The translations under genes were made by a program, and so were the position numbers. Below the pieces are notes generated by a model, which did not search any database, had not been told where the DNA came from, and was given only the letters and a program-made list of their open reading frames with translations. A stretch of DNA of 64,000 nucleotides from a virus. Its lineage: Duplodnaviria; Heunggongvirae; Uroviricota; Caudoviricetes. Position 1 is the stretch's first letter. Each line of letters starts with the position of its first letter. Below are positions 1-64,000 of this stretch, in pieces. Location: the IMG/VR virus record IMGVR_UViG_3300044591_001876, positions 11,134 to 75,133 of that record, one strand, 5' to 3'.

Positions 1-34
1 TGAGAGTAAAATAGCAGCAACTTCTGCTCAGGAC

Positions 35-1795
35 ATGGAGTTCCAGCAAATGTCTGCTTACGAGCAGAATGACATACCACAAGCAGAAACTGGCGGTATT
101 ATTTCTGGTCCTGACAGTGGGTATCTTGCCAAACTTCATGGCAACGAAATGGTCATTCCATTAGATAATAATTATACACAAGGAGAACCTAGTGCTATTG
201 ATGGGAAGGTTAGACCTAAACCACAACAGCCTATTGCCACTCCAAAAAGTATTGAATCAATGCCCAAGTATGAAATGGGCACCAGTAAAATTGTTAATAA
301 TTATCCTAAGTATGAAATGGGGAATAGCACAGTAAATTCTGCTCCCATAACGTCTAAGTTTGGATTTAATACTACTCAAAACATTGTTGGTAATGCTGGA
401 GGAGGAACTACCGAAAGTTCTAAATTAACTCAATCAATGGTTGATGTGATGTCGTTACCAATGATGGCTGCTGGAGGTACATTACTTTCGGCAACTACAA
501 AGTATATGCAAAGTTTGGGTGGGGAAGGAGCAAATATAAACCCCGAAATAGAAAGAGTATCGAGACCTATTGCCAACGTATTTGGATTGCCTCCAACAAT
601 AGTAAGTGCTGCTAAGGGAAGCACTTCAAGAAGAGCTGTTGGGGAGGAAGAACAAAAAGAAGACGGCGAATCCAAGAAAGATTTATTTGCTAAACTCACT
701 GATGGGTTTGGTAAGTTACTTGAAAAACTTGGTAATAGTATTAATAATAGACCAACAGATACTACTACAGATGATGACACAACAGGAAACGGTCCAGGTG
801 GAAGTGGTCAAGATTTTGCCACATTAGCAACTATTGCTGCTCTAGAATCTGGGTCTGCTCAAGGACAAGCTGATGTTGCTCAATCTGTATATAATAGATT
901 GGGAGATACTGGTCAAATGTATGGGAAATCTATTACAGAAATTTTAACTAGAGATAATCAATATCAAGTAGCTTTTAAAGATCCGAATGCTAGTAGTGGC
1001 GAGGGAGCAAAAGTGGCAGATGTATTTAAGAATATTAAAAACGAGGATGATGCTGCAAAAGCAATCATGTATTATTATTCTAAACGAGGTAGACCAGTAA
1101 CTGAAGAACAGGCAAGACAAATGTATCGCTCATCTGCTAAAGCAATTTCTGATGCTAAATTGAGAGAAAATGCTGCTAGACATGTTGGCGGCAGAACTGA
1201 ATTTTTGGGTAGAGGATTAGGGGGAGCTGGATCTGTTTCTAGAGGCGGTGGATCAGATAATGATTTTTTTGCTGCTTATGGATCTAGAACACAGATGGCT
1301 AGAGGAGCACAAGCAGCGCCATCTGGATTATTTAATGCTCCCTCACCTTCTCAATCAGCACCTCCAACACCAGCACAACTTGGTCAAGCAATAACGAGTA
1401 ATTATGGTCTTAAAGTTGGTCAAGAAAGACAATTCACCCACCCAGAATATGGAACAATAAAAGCACATAAAACAGCAACTGGATTTGATTTTTATGATGG
1501 TCCTACAAAACTAGATATGTCTAAACCACAAGGTAAAGCAATTGTGGAATATTTTAAATCTACTAACGGTGGGCAACAAATATCTCCACCACAAGCAGGA
1601 CAACAGATATCTTCTCTTTCAACTTCATCTTCAAAATCTTCTGGTGGAGGAATAACTGTATTAAATACAGGTGGTGGGCAACAAATTGCTTCTGCTGGTT
1701 CGAGTCCTCAACCATCTGCTGATGGTGGGGTAGAATCTGGTAGAAATCCTACTCAAGATTTCTTTAGTAATTCATTCTCGTTAGGTGTAGGATAA
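35..1795 (+). CDS. Tail/baseplate-associated protein with C-terminal SleB-like (Hydrolase_2) cell-wall hydrolase domain; frame is open to window start, so likely 5'-truncated
   Basis: 586-aa ORF; no in-frame stop between nt 2 and ATG 35; C-terminal segment ALESGSAQGQADVAQSVYNRL...QYQVAF resembles SleB/Hydrolase_2 core (E.GE..GQ.AVA.VI.NR...QFS); followed by structural genes. Confidence 0.5.
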   Translation: MEFQQMSAYEQNDIPQAETGGIISGPDSGYLAKLHGNEMVIPLDNNYTQGEPSAIDGKVRPKPQQPIATPKSIESMPKYEMGTSKIVNNYPKYEMGNSTVNSAPITSKFGFNTTQNIVGNAGGGTTESSKLTQSMVDVMSLPMMAAGGTLLSATTKYMQSLGGEGANINPEIERVSRPIANVFGLPPTIVSAAKGSTSRRAVGEEEQKEDGESKKDLFAKLTDGFGKLLEKLGNSINNRPTDTTTDDDTTGNGPGGSGQDFATLATIAALESGSAQGQADVAQSVYNRLGDTGQMYGKSITEILTRDNQYQVAFKDPNASSGEGAKVADVFKNIKNEDDAAKAIMYYYSKRGRPVTEEQARQMYRSSAKAISDAKLRENAARHVGGRTEFLGRGLGGAGSVSRGGGSDNDFFAAYGSRTQMARGAQAAPSGLFNAPSPSQSAPPTPAQLGQAITSNYGLKVGQERQFTHPEYGTIKAHKTATGFDFYDGPTKLDMSKPQGKAIVEYFKSTNGGQQISPPQAGQQISSLSTSSSKSSGGGITVLNTGGGQQIASAGSSPQPSADGGVESGRNPTQDFFSNSFSLGVG

Positions 1796-3207
1796 TGTCA
1801 GATAATTTAAAACCTTATGCTTCTAGTTTTCAATTAAAAAGTGTTGTTATATACCGAGTAAAATCAAGTGAGTCATATGATATTACTGATTTAGTTCAGC
1901 GTTTTGATTACTTCGAAAGCATTACATCTCCTGTCATATCTGGCACGTTAGTTATGGTAGATTCGGGATCTAATTTAATATCATCACTACCTATCCAGGG
2001 AACTGAGCGTGTTGTAATTAATCTGATTGCTCCAAACAATGAACAGCATGAGTATGACTTGAGAGTTTATAAAATTGGTAGTAGATTTGGAGCAGAAAGA
2101 TTCCAAACGTATACCTTAGGTTTGATTTCTCAAGAAGGACTTCTCAACGAAGGGATCCGAGTTACGAAAACCTTGAGTGGCAAATCTAATAAAATTGTGA
2201 GTGACTTGCTAAAAGATTATTTAAAAACAGATAAAGATTTGGAAGTGGAAACTACTAAATTTAATATCATTTTTAATGCCGGAAAAAAATCTCCGTTTGC
2301 TATCATCAATAGTATTCAATCAAAATCTGTTTCCGATTCTAGTACATCTAAAGTAACAGAAAGTAAAAAATCTTCTAAGTCATCTCCTTCTGATAATAAA
2401 ACTGTATCTTCTTTAAAACCAGTTGATAGTTCTGACTACGGCAGTGTAACTGGTAGTGCTGGTTATTTTTTCTTTGAAAACAAGGATGGGTATGTGTTTA
2501 AATCAATTGATACTCTATGTTCTGGTGTTAATTCTGCTGGAACTTATTTTCAAGAACCAATTGATGTAAACTCTCCTCCAGATAAAAAGATATTATCAAT
2601 TGATTTTTTAAATGAGATTGATATTCTAACTAAATTAAGAACAGGAGCATTCTCTTCAGTAATTTGTTACTACAACTTCAGCACTGGAGCATATGAAGAG
2701 TATACTTATTCACTAGACAAAGCTTACGATAGTATGAAACATATGGGATCCCAAAAAGGATTGCCTTATGGTCAAAAAGAATTATCTAAGTATCCTACTC
2801 GTGTTATGAGTATGATATTAGATCACGAAACATGGTTTGATGGTGAAGAAGCTGCTTCCCCAGAAAAAAGAGATGGTGAAAATGGAGCAACTCAATTTCC
2901 TGATTATCAAAAATTTTACATGGCACAATCTATATCAAGATTGAATTCATTAACAAATCAAAAAGTAAAAATAAAACTTAACGGATCACCAGCAATTAAA
3001 GTTGGAGATGTAATTGACATCATGATTCCTAATCAGGTAACACAGCAACAAAAGATAGTTGAAAAATATGATCCAGAACATAGCGGAACGTATTTAATTT
3101 CTGAGGTTAATCATGTATTTAATCCTAAGCAGAGAAGATGCTATACGTTCTTAACTTTAATTAGAGATTCATATGGCATGAAAGATTATGCCTCCAAAAC
3201 ACAATAA
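1795..3207 (+). CDS. Virion structural protein (baseplate-associated?), hypothetical
   Basis: 470-aa ORF, ATGA overlap with upstream gene, in structural gene block; no recognisable motif. Confidence 0.5.
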   Translation: MSDNLKPYASSFQLKSVVIYRVKSSESYDITDLVQRFDYFESITSPVISGTLVMVDSGSNLISSLPIQGTERVVINLIAPNNEQHEYDLRVYKIGSRFGAERFQTYTLGLISQEGLLNEGIRVTKTLSGKSNKIVSDLLKDYLKTDKDLEVETTKFNIIFNAGKKSPFAIINSIQSKSVSDSSTSKVTESKKSSKSSPSDNKTVSSLKPVDSSDYGSVTGSAGYFFFENKDGYVFKSIDTLCSGVNSAGTYFQEPIDVNSPPDKKILSIDFLNEIDILTKLRTGAFSSVICYYNFSTGAYEEYTYSLDKAYDSMKHMGSQKGLPYGQKELSKYPTRVMSMILDHETWFDGEEAASPEKRDGENGATQFPDYQKFYMAQSISRLNSLTNQKVKIKLNGSPAIKVGDVIDIMIPNQVTQQQKIVEKYDPEHSGTYLISEVNHVFNPKQRRCYTFLTLIRDSYGMKDYASKTQ

Positions 3208-3210
3208 ATA
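3203..3210 (+). promoter_or_regulatory. T4-type late promoter (AATAAATA)
   Basis: NATAAATA octamer 20 nt upstream of ATG 3231; second TATAAAT at 3214. Confidence 0.5.
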
Positions 3211-3230
3211 GTATATAAATTCAGTGTGAT

Positions 3231-6200
3231 ATGGATCCCGTATTATCCTCGCTATTTCCAGTAAATCAGATAGGATCGGATGGATTCAACTGGTGGATTG
3301 GTCAGGTTGAATCAAATAAGCATGATGATCCTAAAAATTCTGGTAGGTATCGTGTAAGAATTGTTGGTCAGCATCTAAAAGATTGTGATGCTACACCAAC
3401 AACCGAATTGCCTTGGGCAAACGTAATGATGCCAGTCACCGCTCCCTTTACTGACGGTGGTGTTACTGGTGCTTCGGTTGATTTGAGACAAGGTAACTGG
3501 GTGATTGGCTTTTACATGGATGCTGATAAGCAGAAGCCAATTATCATGGGATCTATTGGTCATACTGCTGGATCTACATTAATTAAAAATTATGAAAAAG
3601 ATCCCAATCCAGGTGGCACATGTAAATCATTCACCACCTATTTTGATCCAGAAAGAAATCCATATAAGCATGAGCCTCTACCTGAAGGAAAGAAATCGGA
3701 AGGTAATACGGAGAAAGATGATTCGGAGTACACAAAACCTGGACAAGCTGGAGTAATTGCTGCTGCTATTCCTGGACAAGCTCCTGCTAGTTTCTATGCT
3801 TTGTTTGCTGAGAATACATCAACTAATCCAACTGGTTCTAAACTTTGTGTTGAAATTGCTAATCCAAAATGTGGTTCTGAATCTGATTTGTCTGGTGGAT
3901 TAAAAAATATTTTATCAGAAATGCTTGCTGCTAACCAACAATCTGGTGGGCAACTTGGCGACTATTATGTGAGTCAAATCAATGGAGAATTAGATAACTA
4001 TACAAATGTTGCTAGAGGCTATGTTAATAAAGCAACTAGATTAGTTTCTAGTTTTGTGTCTAGAGCAAAGGGCGAGATAATAAAAGTTGTTAGACAAGGC
4101 ATAGATGGCTTGGTTGACTTAGCATTAACTGTGGACGTTGCTACTACAGATGCCCTAGGCAATGTTAATACCGGACCAGTTGCTCCCGACCTAGGAGTTG
4201 AACCTTTTACACCAATTACTAAAAAAGAAAGTAGATTAAAGCCAGTCATTGATACAATCAATGAAGTTCTTGATGATTTGGGTTGTAGTATTGCTGATTT
4301 TACTGATAGGCTAGCATCTTGGTTGACTGATTTACTTTTAGAAATTTTTATGGAGGCATTCAATGCCGCCACTTGTTTGATTGATGCTGTAATTGAATCT
4401 ATTATTAGTGAAATATTAAATGGTCTTGAAGAAATTTTATCTGTAGTTTTAGGACCACTACAAGATTTCTTAAGTATCTTAGCTGCCCCATTAAACATTA
4501 TTGGATCGGCTATAAGTGCTGTCTTTGATTTGCTAGGTATTTCTTGTGATGGTCCGAATGCTGAGTGTGAAAAAGTTTCAAAGGAGTGTACTGACTGTGG
4601 TTCTGAAGACACTGAAGATTGGCTTGATAAATTACTCAAACAAATTGAAGATGGTCCTTTGGCAGGAACTTCTGTTTGTGCCGAATCAAAAGAATCGCCA
4701 GCTGATGAAGAAACAGGCATCGTATTTGTTGGGGGCATCTTTCAACCTCCAGGAGATGTACCAACAGATGCTTCTCCTACAAGTTTGGAAAAAGTTTTTG
4801 CCTACAAATCAAATGATCTTCAAGTAGTTGAAGGACAAGATGCTGTTTTTACTATTATAAGAGAAGGAAATACTTTACTTTCTTCTAGTATAAAATATCA
4901 AGTTGTTAATTTATCTGCTACAGAAGGAGTGGATTTTATTAAGCCAAATACTGGAGGGACAATTGGGTTTGCTCCTGGCGAGTATCAAAAAACAATAACA
5001 TTTAAAACTCTTGCTGATGATGTTGATGAAGGCATAGAAAAATTTGCTATTAGATTATCAGAATCTGTTACCCCAGAGGGATCAAGAACTATATTTCCTG
5101 ACGGAACAATTTTTGAATGTGAAATTTTAAATTATGATTTAAATTCTATACAACCTCCTGTGGGAGGATTTGATTTTGAGGCACCTAATGGTTTGACTCC
5201 TGCTACAACATCTATAATCAAACCACCATCAAATTTTGTTACAACACCAGTAACAACTTTGACTCCAGTGAACAATATTATTCCTACTGTGCCATTGTAT
5301 ACAGTAATACCAGAGAAAACATTTTATTATGAGGGCACGGAAATAGTATTCAATATTTTTACTAAAAATGTAAAAGATAATACTGAATTAAATTATACTA
5401 TTTTTGGTGATGTTGTTGCTGCTGATATTGTTGGTGGTCAACTTACAGGATCATTTATTGTTGTGGATAACAAAGCAACTGTTAAAATTACAACAACAAC
5501 AGACAATGATTTAGTTGGTGAAATTGTAAATGATGATGGAACTATATCAACAGAAAACATACCAGACCCAACAGAAAGATTAATCTTTGGCATTGATGAT
5601 ACAAATGTTTTCGCTAGTGTTTCTATATTGGGTGATGATATTCCAGTAGAACCATACTATTTTGTAGAAGCTGATAAGAATGTTTATGCTGAGGGAGAAA
5701 CGATAGTTTATACAATAACATCCTATAATGTTCCCAACAATACGGTAGTTACATACGAACTTTCTGGACCAGGCATTACAGAAACTGATATTATCGAGTA
5801 TGAATTATCTGGCACGTTTACTGTAGTTGATAATAAAGCTACAGTAAACGTACAGTTAACGGCAGATTCTGATATAGAACAGTCGGAACTATTAATCTTC
5901 ACCATTACTGGTGTTGATAATGGAGATTTTACTACGGTAATAATTGAGCCAGATAAAACAATTCAAGATCCTGTGGGCACTGTTGTTACCCCAACATTCT
6001 TTGTTCAATCTGATAAAATTGAATATGAGGAAGGAGAAACAGCAGAATTTACTATCACCACAACTAATGTTCCTAATGGAACTAAATTACAATATGTTTT
6101 GTATGGTCCTTCGTTAAAATCATCTGATATTATTAATGGTGTACTGTTTGATACGTTTGTTGTTTATAATAACACAGCAAAAATTTATATTGGTATTAAT

Positions 6201-6869
6201 AAAGACTTAGAAATTGAAAGCAATGAAGTGATCACTTTTGTTATCAATGGGACTGGAGCTTCGGCACAAATTATTGTGTTGGGAGAAATCGTTGAACCTC
6301 CTGTTGTGGTTCCTGATGTTATTAAACCTTGTATAACATCTCCATCAGCTGGTGTTCCTGTCACGAATGAATCTGGGGCAATCGTTAGCATACCAATTAT
6401 TGATAGAGGGTGTCCGTATCAAAAACCACCTAGAGTAATCATACGTGGGAAAGGATATGGAGCTTCTGCTATTGCTTTGTTGGATGAAAACGGATATGTG
6501 AGTGAAGTAAGAGTGACAAGAACTGGCAGAGGATATGTAAAAAATACTTCTGTTAATCAAAACTTAACCTGTGTCATTGATTCATATACATTATTGAATC
6601 CAGGTAGAGGGTATACTTCAGAACCAGAAGTATACATTGACGGTCAACTTGGAATTGCTAGAGCAAGAATAAATGATCTCGGATATGTTTTTAGTGTAGA
6701 AGTTCTCGACAGAACAAAAACCTTTAAGGATATTCCTAGTATTATAATTAGAGGTGGCGGTGGTGCTGGTGCTAGAGTATTACCTAGTTTAAATTGCCTA
6801 GATAAGGTAGAACTTGAAACCAAAGGCTATGCCAAAATTGGAACAGGTAAATATATTGATTGCCCATAA
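3231..6869 (+). CDS. Baseplate central spike/hub protein, gp5-like N-terminal OB-fold domain fused to Calx-beta domain, three tandem Ig-like repeats and C-terminal Gly/Arg-rich repeats
   Basis: N-term FNWWIGQVE..GRYRVRIVGQH..LPWANVMMP..GNWVIGFYMDADKQKPIIMGSIG matches T4 gp5 OB-domain pattern; EGQDAVFTIIREG..DDVDEGIEKFAIRLSE = Calx-beta signature; three ~100-aa repeats (YEGTEIVFNIF../YAEGETIVYTIT../YEEGETAEFTIT..). Confidence 0.55.
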   Translation: MDPVLSSLFPVNQIGSDGFNWWIGQVESNKHDDPKNSGRYRVRIVGQHLKDCDATPTTELPWANVMMPVTAPFTDGGVTGASVDLRQGNWVIGFYMDADKQKPIIMGSIGHTAGSTLIKNYEKDPNPGGTCKSFTTYFDPERNPYKHEPLPEGKKSEGNTEKDDSEYTKPGQAGVIAAAIPGQAPASFYALFAENTSTNPTGSKLCVEIANPKCGSESDLSGGLKNILSEMLAANQQSGGQLGDYYVSQINGELDNYTNVARGYVNKATRLVSSFVSRAKGEIIKVVRQGIDGLVDLALTVDVATTDALGNVNTGPVAPDLGVEPFTPITKKESRLKPVIDTINEVLDDLGCSIADFTDRLASWLTDLLLEIFMEAFNAATCLIDAVIESIISEILNGLEEILSVVLGPLQDFLSILAAPLNIIGSAISAVFDLLGISCDGPNAECEKVSKECTDCGSEDTEDWLDKLLKQIEDGPLAGTSVCAESKESPADEETGIVFVGGIFQPPGDVPTDASPTSLEKVFAYKSNDLQVVEGQDAVFTIIREGNTLLSSSIKYQVVNLSATEGVDFIKPNTGGTIGFAPGEYQKTITFKTLADDVDEGIEKFAIRLSESVTPEGSRTIFPDGTIFECEILNYDLNSIQPPVGGFDFEAPNGLTPATTSIIKPPSNFVTTPVTTLTPVNNIIPTVPLYTVIPEKTFYYEGTEIVFNIFTKNVKDNTELNYTIFGDVVAADIVGGQLTGSFIVVDNKATVKITTTTDNDLVGEIVNDDGTISTENIPDPTERLIFGIDDTNVFASVSILGDDIPVEPYYFVEADKNVYAEGETIVYTITSYNVPNNTVVTYELSGPGITETDIIEYELSGTFTVVDNKATVNVQLTADSDIEQSELLIFTITGVDNGDFTTVIIEPDKTIQDPVGTVVTPTFFVQSDKIEYEEGETAEFTITTTNVPNGTKLQYVLYGPSLKSSDIINGVLFDTFVVYNNTAKIYIGINKDLEIESNEVITFVINGTGASAQIIVLGEIVEPPVVVPDVIKPCITSPSAGVPVTNESGAIVSIPIIDRGCPYQKPPRVIIRGKGYGASAIALLDENGYVSEVRVTRTGRGYVKNTSVNQNLTCVIDSYTLLNPGRGYTSEPEVYIDGQLGIARARINDLGYVFSVEVLDRTKTFKDIPSIIIRGGGGAGARVLPSLNCLDKVELETKGYAKIGTGKYIDCP

Positions 6870-8065
6870 TGTCTGTAACTAACAAACCCGCTTCAAATCC
6901 AGATGTAACAAAAGGAACTGTTCCTAATGCTGATGGAGATCTTTCTTTTAAATATGGCGAAGGTCCAATACCAGATTATTCTTATCTGTTAGGCAAATGG
7001 ACTCTTACTACGTATACATTTCCTGAAGATGGATCTTCTGGCTTTGCTATAACTGATGGTAAATCAGCATTCCACATAGACAATCAGGGAAACATAATCT
7101 TTGGCACTGGGTCTCCATCTCAAAGTGGATGTGGTGGCAAACTGATTATGAAATCAGAAGCACAACTACAAAAAACAGGATCTGTTTCAATTGAAGTTCA
7201 AGGAAGACCAGACGACGGTTCTGTAAAAAAGGAAACGAATGCTACTGGAGGCATAAGTGAAACTAAACTGCCTGCTTACTCGCTAAAAGTATATGGAGAT
7301 GTGTTAATTGAATGTATTGGTGGTGAAGCAGTTATAAAAGGAGAAAACATTACCTTAAATGCTGCTAGCACACTTAATTTAAATTCAGGAAAAGATATTA
7401 ATCTCACGGCAGGTAAAGAGGGTGGTAGAATTAATATGTTTGGTGGAACTTTTTCACTCAATACTAGCTTCTTTGAAAAAAATCTGAGTGGTGGTGAATA
7501 CTCCAAGGGAGCAGGCGAAGTACAAATAGAACAGTACAACCCAAATGCTTCAACATCTGTTTCAACACCAGGAAGTGTTAATTATACAGTCAATGGTAAT
7601 TATGATCTCGGAGTTACTGGAGACTATAAACAAATTGTTAATAAGAATTATTCATTGAGCGTTGATTTAGATTATGCTAGAGAAGTTAAAGGAAATGCCT
7701 CAGAAAAAACTGTAGGTAAACAGAAAACATCAATAACTGGAACAAAAATTCGTGAGTCATCACAACAAGAGTCATATGTGTTAGAAGTAGGAGCAAATCC
7801 AACACCAGAAATAGCTGCTTATAAGGTATCTAGTGGCGGCAAAGTTGAAATGAGTACCACCACAGGTGGATTTAAATTTGAGGCTGCTGCTCAAGTAAGC
7901 ACCATGACACTTGACGAAAAATCTTTCAAGGTAAATGTTGGTAAAGAATTGGGTGTGCTTGAGATGTCTGAAACGAAAGCAGAATTTTCTTATGGAAAGA
8001 CATCAAAAATTACACTGGAGCCAGCTAAAATTTCTGTGGTGGCGACACAAATTTACCTAAATTGA
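6869..8065 (+). CDS. Virion structural protein, hypothetical
   Basis: ORF track starts at TTG 6860; first ATG 6869 overlaps upstream stop (TAATG); ~399 aa, Ser/Thr/Gly-rich beta-type composition. Confidence 0.5.
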   Translation: MSVTNKPASNPDVTKGTVPNADGDLSFKYGEGPIPDYSYLLGKWTLTTYTFPEDGSSGFAITDGKSAFHIDNQGNIIFGTGSPSQSGCGGKLIMKSEAQLQKTGSVSIEVQGRPDDGSVKKETNATGGISETKLPAYSLKVYGDVLIECIGGEAVIKGENITLNAASTLNLNSGKDINLTAGKEGGRINMFGGTFSLNTSFFEKNLSGGEYSKGAGEVQIEQYNPNASTSVSTPGSVNYTVNGNYDLGVTGDYKQIVNKNYSLSVDLDYAREVKGNASEKTVGKQKTSITGTKIRESSQQESYVLEVGANPTPEIAAYKVSSGGKVEMSTTTGGFKFEAAAQVSTMTLDEKSFKVNVGKELGVLEMSETKAEFSYGKTSKITLEPAKISVVATQIYLN

Positions 8066-8085
8066 AATTGGAAAACTGAAACCAG

Positions 8086-8132
8086 GAAATCAGCAAAAAA
8101 TTCTCTGGTAAAAAATCACTCAAAAAGTCGAG
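8086..8132 (+). promoter_or_regulatory. Conserved intergenic element copy A (GAAATCnGnAAAAAATTCnCnGGTAAAAAATCnnCAAAAAGTnGAG)
   Basis: Near-identical to 10321-10367; both lie immediately upstream of a small ORF. Confidence 0.4.
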
Positions 8133-8133
8133 C

Positions 8134-8141
8134 AATAAATA
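8134..8141 (+). promoter_or_regulatory. T4-type late promoter (AATAAATA)
   Basis: NATAAATA 22 nt upstream of ATG 8163. Confidence 0.45.
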
Positions 8142-8162
8142 CCAATAACATTGAGGTGTATT

Positions 8163-8483
8163 ATGTTATCTACCCAGTATCGTCTTCGCTTAGAATCTAT
8201 TTGTCAAAAAATTGTTGCTGGACAAACAGTAGAATTATCTGAAATGATATGGGCAGAAAAATTAGCAAAATCAAATAGAAGTGCTGCCACTATACTTAGA
8301 CAAGCAAGACGTACTGCTAATAATCCAGATATGGTTGAGGGAGATATGGATGATTTTTTGAATCAACTTGATATTGGTGGCACTGGTCACGAATCTAAAG
8401 GTATTACTGGATTTGATAGTATTGATGAGATTGTTGACTGGTTTCGCCAAGACAAACCAGAAGACTGGAGACAGCGTGACTAG
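8163..8483 (+). CDS. Hypothetical protein
   Basis: 106-aa ORF from ATG 8163 (track lists 8151); GAGGTG RBS 6 nt upstream. Confidence 0.45.
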   Translation: MLSTQYRLRLESICQKIVAGQTVELSEMIWAEKLAKSNRSAATILRQARRTANNPDMVEGDMDDFLNQLDIGGTGHESKGITGFDSIDEIVDWFRQDKPEDWRQRD

Positions 8484-8484
8484 T

Positions 8485-8525
8485 GGCACAGGGGGGTTGA
8501 CAGACCAGCTTAAAGCTGCTATTAT
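8485..8525 (+). promoter_or_regulatory. Sigma70-like early promoter with upstream GGCACAGGGGGG element
   Basis: TTGACA 8497-8502, 17-nt spacer, TATTAT 8520-8525; same GGCACAGGGGG-TTGAC architecture recurs at 35590, 45872, 53297, 57984, 63153. Confidence 0.5.
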
Positions 8526-8551
8526 ACATACATACACGGGTCGAGGAAACA

Positions 8552-8683
8552 ATGAAAGTTCCAAATTGGCAACACCACAGCAAAAAAGAACAGAAGCGTA
8601 CCCTCAAGCCCCAAGCATTGAGAGCTGCCAGAAAGCGTAGGCAGGCACTGAAAAACCTCTTGACAGCAACGGGACGAATATGA
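8552..8683 (+). CDS. Small basic peptide (43 aa), hypothetical
   Basis: ATG 8552 preceded by GAGGA RBS; MKVPNWQHHSKKEQKRTLKPQ...; below ORF-track cutoff. Confidence 0.2.
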   Translation: MKVPNWQHHSKKEQKRTLKPQALRAARKRRQALKNLLTATGRI

Positions 8684-8707
8684 TACCATAGATTGGTATC
8701 AATTCAA

Positions 8708-8795
8708 GCGAGTGAGACTTGGTAGTCAGAGGAGTCTTATAAACTCTTTCCGCCAGATTAGCGGCTTTGAGGTGGTTCGAATCCACCCACTCGTA
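8708..8795 (+). tRNA. tRNA-like gene, 88 nt, class-II-like long variable region; anticodon ambiguous (loop reads CUUAUAA)
   Basis: 7-bp acceptor GCGAGTG/CACTCGT (G1-U72), perfect T-arm GGTGG-TTCGAAT-CCACC; anticodon stem GGAGT/ACTCT; D-arm atypical so isotype not assignable by eye. Confidence 0.4.
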
Positions 8796-8799
8796 CCTT

Positions 8800-8872
8800 G
8801 CTCCTTTAGCAATCTGGCGAATGCACCGAACTCATAATTCGGCTAAGGTGGGTTCGATCCCCTCAAGGAGCA
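8800..8872 (+). tRNA. tRNA-Met/fMet/Ile2 (anticodon CAU)
   Basis: Acceptor GCTCCTT/AAGGAGC, anticodon stem CCGAA/TTCGG with loop CTCATAA, T-arm GTGGG-TTCGATC-CCCTC, 73 nt. Confidence 0.7.
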
Positions 8873-8916
8873 CTTGACAATCTGAGCAAAACCTGCTACA
8901 ATTGTCACATACACAT

Positions 8917-8989
8917 GCCCGTGTAGTCCAACGGCAGAGACAGGGGACTTAAAATCCCTCCAGTGTCGGTTCGAATCCGACCACGGGTA
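8917..8989 (+). tRNA. tRNA with anticodon UAA (Leu-UUA decoder?) but class-I (5-nt variable loop) architecture
   Basis: Acceptor GCCCGTG/CACGGGT, anticodon stem GGGGA/TCCCT with loop CTTAAAA, variable CCAGT, T-arm GTCGG-TTCGAAT-CCGAC, 73 nt. Confidence 0.6.
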
Positions 8990-9020
8990 TTCCACTAAAT
9001 AAAACGAGTGGAAAAAAGTA

Positions 9021-9287
9021 ATGAAATACACACTTTCTCAATCATATTGCTTTTATATGGGCGAGGTAGTTCGTATGTATTTCATACAGGGTATGCCATA
9101 TACCTTTGACGAACTTCCTGCCCTCATACAAGACCATCCTTCTGTCCAAACTGAAGCCCTATCTAATAGGGATTTTGATGATGAAGACATGTTTATTTGG
9201 TCTAATTATTTGATGATGGAAGAGGCTCATCCGCTAATGTTTGAATTGGAATTTGAAAATCCTGAGTTACTACCTAAAGATGATTAA
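9021..9287 (+). CDS. Hypothetical protein (88 aa)
   Basis: ORF after tRNA cluster; stop overlaps cpeT start. Confidence 0.4.
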   Translation: MKYTLSQSYCFYMGEVVRMYFIQGMPYTFDELPALIQDHPSVQTEALSNRDFDDEDMFIWSNYLMMEEAHPLMFELEFENPELLPKDD

Positions 9288-9804
9288 AGAATTTTTTAGA
9301 TTAATCGAAGGACGATTCGAAAACAAAATCCAAGCATTTTCTAACCCAAGCAAGTATGCCTTTATTAGGGTAACCCATGTGAACTTGGGTGGTGGTTTGA
9401 TTTATGGAGAACAAGCATACAATTATCAGTTAAACAAACCTTATCGTCAGTTTGTTCTTCAGCCCAAAGAAGAAAACGGACAAATTCATATCTATAATTA
9501 TGAATTGATTGATAAAGAAAACTATACTGGTTTTAAAAGGCTTGACGAAATCGACCAGGATGTGCTAAAATTAAAAAGTGGTTGTGACGTGTTCATGACT
9601 CCCAAAAACAATTCCTTCGTGGGTGGTATCCAGGGATGTAATTGTATGGTAGACTGGAATGGTCGTCAAACCTACCTCCAAAACGAAATTGAGATAACAC
9701 CAACTCATTATTACGTTATGGATCGTGGATTCTGTGCTGAACATAAGCATCAGCTTTGGGGTTCTAAATACGGTAGGTTTGAATTTGTTAGAATGCCTGA
9801 GTAG
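9280..9804 (+). CDS. cpeT: Phycobilin lyase CpeT/CpcT family (cyanophage auxiliary metabolic gene)
   Basis: Start taken at ATG 9280 (track lists 9241); IEGRFENKIQAFSNPSKYAFIRVTH...GGGLIYGEQAY...PYRQFVL matches CpcT/CpeT (DUF1001) signature. Confidence 0.7.
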   Translation: MIKEFFRLIEGRFENKIQAFSNPSKYAFIRVTHVNLGGGLIYGEQAYNYQLNKPYRQFVLQPKEENGQIHIYNYELIDKENYTGFKRLDEIDQDVLKLKSGCDVFMTPKNNSFVGGIQGCNCMVDWNGRQTYLQNEIEITPTHYYVMDRGFCAEHKHQLWGSKYGRFEFVRMPE

Positions 9805-9868
9805 CTCAGCTGGATAGAGCAACGGTTTTGTAAACCGTAGGTCGTCGGTTCAAGTCCGACCTTAGGCT
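9795..9868 (+). tRNA. tRNA-Thr (anticodon UGU)
   Basis: Acceptor GCCTGAG/CTTAGGC, D-arm GCTC-AGCTGGATA-GAGC, anticodon stem ACGGT/ACCGT with loop TTTGTAA, T-arm GTCGG-TTCAAGT-CCGAC; overlaps last 10 nt of cpeT. Confidence 0.8.
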
Positions 9869-9961
9869 CTCGCTTTCACATGGACTGGAAATATCTGGTC
9901 GTAGTGATAGCGTTCAATGTAGGAACCAAAACCTCTCCTTGGTCTTAGTATTCTGTGTCCA

Positions 9962-9998
9962 AGTGAAGTAAAGAGGGGGGCTTAAGGTGATGCTCCCC
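9962..9998 (+). other. Strong G6/C6 hairpin (GAGGGGGG-14 nt loop-CCCCCCTC) in non-coding tRNA-cluster spacer
   Basis: 8-bp perfect inverted repeat; no T-run after it on either strand. Confidence 0.4.
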
Positions 9999-10054
9999 CC
10001 TCCTACCACAACTTCTGGTAGTCTATTGGTAAGGACGGGTGGACAACACACATG

Positions 10055-10084
10055 GAAACTAGGTTCGATTCCTAGACAGAGGAA
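10055..10084 (+). pseudogene. tRNA-like T-arm/acceptor 3' remnant (possible degenerate tRNA)
   Basis: CTAGG-TTCGATT-CCTAG perfect T-arm, but no complementary 5' acceptor or anticodon arm found within 90 nt upstream. Confidence 0.25.
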
Positions 10085-10201
10085 ATAAGGTAAGGAAAGT
10101 AAAAGGAGCATGGGAACCGTATGGAGATACCGCACCTGCCTTGTTAACACCCCTCAAGCCTATCTCGGGACGCCGAATGATGCTCAAACAGAGGGGTCAC
10201 T

Positions 10202-10281
10202 GCCCAAGTGGTGAAATTGGTATACACGCATGACTTAGGATCATGTGCTTCGGCGTGGAGGTTCGAGTCCTCTCTTGGGCA
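10202..10281 (+). tRNA. tRNA-Leu (anticodon UAG), class II
   Basis: Acceptor GCCCAAG/CTTGGGC perfect, D-arm GTG-AAATTGGTATA-CAC, anticodon stem CATGA/TCATG with loop CTTAGGA, 11-nt variable arm, T-arm GGAGG-TTCGAGT-CCTCT. Confidence 0.75.
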
Positions 10282-10282
10282 C

Positions 10283-10302
10283 TTCGGATTACAAATCCGA
10301 AA
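10283..10302 (+). other. 8-bp hairpin (TTCGGATT-ACAA-AATCCGAA) just after tRNA-Leu
   Basis: Perfect inverted repeat; followed by A-run rather than T-run, so not a classical terminator. Confidence 0.3.
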
Positions 10303-10320
10303 TTCAAAAACTAAATACAT

Positions 10321-10367
10321 GAAATCGGGAAAAAAATTCCCGGTAAAAAATCGTCAAAAAAGTTGAG
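10321..10367 (+). promoter_or_regulatory. Conserved intergenic element copy B
   Basis: ~85% identical to 8086-8132; GTTGAGGG end doubles as RBS for the 47-aa ORF at 10376. Confidence 0.4.
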
Positions 10368-10375
10368 GGTAAAAA

Positions 10376-10519
10376 ATGAGCTTACTTTCTAAGAAAGACC
10401 ATGAAATGGTCATCGAGGCACTAGAAACCCTAATCCAAACAAAGGAGGAATCTGACGATAAATTTGAATACTATAATTTACTTAATTGGGTAAAATTGAA
10501 GCAAAAAGACAAATTCTGA
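10376..10519 (+). CDS. Small acidic protein (47 aa), hypothetical
   Basis: ATG 10376 with GAGGG RBS; MSLLSKKDHEMVIEALETLIQTKEE...; below ORF-track cutoff. Confidence 0.3.
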   Translation: MSLLSKKDHEMVIEALETLIQTKEESDDKFEYYNLLNWVKLKQKDKF

Positions 10520-10526
10520 CTTAATC

Positions 10527-10943
10527 ATGTCACTTCTTGAAATTCTATTCAATGAAAAATCTGAAATAGCTGTACAAACCAGAGTTTGTAGGTATTGTAA
10601 AAAAGAAAAACCATTAACTAAAGATTTCTATCACAGAAATCATTCTACCCAAAATGGTTTTAGATATGAATGTAAAGAATGTAGAAAACCGGGAGGTGTT
10701 AAAGACCCTTCAGCTTCTAAGAAATTGAAGAAAAAATATAATCTAAAAACACCACTCCTAGGCACTCCTTGTGCTTGTTGTGGAAAAACTGATCAACTGC
10801 TGGTTTGTGATCATATTCATGGAACTGAAACCATTCGTGGTTTTATTTGTGATAATTGTAATGTTGGTATTGGGAGACTTGGTGATAGTATTGAAGGCGT
10901 AAAAAAGGCACTTAATTATCTTGAGGGAAATTATTTGACATAA
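10527..10943 (+). CDS. Endonuclease VII-like HNH nuclease with N-terminal Cys4 zinc ribbon (possible homing/mobile endonuclease)
   Basis: CACCGKTDQLLVCDHIHGTETIRGFICDNCNVGIGRL matches Endonuclease_7 motif (C.CG..L.VDHDH.TG.vRG.LC..CN..lG); N-term CRYCKKEKPLTKDFY...GFRYECKEC Zn ribbon; sits inside tRNA cluster. Confidence 0.65.
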   Translation: MSLLEILFNEKSEIAVQTRVCRYCKKEKPLTKDFYHRNHSTQNGFRYECKECRKPGGVKDPSASKKLKKKYNLKTPLLGTPCACCGKTDQLLVCDHIHGTETIRGFICDNCNVGIGRLGDSIEGVKKALNYLEGNYLT

Positions 10944-10946
10944 CAA

Positions 10947-11018
10947 TGGAGTGTAGCTCAGTGGTAGAGCGGTCGGCTGTTAACCGATTGGTCGTAGGTT
11001 CGAATCCCACCACTCCAG
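10947..11018 (+). tRNA. tRNA-Asn (anticodon GUU)
   Basis: Acceptor TGGAGTG/CACTCCA perfect, D-arm GCTC-AGTGGTA-GAGC, anticodon stem GTCGG/CCGAT with loop CTGTTAA, T-loop TTCGAAT; starts 4 nt after nuclease stop. Confidence 0.75.
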
Positions 11019-11021
11019 TTT

Positions 11022-11104
11022 GGGTAGGTGTCCGAGTGGTTTAAGGAACCTGACTGTAAATCAGGCGGCTCTGTCCAACGTTGGTTCAAATCCAACCCTG
11101 CCCA
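11022..11104 (+). tRNA. tRNA-Tyr (anticodon GUA), class II
   Basis: Acceptor GGGTAGG/CCTGCCC (one G-U), anticodon stem CCTGA/TCAGG with loop CTGTAAA, 14-nt variable arm, T-arm GTTGG-TTCAAAT-CCAAC. Confidence 0.75.
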
Positions 11105-11144
11105 TTGGCGATACTGCCAAACCAGAATCCCTTCCGTGTGCTTT

Positions 11145-11174
11145 AAAACCTCTCCTTCGGGAGGGGTTTTATTG
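11145..11174 (+). terminator. Rho-independent terminator closing the tRNA cluster
   Basis: AAAACCTCTCC-TTCG-GGAGGGGTTTT: 11-bp stem with UUCG tetraloop followed by T-run. Confidence 0.7.
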
Positions 11175-11182
11175 TATAAATA
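11175..11182 (+). promoter_or_regulatory. T4-type late promoter (TATAAATA, exact consensus)
   Basis: TATAAATA 36 nt upstream of ATG 11219 of the giant ORF. Confidence 0.6.
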
Positions 11183-11218
11183 CTCGTAAGAAGAAAGCAC
11201 ACATAGGTCTGGGTAATT

Positions 11219-14200
11219 ATGGCTCTTACAAGACTTGATAATCTGTATTCAAGCAAAACTGGTAAATATCTATATGTTTCTCCAGACGATTTTAATGCTA
11301 CTGATGAATTAGATAATAGAGGTAATTCTCCTCTACGTCCATTCAAAACAATTCAAAGAGCCTTTATTGAAGTAGCAAGATATTCGTATCTTCCTGGTCA
11401 AGATAACGATAGATTTGACCAGTTTAGCATCATGTTGATGCCTGGCGATCACTACATTGACAACAGACCTGGATTAATTGAAGTTGATCGTGGCGAAAAG
11501 CAACGCTATTTTGATGCCAAAGAACTTATTATTGCAAATAGACAAGAAATTATTGATAGAGCATTTGGCGAAATTGCCATCGAATATGATGAAGCTGCCT
11601 GGGGTACTGATTGGGTAGTTCCTGGCGATCCTATTAATAGCGATTTGAACAGAGGATTTGACTCATACCGTCTGATTCAAAAAAATCGTCAAGAAATTGT
11701 TGACGGTGCTTTTGCTCAAATTGCTATTACACACCCGACTTTTACAAATCCAAATTCAGCTAAATGCCAGCGTGATATTGGATATTTTGTTGATGCAGTA
11801 TCTTTGGATGTATTGCTAGGTGGTGGAAATCGTTATACACGTAAGTTTTTACAAAATTATTTTAATAATTCTGGAACTGCTTGGATCGATAATGGTCTTC
11901 AGGGAGAAGAAGCAGAATCTACTACAGCATTTAATAAAGCCAGAGATTTGATGAAGGCTGCTGTAGCGAATCAGCTAACATTTAAAGATCTGACACTCAC
12001 TATTGATCCTCTTACTGGTTCGAATACAACTGTTAATTCATGTGCTAACATTCAAACTACAATTGCCACTCTTACAGCAATTGTCACAGATGTAATTAAT
12101 GATGGCAATTTAGAATATCTTCCTGAAGAGACTATCGAAACAATCGGTCTTGGTGAATCTAAGTGTAAAAGAGATATTGGTTATATTGTTGATGCTGTTG
12201 CTGCTGACCTCGCTAATGGCGGAAATGCCAATATTGTGGCTGCTGCCAAATCATATTTTACAAAAGAAGGTCTTCCTATTTCGAATGGTCTTTTAGGAGA
12301 AGAAGCACAATCTGTTATTGCTTTTAATGCTGCTAAAGTAATGATGAAAAAAGCTGTAACCAATCAGCTTTATTCTAAAGATCTGAATATTCTTTCTGGT
12401 CCAGCTGTTTATAATTCTGGTGGTCCAGTAGTTCCAAATCTACCATCAGGTAATGTTGCCACTTGTGTCGATGTTCAAGCAACTATTGATACTTTAATCG
12501 GTATTATAACGACTGCTATTTCTGATGGAGACATCACAAGTCTTGCTAATGTTCAAATTACAGGAGACATTCCTGTATTTAATTACAACAGAGCACTTGA
12601 AGAGTGGCAAGACAACTCAATTCTTGATCTTAGCAATCCAGATAACGTTCTATACAAATTTAACGCTTCTACTGGTGGTGCTATCGTTCCTAGAGGTTGT
12701 TCTCTAATCGGTTATGATCTTCGTAGAACAATTGTACGTCCTCTCTATGTACCCGATCCTGCTGACGGAACACAAGAAAGAACTTCGATCTTTAATCTAA
12801 CTGGTGGTTGCTATATTTGGCAGTTTACTATTAAAGATGGTGATCTTTCTGAGAATTCTCCTTTATATGACAACAACGATAAAGTAGGTAAGGTTTATTT
12901 CCAAAAGGGTAACAATACTCAATTAGCAATTCCTGAGTATTCTCACCACAAGATTACTATCATGACTTATGCCGATCTAGATGATCTAGATCTGTATTAC
13001 AATAAAGTCGCTACTGCTTTCGCTTTATTCCAACCAACAATTGATGATGGTGATTTAGAAGCATTACCACAAGAAAATAGAATTGTTGGTCCTCTTTCTG
13101 ACACTAGAAGTATTGTAAATATTCGTCTTAAGCAGTCAACAAATCCATCCAGAACTACGATTGTAGCTACTACTAAAATTGCTCATGGATATTTTGTAAA
13201 CCAGTATGTTGCTATTGTAGATAACGGTCTTAATGATCTACTAAATGGTACTTTTAAAGTAACTGCTGTTGATCAAGAAGATCCAAGAATATTTGAGTAT
13301 CAAGTTGCTACTACACCAGCAATTTTAGGTCTTGATATTAATGAAAACGGATACAGCAATTCAACAACTCCATCATTAAATCTTAGCGCCAGAGCACAAG
13401 CAGAAATTGACTCCGTAGAATCTGCTTCGCCATACGTATTCAACTGCTCGATTAGATCCACCTGGGGTCAGTGTGGTATGTGGGCGGATGGATCTAAGGC
13501 AACTGGATTCAAGTCGATGGTTGTTGCCCAGTATACGGGTGTTTCTCTACAAAGAGATGATAGAGCGTTTATTCGCTATGATGAATTTAGTAATACTTGG
13601 AATCAGGCGTCACTTGTAGATGCTTTTGCTACAATTCCTTATCACAGCAAAGGTGATGCTTACTGGAAAGATGACTGGAGAAACTTCCACATTCGTGCTT
13701 CAGATGATGCTTTCATTCAGTGTGTTTCGGTATTCGCTGTAGGCTTCTTTGATCACTTCTTAATGGAATCTGGTGGTGACATGTCCATCACCAACTCCAA
13801 CTCCAACTTCGGTAACACTTCACTTCATGCTGTAGGATTTAAAGGATTCTCATTCAACCAGGATAAGGGTGGTTATATTACTGATATTATTCCTGTAAAG
13901 GAGATTGATGACAGTGCTTTTAACGAAGTAGAACTAAAGTACTATTCAATTGCTTTACAAGTATCAAAAGATGTAGCCAATCAAACCAAACTTTATTATG
14001 GTAGCGATGATTCCTATGATCCATTTGATAGACCATCTACATCAATTAGTGGATATAGACTAGGTGCTAAAACAGATGAAAAGATTTATCTTAAGTTAAA
14101 ATCACCTGCCGGAACTACGGAAGAATACTTCTCTTCAGTTACACCAAACGGATTTAAAAAGTATACTGTTTCGTTAGAAACTTTAAATCCAGATGGTATT

Positions 14201-17200
14201 TCAATTGATAATAGAGCACAGGATGCTTCAAATATCATTGAAACTAATAAAACATTCATTCAGCAAGAAGCATACGGATATATCACACAAAAGTATCCAA
14301 ATCTTCTAACAAATACTAACATCGAAATTTCTACATGTGAAAGAGACATTGGTTATTTTGTTGATGCTGTAATTCAAGATTTACGTCTTGGTGGCAATAT
14401 TAACACTATTCAAGCTGCCGAAGGTTATTATATTGGCGGTCAATTAGCATACATTTCTAATGAATTAAACGAAACAATAGAAGCTCTTGATTACGTCAAG
14501 AATCTTTGTATTTCGACGATGAGAAATTATGATTATCTCATCAGAAATTGTGTAACGACACAGGGTTCTGCTATTGTCGATATTGGTGACACAAGTGGAA
14601 TCTTGATTGGAATGAAAGTAACCCAGTATGATTACAATCTAATTAATTTTACTGATGGTAAATTGAATCCTGGTGCTACACCAGTACAGTTAAACCCAGT
14701 TATTCCTAATAACGTATATGTTAAGAAAATTATTGATGCTAACAGAATTGAGCTAGGTAATCTTGGCAGTAAATTAGAACAAGGTTTGTCTGTCCCAGCA
14801 AACTTAAATTCTTCTTCTGCTTATCTATACTTTGAATTACCAAAAACAACATCAATTGTAGATAGCGATTCTAATCTTGTTGGTTCTTGGGCAGCGACTC
14901 CAGCTAAAAAAGATAATACTTTAATACAAGATACCAGCACTTGGGGTCCTACTGCTGGCAATGGCTATCCTGAGTGTTCTGGTGTTGCTACTATTATTCA
15001 GGAGTATTTTGTAAATATATTCTTGATTCTTAATCAAGGTTTAACTCCTCTTGGCGGTAAAGAAGTTGATGCTTCCAATTTAATTCTTGCTAATAAGAAT
15101 TTAATCGCTGAGGAAGCAGTTGATAGAATGCTTATTGCTAACCCAGGATTTGTAGTTCCTGGTGGCAATCAACAATGTACTGATGACGTTAAATTAATTA
15201 TTGATGCTATTGCTTATAATATTAAGTACGGCGGTAATAGTAGAGTTTATGATGCTGCTAGAGTATATGTACTTCAGCCTAATTTACTTAATGGAGAAAG
15301 AACTCAGGCTGTTCAAGTTTATACTCAAGTAAGAGATCTTGCTATCCAGGCAATGAGAAATCAGGTGATTACTATTCAAGGTGATCACAATTTAACTCAG
15401 TACATCGATAATACTGTTATTGGTGATCTTTCTGGTCAAGCTGGAGTCTATGATTCAGCTAATGATTGTGCTGATATTGCTAGCACAATTACTACATTTA
15501 ATGGTATTATTACTGGAGCTATTGGTACTGACGCTGATCCAGGTGATCTTGTTGGAATTACCAGAACTGAACCAGAATTTAATAATGTAACTCGTGTAGA
15601 ACCAGTTGTCGATACTGCTAATCTTGCTTCTAGAGCAACACTATTCACTGTTAATGTTGGTGGTGGTACTTCAAACCCACACAATTTTGAAACAGGAACT
15701 GCTGTTCGTCTTGTTCCTAAAGCAAGAGAAAGTACGAATCCAGATAAGAGAGTTATTCGTCTCCCAAGAGGATTCCAAACTAACACAGTTTATTATGTAA
15801 TTGCTCCAGGAAGAAGCACTTCACCAGAAGATTATTCTGATGAAACAACATATCCAAACACGTTTGGTCCTGATGAATCTACCAAGATCATGCTTGCTAG
15901 GACTAAAGAAAATGCTGCTGCTGGTATTTACATCTATTCGTCAGAAACAGATTCTGTAGACGAAGAAGTAGAAATTGAACTTCAGCAGTATGTTCTTGAT
16001 GAAACTTATGATCTACATCAATACCTATGTAACTTTATTACTGGTCAAACTGATGTAATTCAGACAGATGTACCACACGTTTTTGATGTCCCTTCTACAT
16101 TAAATACAGTACATAAAGTTTTCTTTAGATCATTTGGTGATCCTAGTGAATCAGAATTGCCACAAATTACTAGCGGTGGCATAACAGAGCCAATTGATAC
16201 TAACACATATTACTATGCTAGATTTGTTACACCAAAAACTTTCGCTCTTTTCTATACTCCAACTGAAGCAATTTCTGGTACTCCTAGAATCACTTTTACT
16301 GCTGGATTTGGTAAGAATTTCTATGTATTCTCGGATAAGAGAGAAAGCCCAGTAAAATTTGATGCTACTTTAGTAAATGCTGATACTACTACTGGTCAAT
16401 GGTATATTAACACCAAGAATGAAATTAGCAATCAATTTAATATTATTAGAAGAATTCAAGAACTTGGCGATACCTTAAAAGATGCTAGAAGTAAGAACAC
16501 TTTCTACAGAAGACTTAGAGATAATAGAACAGCTCAAGACAGAATTTATCGTTTAAGATATGTAATTCCTGAGTATGCTCAAGGTGTTCGTGATCCTCTC
16601 AATGGATTTGTTCTTAAAGCAAGAACTGACGAAACAAGAAGACTTCTCCCACAAAAAATTGTTTTAGCTCCTGTTGCTGTTGGATCTCCTAATCTTGCTT
16701 ATTTTGAAATTCAATTACAGCAACCAACTGGCGGAACAATCGCCCAGCAATTAGGATTACCTAAATCTCAGTTAGATCTTAATTTTGAATATGATCCATA
16801 CAACATTAATCAAGTAAAAGTAATTGATAGTGATAAAACACAAAGTAAAGTATCATTTAGCATTCAATCTGCTAGACAAGTTAATGTAAATGGAACAAAT
16901 CTTATTGAGTTAACTGTATTTGATTACGGAATTACCAACGATCAGTTGAGAAATGAGAAATTCACTACGGTCAAAATTGATGCTCCTCAAGGGGGAACTT
17001 TCCGATTTAATACATTAAACAGTGTATCAAATAATAGAATTACTTGGTCTGGTTTTTCTGCTGGTTCTGGCTACCTACAAGGTTACTTTAATGTAGATGG
17101 AACTGATGAACATTACTTAATCATCAAAAATATTGATGATAATAAGAGAATTGAGTATAATTCACTTATTGATACTGTATTCACTCAACCTGTTCTTGAC

Positions 17201-20200
17201 ATTGATGGAGAACCAGTATTTGATGGTGATGGAAATGCCGTATTGATTTTTGCTTTTCTACAAGCCAAAGAAAACAGCGTAGGAAGTGTAAACAATTCAT
17301 TAAGTAAATCTGATAGAAAAGATTATCTATACAGCATTAAGGATTCTAATGTTCTTACAATAACTCCTGGTGATATTATTGAAGATGATGACAGCACTCA
17401 ATATAGAGTTATATCAGTTGAGGATGCTGGTCAAATTGAAGATTCTTTCTACATCTTTGATATTGATGAAATCCAAAGACGTATTCCTAATCAGCAAGCT
17501 GGTATTTACTACCTAACTTGCCTTAAAGGTAATATCTCGCCATTCCCAACTGGACCTGGAGTTGGTACTAACTTTAGAAACTTTAAGTTTAGTCAGCCAA
17601 TTTCTCAACTGTATCCATTAGATTATAAGAATGATCCTCTGTGGTTCCAGGTAAGAGCAGATGGTTCTAGAGATACTTCTATTGTAGACGTTCCTCCAAC
17701 CATTTGTGCTGCTGATAACTTTGTTCATGGTTTAGTAACAACTAACGATTCTAAGAACAGTGAAACTAAAGAAGTTGTTTTAGATTTTATTAATAATCCT
17801 GCTTTAAACAGATATGATTACGTAGTTAATCCTATTGCTGCTCAAGCAGGAAATGCTACTTCTGGTTCTGAGGATAGATTAATTCCTATCTCTGGTGATT
17901 CTCCATACCCAACTGAAGGTAGACTATATGTAGAACTTCGTAGACCATCTATTGCTCGTTCTGGCAACCACACCTTCGAATATCTAGGTTTTGGTCCTGG
18001 TAACTACTCAACTGGTTTCCCACTAAGACAAGAAGTTGTTCTTTCCGATATTCAGGATTTCTATGCTCAATCTAAGAAAGAAGATGGTGGTATTGTATTC
18101 TATACTGGTCTAAACTCCAACGGTGACCTTTATATTGGTAACCGTAAAATTAATGCTATTACTGGTGAAGAGACATATTTAGAAAGGGCTCAATTAATTT
18201 CATCCGATGATGAAACAGATGATTTGGGTGGTCTAGTTACTACGTTCGAACTCCCTGTTGTATTTGAAAAAGATATTACTGTAGATGGCAATGCTAACTT
18301 TAATAATCCAGTAACAATTAATGTAGAACCATCTGAACCATTTGCTCTAACTGTTGTATCTAATTTAAATTCTTCCGCTGGTGAAGATGTAACATTAGAT
18401 AGTGCCACGTTTGCTTTAAGTGACATTCCTTCGGAAGGTAATATTGTATTGAGTAAAAATAATATTTACTCTGCCATATTTACTTTAAATCCACGAGGTA
18501 ACACTGCTTTAAGTGGTCAAAATTACAGCATTAGAACTCATGTAAACCAAACAAACGGCAATATTCCTTCCAATTACACTCCAAATCAAGAATTAAGCAC
18601 TCTTGGATTGAATGTAACATTTGGATCTGCTTCTCCTACTCCAGGTGATATTCTTCTAAAAGGAGCCCAAGTAGACAAAACTGGATCACTTGGATGGATT
18701 TACAGTAATTTCTATGATTTAATTACATCCAATGTATTCACTGTAACTGCTTTAGGTTCAAATATTGTTCAGTTTACACTTCAGGTAGGCGTAACAAATA
18801 GTCAAATTGGTATTACTCAAGGTTCTAAATTAAAAATTGGTGGATTTACTGGAAGATATGCTAATTTAAATGGTCTTAGAACTGTTGGCACTGTCACCAC
18901 AAATACATTCCAAGTAATCTCGCCGTTTATTATTTCCACCAGTGTCGATGATCCTACTATCATTCCAGCTGGATGGAGTATTGAAATTTCTAGAAATTCC
19001 TGGAAAGAATTTGGTGTTCTTGGAGCGGAAACTTTAAGAACAAATACACAAAATTATGGAGATTTTAAACTTGGTATTAATACTCTTGCTAGAGCAAAAC
19101 ATGGCACTGACGGAGATCAATTAACTGGTTTTGTTTCTCAAGCAGTCGATCCTAGAGCTAATCTAGATATCGTTGGTAATGCCTTTATTAGTGGCAGAAC
19201 TTTAAGTACTTCTCCAAACAACTTTATTAACAATCCTCTATTATCAAATAGAACATTTAATAAAGTTGATCATGCTTTTATTGTTGGATTTGATCCAAAA
19301 ACAAATGCTCCTCAAGATGAAGTTGTTCTAAGAGTTGCTTCCACAACTATAGGAACTGCTTCAAATGCTGGTGGAAGAATTGGTATCAACACCACGTTAT
19401 CTGAGTTGGATAGAAACTTTGTTGTTAAAGGTAACGCTAGAATTACTAATGATCTTAAGTTAGAATCTAATCTAGCAATTAACGGTGGATCATTAACAAC
19501 TACAAGTACATCGTTTAATATTCTTGATACTATTGCCACAGATGTAAACGCTTTCAGTGTTGCTGAAGAGTTAAACATTGCTAATATTACTAATGAAAAT
19601 CAATTAATCAACATTGGTAATGTATCAAACACTCAAGAATTTAACATTGGTAGATTTGTTCAAACTAGCCAGTTGTGGATTCATAGTAACTCTACTAATT
19701 CTTTAGTCGATATTGGTACTGTAAGTGAATCTAGTGCTAATACTAGTATTATTAGAATGGGTGGTGCTTTTGGAAAACTTAGTAACGTAGAAAGCTTATT
19801 TAAAATCAGGAACCGTTATACTGAAATTGATGGTAATCTATCAATCGGTACTTACAATCCACCAGGAACAGGTTTCTCGGAATTCCAAACTAATTCTAGA
19901 GAAGTTGAAATGTTCAGCAGAAACATTTCAACACTTGATTTTGCTACATCAGTAACAAGATTAAACATTGGTGGTGCTGGTGGTTTCACCACAATCAATA
20001 ATACTCTGGTAGTGAAAAATGCTGCTGAGGTTAATGGTGATATTACATTAATTGGTGGATTGAACGCTGGAGCGTTTACGGTAAGGAGAGGTTCTTTCGG
20101 AACTCCAACTACTATACATGTAAGAGGAAATATTGATCTCCTAAACGTCGATATTTTCAAAAAAGTAATCATCCAAAGAACTATTGATACTCAAGGATTA

Positions 20201-21733
20201 TCATTCTGGGGAGGAACGACATATCAAGTTGATCCATCAAATGCCGAAGAATATTTCCTACCTATTGGGGAGCAAAGTTTCAACGAGTTTGGTATTGGTG
20301 ATTATGTTTTAATTGATCGTTCTGTACAAGTTACTGGTCAAGATACTGTATCTTCTCCTGTTGGAGAGCAATATAGTGAATTAGTACAGGTTATTGAACT
20401 TACTAATCTAAACGATATTTCTGATTTACCACTTAGAGTTAAAGTAAAGCGAGCTAGAAATGCTCTTACTGGCGAAGGTTTGATGATATCTGGTCCTAAT
20501 GTTGGATCCAGCACAGGTGTTTATCGTTATCTTAGAACTGATCACCCAGATAATGCTGTTCTTGTAAAATATACTTTAGCAAATGATGTAAGTTATATTG
20601 ATGAAGTAAGTGGATTGAATAATCCTGGTTCGGGAACAGTTCAAACAATTGCTACTGGTGTATTCAGCGGATCTGTAATTCCTGGCGATATTCTGAGATT
20701 TAGTGATAGTGAATTAGCTAATGTTAATGCTATTAATCAGACAACTAATCAACTTTTCAGAATTAATGATGGCGGCAACCCAGCGAATACTGTGTTCCAA
20801 GTTGATTCTACAACTGGTAATACAATTATAGCAGGAACTTTAGATTTAAATAAAACCTTCACACTTATTGGATCTTCAACAACAAATCAAGATAGATTTG
20901 TAATTACTAATGGCACTTCTCAAAGATTTGCTGTTGATAGTGCTACTGGCAACACATGTATTTTTGGAAATCTTGGTGTTGGTGGTTCGACTTGTGATAG
21001 ATTTAAAGTTGATGGCGCTACATCAAATACCACTTTACGTGGTGGAAATCTATTAATTACTGACAACAATCCTGTTGATGATGGTGATGGTGGATTAGTA
21101 TTTGGTCAGAAACTATTCTTACAAAATACTACAGGAAATCTGACTATTTCTGGAACGTTAACTACTGAAGGATCTGGTACTAGCACTTTTGCTGGTGATG
21201 TTAAAATTAACGGCGGTGATTTAACAGTTAATAAGATTGTTAGTGATGGTGATGGTGGAACATTAGAGCAAAAATTATTTGAAATTGGCAATGATGGATC
21301 TATGGATTTTGCTGGAGTAAATGGATTCTTTACTCCATCGGGTGCTAGAAAATGGGTATACGTTGGTGGTGGCGAAGATGTCATCGAGGGGGTTGCTAAT
21401 GTGAATTATTTCCTTTCTCCTTCTGCTGACACCATCTTCAAACTTCCACAAAATCCAACGACTGGTGATATGATTAGAGTAGTAGATGTTGGTGGAAATC
21501 TAACTTATAATATCTCATTGAGATTTAGAGCACCTTCGACTGTTCGTGTTCAGGGAGACAATACAAACTCTGGACAAGGACCAGCTATCGGGTCTACATA
21601 TAATGGTGGTGAACTTGTAGTACAATCTCCAAATGCTGCTCTCGGATTAATTTACATTGGTCCATTAAATTATGATGGTACTACTACTGGGGCTCCTCCA
21701 TCACAACAAGGTTGGTGGTTAATGGAAATCTAA
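11219..21733 (+). CDS. Giant virion structural protein (3504 aa), putative fiber/host-recognition protein with four N-terminal Cys-containing repeats
   Basis: Single uninterrupted ORF; late promoter; four copies of C.RDIGY.VDAV..DL..GGN......A..Y motif between aa ~180 and 1330; beta-rich, T/N/G/S-rich composition typical of fibers. Confidence 0.7.
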   Translation: MALTRLDNLYSSKTGKYLYVSPDDFNATDELDNRGNSPLRPFKTIQRAFIEVARYSYLPGQDNDRFDQFSIMLMPGDHYIDNRPGLIEVDRGEKQRYFDAKELIIANRQEIIDRAFGEIAIEYDEAAWGTDWVVPGDPINSDLNRGFDSYRLIQKNRQEIVDGAFAQIAITHPTFTNPNSAKCQRDIGYFVDAVSLDVLLGGGNRYTRKFLQNYFNNSGTAWIDNGLQGEEAESTTAFNKARDLMKAAVANQLTFKDLTLTIDPLTGSNTTVNSCANIQTTIATLTAIVTDVINDGNLEYLPEETIETIGLGESKCKRDIGYIVDAVAADLANGGNANIVAAAKSYFTKEGLPISNGLLGEEAQSVIAFNAAKVMMKKAVTNQLYSKDLNILSGPAVYNSGGPVVPNLPSGNVATCVDVQATIDTLIGIITTAISDGDITSLANVQITGDIPVFNYNRALEEWQDNSILDLSNPDNVLYKFNASTGGAIVPRGCSLIGYDLRRTIVRPLYVPDPADGTQERTSIFNLTGGCYIWQFTIKDGDLSENSPLYDNNDKVGKVYFQKGNNTQLAIPEYSHHKITIMTYADLDDLDLYYNKVATAFALFQPTIDDGDLEALPQENRIVGPLSDTRSIVNIRLKQSTNPSRTTIVATTKIAHGYFVNQYVAIVDNGLNDLLNGTFKVTAVDQEDPRIFEYQVATTPAILGLDINENGYSNSTTPSLNLSARAQAEIDSVESASPYVFNCSIRSTWGQCGMWADGSKATGFKSMVVAQYTGVSLQRDDRAFIRYDEFSNTWNQASLVDAFATIPYHSKGDAYWKDDWRNFHIRASDDAFIQCVSVFAVGFFDHFLMESGGDMSITNSNSNFGNTSLHAVGFKGFSFNQDKGGYITDIIPVKEIDDSAFNEVELKYYSIALQVSKDVANQTKLYYGSDDSYDPFDRPSTSISGYRLGAKTDEKIYLKLKSPAGTTEEYFSSVTPNGFKKYTVSLETLNPDGISIDNRAQDASNIIETNKTFIQQEAYGYITQKYPNLLTNTNIEISTCERDIGYFVDAVIQDLRLGGNINTIQAAEGYYIGGQLAYISNELNETIEALDYVKNLCISTMRNYDYLIRNCVTTQGSAIVDIGDTSGILIGMKVTQYDYNLINFTDGKLNPGATPVQLNPVIPNNVYVKKIIDANRIELGNLGSKLEQGLSVPANLNSSSAYLYFELPKTTSIVDSDSNLVGSWAATPAKKDNTLIQDTSTWGPTAGNGYPECSGVATIIQEYFVNIFLILNQGLTPLGGKEVDASNLILANKNLIAEEAVDRMLIANPGFVVPGGNQQCTDDVKLIIDAIAYNIKYGGNSRVYDAARVYVLQPNLLNGERTQAVQVYTQVRDLAIQAMRNQVITIQGDHNLTQYIDNTVIGDLSGQAGVYDSANDCADIASTITTFNGIITGAIGTDADPGDLVGITRTEPEFNNVTRVEPVVDTANLASRATLFTVNVGGGTSNPHNFETGTAVRLVPKARESTNPDKRVIRLPRGFQTNTVYYVIAPGRSTSPEDYSDETTYPNTFGPDESTKIMLARTKENAAAGIYIYSSETDSVDEEVEIELQQYVLDETYDLHQYLCNFITGQTDVIQTDVPHVFDVPSTLNTVHKVFFRSFGDPSESELPQITSGGITEPIDTNTYYYARFVTPKTFALFYTPTEAISGTPRITFTAGFGKNFYVFSDKRESPVKFDATLVNADTTTGQWYINTKNEISNQFNIIRRIQELGDTLKDARSKNTFYRRLRDNRTAQDRIYRLRYVIPEYAQGVRDPLNGFVLKARTDETRRLLPQKIVLAPVAVGSPNLAYFEIQLQQPTGGTIAQQLGLPKSQLDLNFEYDPYNINQVKVIDSDKTQSKVSFSIQSARQVNVNGTNLIELTVFDYGITNDQLRNEKFTTVKIDAPQGGTFRFNTLNSVSNNRITWSGFSAGSGYLQGYFNVDGTDEHYLIIKNIDDNKRIEYNSLIDTVFTQPVLDIDGEPVFDGDGNAVLIFAFLQAKENSVGSVNNSLSKSDRKDYLYSIKDSNVLTITPGDIIEDDDSTQYRVISVEDAGQIEDSFYIFDIDEIQRRIPNQQAGIYYLTCLKGNISPFPTGPGVGTNFRNFKFSQPISQLYPLDYKNDPLWFQVRADGSRDTSIVDVPPTICAADNFVHGLVTTNDSKNSETKEVVLDFINNPALNRYDYVVNPIAAQAGNATSGSEDRLIPISGDSPYPTEGRLYVELRRPSIARSGNHTFEYLGFGPGNYSTGFPLRQEVVLSDIQDFYAQSKKEDGGIVFYTGLNSNGDLYIGNRKINAITGEETYLERAQLISSDDETDDLGGLVTTFELPVVFEKDITVDGNANFNNPVTINVEPSEPFALTVVSNLNSSAGEDVTLDSATFALSDIPSEGNIVLSKNNIYSAIFTLNPRGNTALSGQNYSIRTHVNQTNGNIPSNYTPNQELSTLGLNVTFGSASPTPGDILLKGAQVDKTGSLGWIYSNFYDLITSNVFTVTALGSNIVQFTLQVGVTNSQIGITQGSKLKIGGFTGRYANLNGLRTVGTVTTNTFQVISPFIISTSVDDPTIIPAGWSIEISRNSWKEFGVLGAETLRTNTQNYGDFKLGINTLARAKHGTDGDQLTGFVSQAVDPRANLDIVGNAFISGRTLSTSPNNFINNPLLSNRTFNKVDHAFIVGFDPKTNAPQDEVVLRVASTTIGTASNAGGRIGINTTLSELDRNFVVKGNARITNDLKLESNLAINGGSLTTTSTSFNILDTIATDVNAFSVAEELNIANITNENQLINIGNVSNTQEFNIGRFVQTSQLWIHSNSTNSLVDIGTVSESSANTSIIRMGGAFGKLSNVESLFKIRNRYTEIDGNLSIGTYNPPGTGFSEFQTNSREVEMFSRNISTLDFATSVTRLNIGGAGGFTTINNTLVVKNAAEVNGDITLIGGLNAGAFTVRRGSFGTPTTIHVRGNIDLLNVDIFKKVIIQRTIDTQGLSFWGGTTYQVDPSNAEEYFLPIGEQSFNEFGIGDYVLIDRSVQVTGQDTVSSPVGEQYSELVQVIELTNLNDISDLPLRVKVKRARNALTGEGLMISGPNVGSSTGVYRYLRTDHPDNAVLVKYTLANDVSYIDEVSGLNNPGSGTVQTIATGVFSGSVIPGDILRFSDSELANVNAINQTTNQLFRINDGGNPANTVFQVDSTTGNTIIAGTLDLNKTFTLIGSSTTNQDRFVITNGTSQRFAVDSATGNTCIFGNLGVGGSTCDRFKVDGATSNTTLRGGNLLITDNNPVDDGDGGLVFGQKLFLQNTTGNLTISGTLTTEGSGTSTFAGDVKINGGDLTVNKIVSDGDGGTLEQKLFEIGNDGSMDFAGVNGFFTPSGARKWVYVGGGEDVIEGVANVNYFLSPSADTIFKLPQNPTTGDMIRVVDVGGNLTYNISLRFRAPSTVRVQGDNTNSGQGPAIGSTYNGGELVVQSPNAALGLIYIGPLNYDGTTTGAPPSQQGWWLMEI

Positions 21734-21734
21734 G

Positions 21735-23345
21735 ATGCCGAAAAATTACAACGCTGTAAGAACACAAAAGGCATTACCAATTGGATCGGTAATGCCTTGG
21801 ACTGGGGTATTAACTAGAATCCCCAAGGGGTGGCTATTGTGTAATGGTGCTGAAGTTAGAGCCGATGAATATCCTTTGTTAGCTAGAATTCTCAAGGATA
21901 GTTATGGTGGTACTGGTTTCGATGGTTCTTTTCCAGATTATGAGGGAACTTTTAGATTGCCTGCCGTAAATCAAAAAACTCTTGCTGATATAGGACCAGA
22001 ACATTTTAATGCTAACGCTAGTATAGCACCATCATCTATTGATGATATTTCTGCTGGAAATGTTGTCATTCAATATCTTGGAGATGAAGGAGATTTGGGT
22101 CCTCCAACAACTGTTTTTGCTACTACAGATATTAATTTTACCTACACTCCAGATCCAGACGGATTTATTGCTGCTTATACTACTTCTGGATCTGGAATTG
22201 CTACTGGCTCCACACAAGTATTTAAAAATATCTCTGCTACTGGAGGTACTGGAACAGGAGCATTATTTACTGTAATTGTTGCTAGTGACGGAACATATTC
22301 TGTAGCTATTAAAAATAAAGGACAAGGTTATACACAAGGAAATATTTTAACCATAAGTGGAGCTAATATAGGTGGCGGAGGTAATGCTATAGTAACGGTT
22401 GATTCTATAGGTAATTCTTATTTTCAAGGAACTGTTGAAGGGCAAACATTTATTGGTGGGTTTGATGTTCGTTCTGTGTATGTAGTCCCAAGAAAATTGG
22501 GAAGAGATCACATGCCACAGCACGTACACCCAGGATCTTATGAAACGATTAATAAAAATGATTCTGATACAGTTCCTGGTACTGGTGTGGGAGTTTGGGA
22601 CAATCCCCAAATATTTTTAGCTCAAACATATGAGCAAACTAATGGAGACCCTAATGAATTTTGTTTTCCATTAAATCAAAATCCTGACGGTCCTTTAAGT
22701 AGTAATGGTGTTGCCAATTATTGGGGAGATCAAACTGGTCTTAATAGTAATGAAGCAACGGTTGGTTCTTCGAGTAGTCCTTTCCAACAAGGGTATGGAA
22801 AATACGCTCTAGCTGTTATTGGTGGAACAAAACCACCTAGAACACACATACCTATTCAAACTAGTGCCGCTGCTCACGGTGTGGGCAAAACTTGGTTTAC
22901 GTCAGCAAAAAAATTAAGAACTAGATCATCAGGTGAAACAGAAACTTCTGATTTAACTAATATTAGAACTACTGGTAGATTAAATGTAAATAGTTTTGTA
23001 CCATTTTCTGATGAAACAGCTCCAATTAAACAACCAAATTACGATTCGGGGGGCAACGGAAGCGATCAAGCAGATAATTTTAAAAAGACGCTTTATAATA
23101 CTGCCGCTGTTAGTTTTACAGTTACAGCTAAAGCTGACGCTAGTGTAAATGATGTTATTGAAACTCATGACCACGAAAGTGAATTTTTAGTTACTTATGA
23201 TCCAGGTAATTTAAATATTAGAGATTTTATTTCTGTTAATTGTCAGCCAAATGTTATTCCTGATAATGTACCAGAAGCTTTACAAATCGCTTTCACATTA
23301 ACTTCGCCATCATTATCCATAACAAATTTAATTAGGGCATATTAA
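21735..23345 (+). CDS. Tail fiber protein with N-terminal phage tail-collar domain
   Basis: MPWTGVLTRIPKGWLLCNGAEVRADEYPLLARILKDSYGG matches Phage_tail_collar (PKGWLxCDG...YP.L...G..YG) signature; 2 nt after giant ORF stop. Confidence 0.65.
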   Translation: MPKNYNAVRTQKALPIGSVMPWTGVLTRIPKGWLLCNGAEVRADEYPLLARILKDSYGGTGFDGSFPDYEGTFRLPAVNQKTLADIGPEHFNANASIAPSSIDDISAGNVVIQYLGDEGDLGPPTTVFATTDINFTYTPDPDGFIAAYTTSGSGIATGSTQVFKNISATGGTGTGALFTVIVASDGTYSVAIKNKGQGYTQGNILTISGANIGGGGNAIVTVDSIGNSYFQGTVEGQTFIGGFDVRSVYVVPRKLGRDHMPQHVHPGSYETINKNDSDTVPGTGVGVWDNPQIFLAQTYEQTNGDPNEFCFPLNQNPDGPLSSNGVANYWGDQTGLNSNEATVGSSSSPFQQGYGKYALAVIGGTKPPRTHIPIQTSAAAHGVGKTWFTSAKKLRTRSSGETETSDLTNIRTTGRLNVNSFVPFSDETAPIKQPNYDSGGNGSDQADNFKKTLYNTAAVSFTVTAKADASVNDVIETHDHESEFLVTYDPGNLNIRDFISVNCQPNVIPDNVPEALQIAFTLTSPSLSITNLIRAY

Positions 23346-23346
23346 C

Positions 23347-24225
23347 ATGGCAAAATATTACACTAGAGAAAAAGCAAAATATGGTGGTATTACAGGCATC
23401 ATAATGCCCTTTATGGTTAAATTGCCTGATGTTAATATTCCCGATCAATCTACTTGGAAAACTTTATTACCTGCTGGCTATTTGAGATGTGATGGCAGCA
23501 TTCTTTCTGCTGAGGTTTATCCTGGTCTTGCTGCTATTTTAGGAACAGGACAAAATTCTAAATTTGCTAAAAATCCAGATGTTCTTACAAGTAATCAATT
23601 TCAACTTCCGGATTTAGGATCAAAATATGTTAGATGTGCTAATTCAACTGGTCAATATCTTAATCTAACATTGGATCAAGATCCATCAATTACTAAAGTT
23701 GGAGCGGAAACAATAGTACAATCATTGGTTGGAGATTCGGTAACAATTAGATATGGGGGAAGTTTTGAAGTTATTGGTCAAGAAAATTCTTTTGGTGGAA
23801 ACCCTCTATACAAAACTTCTACTGGGTTTGTTTTGAATTCTCCATTAACAGAAGAAAATTTTCAAGCTCACGGTCACGATGCCGATGTTGGGGTGTTTAC
23901 GTATTTGGGTAATTGGACAGATACTTCATATGTTCAAAATAGAGGTAGTAGAGGCGGAAATGATTCACAAACTGAAGGATCTAATAATGTTGTTCCTTTA
24001 GATGGTCCCGAAGGATCTACATTTACAATAAATCATACTCATGGTATTAATTTACCTGGATCAACGGAATTAAAAGATAATACAACACTAAAATATCAAT
24101 TTTTTAATACTGACATTGCTGCTGATGGTCTAGAAAGTGAAGTCATTATTACTACTGAAAATGTTAAAAAATTGGACACTGCTATATCACCTTACATGTT
24201 AGTAGAATTTATTATCAAGATATAA
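23347..24225 (+). CDS. Tail fiber protein with tail-collar domain
   Basis: LPAGYLRCDGSILSAEVYPGLAAILG...QLPDLGSKYVRC collar motif; 292 aa. Confidence 0.6.
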   Translation: MAKYYTREKAKYGGITGIIMPFMVKLPDVNIPDQSTWKTLLPAGYLRCDGSILSAEVYPGLAAILGTGQNSKFAKNPDVLTSNQFQLPDLGSKYVRCANSTGQYLNLTLDQDPSITKVGAETIVQSLVGDSVTIRYGGSFEVIGQENSFGGNPLYKTSTGFVLNSPLTEENFQAHGHDADVGVFTYLGNWTDTSYVQNRGSRGGNDSQTEGSNNVVPLDGPEGSTFTINHTHGINLPGSTELKDNTTLKYQFFNTDIAADGLESEVIITTENVKKLDTAISPYMLVEFIIKI

Positions 24226-24229
24226 AAAT

Positions 24230-25663
24230 ATGCCCAGTCAAGATTTTACTAGTTCGACATCTTGGACAGCACCCTTTGCTTGTAGAAATGTAACTGCTAC
24301 AGCTATCGGTGGTGGTGGATCTGGCTATAAAGATAGAACTGATAATCAAGATGGTGGTGGCGGCGGCGGCGGTGGATTTGCTAGATCTACGAGATCAGTA
24401 GCTGGCGGAACCGTTGTATCCATAACTGTTGGATCTGGTGGTAATCAGCCAGGAAATAATAATTCCAACAACGGCGGAACTACTATAATTAGTGGTGGAC
24501 CATTAGGTGTAACTGCTACTGGGGGGAGAGGAGGCACTGACGGGCAAGGTGGAAATGGTGGTAGTGGATCTGGAGATGAAACTGGTGGTGGACAAGATGG
24601 AACAAAAGATTCCGACAATAACACTACTGGCGGCGAAGGTGGTGGAGCAGGAAGACCAGGAGGTAATTCTGGACGCTGTGGTAATTCTCTGGGGGGACAA
24701 GGAACAAATTTAGATGGGTCTCAGGCAGGATGTACTGGTGGTAAAAGGGGAGGTAATTATGGAGCTGGTGGAGCTGGTAATACTAATGGAGGTGAGGCAG
24801 GCGCTGGCGCTAATGGAGCTGCTCGATTAGTATGGGATTTTCATCCACCACAAATAAATTCATTTACTGCTAGTACTCAAACTAATCCAGTTCCAGGAAC
24901 ATTAAGTAGTACTATAACACTAACTTGGAGCACTACTTATGCTAGCAGTGTAACAATTGATCAAGGAGTTGGTGGAGTTGCTGTTAATTCTGGTGGGTTC
25001 TCAGTTAATACTGGTCTTCAATCTGTCGCTGGATCTAATTCTCCAGCACAAAGAACTTATACAATAACAGCCACTGGTCCTGGAGGAACTGTCACCGCCA
25101 CTGCTACTGCTAGTGTTTATAATGATGGTACTCCAAATGATTACTCCGTACCAAGTCAAACAAATTTAGAACCAAGTACATTAACCAGCATTTCGATTGG
25201 AACAATTACTGGCATAGATGTTACAATTAATGCCCAAGGTGGTCCTGGTGTACAAGTATCAACTAATAATTCTTCTTGGGCTGGATCTGTTTTTGTATCT
25301 AATAACAATCCTTTATTTGTTAGAGCTGTTTCTCCCCCATTCAATACTGATCCATCTGGGTTAACTAATTCTTCTAGTTTTTATGTTGATGTGGGTCCCA
25401 TTCGAAGATTTTTTACCTTAACAACTAGAGCGCCTGATGTCAACGAGACATTTAATTACCCAAATGAAGATGATAGAGTTCCTTTTCCTGATATAGATAC
25501 TATACCCGATCCAGCTGAACCTTATATTATATCTAACACATTAACTGTTGATGATATTGAAATACCTGTAGAAATTAAAACTAATAATTCTAATGTACAA
25601 ATTAGAAAAAAAACTCCTGGCTCATCTGCTTGGGGCGAATGGATCGATATAAGGAGTATTTAA
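24230..25663 (+). CDS. Tail fiber paralog 1: Gly-rich variable N-terminus + conserved C-terminal module
   Basis: N-term ~200 aa ~50% Gly (GGGGGGGG runs); C-terminal ~270 aa closely similar to C-termini of ORFs 25664 and 26969 (…FNTDPSGLTNSS.FYVD.GP.R..FT.TTRAPDV.ETFN…DDIEIPVE.K…W..W.D.RSI). Confidence 0.6.
   Translation: MPSQDFTSSTSWTAPFACRNVTATAIGGGGSGYKDRTDNQDGGGGGGGGFARSTRSVAGGTVVSITVGSGGNQPGNNNSNNGGTTIISGGPLGVTATGGRGGTDGQGGNGGSGSGDETGGGQDGTKDSDNNTTGGEGGGAGRPGGNSGRCGNSLGGQGTNLDGSQAGCTGGKRGGNYGAGGAGNTNGGEAGAGANGAARLVWDFHPPQINSFTASTQTNPVPGTLSSTITLTWSTTYASSVTIDQGVGGVAVNSGGFSVNTGLQSVAGSNSPAQRTYTITATGPGGTVTATATASVYNDGTPNDYSVPSQTNLEPSTLTSISIGTITGIDVTINAQGGPGVQVSTNNSSWAGSVFVSNNNPLFVRAVSPPFNTDPSGLTNSSSFYVDVGPIRRFFTLTTRAPDVNETFNYPNEDDRVPFPDIDTIPDPAEPYIISNTLTVDDIEIPVEIKTNNSNVQIRKKTPGSSAWGEWIDIRSI
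24848..25663 (+). repeat. Conserved C-terminal-module repeat, copy 1 (~0.8 kb)
   Basis: Protein-level identity ~60-75% with copies at 26135-26968 and 27698-28528; long identical nt stretches visible (e.g. TTTAACACAGATCCTTCTGGTTTAACTAA). Confidence 0.6.
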
Positions 25664-26968
25664 ATGCCGTTACCTCCAGCAGTATCAGTAAATTGGACTA
25701 CATCTCAAGTTGGTGTTGGCGCTCCTTTTGGATGGAATATATCAAATAGTGGAAACACTATAAGATTTGATGTACAGGATTCTGCTAATTGTGGCGGTCC
25801 TAATGGTAATGTTCAAAATGGTGTTGCTACAGCAGTATTGAGTGCTCAAGCAAGATTTAATATGACTGTTTCGTTAACTGGTCTGGGAGAAAGTCAAGAT
25901 CCTGGATTTGAAAATATGAGTTTGAGATTCAATGGAGCCGAAATAATTAGAGCAACATCTCCAGGTGGACAACAAGGTTGTGCTGTAGGAAGACCAGTAA
26001 ATCAAACAATAGTAGTTCCTGGCCCATATTTTCTAGCTAAAAATAGCACTAATTCTTTTCAATTAAATTTTAGCACGACAGACTCTTTATTCCACGTTGG
26101 TTGTTTTTATCAATGTAATTTGACTTTTACCTTATTAGATCCTCCAGAAATTTTTGAATTTTATGCTGATCCAAATCCACAAACTAGTGGTATTTTAGGT
26201 GTACCATCAGCAAATACAGCATTTTTTTGGAATACTTTTGGGGCACAAACATTAAACATTAATCAAGGAGTTGGCGAACTTTCTTCGATTGCTGGATCAA
26301 CTGGAACAGTTAACACTGGTCTTCAATCTATCACAGGATCAGTTTCGCCAGCAACTAAAACTTATACACTAACAGCAGCAAATAGTGCTGGCACAACGAC
26401 TGCTCAAACTACAGTATCAGTATATAATGATAATACTCCAACTGGGTTCAGTATACCAAATCAAAATAATGTAGAACCAAATAGTCCTGTAATTATACAA
26501 ACATCAGCAATTGAAGGAATAGACATGATAACTGTTGCTAGTGGTGGTCCAGGTGTTCAAGTTTCTACCAACGGCGTTAATTATGCTAATACAACTACTA
26601 TAAGTAACAATCAACAATTATACGTAAAAGTTTTTTCTTTACCATTTAACACAGATCCTTCTGGTTTAACTAACTCTACTCAGTATTATGTTGATGTTGG
26701 ACCAACTAGATCAACTTTTACAGTGACAACAAGAGCACCAGATGTTAATGAAACCTTCAATTACCCAAATGAAGATGATAGATTACCATCTCCAGATATT
26801 GATACAATACCTGGAACACCAGATTCATATATAACATCGGATACTTTAACGGTTGATGATATTGAAATACCAGTTGAAGTTAAAGTTAGTAATCCAAATG
26901 TTCAAGTGAGAATAAAACCTTCTGGTTCTACTAATTGGAATAATTGGCAAGATGTAAGGAGTATATAA
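25664..26968 (+). CDS. Tail fiber paralog 2: Cys-containing N-terminus + conserved C-terminal module
   Basis: Shares C-terminal ~275 aa with flanking paralogs; N-terminus non-Gly-rich, unique. Confidence 0.6.
   Translation: MPLPPAVSVNWTTSQVGVGAPFGWNISNSGNTIRFDVQDSANCGGPNGNVQNGVATAVLSAQARFNMTVSLTGLGESQDPGFENMSLRFNGAEIIRATSPGGQQGCAVGRPVNQTIVVPGPYFLAKNSTNSFQLNFSTTDSLFHVGCFYQCNLTFTLLDPPEIFEFYADPNPQTSGILGVPSANTAFFWNTFGAQTLNINQGVGELSSIAGSTGTVNTGLQSITGSVSPATKTYTLTAANSAGTTTAQTTVSVYNDNTPTGFSIPNQNNVEPNSPVIIQTSAIEGIDMITVASGGPGVQVSTNGVNYANTTTISNNQQLYVKVFSLPFNTDPSGLTNSTQYYVDVGPTRSTFTVTTRAPDVNETFNYPNEDDRLPSPDIDTIPGTPDSYITSDTLTVDDIEIPVEVKVSNPNVQVRIKPSGSTNWNNWQDVRSI
26135..26968 (+). repeat. Conserved C-terminal-module repeat, copy 2
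   Basis: See copy 1. Confidence 0.6.
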
Positions 26969-28528
26969 ATGGCATCATCAACTTTTAGTGCTACCTACAC
27001 ATCTAGCCAAACTATATCTATTCCAGCAAATGCTACCAACATTTCTATTCAAGTTGCTGCTGCTAGGGGTGGATCTGGTGGTTATGATGCCAATACTCCT
27101 GGGGGAACTTATGGAGCTGGTAGATTCGGAACATTTAATATACAACCATCATTTGTTGCTAGAAATTTACAATTTAATATTGGTACGATTGGTGGCGATG
27201 GAACGAGTAGCCAAGGTAGTGCTCCTGGTGGCGGTGGGGGTGGTGGTGTTGCTTCTGGTGGAACAGGTGGTCGTGCTGGTCCACAGGGATCTTCTGGAGG
27301 TGGCGGTGGCGGTGGCGGAGCCACTGGTGTTTATGATAGTTATTCTGGTTCTTGGATCATTGTTGCTGGTGGCGGCGGCGGTGGCGGTGGAGCAGCATAC
27401 CCAGGCGTTAATGGTTTAATAGGTGATGTTGCTCTTAATTGGGTAGGTTCTGTTTCTCCAATCAGTAACGGTGGTGGTGGTGGTAATTGTCCTAGTGATG
27501 GATCTGGTGGTGGTGGAGGCGGAGGTGGTGCTAGCGGAGGAGGTGGAGGATATAATGGTTTTGACGTGAGTGTTGGAAACGTCAATGCTAGGGGTGGATA
27601 CGGTGGTGGTAGCGGATATAACACTACATACGCTTCATTAACTTCATCAAATATTAATAATGGTAACGGATATATTTTTATTCAATACACTTTATTAACT
27701 CCAGAAATTAATAATTTTTCGGCAAATCCAAATCCACAAACTAGTGGATCTGATGGTATTCAAAATTATGACACTACATTAAGTTGGAATACATCAGATA
27801 CAACATCTGTTTCTATAAGTAATATTGGTGTGGTTGGTTCTAGTGGTTCTGCTAGTATTACAAATTTACCTCAATCAACAGTTGGTTCGTCTTCTCCTGC
27901 CACGAGATCTTATACATTAACTGCTTGTGCTGGATCTAATTGTGTCAATCAAACTATAACCGTTGAAGTTTTTAATGATAATACACCAGATAATTATAGT
28001 ATTTCTAATCAAAGTAATTTAGAACCAAATACTTTAACGACTACCAGTACAACAACTATAACTGGAATTGATATGCAAACTATAGTATCTGCTGGACCAG
28101 GAGTTCAAGTTTCTAATAATAGCGTAAATTGGTCTGGATCTGTTTTGGTATCAAATAATAACGTAATTTTTGCTAGAGCTTCGTCTCCTCCATTTAATAC
28201 AGATCCTTCTGGTTTAACTAATTCTTCACAGTTTTACATTGATATTGGTCCAGTTAGAAGATTTTTTACACTGACAACAAGAGCACCAGATGTCAGTGAA
28301 ACGTTTAATTTTTCTAATAAAGATGATAAAGTTCCTTATCCAGATATAGACACTATAACAACTCCTCCAGACAATCCAGCGGAACAATATATTAGTTCGA
28401 ATACTTTAAGTGTCGATGATATTGAAATACCAGTTGAAATTAAAACCAATAATTCAAATATACAGATTAGAGTAAAACGAGCTGGAGCTAGCAGTTGGGA
28501 AAATTGGCAAGATACTAGATCAATATAA
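26969..28528 (+). CDS. Tail fiber paralog 3: highly Gly-rich N-terminus + conserved C-terminal module
   Basis: N-term 240 aa with G8-G10 runs encoded by (GGN)n tracts; C-terminal module as in paralogs 1-2. Confidence 0.6.
   Translation: MASSTFSATYTSSQTISIPANATNISIQVAAARGGSGGYDANTPGGTYGAGRFGTFNIQPSFVARNLQFNIGTIGGDGTSSQGSAPGGGGGGGVASGGTGGRAGPQGSSGGGGGGGGATGVYDSYSGSWIIVAGGGGGGGGAAYPGVNGLIGDVALNWVGSVSPISNGGGGGNCPSDGSGGGGGGGGASGGGGGYNGFDVSVGNVNARGGYGGGSGYNTTYASLTSSNINNGNGYIFIQYTLLTPEINNFSANPNPQTSGSDGIQNYDTTLSWNTSDTTSVSISNIGVVGSSGSASITNLPQSTVGSSSPATRSYTLTACAGSNCVNQTITVEVFNDNTPDNYSISNQSNLEPNTLTTTSTTTITGIDMQTIVSAGPGVQVSNNSVNWSGSVLVSNNNVIFARASSPPFNTDPSGLTNSSQFYIDIGPVRRFFTLTTRAPDVSETFNFSNKDDKVPYPDIDTITTPPDNPAEQYISSNTLSVDDIEIPVEIKTNNSNIQIRVKRAGASSWENWQDTRSI
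27225..27560 (+). repeat. (GGN)n simple-sequence tracts encoding polyglycine
   Basis: Runs such as GGTGGCGGTGGGGGTGGTGGTG, GGAGGTGGCGGTGGCGGTGGCGGA, GGTGGCGGCGGCGGTGGCGGTGGA; similar tracts at 24355-24380, 30690-30710, 30940-31040, 31160-31200. Confidence 0.7.
27698..28528 (+). repeat. Conserved C-terminal-module repeat, copy 3
   Basis: See copy 1. Confidence 0.6.
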
Positions 28529-28550
28529 ATACAAAAAATAAGGTGATGAT

Positions 28551-28727
28551 ATGAAAAAGACATTTGTAGATGCCCCCAACATGTCTCCGAAAGAAGAGTA
28601 CTATCGCTCACAAATTATTTCTGTAAATAACATTAAAGAAAACGAAAAATTAGAAATTAAAGCATCGGAACCAATTCAAGTTAGAATTAATGGGGGACCA
28701 TGGCAAGATATAAGACCACTACAGTGA
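28551..28727 (+). CDS. 58-aa mini-ORF resembling the extreme C-terminus of the fiber paralogs
   Basis: ATG 28551 with AAGGTGA RBS; ...KLEIKASEPIQVRINGGPWQDIRPLQ parallels ...EIPVEIKTNNSNVQIRVK..W.NWQD.RSI; below ORF-track cutoff. Confidence 0.4.
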   Translation: MKKTFVDAPNMSPKEEYYRSQIISVNNIKENEKLEIKASEPIQVRINGGPWQDIRPLQ

Positions 28728-28735
28728 ATATAAAT
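28728..28735 (+). promoter_or_regulatory. T4-type late promoter (TATAAATA exact)
   Basis: 29 nt upstream of ATG 28765. Confidence 0.55.
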
Positions 28736-28764
28736 AAAGAATAGCGGATATTGTCATAAAATAA

Positions 28765-31700
28765 ATGCCATTTAGTAGTACGCCAGTATATGTTGGGCTT
28801 GGAGATCAAGTAGAAGTTAGATACCCAACACCATCAACTTGGAATACAAAAGTATCAGTTAACGTTCAAATTGGAACTGGTTCTGATCCTGATGGCATTA
28901 TTTTTGGTACGAGAATACCAGATTCGAGACCAGATAGTTTTAGCTTTAACGATCAACAAGCATTTATTAACACAAGTACCACAACAGTACTTACAACAAT
29001 TGAAAGATCTACTACATATTATTCAAATGAAATTTTAGTTAATGGAATTGAAATTGAAATTCCTGCTGTAGTAACGGTTACTACTAGTGGTCCGAAAGGA
29101 ACTACGACAGGAGCAAATGCCGCTGCTGCTTTTAGAATAGATCGTGGTGGTTCTATAGGTCCTTGGATTACGTCAGGAACTGTACGTCAAGGCGATAAGA
29201 TCAGATTACGATTAACCACCGAAAATTGGTATACTACAACAACTAATGTAACCCTCAGACTTTCAGATGAAACGTGGGGAACAAATGTAGGGCAACCTAG
29301 TGCTGTAGTAAGTGATACTTGGTCTGTTACTACACGAGCACAAGATCAACTTGTAAATTCTTGGCAGTTTACTGATTTTGTTGATGTTATTGCTACAGAA
29401 TTTGGTACATACAAAACACAAAATATACCCATCACTGGCATTGATTCTGATGCTGTTTTAAGAGCTACATCTACTGGTAATGTACAGATTTCTAAAGATA
29501 ATTCAACTTGGTCTCAATCTGTAACTGGTCTTGTTTTAAACAATACATTATATACACGAATTGCTATTGGATCTACGTATACAACTAAAACATCTGGATC
29601 CGTAACTATTTTTTCAAATGATGCTGATACTTTAACTGGCGGTTACGAAAATAACGATGCTGGAACTTATGGGTCTGGAACTTTTCAAGTAATACAAGCA
29701 ATTGGAACTGTAACAGATAACTGGTATGTTTGGACAGAAGTAGATAGATATCCAAATACTGTTTCTTTATCTCCTATTTTTACTCCATCCGATGATGGAA
29801 CAATTGATAATGTTGTAGTTAGTTCTACAAATACTTTTAATGCTGCTGAACCAGACAGAACTTATTTTACCAATTTCAATATTTCTGGATTGGGTACAGA
29901 ATATCCAAGCAATACATATGCTGAAGCAGCAACCCCAATTAATCCTTCGTATCTTTCTAGTTCACTACCGTTAAATACTACTCCAACTTCAAATCAAACT
30001 GTACAAGTTCTTTGTTCTGTAACTAGTGGTGATGCTCAAATTAGAAAGAATAATACAGGAACTTGGGTACAACAATTATATGTTCAAAATGGCGATCAAG
30101 TAAATTTAAGATTAACTGCTTCTCCCAATTTCAATACTACAAAAACTAGTTCAATTAGAATATCTGGTCCTCCATCAGCTGGTCCTAATGGGAACCCCAC
30201 GGCAGGTCCAACAACACCTACATTTGCTGATAAAGTAGATACAATTACTTTAAAAACACGACTTTCTAGAAGCACTCCATATCCATTCAGAGCTAGAGAT
30301 AATTATACCGCTTTGCCTGGACAAACATATATTGTAACCATACCAATTGCTGGTCTTGATGTAGCTACCACAGCACAAGCAGTAGATGCCGAATCAACTG
30401 TAGGAGCAAATGTACAAGTAAGTGTAGATAACGTAACATTTGCTAAAACTGTTACTGTTCCTGCTACTGCTGAAGTAGTATATGTAAGAGCAACTGCTTC
30501 AAATACTCAAGGTAATGTTGTTAGTGCTGCTTATAGAATTGGAAGCACTACTGATGTTTGGAAAATACAAACACAAATAGAAGACAATATTTATGCTAGT
30601 TACAGTGGTGGTGTTGGTGCTAGTGGGTCTTTTGTTGAATATAATCTCCCAGCTTATGTACAGCAATTATCTTTTGTAATGTATGGTGGTGGTGGCGGAA
30701 ATGGTGGTGATGATGCCCCAAATAGTTTTGGTGGAAGGGGTGGTTTTAGTACAATATTAAAGGGTGTAATTAATTTACCTCAAGAAGTGTTGAATGATGA
30801 CAATTTAAGAAATCTAAAAATATATACAGGAAATTCTGGTAGATTTGGTGTAAATTTCTTGAGTGGTGCTCAAGGTGGAGCTGGTGGTTGGGGTTATGCT
30901 ATTGGTGGTGATGGTGGTAATGCTGGTCCTAGCGATAAATCAGGTGGAGGAGGCGGAGGCGGTGGTGCTTCCGCTATTACATTAGGGGATGGAACTTTAC
31001 TTGTTATGGCTGGAGGTGGTGGCGGCGGTGCTGGTGCTGGTAATGACACTACGCTTCAACAAACAAATCAAAATGGCAACTATACAGGAATAACTACATT
31101 AAGAACATCTTTAAATGGATTGAATTTTAATGGTTCTGATGGTCAATCTAATCTCACCGATGGTGGTGGTGGAGGCGGTGGTGGTGGTGGCTTTGGAGCT
31201 GGTGGAATAATTCCGCCAAACAAAGTTGATGAAAGTGGTGTTGTAATCCAAACAACTGATTTAGATGCTATTGGTGGCACAACTGGAGATCTTTATTATA
31301 ATTCAAATTACGCCACAATAACAGAAACAACTGGTTTAAATTTGGGTGCTGGACCACAAGAGTTTGGCTATGTAATGTTAACTTATTCTCCGCAGGACAT
31401 TACACCAGAACCATTTTTCTTCCCTGAAGTAGATAATGCTTCTCCTGCTACTCAATACACTTCAGAAAAAGTTCAAATTTTTGGAATCACTGGTGGAGTT
31501 ATATCTACATTGATTGGTAATAATGCCCAAGTTAGAACTTGTAATCCAAATGATCCAAATACCTGTGGAGCATGGGGACAATCAGCAATTATTTTCAATG
31601 AAGGATATGTTCAAGTCAGATTTACAACTGGCAATGATTATTTTACGACTTACAGAGCAAACGTTACGATTGGTAATGTAACTTCATTCTTTAATGTAAA

Positions 31701-34233
31701 TACTGGCGAACCCCCAGATAATAATCCAGCGCCATTTACAATACCAAATAAAATAGATCAAGCAGTTAATACTTTAATTGAAAGTGATATTGTGTATGTG
31801 TCTGGGATTAACATACCAGTAAATATAACTGCTAGCAATGGAGCACAAATTTCTATTTGTACTCCATCTGGGACATGTGATACCTACCAAAATTCTCCTA
31901 GACAAATATCGAACGGTCAGGGCTTTAAGGTTAGATTGTTATCATCACCAGATAATTTAACATCTGTTTTTACTGACGTAGCTATAGGAACTGGTCCATC
32001 AGTTGAGTGGGAAGTTAGAACAATTAAAAGTTTTGATACTTCGCCAATCGGTTTTATTTTCACTGATTTATCTAATGTTCCGCTCAATACTCTCGTAAAT
32101 AGTAACACCAGAACAATACAGGGTATTGATACATCTATTGTTGCTACTGTGACTGGTGGAGCTTCTGTAATATTAAATGCCAATACAGCAAATCCAATAC
32201 TTCCTGTCGGAAATACAACCACATTCACTGTAAGCAATCTTGATAGTATTCAATTACGATATACGACTAGCGGTATAAATGGAGATCCAAAACAATTTAT
32301 TGTAACTGTTGGAACTTATAGCACTACATGGACAGTCACAAACGAAGGGCAGTTAGGAACAACACCAACACCATTTTTATTCACGCCAGTACTTGCTACT
32401 GGTCCTGGTACATTTACTGATTCTGAAATTATCACAATTAGTGGTCTGGGTCAAACAGTAAGTATATTTTCTACTGGTGGTGGATTAATTAGTATCAATG
32501 GTGGTAGTTTTCAATTGTTGACTGCCTCTAATCCAGGAACTGTTAGTAATGGTAATACAATTAGAGTTAGATTAAAATCAAGTGAAATAGAAGCATTTTC
32601 TCTTTCTACCAATATATACGTTGGTTCATTTAATACCCCATTCTCGGTAATTACCCCTGGACCAGAGCCAGAACCTGTATTTGGGCAGTATTACAGCAGT
32701 CCTTTTGTAATTAAGGTATTAGGTTCCGATCAAATTAAATTTAATACTAAATTTGATGGCATGGCAATTGGATCAATTATGCCTGTATTTAAAGATAATA
32801 CCCAAGTAGATGAATGGGGAATTTCTGAGGATAAATTGAATGGTAAAGCCAACTCTAGATTTCCTGGGTGGATTTATTGTGATGGTAGATTTGTTTCACC
32901 ACAAGATTATCCACTTCTTTATCAAGTAATTGGAAATACTTTCGGGGCAAATCTTGCTGGGGAATTTAGAGTTCCTGACATGAGAAATAGAAAACTTCTC
33001 GGAACAGGAAACGTAGATAACCAATCACCATCTTCGCCAATTGTCACACCAGAATATGGTCCAGCAAAACAAAGTGGAAATGGTTCTGCTTTTATTCCAG
33101 GATCTTTTGGTGGAATGTGGTACATTGACACTATTGCCGATCCTGGTATAGATGAATTGGAACAAGTAGAAACCCCAGCAACTGGACAACCAGCTCAAGA
33201 TAGTCAATTTTTTGCTGTTGCTCAAATTATCACAACTGGTTATTCTGAAGTATCAGATACAATCGAATTTGCTGTTAGTGGACAAGTATCTGGTCAGGTT
33301 TCTTTAAAAGAAACTAAACTTTTTGATGTTCCATTCCACCAGCATAATCTTATTACTGGACAAGCTGATTTAGGTAGTGTTAAAGGAAGAGTTGGGTGGG
33401 GAAGTCCTGGTGGTGCCCCTAGTGGAGTTGATATAGGACAAAAAGGCGGAAATTCAGCATCTCCTCCTCTAGAAGGAACGGCAACTATTAATCTGTGGGG
33501 ATATCATACTGGGAATCAATATCAATTGCTGAGCGATCCTTCAAATAGTGATGAAAGCGCCAACACTCTTAGAACAACTAATTCAATTGCTACATATGGT
33601 ACTGTTTGGGGTAAAAAAATCGGAGAATATGGTTTATGTCTCCCTCCAGGAAAACAAGGAAACTTCTTAAATCCTAATACAGATCCTGGACCAACTCAGG
33701 ATGAATATCAATGTATTGAGTTTTTACAAATATTTGATACGTCTTGTGGTAGCCCTACTACTGCCGAAATTCATAATTCAATTACTATTAGACAGCCAAA
33801 CTCAGCAATATTTGGTGAAATTTATAATTACGTAGATAATAATGCTTTGCCAGCAGACACAGTTTCTGGCAATAATTTAAGATGGATTGGAGCTGTAACT
33901 ATTCCTAGAAGATTTATTAGCGTTTCTAAGTTTTCTCCTTCAACAAAACTTTCCCATTCCCATTATCTTTCGTTGTCTGCTATAACTAATACTAATACCG
34001 TATTTTCTTATGGTAATAGTATTGGGGGCGGAACATCGTTTGGTGGGGCACCTACCAATTCTTCAGTTTCTGTCGTATTTACTGCTGCTCAAGTTGGACT
34101 TGAAGTTTTCCCAGGAACATTTACTTTAGGTTTAGGAAAACAGTTGATACCGTCGCCAGCATTCTCTCCAAATGATTTGGTGCCACTTGTTACACCTTAT
34201 ACTAAAGTTAGATGGGTAATCAAAGCATATTAA
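28765..34233 (+). CDS. Large tail fiber protein (1822 aa) with central Gly-rich region and C-terminal tail-collar domain
   Basis: RFPGWIYCDGRFVSPQDYPLLYQVIGNTFG..FRVPDMRNRKLLG collar motif near aa 1370; internal GGGGGGGG runs similar to paralog 3 N-terminus. Confidence 0.65.
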   Translation: MPFSSTPVYVGLGDQVEVRYPTPSTWNTKVSVNVQIGTGSDPDGIIFGTRIPDSRPDSFSFNDQQAFINTSTTTVLTTIERSTTYYSNEILVNGIEIEIPAVVTVTTSGPKGTTTGANAAAAFRIDRGGSIGPWITSGTVRQGDKIRLRLTTENWYTTTTNVTLRLSDETWGTNVGQPSAVVSDTWSVTTRAQDQLVNSWQFTDFVDVIATEFGTYKTQNIPITGIDSDAVLRATSTGNVQISKDNSTWSQSVTGLVLNNTLYTRIAIGSTYTTKTSGSVTIFSNDADTLTGGYENNDAGTYGSGTFQVIQAIGTVTDNWYVWTEVDRYPNTVSLSPIFTPSDDGTIDNVVVSSTNTFNAAEPDRTYFTNFNISGLGTEYPSNTYAEAATPINPSYLSSSLPLNTTPTSNQTVQVLCSVTSGDAQIRKNNTGTWVQQLYVQNGDQVNLRLTASPNFNTTKTSSIRISGPPSAGPNGNPTAGPTTPTFADKVDTITLKTRLSRSTPYPFRARDNYTALPGQTYIVTIPIAGLDVATTAQAVDAESTVGANVQVSVDNVTFAKTVTVPATAEVVYVRATASNTQGNVVSAAYRIGSTTDVWKIQTQIEDNIYASYSGGVGASGSFVEYNLPAYVQQLSFVMYGGGGGNGGDDAPNSFGGRGGFSTILKGVINLPQEVLNDDNLRNLKIYTGNSGRFGVNFLSGAQGGAGGWGYAIGGDGGNAGPSDKSGGGGGGGGASAITLGDGTLLVMAGGGGGGAGAGNDTTLQQTNQNGNYTGITTLRTSLNGLNFNGSDGQSNLTDGGGGGGGGGGFGAGGIIPPNKVDESGVVIQTTDLDAIGGTTGDLYYNSNYATITETTGLNLGAGPQEFGYVMLTYSPQDITPEPFFFPEVDNASPATQYTSEKVQIFGITGGVISTLIGNNAQVRTCNPNDPNTCGAWGQSAIIFNEGYVQVRFTTGNDYFTTYRANVTIGNVTSFFNVNTGEPPDNNPAPFTIPNKIDQAVNTLIESDIVYVSGINIPVNITASNGAQISICTPSGTCDTYQNSPRQISNGQGFKVRLLSSPDNLTSVFTDVAIGTGPSVEWEVRTIKSFDTSPIGFIFTDLSNVPLNTLVNSNTRTIQGIDTSIVATVTGGASVILNANTANPILPVGNTTTFTVSNLDSIQLRYTTSGINGDPKQFIVTVGTYSTTWTVTNEGQLGTTPTPFLFTPVLATGPGTFTDSEIITISGLGQTVSIFSTGGGLISINGGSFQLLTASNPGTVSNGNTIRVRLKSSEIEAFSLSTNIYVGSFNTPFSVITPGPEPEPVFGQYYSSPFVIKVLGSDQIKFNTKFDGMAIGSIMPVFKDNTQVDEWGISEDKLNGKANSRFPGWIYCDGRFVSPQDYPLLYQVIGNTFGANLAGEFRVPDMRNRKLLGTGNVDNQSPSSPIVTPEYGPAKQSGNGSAFIPGSFGGMWYIDTIADPGIDELEQVETPATGQPAQDSQFFAVAQIITTGYSEVSDTIEFAVSGQVSGQVSLKETKLFDVPFHQHNLITGQADLGSVKGRVGWGSPGGAPSGVDIGQKGGNSASPPLEGTATINLWGYHTGNQYQLLSDPSNSDESANTLRTTNSIATYGTVWGKKIGEYGLCLPPGKQGNFLNPNTDPGPTQDEYQCIEFLQIFDTSCGSPTTAEIHNSITIRQPNSAIFGEIYNYVDNNALPADTVSGNNLRWIGAVTIPRRFISVSKFSPSTKLSHSHYLSLSAITNTNTVFSYGNSIGGGTSFGGAPTNSSVSVVFTAAQVGLEVFPGTFTLGLGKQLIPSPAFSPNDLVPLVTPYTKVRWVIKAY

Positions 34234-34241
34234 AATAAATA
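34234..34241 (+). promoter_or_regulatory. T4-type late promoter (AATAAATA)
   Basis: 17 nt upstream of ATG 34259. Confidence 0.45.
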
Positions 34242-34258
34242 CTAAAAAAACTACAGCA

Positions 34259-35200
34259 ATGGGAAAATTAAATTTTAATCCTGACGATTTTGTATTTGAA
34301 AAGTTGCCTTCTCCTGATGAGAAAAAAACAATTCTTGAGTATGATGCAAAAAACAGATTAATTCTTCTAAGAACTAAAGACGAAACTGGTAATTATGTTT
34401 ACAACAGTGTAGTAATTAGTTCGGCAATCAATGAAAATATTTTAAAAAATATTCCTGATGAGTGGTCAAATGACAACGATAGAATTATTTTGTTCGCCAT
34501 CTACGAAAATGGTGATTATATAATTGAAAAGGAAAAATTGAAATATGATTTTTCTACAAAAAATACTAGATGGATTCAATATACATCTGACTTCTTAACT
34601 ATAGAACAAGCAAAAGAATTATATAATATTCTGAATGCTGCTATCACTATCGACACGGAAGTAAAAAATTATAATGCTACTAAAGAGTATTTGGAATTAT
34701 CTAAAACTGCTTATTATCTTTCCGAATTCAATAAAAAAAATGATCATTTTATTGAGGAATTGTTGAGAGGAACTGATCATAAGGTTCTCCCAGATGCTCC
34801 AGAACTTTTTGAAAATGAAAAGGAAATGTGGATTACGTGGAGAAATAAACTTCGTGATTTGGATAAAATCCGTGATGATTTTGAAACTGATTTAGATTAT
34901 ATAATTTGGATTGAGGAAATGAAATGGCCCATAAGACCAGATCAATACTATTCAAAGTATTCTAATTTAGAAGAGGAATATTTAAGTACTCCAGATCAAT
35001 TTGTAAATAATCCACAATTTTTGAATCTTAAATCATCTTCCGATTCAACAATGGAAGTTACAAAATTTGCTGAAATGATTAGAACGTATGAAGTATCTGG
35101 GTTTGAAATTAACCCAACAACATCAAAACTTGTGGCCAAATATAATTTAATTAAAGATATCGAAGAGTTTAAAACTATTAAAATGAAGGAGATGGAATGA
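34259..35200 (+). CDS. Hypothetical protein (313 aa), late-expressed
   Basis: ORF with late promoter; K/E/D/N-rich; no recognisable motif. Confidence 0.5.
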   Translation: MGKLNFNPDDFVFEKLPSPDEKKTILEYDAKNRLILLRTKDETGNYVYNSVVISSAINENILKNIPDEWSNDNDRIILFAIYENGDYIIEKEKLKYDFSTKNTRWIQYTSDFLTIEQAKELYNILNAAITIDTEVKNYNATKEYLELSKTAYYLSEFNKKNDHFIEELLRGTDHKVLPDAPELFENEKEMWITWRNKLRDLDKIRDDFETDLDYIIWIEEMKWPIRPDQYYSKYSNLEEEYLSTPDQFVNNPQFLNLKSSSDSTMEVTKFAEMIRTYEVSGFEINPTTSKLVAKYNLIKDIEEFKTIKMKEME

Positions 35201-35586
35201 TGATAACTAGAGATTTTTTAGAGTGGATTGAATACTATACAGAAACTCAGAAAAAAACGATGATGATTCTGAGAACTGTTGGACCAGACAATGTAACGGA
35301 CACGGAAAAAGCAAATCAAATTTATTCAGCATATTATCAAAATCTACAGCCAGAATCACCTGAGTTATTTGACAAACTATTGTATAATGAATTTACATTT
35401 GTGGAATTTGATACCGAAGAGCAAGCATATCTATTTGCCACTGAGAATTTTCCAATGAATCGAGATGGCGATCCTGATTATTTTGTTCAGGTTGTGGTAT
35501 TTTCGAACGGTAATTTGGCTTACTCGAACGATAATCTACGATCATTTTCTGACAGAATACCGCCCCCAGTTCAGCCACCTGCTTAA
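35197..35586 (+). CDS. Hypothetical protein (129 aa)
   Basis: ATGA overlap with upstream gene. Confidence 0.5.
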   Translation: MMITRDFLEWIEYYTETQKKTMMILRTVGPDNVTDTEKANQIYSAYYQNLQPESPELFDKLLYNEFTFVEFDTEEQAYLFATENFPMNRDGDPDYFVQVVVFSNGNLAYSNDNLRSFSDRIPPPVQPPA

Positions 35587-35593
35587 TTGGCAC

Positions 35594-35629
35594 AAGGGGG
35601 TTGACTGCCCTCTTTTTTTGTGCCATACT
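35594..35629 (+). terminator. Composite element: G5/C-run hairpin + T7 terminator whose loop is the -35 TTGACT of a sigma70-like promoter
   Basis: cacaaGGGGG-TTGACTG-CCCTC-TTTTTTT, then 17-nt spacer to CATACT (35624-35629). Confidence 0.55.
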
Positions 35630-35651
35630 ATCTTTATTGAAACGCTTCGCC

Positions 35652-36878
35652 ATGAAACTCCGCCCTCAACAAGAGCAGAGCATTGCCGCCATGATCAAGC
35701 ACCAGTTTGGGCAGATCATTGCTCCCACTGGAGCTGGCAAGACTCTCATCATGATTTATGATGCTATTCGTCGAATGAACGAATCTAGCAGACCACTGAC
35801 CATTGTTGTGTGTGCTCCTCGTATTCTCCTGGCAGAGCAGCTGTCCAGCGAGTTTCTTGAGCACATTGATTTTGCCAATATTCTTCACGTTCATAGCGGC
35901 GAGACTCATCACAAAAGCACCACCAAGCCCGATGTGATTGCTGCTTGGGATGAAGTTGTAGATAATCATAAACTCATTTTTACTACCTATAATTCTCTTC
36001 GTCGTGTTAACGAGTCAGAAATCAATATCGATGTTGCTTATTTTGATGAAGCCCACAATAGCACTCGTGTAGATTTCTTTGACTCTGTGGCATCCTGTAA
36101 TGCTACCAACTATTATTATTTCACTGCTACTCCTAAGCATCGTCGTTCTTCGCTTGGCACTGGCATGAACAACAGCATGGTATTCGGTCAGATTATTTCT
36201 AACATTTCAGCTCCAGAACTTGTAGAGCAAGGCAATATTCTTCGTCCTACCATTCAGATTCATGAAGTTGATTATGAGCGTCAGAAAGGTCTCACTGCTG
36301 CTGACAACGACGCCAGCACCCTGATCGACATGATCGACGGACTGGACTCTAGGAACGCCCAGAAGGTGCTTGTGGCTGCTCCCAGCAGCAAGATCCTCTG
36401 GCAAATGCTGTCGAGCACCAAGGTGCTCTCAGACCTCGCTGAGCGAGGCTTTGATGTTCTTCATATTACCAGCAAGTTTGGTGCTTATGTCAACCAAACC
36501 AAAGTTGATCGTGAGACTTTCTTCGACACTTTCAATTCTTGGGGTCAAGATCCTAACCGTAAGTTTATTATCTTCCACTACAGTATTCTGTCCGAAGGCA
36601 TCAACGTTCATGGTCTGACTCACACCATCTTGCTTCGTAACCTGCCGATTGTGGAAATGGCACAGACCATCGGGCGTGTGATCCGTCTTAACAAAGACGA
36701 CGCTAGGGACGTTGAGTGTGGTAAAATCGAGGCAGGAAACTTCGCTATGTACCGAAAGCCCACTGGGTTCGTCACCGTTCCCGTCTTCAAGAACTACGGC
36801 AAGAAAACCCAGCGTCGTCTGGAAGAAGTCGTAAACACCATTTTTGTTCAAGGTCAACCCGCCATTGATGTACGATGA
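35652..36878 (+). CDS. SF2 DEAH-box helicase (UvsW/ResIII-like core)
   Basis: Start taken at ATG 35652 (track uses TTG 35601); motif I APTGAGKT, II FDEAHNS, III FTATP, VI QTIGRVIR (same as T4 UvsW motif VI); GC ~50-60%. Confidence 0.7.
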   Translation: MKLRPQQEQSIAAMIKHQFGQIIAPTGAGKTLIMIYDAIRRMNESSRPLTIVVCAPRILLAEQLSSEFLEHIDFANILHVHSGETHHKSTTKPDVIAAWDEVVDNHKLIFTTYNSLRRVNESEINIDVAYFDEAHNSTRVDFFDSVASCNATNYYYFTATPKHRRSSLGTGMNNSMVFGQIISNISAPELVEQGNILRPTIQIHEVDYERQKGLTAADNDASTLIDMIDGLDSRNAQKVLVAAPSSKILWQMLSSTKVLSDLAERGFDVLHITSKFGAYVNQTKVDRETFFDTFNSWGQDPNRKFIIFHYSILSEGINVHGLTHTILLRNLPIVEMAQTIGRVIRLNKDDARDVECGKIEAGNFAMYRKPTGFVTVPVFKNYGKKTQRRLEEVVNTIFVQGQPAIDVR

Positions 36879-37861
36879 CACTCAAACGATCAATTGATTA
36901 CAAGGATCAACTACTCACTTTCAAACAACTTGAGGGTGTAGTTGCTCGTAAAGACATTATCACTGGTCCTGCTGAAGCTATTGTTGCTCAAGCAAAGATC
37001 AATGATTTTTCCTGGGAATCTGCTGTTCAAACATATTCGAAGTTCACGAAAGAAGAACAAGCAGACATTCGTAAGTCTGGACAGCAATTGCTGGCTGGAT
37101 ACTATGATCCCCTCACAAATACCATAGGTTCTCCTGGTTCTAACCCCACAGAAGCCAGGGGTATCATGATTACCCAAATGTATCTCAATCAGGATCGTTG
37201 CTGTGCTTATAGTGGCGACGGTCCATATCATATTTTAGATTTTCAGGTAGAACACATTGATCCTATTGCTGGTGATCATCCAGAAAATATTGTACTTGTC
37301 CTTGCTAACATCAACGAGAACAAGAAGCAATCTGCTCAAAATTTTATTCAACGTTGTGAACGTCGATATGAAATGGGAGAGCTTGAATATACTATCTGGT
37401 ATAAGTCTATGAAAGACGCTGTGAAGCGTAATCATAAGATGAAAGCGGAGATTCTTTCTATGAGTGAGCATGAATTGTGTCAGTATTGGCTCACTCGTAC
37501 CACACCCAAATACGACAAATATGTGTGGCGTAACATTGGGATGTCTTCGCTGAGTGAATTCCGTATCCTCAAGGGTTCTGGAATCAAGCGAGCTGGTGGC
37601 ACTCAGGGGAACTACGTGGACATCCTCAACACTATCGCTGCCGAGCACCTGTTCGGAAATCCTGACGTAGCACGAGACATCTACGAGTGTGCTAGAATGT
37701 TCAGGAGCAATTTTCTCAATGGACGGATTCAGCGTGAGGAATATGCCATGTTTAACATGGAGATTATAGAGTTGTCAGATCACATCAATCCAGGTTATAA
37801 TAGAGAAAAGTTTTACAACAACATCGTTCGGAACAACTATTCATGGCCTCATCTAAACTGA
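36875..37861 (+). CDS. HNH-motif nuclease domain protein (328 aa)
   Basis: CCAYSGDGPYHILDFQVEHIDPIAGDHPENIVLVLANINENKKQS = C..Y.G....h...vEHI.P...G..h..N....N...K HNH signature; ATGA overlap with helicase stop. Confidence 0.6.
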   Translation: MTLKRSIDYKDQLLTFKQLEGVVARKDIITGPAEAIVAQAKINDFSWESAVQTYSKFTKEEQADIRKSGQQLLAGYYDPLTNTIGSPGSNPTEARGIMITQMYLNQDRCCAYSGDGPYHILDFQVEHIDPIAGDHPENIVLVLANINENKKQSAQNFIQRCERRYEMGELEYTIWYKSMKDAVKRNHKMKAEILSMSEHELCQYWLTRTTPKYDKYVWRNIGMSSLSEFRILKGSGIKRAGGTQGNYVDILNTIAAEHLFGNPDVARDIYECARMFRSNFLNGRIQREEYAMFNMEIIELSDHINPGYNREKFYNNIVRNNYSWPHLN

Positions 37862-38700
37862 CCAACCATTCCCTGTACCGCTACGCTGGCGGTAAAAATA
37901 GGATGAAAAATGAGATTATCGACATTATCAAGGATGTTTATCCTGGTGTCGATTATGTTGTTTCTCCTTTTCTTGGCGGCGGTTCGGTTGAGATGCTGCT
38001 TGCCTCTCAAGGCATTCAAGTACAGGCATACGATATTTTTCGTTCCCTTGCCGATTTTTGGGAAATACTGACTACCGAAGGTGGCAACCGATTGGCGGAT
38101 GAAGTCACTAAACATTATCCGTTGATTGATAGTGATCATTATAAATCTTTTCTGCCATTAATGGATAGTGAAGATAAATTTACCCGTGCCTGGGCATTCT
38201 ATATTGCTATCAAGGGATCTTATTCTGGAAAGATTGGATGCTCCACTGTACGCTCTAGGGCAGAATTTCGCTTGGTTGGTGTGGAAAAGCTTAGGAAATT
38301 CAATAATCCCAACTTTAGTTTCAACTATGGCAGTTGTTTCGACACCATTCCCCAGCATGTAGATGATTTCATGTATTTGGATCCACCGTACTACGAAACT
38401 GTCAGCCATTATTATGGTAAGGATGGTGAACTACATAAGACGTTCGACCATGAAGAGTTTGCCGAGATTCTTAAATCTCATCGTGGCGGCTTTGTAATGT
38501 CCTACGATAACAGCGAAAGTGTTCAAAACCTTTATAAGGATTGGACTGAGTTTCGATACTTGACTTTCCCGTATCAAATGTCTGGCACTAAGCGGTATGA
38601 GAAAACGGAACTCATCATCGTTAAATATCCAGAAAATCCCAAACCAAAACCCAAAAGTATACTAGAAACGTTTTTAACACAGGAGAATGTAAATGTATGA
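37843..38700 (+). CDS. dam: Dam-like N6-adenine DNA methyltransferase (D12 class)
   Basis: N-terminal YRYAGGK (Dam xWAGGK), FLGGGSV (FxGxG SAM motif), YLDPPY (DPPY catalytic motif); 19-nt overlap with HNH gene. Confidence 0.75.
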   Translation: MASSKLTNHSLYRYAGGKNRMKNEIIDIIKDVYPGVDYVVSPFLGGGSVEMLLASQGIQVQAYDIFRSLADFWEILTTEGGNRLADEVTKHYPLIDSDHYKSFLPLMDSEDKFTRAWAFYIAIKGSYSGKIGCSTVRSRAEFRLVGVEKLRKFNNPNFSFNYGSCFDTIPQHVDDFMYLDPPYYETVSHYYGKDGELHKTFDHEEFAEILKSHRGGFVMSYDNSESVQNLYKDWTEFRYLTFPYQMSGTKRYEKTELIIVKYPENPKPKPKSILETFLTQENVNV

Positions 38701-38893
38701 AACCCTCACAGAATTCGAACGAGCACTCGCTCGTTTTGGTGATAAAGTTGGACTCATTGCCGGACTTGAAATTGCGGATAAAATCTCTCCAGAAGATGCT
38801 TATCAACAAATCAAGGAACTTTACAAAGAACTTAAGAGCCTCCGTAAACAAGAAAAATCTAGTTGGCAACAACTCGACTACGACAACAAGTAG
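38693..38893 (+). CDS. Small helical acidic/basic protein (66 aa), fourth gene of the cassette
   Basis: ATGTATGA overlap with dam stop. Confidence 0.45.
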   Translation: MYETLTEFERALARFGDKVGLIAGLEIADKISPEDAYQQIKELYKELKSLRKQEKSSWQQLDYDNK

Positions 38894-39035
38894 AGTTTGT
38901 TCACGTTGTGAAATTGAAAAACCATTAGATAAAGATCATTATCAAGTTGTAAAATCTTTTAGGTCGGGATTTTCTTATTATTGTAATGATTGCTCTATCG
39001 AAATGAGAAAGACCTCACCAGGAAATAAGAAATAA
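38886..39035 (+). pseudogene. Start-less remnant of an Endo VII-like nuclease N-terminal Zn ribbon
   Basis: VCSRCEIEKPLDKDHYQVVKSFRSGFSYYCNDCS parallels VCRYCKKEKPLTKDFYHRNHSTQNGFRYECKEC of ORF 10527; no ATG, no catalytic domain, frame differs from the 66-aa ORF. Confidence 0.4.
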
Positions 39036-39053
39036 ATAGTAAAAAACATTCAA

Positions 39054-39485
39054 ATGACGCTTATAGAAGCCTTACAAAAATTAAAATCTTTTTCCGAAGA
39101 TTTGTATTCTATTATTAATGGATACAATTATACTGGATATGATAAATTTTTGGAAAAGTATTCTTTGTCTATTTCAACTCAATTAAAAGCTATACTTCGT
39201 TCCATAGAAGTTAATGATCAGTTTACATTTAAATATGCTATCACCAATATTAGTAGTAAATTAAACAAAATTTATTATATTGGAGAATTGAATCAAATTT
39301 TTGTATCTAATGATATAAAATATTTTGATATGAATCAAGCTATGGAATGGTGTGATGATAATTGGTCTAATATGTCTGAATATATTAACGACATAGAAAT
39401 AGAAATTATTACGTGTATGGAAAATTATGAAAACATTTTTCAATACATGAATCAAAAATTTGCTGCTCGTTTTTACAATAGATAA
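39054..39485 (+). CDS. Hypothetical protein (143 aa), AT-rich
   Basis: ORF; AT-rich codon usage unlike neighbours. Confidence 0.5.
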   Translation: MTLIEALQKLKSFSEDLYSIINGYNYTGYDKFLEKYSLSISTQLKAILRSIEVNDQFTFKYAITNISSKLNKIYYIGELNQIFVSNDIKYFDMNQAMEWCDDNWSNMSEYINDIEIEIITCMENYENIFQYMNQKFAARFYNR

Positions 39486-39486
39486 C

Positions 39487-39747
39487 ATGACTTTATACTA
39501 CTACGCCATATTTGCTTTCTTTGCTATCATTGCTTATATGATGGTAGTAGATAAAAACGTCGTCATATTTATTGACTTGATGTTTCGCTATGCTGGGGTT
39601 CAACTCAAGCGAGCATGGTGGATTGTCAGATTTCACCCAATCAACCCAATCCCACGCTGGACTCTCAAATGGAGAGTCGAGAGGATGACCAGGCAACTGG
39701 AAAAAGATCTTAAGATCAACACAAAGGGCTTGACGGACCCCGACTGA
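39487..39747 (+). CDS. Small membrane protein
   Basis: ATG 39487; N-terminal hydrophobic segment LYYYAIFAFFAIIAYMMVV. Confidence 0.4.
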   Translation: MTLYYYAIFAFFAIIAYMMVVDKNVVIFIDLMFRYAGVQLKRAWWIVRFHPINPIPRWTLKWRVERMTRQLEKDLKINTKGLTDPD

Positions 39748-39780
39748 GCTGCTACCATACAACCATCAACGAATTTCGCC

Positions 39781-39963
39781 ATGACCAAGTACGACAAACT
39801 TATGGACGCTATTAAAGATCACCTGTATGGTTACTATATCAGTGGTCAGCAGAATGATGGTTGGGATGAATCAGATGCTCAGGAGAGTGCTCATGCTATT
39901 CTCAAAGCAGTTGAAGAGTATCAATCTTCTCCTCTAGCAAAAAGTTGGAGGGCATCTGATTAA
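39781..39963 (+). CDS. Hypothetical protein (60 aa)
   Basis: ORF. Confidence 0.4.
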   Translation: MTKYDKLMDAIKDHLYGYYISGQQNDGWDESDAQESAHAILKAVEEYQSSPLAKSWRASD

Positions 39964-40112
39964 TGTCACATTTAAAAGTGATGAATCTCCTCAATTCATT
40001 GGCATCAGCTAAACAAATTTTGGGTGAGATGGGAGAGTATGACGATTATGACTTGGTGGAGCTTCTCGAAATGAAATACGAGAAGATCTACGTCCAACTA
40101 TCCAAAAACTGA
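39963..40112 (+). CDS. Hypothetical small protein (49 aa)
   Basis: TAATG overlap; below track cutoff. Confidence 0.3.
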   Translation: MSHLKVMNLLNSLASAKQILGEMGEYDDYDLVELLEMKYEKIYVQLSKN

Positions 40113-40124
40113 CTTTACTTTATC

Positions 40125-40352
40125 ATGGACATCCGTATTCACAACAAGTCTGGCGACTACGTTTCTATTGAAGATTATATTCAAGAAATGGAAAGCACCA
40201 TCATTACTCTTCAGGCAACCATTGTTCAGCTTGAGTATCAAATGAAGACTCACACTCCAGCGGAACCCAAGGAAGCTCCCAAAACTGATTACGAAAAACT
40301 CAAAGAAGAAATTCTTGAAGAAGTAAACCTTGTTATTTCAGATCTACTATGA
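40125..40352 (+). CDS. Hypothetical protein (75 aa)
   Basis: ORF. Confidence 0.45.
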   Translation: MDIRIHNKSGDYVSIEDYIQEMESTIITLQATIVQLEYQMKTHTPAEPKEAPKTDYEKLKEEILEEVNLVISDLL

Positions 40353-40735
40353 CATTTTCAGAACCTGTTCTTGGCACTGCCACTAAAAAAATTAAACTCA
40401 ATTGGTGGGAATATTGGATTGGTCACTGTTGGATGACTGGATGGCAAAGTATTGGTGGAGCATTTCGTATCTGGTCAGATTTGATGACAGATAACTTTGC
40501 TGATTATGCTCTACCTAGGACTGTAGAAGATCCATTTGAAGAATGTCGTGATTGGTTCTGGGTATCTCTTGGCGAAGATAACACTTATCCCCGAGAGTTT
40601 CTTGAGTATCTACAACAGATGGTGGATGACATTGAGACAGGTAAAGAAGAACTGATTCCACTGGACGAAGATTTCTTTGAACGCTTGAAAGAACTTGTTG
40701 CTGATGTTGATTTAGAAGAGGATGATTTACGATAA
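40349..40735 (+). CDS. Hypothetical protein (128 aa), Trp-rich N-terminus, acidic C-terminus
   Basis: ATGA overlap. Confidence 0.5.
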   Translation: MTFSEPVLGTATKKIKLNWWEYWIGHCWMTGWQSIGGAFRIWSDLMTDNFADYALPRTVEDPFEECRDWFWVSLGEDNTYPREFLEYLQQMVDDIETGKEELIPLDEDFFERLKELVADVDLEEDDLR

Positions 40736-41219
40736 CGACAAGCTAAACGAAATTTACCACGCCACTTGGCCAAATTTAGGATGGGCAAAACGTATGACTG
40801 AACACAATCTCCCTGTGCCTGATGATATGTGCTGGGTTAATCTCACCAAAGAAGAAATAGAAGAACTTCGTAGTAAAAAACACACACTCACCGAATATGG
40901 TAGAGAACAATTGAGAAAACTTATGACACACGAAGAAATGCTTGATGAAGCAGAGCGTCGTGAGAAAAGCAATCGTGTTCTTCAAAGATATAATGATTAC
41001 TACAATATGGAATGTGCTGGACTTCCTCACGGCACACCCATCACACCAGAACATCAACAAATGATTACATTCCAATCTATGATTGATGCTCTACGTTGTG
41101 AGAACCTCAACCGTGAGTATAATGAGATTGCCATTTCTGATATTGAGGATTTGATTCAACGACTTGATGAACAAGCAACTAAGTTTCTACAACGAGTGAG
41201 AGAGAATAATGACCGATAA
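40722..41219 (+). CDS. Hypothetical protein (165 aa)
   Basis: ORF, overlapping start. Confidence 0.5.
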   Translation: MIYDNDKLNEIYHATWPNLGWAKRMTEHNLPVPDDMCWVNLTKEEIEELRSKKHTLTEYGREQLRKLMTHEEMLDEAERREKSNRVLQRYNDYYNMECAGLPHGTPITPEHQQMITFQSMIDALRCENLNREYNEIAISDIEDLIQRLDEQATKFLQRVRENNDR

Positions 41220-41595
41220 AGAAAAAGAAGTATTGGAAATTGCCAGAAAGTTTATGGATGAACATCACGAAGCAATGGCAGAACTTGCTGAGATTGAACG
41301 TAAAGAGTTTTATCGTTTCTTTGCAGTTGATTACTGTGCCACTGGTGAAGGACGATCTATTTGGTTGAAGATTTGTCGCAACTATCAATCATATGATGGC
41401 AAAGACCGTGAGAAAGAAAAGTGGGAAAAGTTTGTTGGTCATGAATACTATCTTCAATGTTCGGAAGAACAAACTGAAGAAGAGTTCTTTAAACGCTATG
41501 ACAATCTAATTCCAGAACGTGTTAGAATCATGGTTGAGAAACGTGATCAACCAATCTTTACTTGGGAAACACATTATCATTTTAACTATTCATGA
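41209..41595 (+). CDS. Hypothetical protein (128 aa)
   Basis: ORF. Confidence 0.5.
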   Translation: MTDKEKEVLEIARKFMDEHHEAMAELAEIERKEFYRFFAVDYCATGEGRSIWLKICRNYQSYDGKDREKEKWEKFVGHEYYLQCSEEQTEEEFFKRYDNLIPERVRIMVEKRDQPIFTWETHYHFNYS

Positions 41596-41789
41596 CTGAC
41601 AAAGAACTTCACAACCCAGACGAGTTTTTGCTTGACAATATCAAATCCTACCATTATGAGGTGATGGATGAAGGCGAGCATGTATGGATGGCATTCTATT
41701 TTGAGAATGGTAACACAGGACACTTGAATATTTTCAGGAATAATGGTAAAATCAACACTCGTTATGAGGAATGGGTCAATGACTCTTGA
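41592..41789 (+). CDS. Hypothetical protein (65 aa)
   Basis: ATGA overlap. Confidence 0.4.
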   Translation: MTDKELHNPDEFLLDNIKSYHYEVMDEGEHVWMAFYFENGNTGHLNIFRNNGKINTRYEEWVNDS

Positions 41790-42066
41790 GATCAACGCTA
41801 ACCAACCAGCATTCTCTATCGATGTGGAAGAACTGTTTGATGTGATTACAAACATCGTAGCACATCCACACACTGTTATCACTTTCCACGACAAACAACG
41901 AGCAGCAAAAATCTTCCTCGCTCTTCAAGATTATGTGAGTAATCACGTTCAAGGACAGGAAGGTTTTGGTCACTTTGTAATGTCAGAACCTGCCCTTGAT
42001 TTTGATACCTTTGTGGAGAATAACTTCAATGAAAAAGAACTGGAACAAATTCATAGCATGGGTTGA
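41779..42066 (+). CDS. Hypothetical protein (95 aa)
   Basis: ATG 41779 overlapping upstream stop. Confidence 0.4.
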   Translation: MTLEINANQPAFSIDVEELFDVITNIVAHPHTVITFHDKQRAAKIFLALQDYVSNHVQGQEGFGHFVMSEPALDFDTFVENNFNEKELEQIHSMG

Positions 42067-42250
42067 AGATGCTTATTGGGCATGTGGCAATGTAATTCAT
42101 TTTCGTACTGACATCTACGAAACTAAAATAGATTACTGTGCCTTTTGGGAAGAAATAAACTGTGGGTGGTATCAAATGTATATCTATCCATATGATGATT
42201 GGTATAATCCTACCATATCAAAAGAACGTAAACTGAGGTTAAATCAATGA
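42029..42250 (+). CDS. Hypothetical protein (73 aa), Trp/Tyr-rich
   Basis: ATG 42029. Confidence 0.35.
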   Translation: MKKNWNKFIAWVEDAYWACGNVIHFRTDIYETKIDYCAFWEEINCGWYQMYIYPYDDWYNPTISKERKLRLNQ

Positions 42251-42432
42251 AAGTACCGACTAAATCTGAACTCGTTCACCTGAAAATTCAGGCAGCAATG
42301 AGAGAAAACATTTTTGAAGAAGATCAAATGAAATACCTTGGTATTCGTGAAGGCGAGCACTGGTATCTTGTTGGCGGAAAGCATGAAGTTCCAGTATCAT
42401 GTATTGAAGATTTTGAGATGAACCACCAATGA
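42247..42432 (+). CDS. Hypothetical protein (61 aa)
   Basis: ATGA overlap. Confidence 0.4.
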   Translation: MKVPTKSELVHLKIQAAMRENIFEEDQMKYLGIREGEHWYLVGGKHEVPVSCIEDFEMNHQ

Positions 42433-42635
42433 CACAAAGAGCACAACAATTAATGGACGCCATCTGGAATGAGCGTAACACATGGGCGGACAGCGAGCAA
42501 AAACTCGTTGCCGCCATTATTCGTAAGACGATGGAACATGTGAGAACCATGACAGCACAGAAGATGAACAACTTGACAGTGCTGGATAAGGGTGATATGA
42601 TGACGCTATCCAAAGAAGTGGAGAATCTCCCATGA
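42429..42635 (+). CDS. Hypothetical protein (68 aa)
   Basis: ATGA overlap. Confidence 0.4.
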   Translation: MTQRAQQLMDAIWNERNTWADSEQKLVAAIIRKTMEHVRTMTAQKMNNLTVLDKGDMMTLSKEVENLP

Positions 42636-42901
42636 AACTGTTTGACTATTTCCATCAATACGATTACGGTCACGAGTGGTATTTGAATGTATTTTGTACC
42701 AGAGTGTTTAATTTGTTTCAATTTAACTTAGATTGGTCTGATTGGGGCTGTAGACCCATTTTTCTTTTGAATATTTTAGGGGAAAGTTTGTTTGGGTTTA
42801 ATATTTCTGTATACAGGTTTTCATTTTCTTTTGATTTCCTTGCTTATCGTCAACGTGATTTAAATTGGTATCGTGATGAACCTTCCAGCGGTCTTAAATA
42901 A
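42632..42901 (+). CDS. Hypothetical Trp/Tyr/Phe-rich protein (89 aa)
   Basis: ATGA overlap; aromatic-rich like next ORF. Confidence 0.3.
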   Translation: MKLFDYFHQYDYGHEWYLNVFCTRVFNLFQFNLDWSDWGCRPIFLLNILGESLFGFNISVYRFSFSFDFLAYRQRDLNWYRDEPSSGLK

Positions 42902-43241
42902 ATGGATTATCGGATTTAAACCGATTAAGTATACAATTTTTTGGTATTGGTATCGTCTTATCAATCATGATAACTGGCGTATGGATGACCACCAACGATA
43001 TGCTGATTTCTGGTTGAATCTCAATCATGGTTGGGATCATATGAATTATGTTCATAAATTTGAAGAATACTGGGGTAAAGGTTCTTATCCACCAGAACGT
43101 ATCATAGTATCAGAAGAAACATATGATGCTTTGATTGAACGTATTAATGCTCCCCCAGATCCAAAAGTTCAAGAAAGATTTCGTGAAATATTAAACAAAA
43201 AAGCACCCTGGGACGATGACTATGAACAACCCACTACTTGA
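42873..43241 (+). CDS. Hypothetical Trp-rich protein (122 aa)
   Basis: ORF. Confidence 0.4.
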   Translation: MMNLPAVLNKWIIGFKPIKYTIFWYWYRLINHDNWRMDDHQRYADFWLNLNHGWDHMNYVHKFEEYWGKGSYPPERIIVSEETYDALIERINAPPDPKVQERFREILNKKAPWDDDYEQPTT

Positions 43242-43740
43242 TAAATTTGATGAAATATACGGAAAATCTAAGGTAGAAACTGAGAAAGAAACTAAGGAAG
43301 AACCTGTAGATAAAAGAAAAGAAATTCTTGAAGAAGCAGAAGAAGAATTTGATAGAATCATAGGCGGTAACATCCCATTTACTATATCAAATACTCCTAT
43401 TAATTCTATTTCCGCCCCAGCAAAAGGAACACTTTCTATTAACGGTGGGGGTGAACTAACAGTATTTGATGGTAGCAATAATGTTGTGATACCTACAGGA
43501 ACTGTAAGTAATGGTTCTTTACACATGGATGGTAGTTGGGTGACGCCAAATACCATAACATCTCATGTTGTCAAACACAAGATGTTTACTATGGATCCTC
43601 AAAATGAAATGGAAGAACAATTTTGTAGAGTTCTTCGTGATGTTACCGATAAAAGAGCAATTATAACAGGATTGACTGTTAATTCTGACGGTGGCGGAAG
43701 ATTAAATTACTCTATTGAAATCGCTGGGACATATCCGTAA
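43216..43740 (+). CDS. Hypothetical protein (174 aa)
   Basis: ORF. Confidence 0.45.
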   Translation: MTMNNPLLDKFDEIYGKSKVETEKETKEEPVDKRKEILEEAEEEFDRIIGGNIPFTISNTPINSISAPAKGTLSINGGGELTVFDGSNNVVIPTGTVSNGSLHMDGSWVTPNTITSHVVKHKMFTMDPQNEMEEQFCRVLRDVTDKRAIITGLTVNSDGGGRLNYSIEIAGTYP

Positions 43741-43753
43741 AACTTATCAGTGC

Positions 43754-43782
43754 TTGACAGACCACGATCACCCTGTTATTTT
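43754..43782 (+). promoter_or_regulatory. Sigma70-like promoter upstream of RNA-repair genes
   Basis: TTGACA 43754-43759, 17-nt spacer, TATTTT 43777-43782. Confidence 0.35.
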
Positions 43783-43802
43783 AATTGAAATTAATCAAGA
43801 CC

Positions 43803-44972
43803 ATGAACTACGATTTTCCTGAAATTAATCATATTGACGATGTGATTCCTCACATTGAAGATCTCCCTGAGTTCAAGGTGATGGTCAAGGATTGGTACAC
43901 TGTCATCAATTATATGGTGGCGTTTGATGAAACGTTTTCGCTTGTTCGTGAGCGTAGTCACCACAATATGAAGATTCGTCGTGAGTGTCGTGGTCTGATC
44001 TTTGATACTGAAACTGGCAATCTTATTTCTCGCCCATACCATAAGTTTTTCAATGTTGGCGAGCGTGAAGAAACTGCTATCAACAAAGTTAATCTGTATG
44101 AACCTCATGTGGTTCTGGAGAAACTTGATGGTTCTATGATCCGTCCGATTCCTACAAAAGAAGGTTTTCGTCTTGCTACCAAAGCAGGTGTTACTGATGT
44201 AGCAATGAATGCTGAGGTGTTTATTGCTGACAAACCAGAATATGCTAAGTTTATCCGTTCCTCTATTGCTTGTGGGATGACCCCCATTTTTGAATGGGTC
44301 TCTAGAAAAAATCGTATTGTAGTTGATTACCCAGAAGATAATTTAATTCTTACTGCTGTTAGGGACAATCTAAGTGGAACTTACCTCCACCATTCAGTCA
44401 TTGTTGAAACTGGCAAAAACTACAATATTCCTGTTGTAAAATCACTTGCTGGACTTGCTGTTCAAAACATTGATTTGTTTGTCAATCAGGTTCGGGAATG
44501 GGATGATGGTGAAGGTATTGTGCTACGATTTAATAGTGGGCACATGGTTAAAGTGAAAGCAGATGAGTATGTGCTTCGTCACAAATCCAAGGAGCAGATC
44601 AGTCAGGAGAAAAACGTTCTCCAGACCATCCTAAGTGACTCTGTGGACGACGTTGTGCCCCTGCTCACCCCTGACGACGCCACCCGCCTTAAAGCGTTCC
44701 AGAACGCCTTCTGGCTATCTGTAGACGATCTTGCCAGCGAGATGGCAGACATGTATAATGCTGGTAACATCATGTATCCAGAGAAAAAGGATTTCGCTAC
44801 CAAGTACGTACAACGTATGATTCTACCGATTCACGCTCCTATCATGTATGCTATGAAAGGTGGTAAGGGTTCCCGTGCTACCATTATAGATATGATCAGC
44901 AAGTCGCTAACGACTCAAACTAAAATTGAACAAAATCGCTGGTTGTGGGGGCATCTGAAATGGAATGTGTAA
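43803..44972 (+). CDS. rnlA: RNA ligase 1 (T4 RnlA-like)
   Basis: Start at ATG 43803 (track uses TTG 43785); ECRGLIFD / HKFFNV / EKLDGSM align with T4 Rnl1 ECRGIMFE / EKFFNL / TKEDGSL (KxDG ligase motif I). Confidence 0.7.
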   Translation: MNYDFPEINHIDDVIPHIEDLPEFKVMVKDWYTVINYMVAFDETFSLVRERSHHNMKIRRECRGLIFDTETGNLISRPYHKFFNVGEREETAINKVNLYEPHVVLEKLDGSMIRPIPTKEGFRLATKAGVTDVAMNAEVFIADKPEYAKFIRSSIACGMTPIFEWVSRKNRIVVDYPEDNLILTAVRDNLSGTYLHHSVIVETGKNYNIPVVKSLAGLAVQNIDLFVNQVREWDDGEGIVLRFNSGHMVKVKADEYVLRHKSKEQISQEKNVLQTILSDSVDDVVPLLTPDDATRLKAFQNAFWLSVDDLASEMADMYNAGNIMYPEKKDFATKYVQRMILPIHAPIMYAMKGGKGSRATIIDMISKSLTTQTKIEQNRWLWGHLKWNV

Positions 44973-45469
44973 TGCTGTGTGGTATACCAACGTCAGGTAA
45001 ATCTACCTTCGTTGAACGTCTTCTCAAGACAGATTATTGGAAAAATTGTGTAGTGCTGTCCACAGATTACTACATTGATTACTACACCAAGAAATTTGGG
45101 AAGACATACAACGAAGTGTTTGATGAATACATTGACGAAGCAACCAAAAGCATGAACAAATGCTTGGCACATGCTATCGAAAATGAGAAGCACATCATCT
45201 GGGATCAAACCAATCTTGGTGTGAAAGCACGAAGAAAGAAACTGAATAAACTCCCGTCACATTGTCACAGAGGAGCAATCTATTTTGAAGTTCCTTTGGA
45301 AGAAGCAATGGAACGTAATGAACACCGTGAAGGTAAGTTCATTCCAAAAAGCATTCTTCATAGAATGTATCACCAATTTGAAATTCCCACTGTAGCAGAA
45401 GGATTTGATTATGTCGAATGTGGAACTGAAGAAATGCTTCGTCTTCGATCTCGATGGCACTATTTGTGA
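44960..45469 (+). CDS. pnk: Polynucleotide 5'-kinase (P-loop), T4 Pnkp N-domain-like, encoded as separate gene
   Basis: Walker A GIPTSGKST near N-terminus; ATG 44960 or 44972 (track uses GTG 44945); overlaps rnlA stop. Confidence 0.65.
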   Translation: MECVMLCGIPTSGKSTFVERLLKTDYWKNCVVLSTDYYIDYYTKKFGKTYNEVFDEYIDEATKSMNKCLAHAIENEKHIIWDQTNLGVKARRKKLNKLPSHCHRGAIYFEVPLEEAMERNEHREGKFIPKSILHRMYHQFEIPTVAEGFDYVECGTEEMLRLRSRWHYL

Positions 45470-45872
45470 TGTTCGTCACCGAAGACAATATGTAGCAACG
45501 AAACCCCGTAACTGGGATGCTTGGAATGCTGGTCTGGTAAATGATACACCTAATGTAGCAGTACAAAAAGTATTTCAAGCACTTCGTAATGATCAGGAAG
45601 TTGACTTGATTATTGTTTCTGGTCGCTCAGATGACTATAAAGAACAAACTATCAAGTGGTTGACTGACAACGAAATCTTCTACGATGAGATTTATATGAG
45701 AAAGTATAAGGATCATCGTGATGATGCGGTTGTCAAAAATGAGATTGCGGATGAGATTGAGAAGACACACAAAATTCTTGGTGTGTTTGATGATCGCCAG
45801 CGTGTTGTCAACATGTGGATTGAGCGTGGCATCTGGGTGTTTGATGTTGGACAAGGCAAGGGACAGTTTTGA
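45411..45872 (+). CDS. Polynucleotide 3'-phosphatase (HAD family), T4 Pnkp C-domain-like, separate overlapping-frame gene
   Basis: DLDGT HAD motif I (FVFDLDGTICDV) at aa 10-14; ATG 45411 (track uses TTG 45405); 59-nt overlap with kinase gene in another frame. Confidence 0.65.
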   Translation: MSNVELKKCFVFDLDGTICDVRHRRQYVATKPRNWDAWNAGLVNDTPNVAVQKVFQALRNDQEVDLIIVSGRSDDYKEQTIKWLTDNEIFYDEIYMRKYKDHRDDAVVKNEIADEIEKTHKILGVFDDRQRVVNMWIERGIWVFDVGQGKGQF

Positions 45873-45907
45873 AACTGACACAAGAGGGTTGACACCCTCT
45901 TTTTTAT
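45873..45907 (+). terminator. Composite terminator/promoter: AGAGGG-TTGACA-CCCTCT-TTTTTAT hairpin with -35 in loop, 17-nt spacer, TATACT
   Basis: 6-bp perfect stem, loop = TTGACA (45879-45884), T-run, -10 TATACT 45902-45907. Confidence 0.6.
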
Positions 45908-45940
45908 GGTCTATACTGACTTCAGTTCAAACAAAAAAAC

Positions 45941-46141
45941 ATGTCCAGTTCTTCCTCTTCCTCCAGCGGTATCGGTTTCCCTGGTCTGCTGACTGTTCTG
46001 TTTGTTGGTCTGAAACTTACTGGCCACATTACTTGGCCATGGGTGTGGGTGCTGTCGCCGTTGTGGATTAGTGCTCTTATCTTTCTTTGTGCTGTTGCCA
46101 CTATCGTGATTGTTGGTGTTATTACTGGTGCTTTCAAATGA
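45941..46141 (+). CDS. Small membrane protein (66 aa) with poly-Ser N-terminus
   Basis: MSSSSSSSSGIGFPGLLTVLFVGLKL... two hydrophobic helices. Confidence 0.45.
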   Translation: MSSSSSSSSGIGFPGLLTVLFVGLKLTGHITWPWVWVLSPLWISALIFLCAVATIVIVGVITGAFK

Positions 46142-46317
46142 TTGAAGCAATTGAAACCGCAATCTACGAAGGAAAAATCCTCTGTGGATTTTCTACTCGT
46201 GAAGAATGTAAAACCTTTATCAAAGAAAAATACCCAGATATTGACCCCTTTGATGTTGAGTTGAAAACTCAATATCTTACTTATAACAAACCTTATAATG
46301 GTGGAGTGCCCCGATGA
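46138..46317 (+). CDS. Hypothetical protein (59 aa)
   Basis: ATGA overlap. Confidence 0.4.
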   Translation: MIEAIETAIYEGKILCGFSTREECKTFIKEKYPDIDPFDVELKTQYLTYNKPYNGGVPR

Positions 46318-46456
46318 GAAGTTTTTTTGAGGAATATGTTGCTATTCCACTTGGCATTCTGATGTTGATTTTTATTGCTCCAACTGCGGTGCTTGGTGGA
46401 CTGAAACTTGCCGCAACTTTAGTTGATATGACTCCTGCTTGTGAGGTGAGCAAATG
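46314..46456 (+). CDS. Small membrane protein (47 aa)
   Basis: ATGA overlap; hydrophobic IPLGILMLIFIAPTAVLGGL. Confidence 0.3.
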
Positions 46457-46636
46457 AAACCAAAGTATCATGTGATTCTTGAATTAGCAATCGAGCAGGG
46501 TGTTCAACGTGGTTGGCGTCTTGCTCACAAACATGTAGAAAATCCTGAAGAGCATGTAATCATTGATCGTATCAATGATGCTGTGATGTCTGCTATTACT
46601 GATTACTTTACCTTTGAAGATTCTGATTTCGTATGA
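46454..46636 (+). CDS. Hypothetical protein (60 aa)
   Basis: ORF. Confidence 0.4.
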   Translation: MKPKYHVILELAIEQGVQRGWRLAHKHVENPEEHVIIDRINDAVMSAITDYFTFEDSDFV

Positions 46637-47676
46637 ACACCGTCCGTAAACTTGCTTCCATTAAACCTATTACTTACATCAAACCCATTGAAGGTGCTGA
46701 TGCTATTGAGTGTGCTATCGTGGATGGTGGTTGGCCAGTAGTGGTCAAGAAAGGTGAGTATAAAGTTGGTGATATTGCTATCTACCTTGAGATTGATAGT
46801 TGGGTGCCTCATGAACTTGCTCCATTCCTCAGTAAGGGTCAAGAACCCCGTGAGTATAATGGTGTGAAGGGTGAACGTCTCAAAACTGTTAAACTTCGTG
46901 GTCAAGTAAGTCAGGGTCTTTTGCTGCCGATTGAACTTACTTTCTGGCGTGATATTGGCACCGACCTTACCGAATCGCTGGGTATTCAGAAGTGGGAACC
47001 GCCCATCCCTGCTCAACTTCAGGGAACGATGAAGGGTAACTTCCCCCACTTCATTCCTAAAACTGACCAGGAGCGTTGCCAAAACCTTCGTAAAGACATC
47101 TTTGAGGAGCACGAAGGTGAAACCTATGAAGTAACTCTCAAACTTGATGGTAGCAGCACCACCATTTATATCAAAGATGGTGAGATTGGTGTGTGTTCTC
47201 GGAACATTGACCTTAAGGAAACTGAGGGTAATAGTTTCTGGAAAGCAGCACGGGAACAGAACATCATTGAACCTTTGCTTGAACTGAGCAAAGAGAAAGG
47301 TGAAGAGTATGCCATTCAAGGTGAGTTGATTGGTGAGGGTATTCAGGGTAATCCCGAGAAACTCAAAGGTCAGCGTTTCTACCTGTTTGACATCTACAGC
47401 ATCACTGAAGGTCGTTATTTTGAACCATTTGAGCGTTATACCGTTCTTGACCAACTGAGGATGCTTGGTGCTGATGTGGAGCATGTTCCTATCATTGACC
47501 AACACGTTTTTGTTACCCAACAATACGAAACCATTGACGACCTTCTTAACTTTGCCGAAGGTCCATCGCTGAACCCACAGACCAAACGTGAAGGTATCGT
47601 ATTCAAATCGTGGGATAGTGATTTCACTTTCAAAGCGATTGCTAACTCGTATCTCCTAAAGCATAAAGACCGATGA
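46633..47676 (+). CDS. ATP-dependent RNA ligase, N-terminal OB-like domain + nucleotidyltransferase (DraRnl/Rnl5-like)
   Basis: KLDGSSTTIYIKDGEIGVCSRN = ligase motif I KxDG; 347 aa; N-terminal ~100-aa domain precedes NTase as in DRB0094-family RNA ligases. Confidence 0.65.
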   Translation: MNTVRKLASIKPITYIKPIEGADAIECAIVDGGWPVVVKKGEYKVGDIAIYLEIDSWVPHELAPFLSKGQEPREYNGVKGERLKTVKLRGQVSQGLLLPIELTFWRDIGTDLTESLGIQKWEPPIPAQLQGTMKGNFPHFIPKTDQERCQNLRKDIFEEHEGETYEVTLKLDGSSTTIYIKDGEIGVCSRNIDLKETEGNSFWKAAREQNIIEPLLELSKEKGEEYAIQGELIGEGIQGNPEKLKGQRFYLFDIYSITEGRYFEPFERYTVLDQLRMLGADVEHVPIIDQHVFVTQQYETIDDLLNFAEGPSLNPQTKREGIVFKSWDSDFTFKAIANSYLLKHKDR

Positions 47677-47954
47677 ATGAAGAAGAACTCCCAGTATCAA
47701 ACGAATTCATTACATTTGTAAGAATTCAACTTGACCACGAACAAAAGCAACAACTCAATCGTTTCCTCAATCTCCATTATCTAGGTGATGTAAATTGTAA
47801 TGAGTATGATGAGAACTTCAAACTTGTTCCCAAATACCCAGAGAAAGAAACACAAGAGTTCAAAGATGCTATGTGGAGAGCAGGTATGTGTGTAGATTAT
47901 CAAGTCAAAGTAGTGTATGATGTGAATGGTGGTTGTAAATTGGAGTTGCTATGA
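47673..47954 (+). CDS. Hypothetical protein (93 aa)
   Basis: ATGA overlap. Confidence 0.45.
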   Translation: MNEEELPVSNEFITFVRIQLDHEQKQQLNRFLNLHYLGDVNCNEYDENFKLVPKYPEKETQEFKDAMWRAGMCVDYQVKVVYDVNGGCKLELL

Positions 47955-48220
47955 AGTTATTTCAATACGATAAAAAAGTTTGGGGTGATGGTGAAACCTC
48001 TCATACTTGGCAGTTTGTTATTCTCAAAAATCGTTCATTCCTGTGGATGAATTATGAAAATCCTACCGCTCATCATTGGTCTTCTGGTGGATTTCATATC
48101 ACACTTTCTTTTCTTGCCAGTTCTCTTTTTGGTGTAGAACTTAATAACGACAAACAATCTCTTGCTTTTGAATTTTTCACAGAATACTTTGAGGGGTGGG
48201 ATGATGACTTATCGTGCTGA
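47951..48220 (+). CDS. Hypothetical protein (89 aa)
   Basis: ATGA overlap. Confidence 0.4.
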   Translation: MKLFQYDKKVWGDGETSHTWQFVILKNRSFLWMNYENPTAHHWSSGGFHITLSFLASSLFGVELNNDKQSLAFEFFTEYFEGWDDDLSC

Positions 48221-48401
48221 AGAAATCTGGGAAGCATTCTGTGGGGAGCTTATTGTAGCACCCACAGAGGATATGAGACAGGCACTTGCTACTTCTATTA
48301 GAGTAATTGCCGAACGAATGTATACTGATTTGGGTGAACTACAACACCCGTCCACTGTTCTTGAAGAAATTGCTGATGAGGTGGATGAGAACTATGACTG
48401 A
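48207..48401 (+). CDS. Small protein, paralog A (MMTYRAEEIWEAFCGELIVAPTEDMRQALATSIRVI...)
   Basis: ~50% identical to ORF 48770. Confidence 0.4.
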   Translation, partial: TYRAEEIWEAFCGELIVAPTEDMRQALATSIRVIAERMYTDLGELQHPSTVLEEIADEVDENYD

Positions 48402-48564
48402 AAGAGCAAAAAGAATTATGAAAGCATACGAAGCAGAGGATACATACAACTTTCCAAATGATGGAGTTGCTGCTGCTCTCCGTAAGGTTGTAGAAGAACT
48501 CAAGTATATCGGTATTACTGAAAAGAACATCCTTGAACTTGCTGATGAATTGGAGGCACTCTAA
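48398..48564 (+). CDS. Hypothetical protein (55 aa)
   Basis: ATGA overlap; ends ...LEAL. Confidence 0.35.
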
Positions 48565-48773
48565 TGATTTTAGATGAAGAAATCCGTGAACTTGCTAACA
48601 CCTATGGGTTTGATAGACACATATGTAAAACAACACACGACATTTACTGGGAATGTGATGAAAAAGACTTCTTGAAGTTTGCCCAAAAAATCTATCAAAT
48701 GGGTTATGATGATGGTTGCTACGAAACATCTTATTCTACTGGATACACTGGACTTTTTGGGGAACCACAATGA
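48564..48773 (+). CDS. Hypothetical Cys-containing protein (69 aa)
   Basis: ORF. Confidence 0.4.
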   Translation: MILDEEIRELANTYGFDRHICKTTHDIYWECDEKDFLKFAQKIYQMGYDDGCYETSYSTGYTGLFGEPQ

Positions 48774-48979
48774 TGACTAACACAGCACACCAAATCTGGG
48801 AAACATTCAAAGCAGAATTGATTGTAGAACCTACAGATGATATGAAACAAGCATTAGCATCTTCTATTCGTGTGATTTCTTCTCTCATTCATAGAGATGG
48901 AGTGCTTGCAAATGAACCTTGGCTTACTCATACTGCTCAAGAACTAAATGAAATCTCTTATGATGTGGAGGCACTATGA
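48770..48979 (+). CDS. Small protein, paralog B (MMTNTAHQIWETFKAELIVEPTDDMKQALASSIRVI...)
   Basis: Paralog of 48207. Confidence 0.4.
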   Translation: MMTNTAHQIWETFKAELIVEPTDDMKQALASSIRVISSLIHRDGVLANEPWLTHTAQELNEISYDVEAL

Positions 48980-49143
48980 AACTCTACCGATACAAGAAAG
49001 ACGGACACCTTTATACTCTCTATGAGCAGTTAAGACCATTCTATAATCTTGTAGCAGTTCCTTATTTTCCCAATCAAGGTATTCTTGCTAAAAGTAAGAG
49101 GAGTATTTCTATGAATGACTTTATTGTGGTTGCTGAACGATGA
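48976..49143 (+). CDS. Hypothetical protein (55 aa)
   Basis: ATGA overlap; below track cutoff. Confidence 0.3.
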   Translation: MKLYRYKKDGHLYTLYEQLRPFYNLVAVPYFPNQGILAKSKRSISMNDFIVVAER

Positions 49144-49274
49144 CTGAACCAACCGACGAACAACTTGATGAACTCTGGGATGAGATCGGGGGGTATTACA
49201 ATCTTTATCCCGAAGTTAGAAATACTATTCGTGAAGCACTCAATCGTTGGGGAAATGTGGAGGCACTGGAATGA
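49140..49274 (+). CDS. Hypothetical protein (44 aa)
   Basis: ATGA overlap both ends; ends ...VEALE. Confidence 0.3.
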   Translation: MTEPTDEQLDELWDEIGGYYNLYPEVRNTIREALNRWGNVEALE

Positions 49275-49474
49275 TTGAACTCCTCAAAACTCCAATAAGA
49301 TATGTGATAGATACTCAAAATAAAAAAATTTCTCTTCATCGAGAGGAAGACTTTGAAGTATTATCTTTCAATACCACTGATGAGTTTATACATGCTCTAA
49401 CATCTATTCGCAAAACAAACAACATTATCTGGTATGTAATTCCACCAGGATTGATTGAGGGTCCTCACAAATGA
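49271..49474 (+). CDS. Hypothetical protein (67 aa)
   Basis: ATGA overlap. Confidence 0.4.
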   Translation: MIELLKTPIRYVIDTQNKKISLHREEDFEVLSFNTTDEFIHALTSIRKTNNIIWYVIPPGLIEGPHK

Positions 49475-49650
49475 ACAAAGTTAAATTCGTAACGATCGCC
49501 CGCACAATTGATCCTAAGACACGTATTCATTATCTTGATGCTGTTGATGAGAATGGATACCACTGGTCTGCGCAAATGGAAACTGGTGTAGAGCCTTGGA
49601 TTACATACAAAGAAATTTGGAAAAAAGACCCACAGCAACCTTATGACTGA
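49471..49650 (+). CDS. Hypothetical protein (59 aa)
   Basis: ATGA overlap. Confidence 0.3.
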   Translation: MNKVKFVTIARTIDPKTRIHYLDAVDENGYHWSAQMETGVEPWITYKEIWKKDPQQPYD

Positions 49651-49858
49651 CCTCGAAAAACTATTAGAAAAACATAGTAGACGCCCACCATCGTTGTGGA
49701 ATGTGATGAGACATGAGTTGGGATACTCTATTGATATGTGCGATGAGATTGTGTCTGCTGTTGAAGAATGGTTGCCACCAGAACATCCCACGAATGACTA
49801 TCAATGGAATAAATGTGTTAGAATGATTCGTGAGAAACTTTGGGATCAACCAGAATGA
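49643..49858 (+). CDS. Hypothetical protein (71 aa)
   Basis: ORF. Confidence 0.4.
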   Translation: MTDLEKLLEKHSRRPPSLWNVMRHELGYSIDMCDEIVSAVEEWLPPEHPTNDYQWNKCVRMIREKLWDQPE

Positions 49859-50049
49859 CTAAAGAACAAATTGAAATCTTACGATCACTCATCCGTGGTG
49901 AGATTGAAGCAGCACTGATGAATGAAAATGGGTATCGTTTTGCTTTTGAGCAAGAGCAATCAAATGATCAAGGATGGGAAACCTTCATAGATAGTTTCAC
50001 ACGACTTAGAATGACAACAACAGGAGGTGATTCAGTTGGGAATGTTTGA
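49840..50049 (+). CDS. Hypothetical protein (69 aa)
   Basis: ORF. Confidence 0.4.
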   Translation: MGSTRMTKEQIEILRSLIRGEIEAALMNENGYRFAFEQEQSNDQGWETFIDSFTRLRMTTTGGDSVGNV

Positions 50050-50458
50050 CTATTTCCGATCATCGTATGATCTTGGAGAACCATTTACTGAAACTGTGTG
50101 TCAATCCAAAACATTTCATGAACACTACAGGGGATCTCTCGATCTATACTGGTTAGATCCATCGGGACGCCTGTGGGTTGTTGATGAAACTGACATATCC
50201 GACATGGTAGAATCTGATACTGCCTTCCTTGGCTTTGACTGGGTGCCAAACGGCAACCATGGCAAGGTTACACCTTGTCGGATCTCCAGAACTGTGGTAG
50301 TATACCCAGAGCAGTACAAAGGTCGGTGGGAAGACTGGCCCGAGTGCTCTCTCACTTTTTTCAATGGCAAATTACAACATTATGAAACAAGACCAAGACC
50401 TTTTCCCTCACAGCGGATTTCCAGTTCGTCTGGAGTATCAAGATGGCAAGGAACATAG
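50027..50458 (+). CDS. Hypothetical protein (143 aa)
   Basis: ORF; 3' end overlaps next gene. Confidence 0.35.
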   Translation: MIQLGMFDYFRSSYDLGEPFTETVCQSKTFHEHYRGSLDLYWLDPSGRLWVVDETDISDMVESDTAFLGFDWVPNGNHGKVTPCRISRTVVVYPEQYKGRWEDWPECSLTFFNGKLQHYETRPRPFPSQRISSSSGVSRWQGT

Positions 50459-50759
50459 AATCTGTTGGTTTCAATGCCAAAACCATCTGGAAAAGCATTT
50501 GACACGGTACAAGATCAAGGCAAAGGATGCTACCATTCATTACCAAGATCCTACTCTTGCTGTGCCACTTCCTGTAGTGGATAAGGAAGAACCTGTAGAA
50601 ACTCCGAAGAAACGTGGCAGGAAGCCCAAACAACAACTATTCTCTTCACTAGAACAATTCTTTGAACCAAATGAAAAAACTGTGGCACCTGTGGGCACTA
50701 GCACTGGGGGAGAAAGCACACAAAAAAGACGACGTGGCCGACCGAGTAGCAATCGTTAG
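50382..50759 (+). CDS. DNA-binding protein with two AT-hook motifs
   Basis: PKKRGRKPK and RRRGRPSS (GRP cores) in C-terminal third. Confidence 0.45.
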   Translation: MKQDQDLFPHSGFPVRLEYQDGKEHRICWFQCQNHLEKHLTRYKIKAKDATIHYQDPTLAVPLPVVDKEEPVETPKKRGRKPKQQLFSSLEQFFEPNEKTVAPVGTSTGGESTQKRRRGRPSSNR

Positions 50760-50866
50760 GACAATTATATTTGTTACATATTTTGTGACAAATGCTTTTA
50801 TCATTGCTGGAGTAGTTCGCCATTGGAACGATGCTCCAGCACAAATTATTATTGAAGGAGTACCAG

Positions 50867-51088
50867 ATGAGCAACCAGCAAGAACAAATTTTTTATGATG
50901 AAGGAGCATTTTATCTGAAGAAAACTCCATATGGACTTTGGCACTCTTTTGGCAAAGATGAGAAACCTATCATTACATCTCTCACAGAGGAACAATGTGT
51001 TAATGCTACTCGATGCTATCTTAAATGGTTGCAAGAAGGATTTCCCGAAGCACAAAAACACGAAGGAGTAGTAGGTGGAAAACTCTAA
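50867..51088 (+). CDS. Hypothetical protein (73 aa)
   Basis: ATG 50867 with GAAGGAG RBS. Confidence 0.45.
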   Translation: MSNQQEQIFYDEGAFYLKKTPYGLWHSFGKDEKPIITSLTEEQCVNATRCYLKWLQEGFPEAQKHEGVVGGKL

Positions 51089-51235
51089 ATATCCATATCA
51101 TGTGTTGGATCCAACGACACCCTGGTATGATTGGCTATGCTACTGCGAAATTTGTCATCAGTTACAAGTTGTGAACCAGCCAAAACTTGGTCGGTTTATA
51201 CGCTATCGTGAGTACCTTAAAGAAGTTGGAATTCT

Positions 51236-51748
51236 ATGAACATCTTTGTCACATCACCATGGCCAGCAGAATCTGCTTTGTGTCTTCCTGACAAACATAT
51301 TGTCAAGATGCCATTAGAATGCTGTCAAATGCTTTCGATAGTAGCATCTAAGTGGTATCACAATTATGGTCCTCTTCATAAATCCGATGCCACTCCCTAT
51401 GCTACAGAAAAGGGGGCATTCCGTAATCATCCATGTACACAATGGGCGGCAGAGTCTATCCATAATGCCTATTGGCTGATTAAACATGGAATGAATCTAT
51501 GTGATGAATTTGAACTTCGTTATGGAAAACCACATTCATGTTATTTTACTCTTTTGGAAGCATATTACCTGTTTCCCAAGGGCAAAATTACAGAAGTAAC
51601 ACCATTTGCCCGTGCTATGCCAGATGAATTTAAACTTGACACAAGCATTGACACTTTTACTGCTTACAAGATGTATATTTCGTCCAAACCTTGGGTTGCA
51701 TCTAATTATCTTCGTATGCCAGAACGTAAGCCCGAGTGGGTAGCATAA
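51236..51748 (+). CDS. Hypothetical protein (170 aa), Cys/His-containing
   Basis: ORF. Confidence 0.5.
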   Translation: MNIFVTSPWPAESALCLPDKHIVKMPLECCQMLSIVASKWYHNYGPLHKSDATPYATEKGAFRNHPCTQWAAESIHNAYWLIKHGMNLCDEFELRYGKPHSCYFTLLEAYYLFPKGKITEVTPFARAMPDEFKLDTSIDTFTAYKMYISSKPWVASNYLRMPERKPEWVA

Positions 51749-51750
51749 TT

Positions 51751-51930
51751 ATGTCTGAATATAATTTTGAATATGAATCTTTACAGGATAGAATCAGCTA
51801 TCTTGAGAATGAGGTGGAGCGTCTCAAGTCGGAACTGATTGAGACAGATAATACCATCTACGAGATCCTGAACAGGCTTGACACCCTGGATGGAATGACG
51901 TATAATAGCGAGAGATTCAAATGGAGATGA
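51751..51930 (+). CDS. Hypothetical coiled-coil protein (59 aa)
   Basis: ATG 51751 (track uses GTG 51736). Confidence 0.4.
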   Translation: MSEYNFEYESLQDRISYLENEVERLKSELIETDNTIYEILNRLDTLDGMTYNSERFKWR

Positions 51931-52274
51931 CCATGACCACATACAAAGATGTCTGGGACACGATGAATGAGCTTGACATGATGACATCCAAAATTGGATA
52001 TATCAAAACAAGCATTGATACTGCTCTTGAAGCAATTGACAATCGGGATTATCAAAAAGCAGAATCTTTGATGTTTATGTGTTCTGAATTTGTTGAGTAT
52101 TATCTTCAAGATTACGATACCAAATTTCAACGTGCTTGGGCAACAACCACCGCTGTTGGCAAAGAACTTGATGACGTGAGGGCAAAACTCTCTCGCCTTG
52201 AAAATCCAGACAATCCTCACTACACAGAAGAAGAAATGGAAGCAATGACCAACGAAATCGAAATTGAGCAATGA
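51921..52274 (+). CDS. Hypothetical protein (117 aa)
   Basis: ORF. Confidence 0.45.
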   Translation: MEMTMTTYKDVWDTMNELDMMTSKIGYIKTSIDTALEAIDNRDYQKAESLMFMCSEFVEYYLQDYDTKFQRAWATTTAVGKELDDVRAKLSRLENPDNPHYTEEEMEAMTNEIEIEQ

Positions 52275-52543
52275 AACAAATACATTTGTTTGTACAAGAA
52301 GGGTGTCGTCCCTGTCTGTATGCCGAAACACAACTAAAAAAAGTTGAAGGCTGGGAGAATGTGATTACTATTACGAATGCCAAAGAGAATGGCGAATGGT
52401 CTCAGTTTGCCAAAGATTGTGGTGTTGAAGCAACACCAACGCTTGTGGCGTTGATCGATGGCAACATTGTTGCTCGTATGGCTGGATCACAACATATGAC
52501 TAGTACATTCTGGGAAACTACAATTTATAATCATGGAAAGTAA
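52271..52543 (+). CDS. Thioredoxin/glutaredoxin-like protein (CxxC)
   Basis: EGCRPC active-site-like CxxC at aa 11-14 and downstream ATPTLV (cis-Pro region); 90 aa. Confidence 0.55.
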   Translation: MKQIHLFVQEGCRPCLYAETQLKKVEGWENVITITNAKENGEWSQFAKDCGVEATPTLVALIDGNIVARMAGSQHMTSTFWETTIYNHGK

Positions 52544-52808
52544 TGATCTTTTTGTGTGTCAGTGTGGTGAGATAGATCATCAACTGGTGCTATCATTTGA
52601 TGCTGGTCCAGATTTCAATGATACTATTTGGTTTCATGTACATCTGTCTGACCTTGGCATTTTGAATCGTATCAAATATGCTTTCTTATACATATTTGGT
52701 AAAAAATCTAGGTATGGTGGCGGAGCATTTGCTGAGGTTCTACTAGACAAACAAACAACTAAAGAATTTATTGATACATTAACTAAACACTACGAGGTAA
52801 TGAAGTAA
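52533..52808 (+). CDS. Hypothetical protein (91 aa)
   Basis: ORF. Confidence 0.4.
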   Translation: MESNDLFVCQCGEIDHQLVLSFDAGPDFNDTIWFHVHLSDLGILNRIKYAFLYIFGKKSRYGGGAFAEVLLDKQTTKEFIDTLTKHYEVMK

Positions 52809-53026
52809 TGGCACTGTCCGAATCTGTAGCAACCAGTTTAAAAGAAGCTGAAGCATCGCTTCGTAATGCTCTTGCTTATGCTGCTCGCCAAGAACGTCCG
52901 CTTGTGTGTAAAACCATCTCTGCTATGATTGGGGACATTGATTCTCTCATGAAAATTGATGAGTTCATCGACAAGCTAGAAGAGCGTATGGATGGTGGCA
53001 AGGGCATGTTTGGTCCCTTTACATAA
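52808..53026 (+). CDS. Hypothetical protein (72 aa)
   Basis: ORF. Confidence 0.4.
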   Translation: MALSESVATSLKEAEASLRNALAYAARQERPLVCKTISAMIGDIDSLMKIDEFIDKLEERMDGGKGMFGPFT

Positions 53027-53118
53027 CTTCACACAAATATAAAAACATTATAAAGGCATCAATACATTTCGATTAAATAGATGTATAATGTGTTGAAACG
53101 CTGACACAAGAGGTAACC

Positions 53119-53283
53119 ATGACTCTCCCAAAACAACCAAATAGTAGTCTCAACAATGAAGAATGGAATGAGATGGTTGCCTTAAGGAACGCCATTCATG
53201 ACCTTCCCCAGTCAGTTTCTCCAGAAAAAATGGAACAATTTACAGCGTATCTTGTGAGAAGCATCCGAGAAAATGGTGGGTGA
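53119..53283 (+). CDS. Hypothetical protein (54 aa)
   Basis: ATG 53119 with AGAGG RBS, extended -10 TGTATAAT at 53082-53089. Confidence 0.3.
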   Translation: MTLPKQPNSSLNNEEWNEMVALRNAIHDLPQSVSPEKMEQFTAYLVRSIRENGG

Positions 53284-53302
53284 CAGTTGAGCAAGTGGCA
53301 CA

Positions 53303-53337
53303 GGGGGCTTGACGCCCCCTTTGTTTTGCCCTATATT
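53303..53337 (+). terminator. Composite terminator/promoter: GGGGGC-TTGAC-GCCCCC-TTTGTTTT, 17-nt spacer, TATATT
   Basis: 6-bp G/C stem with -35 TTGACG (53309-53314) in loop; -10 53332-53337. Confidence 0.55.
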
Positions 53338-53361
53338 AAGTGAGTCAACAACAGAGGACCA

Positions 53362-53818
53362 CATGGCAACCCGCTCACGAATCGGCATCATGCTTCCCGA
53401 CGAATCTGTGCTCTCGGTGTACCACCACTGGGATGGCTACCCAGAGTGGCTTGGTCGTATTCTCAAGACCCACTACAACAGCCGTGAGAAAGCGTCTGAA
53501 CTGATCGACGGCGGTGATATGAGTTCCTGCTGGACTGAAGATCGTTGGACTACTGAAACCATTCAGTTGAATCCTTATGTTTCTGAAGCAAATACTTCTA
53601 CGAAAGAAGTAGAATACGGTCCTCAGTATTATTCTCAGCGTGGCGATGATTGCCCCCCTCGGCATGATGACAACAAGTATGATTATCTTGCCGATGGCGA
53701 GGAGTATGCTTACCTGTTCACTCTCGATGGCGAGTGGATCTGCTATGATCGCCACCAGTTTGAAGAGAACACTATGCCCACCATTGCTGAGATTCCTTCG
53801 GGAGCACTGGCAGTCTGA
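53362..53818 (+). CDS. Hypothetical protein (152 aa)
   Basis: ATG 53362 with AGAGGA RBS (track uses TTG 53309 inside the promoter). Confidence 0.5.
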
Positions 53819-54227
53819 CAACTGGCACACACCACCCCACAACGGGGTGGTTTCACCCCTATAATGAGTAGGTACTCAAGCAAACGACATGGTTACTGAC
53901 ACCACCCAAGACGCTCAGATCCGCCACACCATCCGAATGGCAGTGCTGGACATGGATCTCCGTCTGCTCCAGCGTATTGCCTACGAGGTTCGTTGTGAAG
54001 AGATGGGTATTCACCCTGATACTTGGCAACTGTTCCCCATTGAAGACTGATTGTAAACCTTATTATTTTATTACCATGAGCAAGCAACTTCTGATCTCCA
54101 TGCTTCGTAAAGGCGCCAACGGTCAAGAAATTCTCAACATTCTTGACGTTATTGCCAGTGATACTGTGACAGAAGACAACAGCGAATCTTTCGCTGCTCC
54201 TACCCTCGACGAAATTTCTTTCTGATT

Positions 54228-54512
54228 ATGATTTCTCTTCCCGTGATCGACCAACCAATCGTTGAAGATACGAATGATAATCTTCACATTGATCAGAATG
54301 ATCTTAACATTACACTGACTTATACTGAGCATGAAATGCTCTGTGATGTATTGCTTCAAGCAGTTGAAATTATTAGTTTTGCTTGTCCTTATGGGTATTT
54401 TGATTTGCCCATGGACAGCGAACTGATTCAACGATTCTCTACCATTGAGAATCTTCGTGAACGCTTCAATCATGCCTGGTCCGATCGCTTTAACAACAAT
54501 GAAATTCACTGA
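54228..54512 (+). CDS. Hypothetical protein (94 aa)
   Basis: ORF. Confidence 0.4.
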   Translation: MISLPVIDQPIVEDTNDNLHIDQNDLNITLTYTEHEMLCDVLLQAVEIISFACPYGYFDLPMDSELIQRFSTIENLRERFNHAWSDRFNNNEIH

Positions 54513-54774
54513 TCTTGACTTCCAACCCCATCCCACCTATGCTACTGATGGGGTTCAAGCAAAGCACATCTTTCCCAATGGTTATGGTGTGAGTGTGGTA
54601 CGATTTCCTGGATCCTATGGTTATTCTCAGGATCTGTATGAAGTAGCAGTCATCAAAGGTACGGTAGATGACTTTGAACTGTGCTATGATACTCCCATCA
54701 CTGAGGATGTTCTTGGTCATCGTGATGAGCAAGATGTAGAAATCATTATGGAAGAGGTTGCTGCTTTGACATGA
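54499..54774 (+). CDS. Hypothetical protein (91 aa)
   Basis: ATG 54499 overlapping upstream stop. Confidence 0.4.
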   Translation: MKFTDLDFQPHPTYATDGVQAKHIFPNGYGVSVVRFPGSYGYSQDLYEVAVIKGTVDDFELCYDTPITEDVLGHRDEQDVEIIMEEVAALT

Positions 54775-54932
54775 TTGCTCGTATTCTTGGTACTGGAGCA
54801 GGTGTATTTCTCATCCTGCTGATTCTATTGTCGAGGGGCATTCCAGTATTATTCTTTATGAAGATGCTGCCCCTCGTTCTTCTTCTTATCGTAGCAGCAG
54901 CGTTAATCTACGCGGGTGTTACTTCTGACTAA
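54771..54932 (+). CDS. Small membrane protein (53 aa)
   Basis: ATGA overlap; two hydrophobic helices. Confidence 0.3.
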   Translation: MIARILGTGAGVFLILLILLSRGIPVLFFMKMLPLVLLLIVAAALIYAGVTSD

Positions 54933-54959
54933 TTCTTGTTCTTTACTCCCTAACTAACT

Positions 54960-55778
54960 ATGTCTACTGGCAAAATTGTTCTTGGTGCTGGCGGTGTTCT
55001 GCTCGCTCTCGTGCTCACTGCTGGTCAATTCACCACCATCAACACTGGCGAAAATGGTCTCTATGTGGGATTTGATGGTCAGGTGAAGAATGAAGTGCTG
55101 ACTCCTGGTATTAAATACGATGGTTTCGGTTCTATCAAAGTCTTCAACACTCGTAAGATTACTGTTCAATCAGATAACCTGACTCCTAAGACTAAAGACA
55201 ACACCATCATGAAAGATATGGATGTTGTGGTTACTTATAGTCTGTCTCCCACTTCGCTGTATGATTTCTATACTGCTTATGACATGAGTAATCATGGTGT
55301 CAGTGAGAATGGACAGATTGAACTGATGGCAAGTTTCATCAAGCGTCTGATTACGTCTGCTGTGAATCAATCGGTTGACGAATATCCTGCTCTGGATGTA
55401 AACAGCAGTCTGGATAAGATTCAGGATACTATCAAACAGAATTTGATTCTTGCTCTGGATAAGAACAATTTGGGTGGTAAGATTGACATTGAATCTGTTG
55501 TGGTTGTGAAGGCAGATCTTCCCGAGGATCTGGTTGCTGCTGTGAACCGTGTGGTGACTGCTCAATCTGCTGAGAAAGAACAGATTGTGAAGAACCGTAC
55601 TGCTGAACTGAAATCGAACGAGAACAAATCTCTTGCTTCGACTATCACTCCGTCCTATCTTGAGTATCAGCGTAATGAGATTCTCCGTGAAGCAATGAAG
55701 AATGGTAGCATCCAAAAGATGATTATCGTGAACGGTGCTAAGATGGACATTCTGCCTGGTGGTTTCGACGGTAAGTGA
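54960..55778 (+). CDS. SPFH/band-7 (prohibitin-like) domain membrane protein
   Basis: N-terminal TM helix, then INTGENGLYVGFDGQV...LTPGIKYDGFGSIKVFNTRKITV...DMDVVVTYSL pattern typical of SPFH domain. Confidence 0.5.
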   Translation: MSTGKIVLGAGGVLLALVLTAGQFTTINTGENGLYVGFDGQVKNEVLTPGIKYDGFGSIKVFNTRKITVQSDNLTPKTKDNTIMKDMDVVVTYSLSPTSLYDFYTAYDMSNHGVSENGQIELMASFIKRLITSAVNQSVDEYPALDVNSSLDKIQDTIKQNLILALDKNNLGGKIDIESVVVVKADLPEDLVAAVNRVVTAQSAEKEQIVKNRTAELKSNENKSLASTITPSYLEYQRNEILREAMKNGSIQKMIIVNGAKMDILPGGFDGK

Positions 55779-55779
55779 T

Positions 55780-55947
55780 TATGATTGAACTCCTCGCCAG
55801 TGCTCTTATTGCTTCCAGCAATCAATCCGAGCAAATTAACAAATTCTGTGCTTATGTAGTGGGTATCCCATATGCTAGTGATAACTTCACTGACGAGGAA
55901 TGGGAAAGGTTTAAATACTGTAGAGAACGATTAGGATATGATAACTA
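55780..55947 (+). CDS. Hypothetical protein (55 aa)
   Basis: Below track cutoff. Confidence 0.3.
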
Positions 55948-56147
55948 AAGATGGATATGCTACGGTCCCCTGGGGGGACCGTTTTGTTTTAATACACAAT
56001 GGCTTTCAGCTCAGTGATCACAAGACAGATGAGCAAGCAATTGAAGCACTCAAGAAACATAGGGAGAAAAACAAACCGAAGCCACCCAAACGTGCCAGTA
56101 AGAAAACTGGCACACGCTCCAAGTCAAAGGGTAAAATTGACTTATAA
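55938..56147 (+). CDS. Hypothetical protein with Lys-rich tail (69 aa)
   Basis: ORF. Confidence 0.4.
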   Translation: MITKDGYATVPWGDRFVLIHNGFQLSDHKTDEQAIEALKKHREKNKPKPPKRASKKTGTRSKSKGKIDL

Positions 56148-56169
56148 TACATGTAGTTGAGGAACCACT

Positions 56170-56313
56170 ATGTACAACGTCACAGAAAATCAAGTCAATG
56201 AAGCAGTTGAACTTGTATTCGACACACTTCAATTAGAACCTAATTTGGCAAGCGATTTTCATAGATTACTTGTTGATTGGTTGGATGTCAATAATGTAGA
56301 AATTATCGAATAA
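56170..56313 (+). CDS. Hypothetical acidic protein (47 aa)
   Basis: GAGGA RBS. Confidence 0.3.
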   Translation: MYNVTENQVNEAVELVFDTLQLEPNLASDFHRLLVDWLDVNNVEIIE

Positions 56314-56314
56314 A

Positions 56315-56322
56315 AATAAATA
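56315..56322 (+). promoter_or_regulatory. T4-type late promoter (AATAAATA) inside the early-gene region
   Basis: 20 nt upstream of ATG 56343. Confidence 0.45.
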
Positions 56323-56342
56323 GTTGGAAATGGTAGCATAAA

Positions 56343-57965
56343 ATGTCAGCAACTACTTCCATAGAAAGTTTACAGTGCTTCGCATTTGCTTATTATGCTA
56401 TAAATCCAACTATTACTAATGTTCACCAACAAAATTGGTATGATATATTTGATATAACACAATTATCTCAACAAGAAATAAAAAACAAATCTAATTTATT
56501 GAGATCTACATATGGCAATCATTTGAGTTCAACGTTTAGTTCAAACATATTTGAAAATGTATTGAACCAATATGGAAGCACATTAACAGCTACAGGAAAA
56601 GTTAGCATTAGTGAATATGTTAAGAAAGTATATCTTGTTGCCAAGAAAGTTGCTGCCACTTCTTTATTAGATAAGTGGTCACAATACGTGTTTCTTGATC
56701 AATCAGATTCTTTCACTACACTGGTTAAAAATACTGCTTTACAAAGAATCGCTTCAGCATTTGATATGCTAGGCAAAGATGATTTACTTTCCCCAGTAGA
56801 TATGTTTGCCGTAAAGAAAACTAAAATTACTACAATTCTTACTGATTTCAACAAGCATATAATTAATGCTACCGATGAACAATTGCTAGCAAATACTATT
56901 TGGGGTAAAACTGGCAAGAATACATATAGAACTTTATCAAACAAGTATTTCAAATCAAAATCTATGATTGGAATATCATTGAAATTACCTGAAGCGATTA
57001 CTGGATCAGGAATAATAAAAATTGTTGGTACTGAAAATGTTGATTCATCTCTTCTTGGTTTTGTAGATCCATATACAAAATTGATTGCTGCTATGTTAGC
57101 ACATCCAACACAAACAAAAAAATTAATTGAGGACGTTATTGATATTGAATTTGATAATTTTAGAATAACACCTGATTTATTATCATGGGAGTACCCCATT
57201 ACGTTTAGATATAAAGATGTTGTAGATCCCAGAACAGGATTAGAATTACACAAACAAAATCTTCGATTTAAATTGATGACATGGAGCAGTCAAGGATTTA
57301 ATGCTTCGTGGTATAAAGGACAAGAAGCACCAGGAAATTGGACTGGTGGAGCCACAACTATTCCTATTGGCGAACTATTTGTTAGATACAATGAATATTC
57401 TGGAATTTTAAATGAATTGGTTAAATTAAGAAGAGCAGCATTTTTCTATGCTATTCATGGATCTACTAAAGATCCCTCATCAATAATACCTAAAAATTTG
57501 AAGTCTGAATATGAGAAGGCATTAAATGATGTGGAAAAGAAAATGATACTCACATCAGACAAAAGAGCCAACGTGGGCGAAGCAAAGAATTTGATAACGT
57601 TTTTGGAGGCATATTCTCCATCTTCCAACAAATATCATGTTTATCAGGAACATCTCATATTAAGTACAACAAGACCTATGAGAAATTCATCTAGGATTGT
57701 AACTAAAGATCCTAAGAGATTGAATGCTCACTACATTGCTTGTCAATGTGCTTGGTTTTTGTTTAGAGGTGGTCCTTCAATGCACAAATATCTCAAACAA
57801 AGAATGTTCTTATCATTGTTTGGTTTAATTACTAAGAGTGGATACAAAATCTTTCAAGGTAATGAGAACACTGTTATGGAAGATTACCTCCAGAAATCAT
57901 TCAAGAAAAACAAGAAGAATTTTGTAGCATACTTCAATGCTGCTCCCCACATCGTATTGTCATAG
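56343..57965 (+). CDS. Late-expressed AT-rich protein (540 aa), possibly structural
   Basis: Late promoter; AT-rich like structural block; no motif. Confidence 0.55.
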   Translation: MSATTSIESLQCFAFAYYAINPTITNVHQQNWYDIFDITQLSQQEIKNKSNLLRSTYGNHLSSTFSSNIFENVLNQYGSTLTATGKVSISEYVKKVYLVAKKVAATSLLDKWSQYVFLDQSDSFTTLVKNTALQRIASAFDMLGKDDLLSPVDMFAVKKTKITTILTDFNKHIINATDEQLLANTIWGKTGKNTYRTLSNKYFKSKSMIGISLKLPEAITGSGIIKIVGTENVDSSLLGFVDPYTKLIAAMLAHPTQTKKLIEDVIDIEFDNFRITPDLLSWEYPITFRYKDVVDPRTGLELHKQNLRFKLMTWSSQGFNASWYKGQEAPGNWTGGATTIPIGELFVRYNEYSGILNELVKLRRAAFFYAIHGSTKDPSSIIPKNLKSEYEKALNDVEKKMILTSDKRANVGEAKNLITFLEAYSPSSNKYHVYQEHLILSTTRPMRNSSRIVTKDPKRLNAHYIACQCAWFLFRGGPSMHKYLKQRMFLSLFGLITKSGYKIFQGNENTVMEDYLQKSFKKNKKNFVAYFNAAPHIVLS

Positions 57966-57984
57966 ACACCACACAAACCGTCAC

Positions 57985-58018
57985 GGGGGCTTGACCAGCC
58001 CCTTTTTCATGCTATGAT
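57985..58018 (+). terminator. Composite terminator/promoter: GGGGGC-TTGACCA-GCCCC-TTTTT, 16-nt spacer, TATGAT
   Basis: -35 TTGACC 57991-57996; -10 58013-58018. Confidence 0.5.
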
Positions 58019-58043
58019 ACGAGGGTAGTCAAGGGAGACCCCC

Positions 58044-58235
58044 ATGAGCACCACCACTAAGAAGCCCTATCCCCTGGGCATTGACAACCCCATGATCATT
58101 CGTGCTAGGATTGGTACGAGCAAGTGGGAGATCATTGATCGTGAGACTCGCCACTGCCTTGGTGTCTACCCCAATGAGTTTACTGCCTACGATGCTCGAC
58201 GTGCCATGCTACGTTACGCTGGTTACGATGCCTGA
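58044..58235 (+). CDS. Hypothetical protein (63 aa)
   Basis: ORF. Confidence 0.4.
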   Translation: MSTTTKKPYPLGIDNPMIIRARIGTSKWEIIDRETRHCLGVYPNEFTAYDARRAMLRYAGYDA

Positions 58236-58329
58236 GCACAGTGGGACAGTTCTGAAAGTGGCACACTGACCACCACAGATCCGTCCCACACACCCTATAA
58301 TTACAGAGTAATCAACGGAGCACCTTCCC

Positions 58330-58734
58330 ATGAACACCACACTCACCGCTGAGAAAATCGAAGATTACGCTGTGATGCTGTGTGATGCCCTCTACATGAA
58401 CCTGAAGAATCAGCAGATTCGCTCTCACCAGCGTTCGATTCGTGAAGAAATCAACATGGATTACCATGCTCAAAAGATCGAAGAAATCAAAAATCATGGT
58501 CCCAGTGTCGAATTCTATTTTCGTCGTGGTCGTAAGTATCTGAAACTGATCATGAAGGATTCTGGTGGACAGCAACATGTTCATGCTTTCATTGATCGTA
58601 ACAACGGTGAAGTATTCAAACCAGCATCATGGTCTGGTCCAGCAAAAGATGTACGTTTCAATTTGACACTGGAGCAATCCCGTGAGTGGTTGTATGAACA
58701 TGCTGATTGGGCAGGAGGTTATCTGTACAAATGA
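58330..58734 (+). CDS. Hypothetical protein (134 aa)
   Basis: ORF. Confidence 0.45.
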   Translation: MNTTLTAEKIEDYAVMLCDALYMNLKNQQIRSHQRSIREEINMDYHAQKIEEIKNHGPSVEFYFRRGRKYLKLIMKDSGGQQHVHAFIDRNNGEVFKPASWSGPAKDVRFNLTLEQSREWLYEHADWAGGYLYK

Positions 58735-58877
58735 AAACAACTTACGCTTTTTTGGCAGTTGTAGCCATTCTCGGCTACAACGCCTTTCTCATCAAACGTG
58801 ACACCCAATTGTTCAAAGCATATGATACAATATGCCAAGAACAACCACACCACCCAAATTGTAAGTATTCCAAATGA
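58731..58877 (+). CDS. Small membrane/secreted protein (48 aa)
   Basis: ATGA overlap; hydrophobic N-terminus. Confidence 0.3.
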   Translation: MKTTYAFLAVVAILGYNAFLIKRDTQLFKAYDTICQEQPHHPNCKYSK

Positions 58878-58977
58878 TTGAAGAAGAAACACCAATTGAT
58901 GATCTGTTCATGATGGCACTCGAAGAGAAGGCTGCGGAACTTGAAATCACTGTTGATTACTACATTGCTGAGTTTTT

Positions 58978-59235
58978 ATGATTCGAGTATCCGTTAGAGA
59001 TCTTACACATTGTCCTGAATGCGGAACTAATTGGGTTACTTCCGCAATACCTGAGGAACGGCGAGAGCATTACTCTTGGCCATACTTCTTTTCCCGTATT
59101 AATGCTTGTTACAATATAGAAACAGATCGTACAGAATACTATCAATGTCCTGATTGTAAACATACATTCCCACGATTTGGTCCTGATGTCAAGACATACG
59201 AGGTTGACAAAACCGAGTATGCTACATATACTTGA
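58978..59235 (+). CDS. Zinc-ribbon protein (85 aa)
   Basis: CPECG...CPDCKH paired CxxC. Confidence 0.4.
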   Translation: MIRVSVRDLTHCPECGTNWVTSAIPEERREHYSWPYFFSRINACYNIETDRTEYYQCPDCKHTFPRFGPDVKTYEVDKTEYATYT

Positions 59236-59398
59236 TTAGTTTTTTACTTACTCCATATGACTGTTAGCATCGAACAAGCAAACGCTATCATCAAAGAACT
59301 TCGTGAAGTAAACAGTGCTCTTCAGAAAGAAAATGAGTTTCTTCGTGATGAGCTTGAAGAATTGAAGTTCGAACTGTCCTGTGAAATAGACAAAGAGT

Positions 59399-59662
59399 AT
59401 GATGTCTGATCTTATTATTGACTTTGATAATCATCTCAAGCATGGTCATGTATATCTTGTAGAAGTTGCTTTGCCATTACAAGATGCTCCCGAAGATGTA
59501 CCCAATTGTATCACTGCTGATGTGTATGTGATAGCAAATAATTCACATCAAGCATTGTATATTGTTAATTCTATGTACCCTGATAATGATGGAGCAACTA
59601 CAGGAGAAGAACCAATTACAGAGTACGAGTATGCTGCCCGTAGGAACAGAAGTGTATTATAA
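59399..59662 (+). CDS. Hypothetical protein (87 aa)
   Basis: ORF. Confidence 0.4.
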   Translation: MMSDLIIDFDNHLKHGHVYLVEVALPLQDAPEDVPNCITADVYVIANNSHQALYIVNSMYPDNDGATTGEEPITEYEYAARRNRSVL

Positions 59663-59822
59663 TAACATGTATGGTCATGTACGATTTGTATGTGAGAAAT
59701 ATATGACCATCTGTGTTAAAGAATTTCCAACAGAACCAGTACGGGATGTATGTTTGATCGTGTATCCCGACAGATATGATAAAGTTGAACTTGTAAGAGG
59801 AAACCATTCACACGAATTATGA
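59631..59822 (+). CDS. Hypothetical protein (63 aa)
   Basis: ATG 59631. Confidence 0.35.
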   Translation: MLPVGTEVYYNNMYGHVRFVCEKYMTICVKEFPTEPVRDVCLIVYPDRYDKVELVRGNHSHEL

Positions 59823-59988
59823 CTTATTTTTCTGATTTTGAACATGTGGATTACCTGGATGATTACAACGCCAGGCAGAATATCCTACAGGATATAGAAA
59901 ATGTCTATTTGAAGGACACTATCGAAACTGTCCCAAATGACTTATTAGATGAGTTTGATTTCTGTAACATCAACTGAACACATCAACA

Positions 59989-60276
59989 ATGAGCAAGTTT
60001 CAATCGACTGTCTCCACAGTAGCAGCATTGGCTAGTATTTTTGCTGCTGGTGCTGCTGGATATAAACTGGCACAGAATCAGCCAGAATACAAACCAGAAG
60101 AACCACAGCCTGCCATTGAACAGAAATTAACTCAATTGGAGCAGAAGCTAGAAGAAAAGCTCACCACACCCCTCCAGCAGCCCCAGCAGCAGGCTCCTGT
60201 TGTACCACAGCTGCCACCCACGCCACAAGTGCCCCCAGCTCCTCCAGAGTCCCCTACACAAGAGGTAACACCATGA
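59989..60276 (+). CDS. Membrane-anchored Pro/Gln-rich protein (95 aa)
   Basis: N-terminal TM helix then QQPQQQAPVVPQLPPTPQVPPAPP. Confidence 0.45.
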   Translation: MSKFQSTVSTVAALASIFAAGAAGYKLAQNQPEYKPEEPQPAIEQKLTQLEQKLEEKLTTPLQQPQQQAPVVPQLPPTPQVPPAPPESPTQEVTP

Positions 60277-60533
60277 AAATGAGAATTATTCGAAGGCCAT
60301 CGTTAACAAACAATCCTGATATTCACTGGTATCATGCTCAAGTACGACGATTTGGTATTTGGGTAGAATGTCGTGATGATTTGTTCATGATGTTGAAGTA
60401 TACGAGTGAGATGATGTCACAATCACATGATACTAGTCTCGAACGTGTGGAGCGTTTCGTAGAATATGCCATGAGGAAGGAAGATATGTTCCCTAAATCA
60501 AAGAACATTGTCCTCAAAGAGTATGAAACCTGA
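60273..60533 (+). CDS. Hypothetical protein (86 aa)
   Basis: ATGA overlap. Confidence 0.4.
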   Translation: MKMRIIRRPSLTNNPDIHWYHAQVRRFGIWVECRDDLFMMLKYTSEMMSQSHDTSLERVERFVEYAMRKEDMFPKSKNIVLKEYET

Positions 60534-60744
60534 TGTAAAAGCAAGAATCATATCATCTATTCTTGTAATCACAGCGTATTACATTACCATGTACCATGAC
60601 ACTGTAACAGGTGCCAAGTTATACATGGTAGCCAATGCCCTAGCACTTCCGTATATGATACGGAATAAGTGTTGGGATGTTGTGGCTCTACTCTCTTTCC
60701 TGATCCTTGTGGGTCTCCCCAAGGTGTTGACATCCACCAACTGA
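60508..60744 (+). CDS. Small membrane protein (78 aa)
   Basis: Two hydrophobic helices. Confidence 0.35.
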   Translation: MSSKSMKPDVKARIISSILVITAYYITMYHDTVTGAKLYMVANALALPYMIRNKCWDVVALLSFLILVGLPKVLTSTN

Positions 60745-60778
60745 TCTGCTACACTGTTCTCATACATCACTGAAAATC

Positions 60779-61000
60779 ATGGAACACGACGAAATGTACT
60801 TTGTAATCGAAGGCAAAGCCATCACACTCGATGAGATGGGTGCCGCTGTAATCTGTAATGTCAACCAAGATGGTCAAGTTGACTGGGATTCTTTTGATCT
60901 GATTGATTGGATGGATCTCTCTCCTGATCAGTATCAATTGTACAAAGCAGTCGTTGACTTTCTTCAACAGCACACTCCTCACCCCATGTATGTCAAATGA
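60779..61000 (+). CDS. Hypothetical acidic protein (73 aa)
   Basis: ORF. Confidence 0.4.
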   Translation: MEHDEMYFVIEGKAITLDEMGAAVICNVNQDGQVDWDSFDLIDWMDLSPDQYQLYKAVVDFLQQHTPHPMYVK

Positions 61001-61233
61001 ACATAGTAGCAGATCACGTCAGGGAACTTGCCGAGTTAGTTCCTGTAACTCAAACTGAATACCAACCAATTCCAAAACAATCTCTCACACCAAAAGAACA
61101 GCAACTGTTCTGGAGGTATCATGGACATTTCCCAAATGACTTCGCCCGTGGAATAGCAGAATGTCTTCCTGAAAACTGTAAGTTTGTAACTTACGATCAT
61201 CTGTCAAATAGAGTTACGGTGGAGGTAGTATGA
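60997..61233 (+). CDS. Hypothetical protein (78 aa)
   Basis: ATGA overlap. Confidence 0.4.
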   Translation: MNIVADHVRELAELVPVTQTEYQPIPKQSLTPKEQQLFWRYHGHFPNDFARGIAECLPENCKFVTYDHLSNRVTVEVV

Positions 61234-61475
61234 CACCAGATCAAGAACAACGACAACAAGAAAGAGAGTATGAGTCTGTGTCTGAGCAATCAGACCAGAT
61301 TTTATTATACATGCAAGATCGCTTTCAAGAATTGATGTCTGAGAATCGTATGGATGATGCCATTGCCTTAGGTGATGAGTATATCGAATGGATTGGTCAG
61401 TATCCTGATGAAGTGTTCTTGTATTACAATGAGAAAGAACTGAAACAGGATTACAAGGAAAGAAAACGTAAATGA
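61230..61475 (+). CDS. Hypothetical protein (81 aa)
   Basis: ATGA overlap. Confidence 0.4.
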   Translation: MTPDQEQRQQEREYESVSEQSDQILLYMQDRFQELMSENRMDDAIALGDEYIEWIGQYPDEVFLYYNEKELKQDYKERKRK

Positions 61476-62050
61476 TACACACATTCACCCCAGAGTTTTT
61501 CTTTTATCATTCCATACCAAATCACCAACAACACAAGGAGATTATTCTTCCTAAACTAGAGAAGGATAAAGATCGTGCTTTTCGTGCTACTGCTAATGGT
61601 ACATGTATTACTACTAGTACACTGAGTAACTTTGATTTGTTTCATGAAGAGTTTGTACGAGAAGTGATCTGGAATCCATTTAATCAAATGTTAAGTGAGT
61701 TTGATATTCATTTGAATAAGATTAAATTGACGAATTCAAAGGTGAATGCTGTGTGGTGGAATTACTACGAACCAAATGAAATCTGTCATCCACATAGGCA
61801 TTATCAATCAGATTTCACAGGAATCTATCTTCTACATCTAGAAGAACCCAATCCAACAAGATTTCTACCAACGAATAATTCGTCAAATACTTATCCATTG
61901 TTCGATGGTATTGTATTGTCTGAACAATGTAAAGAAGGAGATGTATTAATCTTTCCAGGTAAGATTCTACATTGGACTGTACCTATCTCAACACCACGTT
62001 GGATTGTTGCTTTTGACATTAATGTGGGCAGCTATCACAAGAGTATTTGA
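61472..62050 (+). CDS. Possible cupin/2OG-Fe(II) oxygenase-like protein
   Basis: HPHRHYQSD...LHL then GKILHWTVP gives a weak H.D/H...H arrangement; not verified. Confidence 0.35.
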   Translation: MIHTFTPEFFFYHSIPNHQQHKEIILPKLEKDKDRAFRATANGTCITTSTLSNFDLFHEEFVREVIWNPFNQMLSEFDIHLNKIKLTNSKVNAVWWNYYEPNEICHPHRHYQSDFTGIYLLHLEEPNPTRFLPTNNSSNTYPLFDGIVLSEQCKEGDVLIFPGKILHWTVPISTPRWIVAFDINVGSYHKSI

Positions 62051-62322
62051 TTGTGCCACTGATTCAACTGGCACACACCACTCACCAACACCACTCAGCA
62101 GCCCCTACAATAAGCACAGTTCAAACAACTCACATGAACACCACTGTCACCATCACTCTCACTCCTGAGCAGCGTACAGCTCTTGCTGATGCTCTTTATA
62201 TTCGAGCAATGGATCTTCAAGCCAACGTTCATGGAACAGATCGTAATGTGGCAATGAATGAAGTTGCTGCTTGTTTGCTCGATCAAATGGATTATCCTGT
62301 ACATGAATGGATGAATGTATGA
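62047..62322 (+). CDS. Hypothetical protein (91 aa)
   Basis: ORF. Confidence 0.35.
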   Translation: MIVPLIQLAHTTHQHHSAAPTISTVQTTHMNTTVTITLTPEQRTALADALYIRAMDLQANVHGTDRNVAMNEVAACLLDQMDYPVHEWMNV

Positions 62323-62822
62323 TCAAAGCAGCAGTATTTTGTGGTAAAATCATTCCTGGTTACTATGTTTCCACCGATGGACGTGTATTCACTACTAGAA
62401 TCAGAATCAGAAACAAAGGAAAGATTACTCGGTTTGACAACACAGGACCAATGGTAGAAATGATACAAACAAGATGGAATAAAAAACAAGATTACCTATC
62501 TGTTCGCCTAGCAATACCATATGGATTATTACCCAATGATGAACACTACCAAAAGAAAAGAAAAAATTTAAATTGTACAACATATCAACGTAGAGTATAT
62601 GTTCATAGGTTAGTAATGGAAACATATAAACCAATAGAAAAGTATCCACCTGATAGATTGAAAACACATTGGAAAGAATTACCATCACCAGTCAAAGAGA
62701 TTATAAGTGAAATGATCTATGTTAATCATATGGATCATGTACAAACAAATAATCATGTAAGTAATCTTGAATGGGTAACACCACAAGAAAACTCTATTAG
62801 GGCAGCTACTTTCCGCAGGTAG
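62319..62822 (+). CDS. HNH homing endonuclease (HNH_3-like), AT-rich insertion
   Basis: VYVHRLVMETY...YVNHMDHVQTNNHVSNLEWVTPQENS = HNH_3 signature (HRlv..NH.D..k.NN...NLe..T..eN); markedly AT-rich vs flanks. Confidence 0.6.
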   Translation: MIKAAVFCGKIIPGYYVSTDGRVFTTRIRIRNKGKITRFDNTGPMVEMIQTRWNKKQDYLSVRLAIPYGLLPNDEHYQKKRKNLNCTTYQRRVYVHRLVMETYKPIEKYPPDRLKTHWKELPSPVKEIISEMIYVNHMDHVQTNNHVSNLEWVTPQENSIRAATFRR

Positions 62823-63152
62823 AGTATCCAGTGTATGACTGAGATGTTCTCAATGATACCTTTGAGTTTTCCACATACCTGTGGAAAAACCTGTGGAAAA
62901 CTAGTATATTAATAAATGTTTAAAAAAACATAGTTGAGTGTTTTGAATTGCTCACATAAGCTTTCGTTAATTGTTGCTGAAAGCATGGAAATGTACGGAG
63001 GTGTTGTTGTCTAAGCCCGCCACCACTCGAAAGTCAAGGATTTATGTGCCAGTTCTCCAAGTGTCACACAGGGGCTTGACAAATAGTTCTATATATGCTT
63101 CGAGCACCTCCAAGATAGTTTTCCACAACCCTGTGGAAAAACTCCTAGCCAC

Positions 63153-63192
63153 TTCGAGGACTGGCACAGGGGGTTGACAAGCCCAGAAAAAC
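63153..63192 (+). promoter_or_regulatory. Sigma70-like promoter with GGCACAGGGGG upstream element
   Basis: TTGACA 63164-63169, 17-nt spacer, TACACT 63187-63192. Confidence 0.45.
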
Positions 63193-63220
63193 CTGCTACA
63201 CTGTATTCATGAAGTTCGGA

Positions 63221-63300
63221 AATCTCAAAAATCGAGAAATCCCAAAAATCCAAAAAACTCAAAAACTTGAAATTTAAGGTTTTTGAGATTTTCCAAAAAC
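63221..63300 (+). repeat. Phased A-tract region (TCAAAAA x5) containing 9-bp inverted repeat CTCAAAAAC/GTTTTTGAG
   Basis: A5-6 tracts at ~63226, 63243, 63251, 63260, 63288 (8-17 bp spacing); hairpin 63254-63287. Confidence 0.4.
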
Positions 63301-63325
63301 TTCAAAGTTAAACTTTAACATTTAA

Positions 63326-63562
63326 TTGATGAACATGAAAACCATTAACAACATTGATTCTACTGCTATTAACACTGTAACACAAGATAGTGATAACCTT
63401 GTTACTATTACATTTAACAGTGGTAAGAGCTATAATTACCGTGATACCACTGGTAATTTTGTAAATACCGTTGAGAATGCTGTAGAAAACAACCAAAGTG
63501 TTGGTCGTTTGTTCAATCGAGCACTAAAAGAAGATCAAACTCTTCAACTAGTCACTGTTTGA
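63326..63562 (+). CDS. Hypothetical protein (78 aa), AT-rich
   Basis: ORF. Confidence 0.4.
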   Translation: MMNMKTINNIDSTAINTVTQDSDNLVTITFNSGKSYNYRDTTGNFVNTVENAVENNQSVGRLFNRALKEDQTLQLVTV

Positions 63563-63611
63563 ACAATAAATAACCCAAATACCACAACAACTGGAGTAAA
63601 TTGAGTTAAAA

Positions 63612-63772
63612 ATGGCAAAAACAAGTCGTAAGTACACAGATCCCGTTAAAGATCTGCCCCTTGAAGATGACTACGAGAATTTTGGATACGATATCCAAAA
63701 CGCTAAACGTTATTCCACAAGGAACAAACGCCAGACCAAATTCAAGGACTACGATGATTATGGTGAGTGAAT
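63612..63772 (+). CDS. Hypothetical basic protein (53 aa)
   Basis: ATG 63612; followed by strong terminator. Confidence 0.3.
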
Positions 63773-63783
63773 AAAATATTTCA

Positions 63784-63809
63784 AGGGGGGCATTAGCCCC
63801 TCTTTTTTT
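63784..63809 (+). terminator. Rho-independent terminator
   Basis: AGGGGGGC-ATTA-GCCCCTCT 8-bp stem followed by T7 run. Confidence 0.65.
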
Positions 63810-64000
63810 ATACACATCCACAAGGGCATTCATAGCACGTTTAGGTGCCCCTGCCTCTATGACACTGTGACACTTCGGCAAGTGGCATAGAGGGGCTTCC
63901 AGGGGGCTCTCAGGGGTGCCATACTATGTTCATCGGGGGAACACCCCGACCCACACTACTCAAAGGATCAAATGACCTCTCAGCAACTGCTCCAGACCGC

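Follow-up and report, generated by a model that had tools for sequence, protein, structure and literature searches.

Separate, overlapping genes for a predicted polynucleotide kinase and 3'-phosphatase in a phage RNA-repair cassette

The polynucleotide kinase and 3'-phosphatase of phage T4 are parts of a single 301-aa polypeptide that assembles into a homotetramer (PMC3592404). In the viral DNA analyzed here, a stretch of 64,000 nt (the window), the two corresponding domains lie on two ORFs in different frames, so that the T4 arrangement, with both domains on one polypeptide, does not hold. This raises the question of whether the two proteins are made separately, are joined by a programmed frameshift, or only appear divided because of an error in the sequence.

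Gene content and borders of the cassette

Three genes on the + strand occupy positions 43754-45917, with a sigma70-like promoter upstream and a combined terminator hairpin and promoter downstream. In order, they encode an Rnl1-type RNA ligase, a P-loop kinase and a Pnkp-type HAD (DxDGT) phosphatase. About 30 independent viral contigs show the same order, and the arrangement is thus not due to chance. The domain identities and the correspondence with T4 agree with the preliminary description, which had recognized an RNA-repair operon with counterparts of T4 Rnl1 and Pnkp. A near-identity DNA search against cultured phages gave a sole match, of 50 nt, to S-PM2, located in the small membrane-protein gene that lies downstream, indicating that there is no close cultured relative. 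A second RNA ligase gene (46633..47676, + strand), placed 0.7 kb downstream of the cassette in a separate transcription unit, is of the DraRnl/NgrRnl (Rnl5) type, with a PF21189 OB domain and PF09414, and matches the Naegleria RNA ligase (5cot) over its full length (E 3.5e-103). In one relative, L038, an Rnl5-type ligase likewise comes after the phosphatase.

The first gene of the cassette (43803..44972, + strand) encodes an ATP-dependent ligase, 389 aa long if translation begins at ATG 43803; TTG 43785, further upstream, is a possible alternative start. It matches PF09511 (3e-28, 99.7 bits against a cutoff of 28.3) and phrog_562 (5e-68). Alignment with the structure of T4 Rnl1 (2c5u, E 6e-18) reaches T4 residue 317, and pairwise comparison covers T4 Rnl1 52-300 at 24% identity (E 2e-20). 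As had been proposed, the protein aligns with T4 RnlA at the KxDG motif, where EKLDGS stands opposite T4 TKEDGS; Lys107 corresponds to the T4 Lys99 of this motif, and 12 of the 12 T4 positions checked are conserved. The equivalents of T4 Rnl1 R54, K75, F77, G102, K119, E159, E227, G228, K240 and K242, which we take from the mutational literature to be essential residues, are all retained. The C-terminus bears a weak likeness to the T4_Rnl1_C domain (PF20819, E 9e-4), its 20 bits falling below the cutoff of 27.

The putative promoter in front of the ligase (43754..43782, + strand) consists of TTGACA and TATTTT separated by 17 nt, with TG before the -10 element, and scores 10/12 in a consensus scan; the sigma70-like promoter suggested earlier for the start of the operon is thus supported as a consensus match. 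It is kept in three related contigs (L001, L002, L006) and missing in two (L003, L007), and L005 has a different hairpin/promoter element in its place. A putative intrinsic terminator with an 8-bp stem and a T tract, combined with a promoter, lies at the other end (45882..45917, + strand), where such a hairpin had also been described. The hairpin spans 45882-45901 and the consensus scan places the promoter at 45889-45917, with the -35 TTGACA within the hairpin loop and TATACT 17 nt on. Compensatory changes in the stem preserve the hairpin in relatives, and its folding energies are -12 to -16 kcal/mol (z about -2 to -2.7). The PeSL elements of T4-like phages join a stem-loop terminator and a T tract to an overlapping near-consensus sigma70 promoter, and border variable gene cassettes (PMC2839356, PMC4122927). 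The window carries four PeSL-like elements on the + strand, which share this design of a terminator stem-loop and T tract overlapped by a sigma70-type promoter, in repeated form, but differ in their stem, AAGRGGG...CCCYCTT, from the published consensus stems of RB49, PST and nt-1.

The predicted kinase and phosphatase

The kinase gene (44960..45469, + strand) encodes 169 aa from ATG 44960 or 165 aa from ATG 44972. The first of these (MECVMLCG...), being kept in relatives, is most likely the true start. It overlaps the 3' end of the ligase gene by 13 nt, which suggests that the kinase is translationally coupled to the ligase, here and in the window's closest relatives. The P-loop noted previously, GIPTSGKST, belongs to a PF13671 domain (3e-19), and the protein matches phrog_6931 (3e-28) as well as positions 7-142 of phrog_505 (7e-14), which is the T4-type Pnkp. 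With residues counted from Met 44972, K10, S11, D32, R115 and R119 correspond to T4 K15, S16, D35, R122 and R126 and are invariant in 22 sequences. The P-loop, the general-base Asp and both lid Arg are therefore retained, amounting to 5/7 T4 positions checked (residue roles of the T4 enzymes, PMC3592404, PMC2831316). An equivalent of T4 Arg38 is missing: the D-x-x-R motif reads D32-Y-Y-I35, and Ile35 is invariant across the family. A conserved basic pair at +8/+9, K40/K41, might stand in for this arginine. T4 Asp85 lies opposite Q79 in the MAFFT alignment, and D78 of WDQTN aligns with the Asp of Pnkp1 iiDaTN. The conserved core extends to about 45418 (EGFDYVE); the codons between about 45430 and 45466 form an unconstrained tail that runs through the phosphatase gene, is missing from most homologues and has a pLDDT below 55 in the AF2 model.

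The protein might instead be another kinase or ATPase, PSTK/KTI12-like or zeta-toxin-like, that lies by chance between ligase and phosphatase, in which case the heal-and-seal set would be incomplete. Further Pfam matches to KTI12 (5.8e-10) and Zeta_toxin (1.5e-4) point this way, as do the second place of PSTK among solved structures matched by sequence, the invariant Ile in place of Arg38, and the source annotations of homologues, which include "Kti12" and "predicted kinase". T4 Pnk is absent from the PDB sequence matches at E <= 0.01; its relationship to the kinase is recovered by pairwise BLAST (1e-5). Against this reading, the closest solved structure by sequence comes from an RNA-repair enzyme, the kinase domain of Pnkp1 (4xrp, 1.5e-8, residues 16-155), and Foldseek places CthPnk (4gp6) and mammalian PNKP (1yj5/3zvn) at the top of the PDB matches to the AF2 model (pLDDT 76), ahead of PSTK and Pnkp1, with E values of about 1e-5 and modest TM scores of 0.5-0.63. 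The match to phrog_505, the retained catalytic residues and the overlap with the ligase stop also speak against it, and so does the fact that the kinase gene is syntenic with an Rnl1-type ligase gene across many unrelated phages: the two are often paired, as in DSS3P8, RpAliso, Cr30, B23 and 15/24 distant kinase loci (L008-L031). A role other than that of a polynucleotide kinase is therefore unlikely. Because of the likeness to PSTK and KTI12, the assignment of 5'-OH RNA kinase activity rests mainly on gene context and on the best structural hits.

The phosphatase gene (45411..45872, + strand) encodes a predicted HAD polynucleotide 3'-phosphatase of 153 aa with the motif FVFDLDGT. It matches PF25109 HAD_PNKP (1.6e-27, 96.9 bits against a cutoff of 27.6), phrog_415 (6e-37) and positions 157-294 of phrog_505 (2e-34), and among solved structures Pnkp1 (residues 175-307, 1.2e-12) and T4 Pnk (1ltq/5uj0). 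All 10 of the 10 T4 active-site positions are conserved, also in ten relatives: D13, D15, T17, R24, S70, R72, D105, K109, D127 and D128 correspond to T4 D165, D167, T169, R176, S211, R213, D254, K258, D277 and D278. A Shine-Dalgarno (SD) sequence, GAAGGA (45398..45403, + strand), lies 7 nt before the phosphatase ATG, within the kinase codons for EGF, and is invariant in 7/7 overlapping sequences. In the alignment to T4 Pnkp that had been suggested as a check, the kinase covers T4 residues 6-143 and the phosphatase 160-299.

Conservation of the split and origin of the overlap

As first noticed, the phosphatase ORF begins 59 nt before the kinase stop in another frame: the overlap extends from ATG 45411 to the end of the kinase gene (45411..45469, + strand), and with respect to the kinase the phosphatase is read in the +1 frame. 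The phosphatase frame has a stop at 45393-45395 and is open from 45396. In the approximately 30 related viral contigs, kinase and phosphatase are always separate ORFs, with spacings of -59 nt in five contigs (L001, L002, L003/L004, L005), -41 nt in two (L006/L007), +1, +68, and +177 to +204 nt in 13. Among 737 kinase homologues, the best 120 are free-standing, with lengths of 151-175 aa, and do not include a HAD domain, and no fused kinase-HAD protein was found among close homologues, whether in the relatives' contigs or in these 120. Most relatives with the widest spacing have a 75-77 aa orphan ORF between the two genes, and this third gene, being in a different frame, makes a one-step fusion impossible in most relatives. 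The preliminary description had allowed either a split or a programmed frameshift; with two ORFs at variable spacing and never a continuous pnkp in relatives, the first option stands and the second falls. Since the relatives show the split to be real and common, it is, on these sequence comparisons, an ordinary variant, neither a frameshift nor an error. The rarity implied earlier was overstated, as separate kinase and HAD phosphatase genes are found in published phage genomes.

A programmed +1 frameshift within the overlap would yield a T4-like bifunctional Pnkp, either as the only product or beside the separate proteins. Where CUU is followed by an Arg codon, the Leu-tRNA can re-pair on UUC. 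Candidate sites of this kind, CUU-CGU or CUU-CGA, occur at 45435-45446, directly before the DLDGT codons, and with the phosphatase in the open +1 frame a shift there would give ...EEMLRL-DLDGT with the active site intact. The aligned site in L006/L007 reads UAU-CUU-UGA or UAU-UUU-UGA, the core of the prfB shift site. A shift to -1 was considered and rejected, since it would not lead into the +1 frame of the phosphatase. Several features nevertheless argue against the +1 shift. The phosphatase has its own ATG and correctly spaced SD, kept in every overlapping sequence. In the 13 contigs in which the genes are about 200 nt apart, at least nine (those examined) have the third ORF in another frame and stops between the genes, so the two enzymes, at 62-67% and 64-89% identity, have to function as separate proteins there. 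The overlap had been singled out for a search for slippery heptamers; the sole +1 motifs are by-products of phosphatase codons, the strings being dictated by those for C-F-V-F-D and Y-I-F-D, and unlike prfB they have no SD-like stimulator at the proper distance, 3 nt upstream. A fused product made in this way is highly improbable. It is also very unlikely that the overlap is a recoding site at which a low-level +1 shift supplies some fused Pnkp beside the free enzymes or, as a second and independent possibility, that the large family of stand-alone D-x-x-I kinases has a mode of RNA-acceptor recognition undescribed for polynucleotide kinases. Recoding at CUU-CGN (45435-45446) would determine stoichiometry for a tethered healing enzyme, and the L006/L007 lineage would shift at a prfB-like UAU-CUU-UGA. 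A false indel in sequencing or assembly that broke one continuous pnkp, which had been expected to reveal itself through an unbroken gene in relatives, can practically be dismissed: all that favors it is the correspondence of each half to one half of T4 Pnkp, whereas the overlapping two-ORF layout is seen in seven independent metagenomic contigs with kinases at 62-98% identity, the genes are clearly apart in more distant relatives with a continuous ORF in none, and the kinase stops a few residues past EGFDYVE in most aligned homologues.

The orphan ORF begins at the GATTATG within EGFDYVE that also starts the window phosphatase; the SD-like stretch in front is likewise shared, and the ORF runs up to the phosphatase ATG of those relatives. 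It has no significant Pfam or PHROG match, and a search of the window for a copy returned nothing below E ~0.15. The N-terminus of the window phosphatase, VELKKCF, matches AEKKKNCF of L038. The orphan gene appears to have been lost in the window's lineage, so that the phosphatase now starts at the orphan's ATG. In the proposed sequence of events, an ancestral small gene at ATG 45411 would have been deleted and its start joined to the phosphatase, after which the kinase frame would run into phosphatase sequence up to a chance stop. Only nine sites vary within the overlap. Those that change at 45415-45427 leave the kinase protein as it is, and those at 45434-45464 leave the phosphatase unchanged but affect the kinase tail; near 45430 constraint thus passes from one reading frame, the kinase's, to the other, the phosphatase's. 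The 59-nt overlap would be a historical by-product of a small-gene deletion, as judged from a comparison of extant sequences in which the polarity, loss as opposed to gain of the small ORF, is not rigorously rooted. The locus may serve as a clean example of overlap birth, in which an intervening gene is deleted and the upstream tail is read through foreign sequence.

Proposed function and comparison with known systems

The cassette very probably supplies three separate repair enzymes, with an independently translated phosphatase and an overlap left by a deletion. It probably acts as an early-transcribed system for the repair of RNA (tRNA) breaks in a T4-like myovirus. The stand-alone HAD phosphatase would take off the 2',3'-cyclic or 3'-phosphate, the stand-alone P-loop kinase would add a phosphate to the 5'-OH, and the Rnl1-type ligase would join the healed ends. 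Translation of the phosphatase would be independent, directed by its own SD and by the ATG inside the last conserved codons of the kinase. These activities are predicted from homology, and a role against host anticodon nucleases is suggested by the T4 Pnkp and Rnl1 pathway, here with the healing activities on two polypeptides. The bifunctional T4 Pnkp would then be only one way of packaging the two activities that heal RNA ends. T4-like phages of a large clade, known mostly from metagenomes, have a free-standing kinase partnered with an Rnl1-type ligase, and this pair is accompanied by a separate HAD phosphatase, by a metallophosphoesterase, or by neither in the vicinity; a profile search within 4 kb of the 24 distant kinase loci found no HAD phosphatase. 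Annotation tends to obscure these genes, since phosphatase-only proteins are often called "polynucleotide kinase", kinases "ATPase" or "Kti12", and others "hypothetical". The stand-alone kinase (core of about 150 aa) and phosphatase (about 150 aa) could also serve as separate reagents.

The T4 enzymes Pnkp (pseT) and Rnl1 (rnlA) share the three chemistries, as predicted here, and the protein folds of the window cassette. Their genes are also neighbors in T4, 1.4 kb apart, whereas the three genes of the window form one tight unit with overlapping ends. Kinase and phosphatase are distributed over two genes, divided exactly at the T4 domain boundary, and the kinase belongs to another subfamily than that of T4, scoring higher with phrog_6931 than with phrog_505. 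The fused Pnkp1 (4xrp) is the best solved-structure match for both proteins and likewise combines a kinase and a HAD phosphatase with a separate ligase; its kinase and phosphatase modules are barely in contact (PMC4411300). It differs from the window in being a fused protein with the methyltransferase Hen1 as partner, the window ligase being of the Rnl1 type; Hen1 was not noticed in the gene neighborhood examined around the cassette. The Pnkp-type HAD family ("PKN-HAD") has been described as "usually fused" to the kinase (PMC7824862), and a published account of the kinase/phosphatase split as such was not found (the survey of Burroughs and Aravind 2016 lay outside the comparison). Stand-alone kinase or HAD "polynucleotide kinase" genes are present in cultured phages: DSS3P8 of Roseobacter (gp105/gp106/gp099), RpAliso of Ruegeria, Cr30 of Caulobacter (gp022/gp021) and the cyanophage S-TIM5 (gp035). 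Like the window, this group has an Rnl1-type ligase directly followed by a homologous stand-alone kinase (38-41% identity) and a separate HAD_PNKP-type phosphatase elsewhere in the genome (36-38% identity). Unlike the window, the phosphatase is 2-3 kb off or absent and does not overlap the kinase. The locus is therefore no new kind of system, as separate kinase or phosphatase genes already occur in the cultured phages DSS3P8, RpAliso and S-TIM5.

Layout of the repair cassette and correspondence to Pnkp

Every long ORF of the window lies on the + strand, and tail, baseplate and helicase genes identify the phage as a T4-like myovirus. Three genes are closely packed between 43754 and 45917 (+ strand): an Rnl1-type RNA ligase of 389 aa (ATG 43803-44972; PF09511, 3e-28), a P-loop kinase with the motif GIPTSGKST that ends at 45469 (PF13671, 3e-19), and a Pnkp-type HAD phosphatase of 153 aa (ATG 45411-45872; PF25109, 1.6e-27). 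For the kinase, ATG 44960 (MECVMLCG...) is the most likely start, in preference to 44972 (the TAATG junction) or GTG 44945; relatives keep the residues preceding MLCG and an SD-like G-run (GGAGG-like), and one of them (L002) has a stop directly upstream. Kinase and ligase would accordingly overlap by 13 nt. The phosphatase ATG precedes the final base of the kinase stop codon by 59 nt and is in the +1 frame, which is closed upstream by a stop at 45393-45395. The three-gene layout with an overlap in another frame, as given in the preliminary description, is thereby confirmed.

The expression signals proposed for the two ends of the cassette were both found by consensus scan. A promoter-like site (43754-43782, +) is kept in some relatives only. 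At the other end, a terminator hairpin (45882-45901, +) carries TTGACA in its loop and is followed by TATACT 17 nt on (to 45917). The hairpin, with a folding energy of -12 to -16 kcal/mol, is maintained in relatives by compensatory changes (GGGT/ACCC, GGGC/GCCC, GGGGG/CCCCC). The + strand of the window has four elements of this kind (about 35594-35640, 45882-45917, 53303-53345 and 57985-58030), all with TTGAC (-35) in or adjoining the loop, then a T tract and, 16-18 nt on, a -10-like hexamer. They match the composite terminator/promoter (PeSL) elements known from T4-like phages (PMC2839356, PMC4122927) and probably delimit early gene cassettes.

The T4 pseT and rnlA gene sequences were retrieved and compared pairwise with the window proteins. 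The kinase aligns with T4 Pnkp residues 6-143 (24% identity, E 1e-5), the phosphatase with residues 160-299 (28%, E 3e-9), and the ligase with T4 Rnl1 residues 52-300 (24%, E 2e-20); the ligase also matches phrog_562 ('RNA ligase and tail fiber attachment catalyst', 5e-68) and the T4 Rnl1 structure 2c5u (6e-18). Within phrog_505, the T4-type Pnkp PHROG (295 positions), the kinase matches 7-142 and the phosphatase 157-294. Among solved structures, kinase and phosphatase share one best hit, Pnkp1, a fused bacterial protein from the Pnkp1-Rnl-Hen1 repair complex, at residues 16-155 and 175-307, respectively. T4 Pnkp itself comprises a kinase domain (residues 1-147) and a phosphatase domain (148-301; PMC3592404). 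By these alignments, the two genes correspond to the halves of a Pnkp divided at the domain boundary, and the function and T4 counterpart first assigned to them were right. Such a split is unsurprising, because the kinase and phosphatase modules of Pnkp1 are scarcely in contact (PMC4411300).

All ten aligned T4 positions are conserved in the phosphatase (D165, D167, T169, R176, S211, R213, D254, K258, D277 and D278; roles in PMC3592404), as are the 12 positions checked in the ligase, including the adenylated lysine K107 (T4 K99). Six residues are essential in the T4 kinase: K15, S16, D35, R38, D85 and R126 (PMC2831316). K10, S11, D32 and R119 of the window kinase (numbered from Met 44972) correspond to T4 K15, S16, D35 and R126, and R115 to T4 R122. 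The D85 position is ambiguous (D78 or Q79), and in the family alignment the R38 position is an Ile, invariant across the family. The AlphaFold model of the kinase (pLDDT 76) most closely resembles the polynucleotide kinases CthPnk and mammalian PNKP, with PSTK and Pnkp1 next (TM about 0.5-0.63). Residue pattern and structural matches together place the enzyme in a distinct polynucleotide-kinase-like subfamily. Its presumed RNA 5'-kinase activity is suggested mainly by gene context, and the absent Arg38 equivalent is the one real biochemical loose end.

Separate genes in related viral loci

Searches of viral contigs with kinase and phosphatase returned 61 loci. The order ligase-kinase-phosphatase is common to about 30 distinct contigs, none of which contains a continuous kinase-phosphatase ORF. 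The distance from kinase stop to phosphatase start is -59 nt in the window and in the related loci L001, L002, L003/L004 and L005, -41 nt in L006 and L007, +1 nt in L061, +68 nt in L060, and +177 to +204 nt in L038-L042, L045-L049, L051, L052 and L057; in all of them the phosphatase start is independent. A search of 5.8 billion proteins gave 737 kinase homologues, the top-scoring 120 of which all measure 151-175 aa and lack a HAD domain. This comparison shows that, clade-wide, kinase and phosphatase are separate proteins.

The preliminary description had left open whether the two are split or joined by a programmed frameshift in the overlap; the split holds, and the frameshift is very improbable. 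A shift of -1 leads to the wrong frame; one of +1, ahead of position 45447, is possible in principle at CUU-CGU or CUU-CGA, and the kinase stop context of L006 and L007 (about 4469-4483) reads UAU-CUU-UGA-U and UAU-UUU-UGA-U, nine bases of which also form the core of the prfB +1 frameshift site of E. coli; a slip there would enter DLDGT directly. This string probably arises incidentally from the phosphatase codons Y-I-F-D, and inspection of the overlap for slippery sites yielded only strings that the coding of F-V-F-D and Y-I-F-D in the phosphatase dictates. A stimulator at the proper spacing is lacking, the phosphatase has a good start of its own, and fusion is impossible in most relatives. 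A sequencing error breaking a continuous pnkp is ruled out by the lack of a continuous ORF in these contigs, the variable spacing, independent phosphatase starts and HAD-free kinase homologues.

Origin of the overlap

In relatives with the widest spacing (+177 to +204), the spacer of ~200 nt varies at third codon positions and encodes a conserved orphan protein of 75-77 aa (MLKKLKVKE.YNHHFEY...GWM.LG.DDEVF.DAFYYFEEV; L038 3759-3986, L046 3762-3989, equivalents in L040-L057). Most relatives have this ORF between kinase and phosphatase; Pfam and PHROG give it no significant match, and the window lacks a copy. In most of the widely spaced relatives it starts at an ATG within the kinase codons GAT-TAT-GTx (EGFDYVE), preceded by an SD-like GAAGGA/GAGGGA stretch, and runs up to the phosphatase ATG. 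The same SD (45398-45403) and ATG (45411) now start the phosphatase in the window lineage, and the VELKKCF after this ATG corresponds to the phosphatase N-terminus of relatives (AEKKKNCF in L038). Deletion of the small gene is the simplest reading: its start would have been joined to the phosphatase, and the kinase, without its former stop (...EGFDYVEKVES-stop), would have acquired 13-16 residues read out of frame through the phosphatase DLDGT region.

Three features of the kinase tail fit a deletion. Its length varies by lineage, with an earlier TGA in L006/L007 due to a synonymous phosphatase change (TTC to TTT); its confidence in the model is low; and silent changes are distributed unevenly. 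In the codon comparison of ungapped relatives, which is confined to nine variable sites, all three changes at 45415-45427 are kinase-silent, that at 45428 affects both frames, and the five at 45434-45464 are all phosphatase-silent, four of them altering the kinase tail. The overlap is most simply a lineage-specific relic of a deletion.

Neighbourhood and precedents

A second RNA ligase (46633-47676, +) combines an OB domain at its N-terminus (PF21189) with an RNA_ligase domain (PF09414). Over its full length it is homologous to Naegleria gruberi RNA ligase (5cot, E 3.5e-103), and it is of the DraRnl/Rnl5 nick-sealing type (Naegleria/Deinococcus). With this enzyme and the Rnl1-type one, the phage has two types of ligase, like T4. 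In L038 a calcineurin-like metallophosphoesterase comes after the second ligase. The window also has a cluster of eight tRNA genes (Ile-TAT, Met, Leu-TAA, Thr-TGT, Leu-CAA, Leu-TAG, Asn and Tyr; 8708-11105, +), and the phage accordingly carries spare tRNAs as well as a tRNA-repair cassette. In relatives the repair locus is a hot spot of HNH endonuclease insertion: L038-type contigs carry the gene between ligase and kinase (L038 2836-3312), and L053-type contigs, with the insertion at L053 3511-3987, have a ligase cut short at about residue 246 and no kinase. Directly after the terminator, the gene of a small hydrophobic protein (45941-46141, +; phrog_1374) holds the region's sole near-identity to a cultured phage (50 nt, 96%, Synechococcus phage S-PM2 'T4-like GC 762').

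Among more distant kinase loci, 15 of 24 have an Rnl1-like ligase within 4 kb, and none of the 24 has a HAD within that distance. In a survey of jumbo phages, the Pnkp-type HAD (there 'PKN-HAD') is 'usually fused' to the kinase (PMC7824862). Cultured phages already carry separate repair genes, so the split has precedent: DSS3P8 encodes ligase gp105, kinase gp106 and phosphatase gp099; RpAliso has the same parts in separate genes; Cr30 has a ligase, then a kinase; S-TIM5 gp035 is a phosphatase-only protein; and in Sinorhizobium phiN3 the kinase adjoins a metallophosphoesterase. Synechococcus phage B23 is another of them. The match of its annotated kinase homologue gp130 (L064 5432-5904) to the window kinase is spread over two frames (residues 1-133 and 115-148), which suggests a C-terminal frameshift in the deposited genome, either a sequencing error or a pseudogene. 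The window cassette adds another case of a known repair system, with a mildly unusual gene structure.
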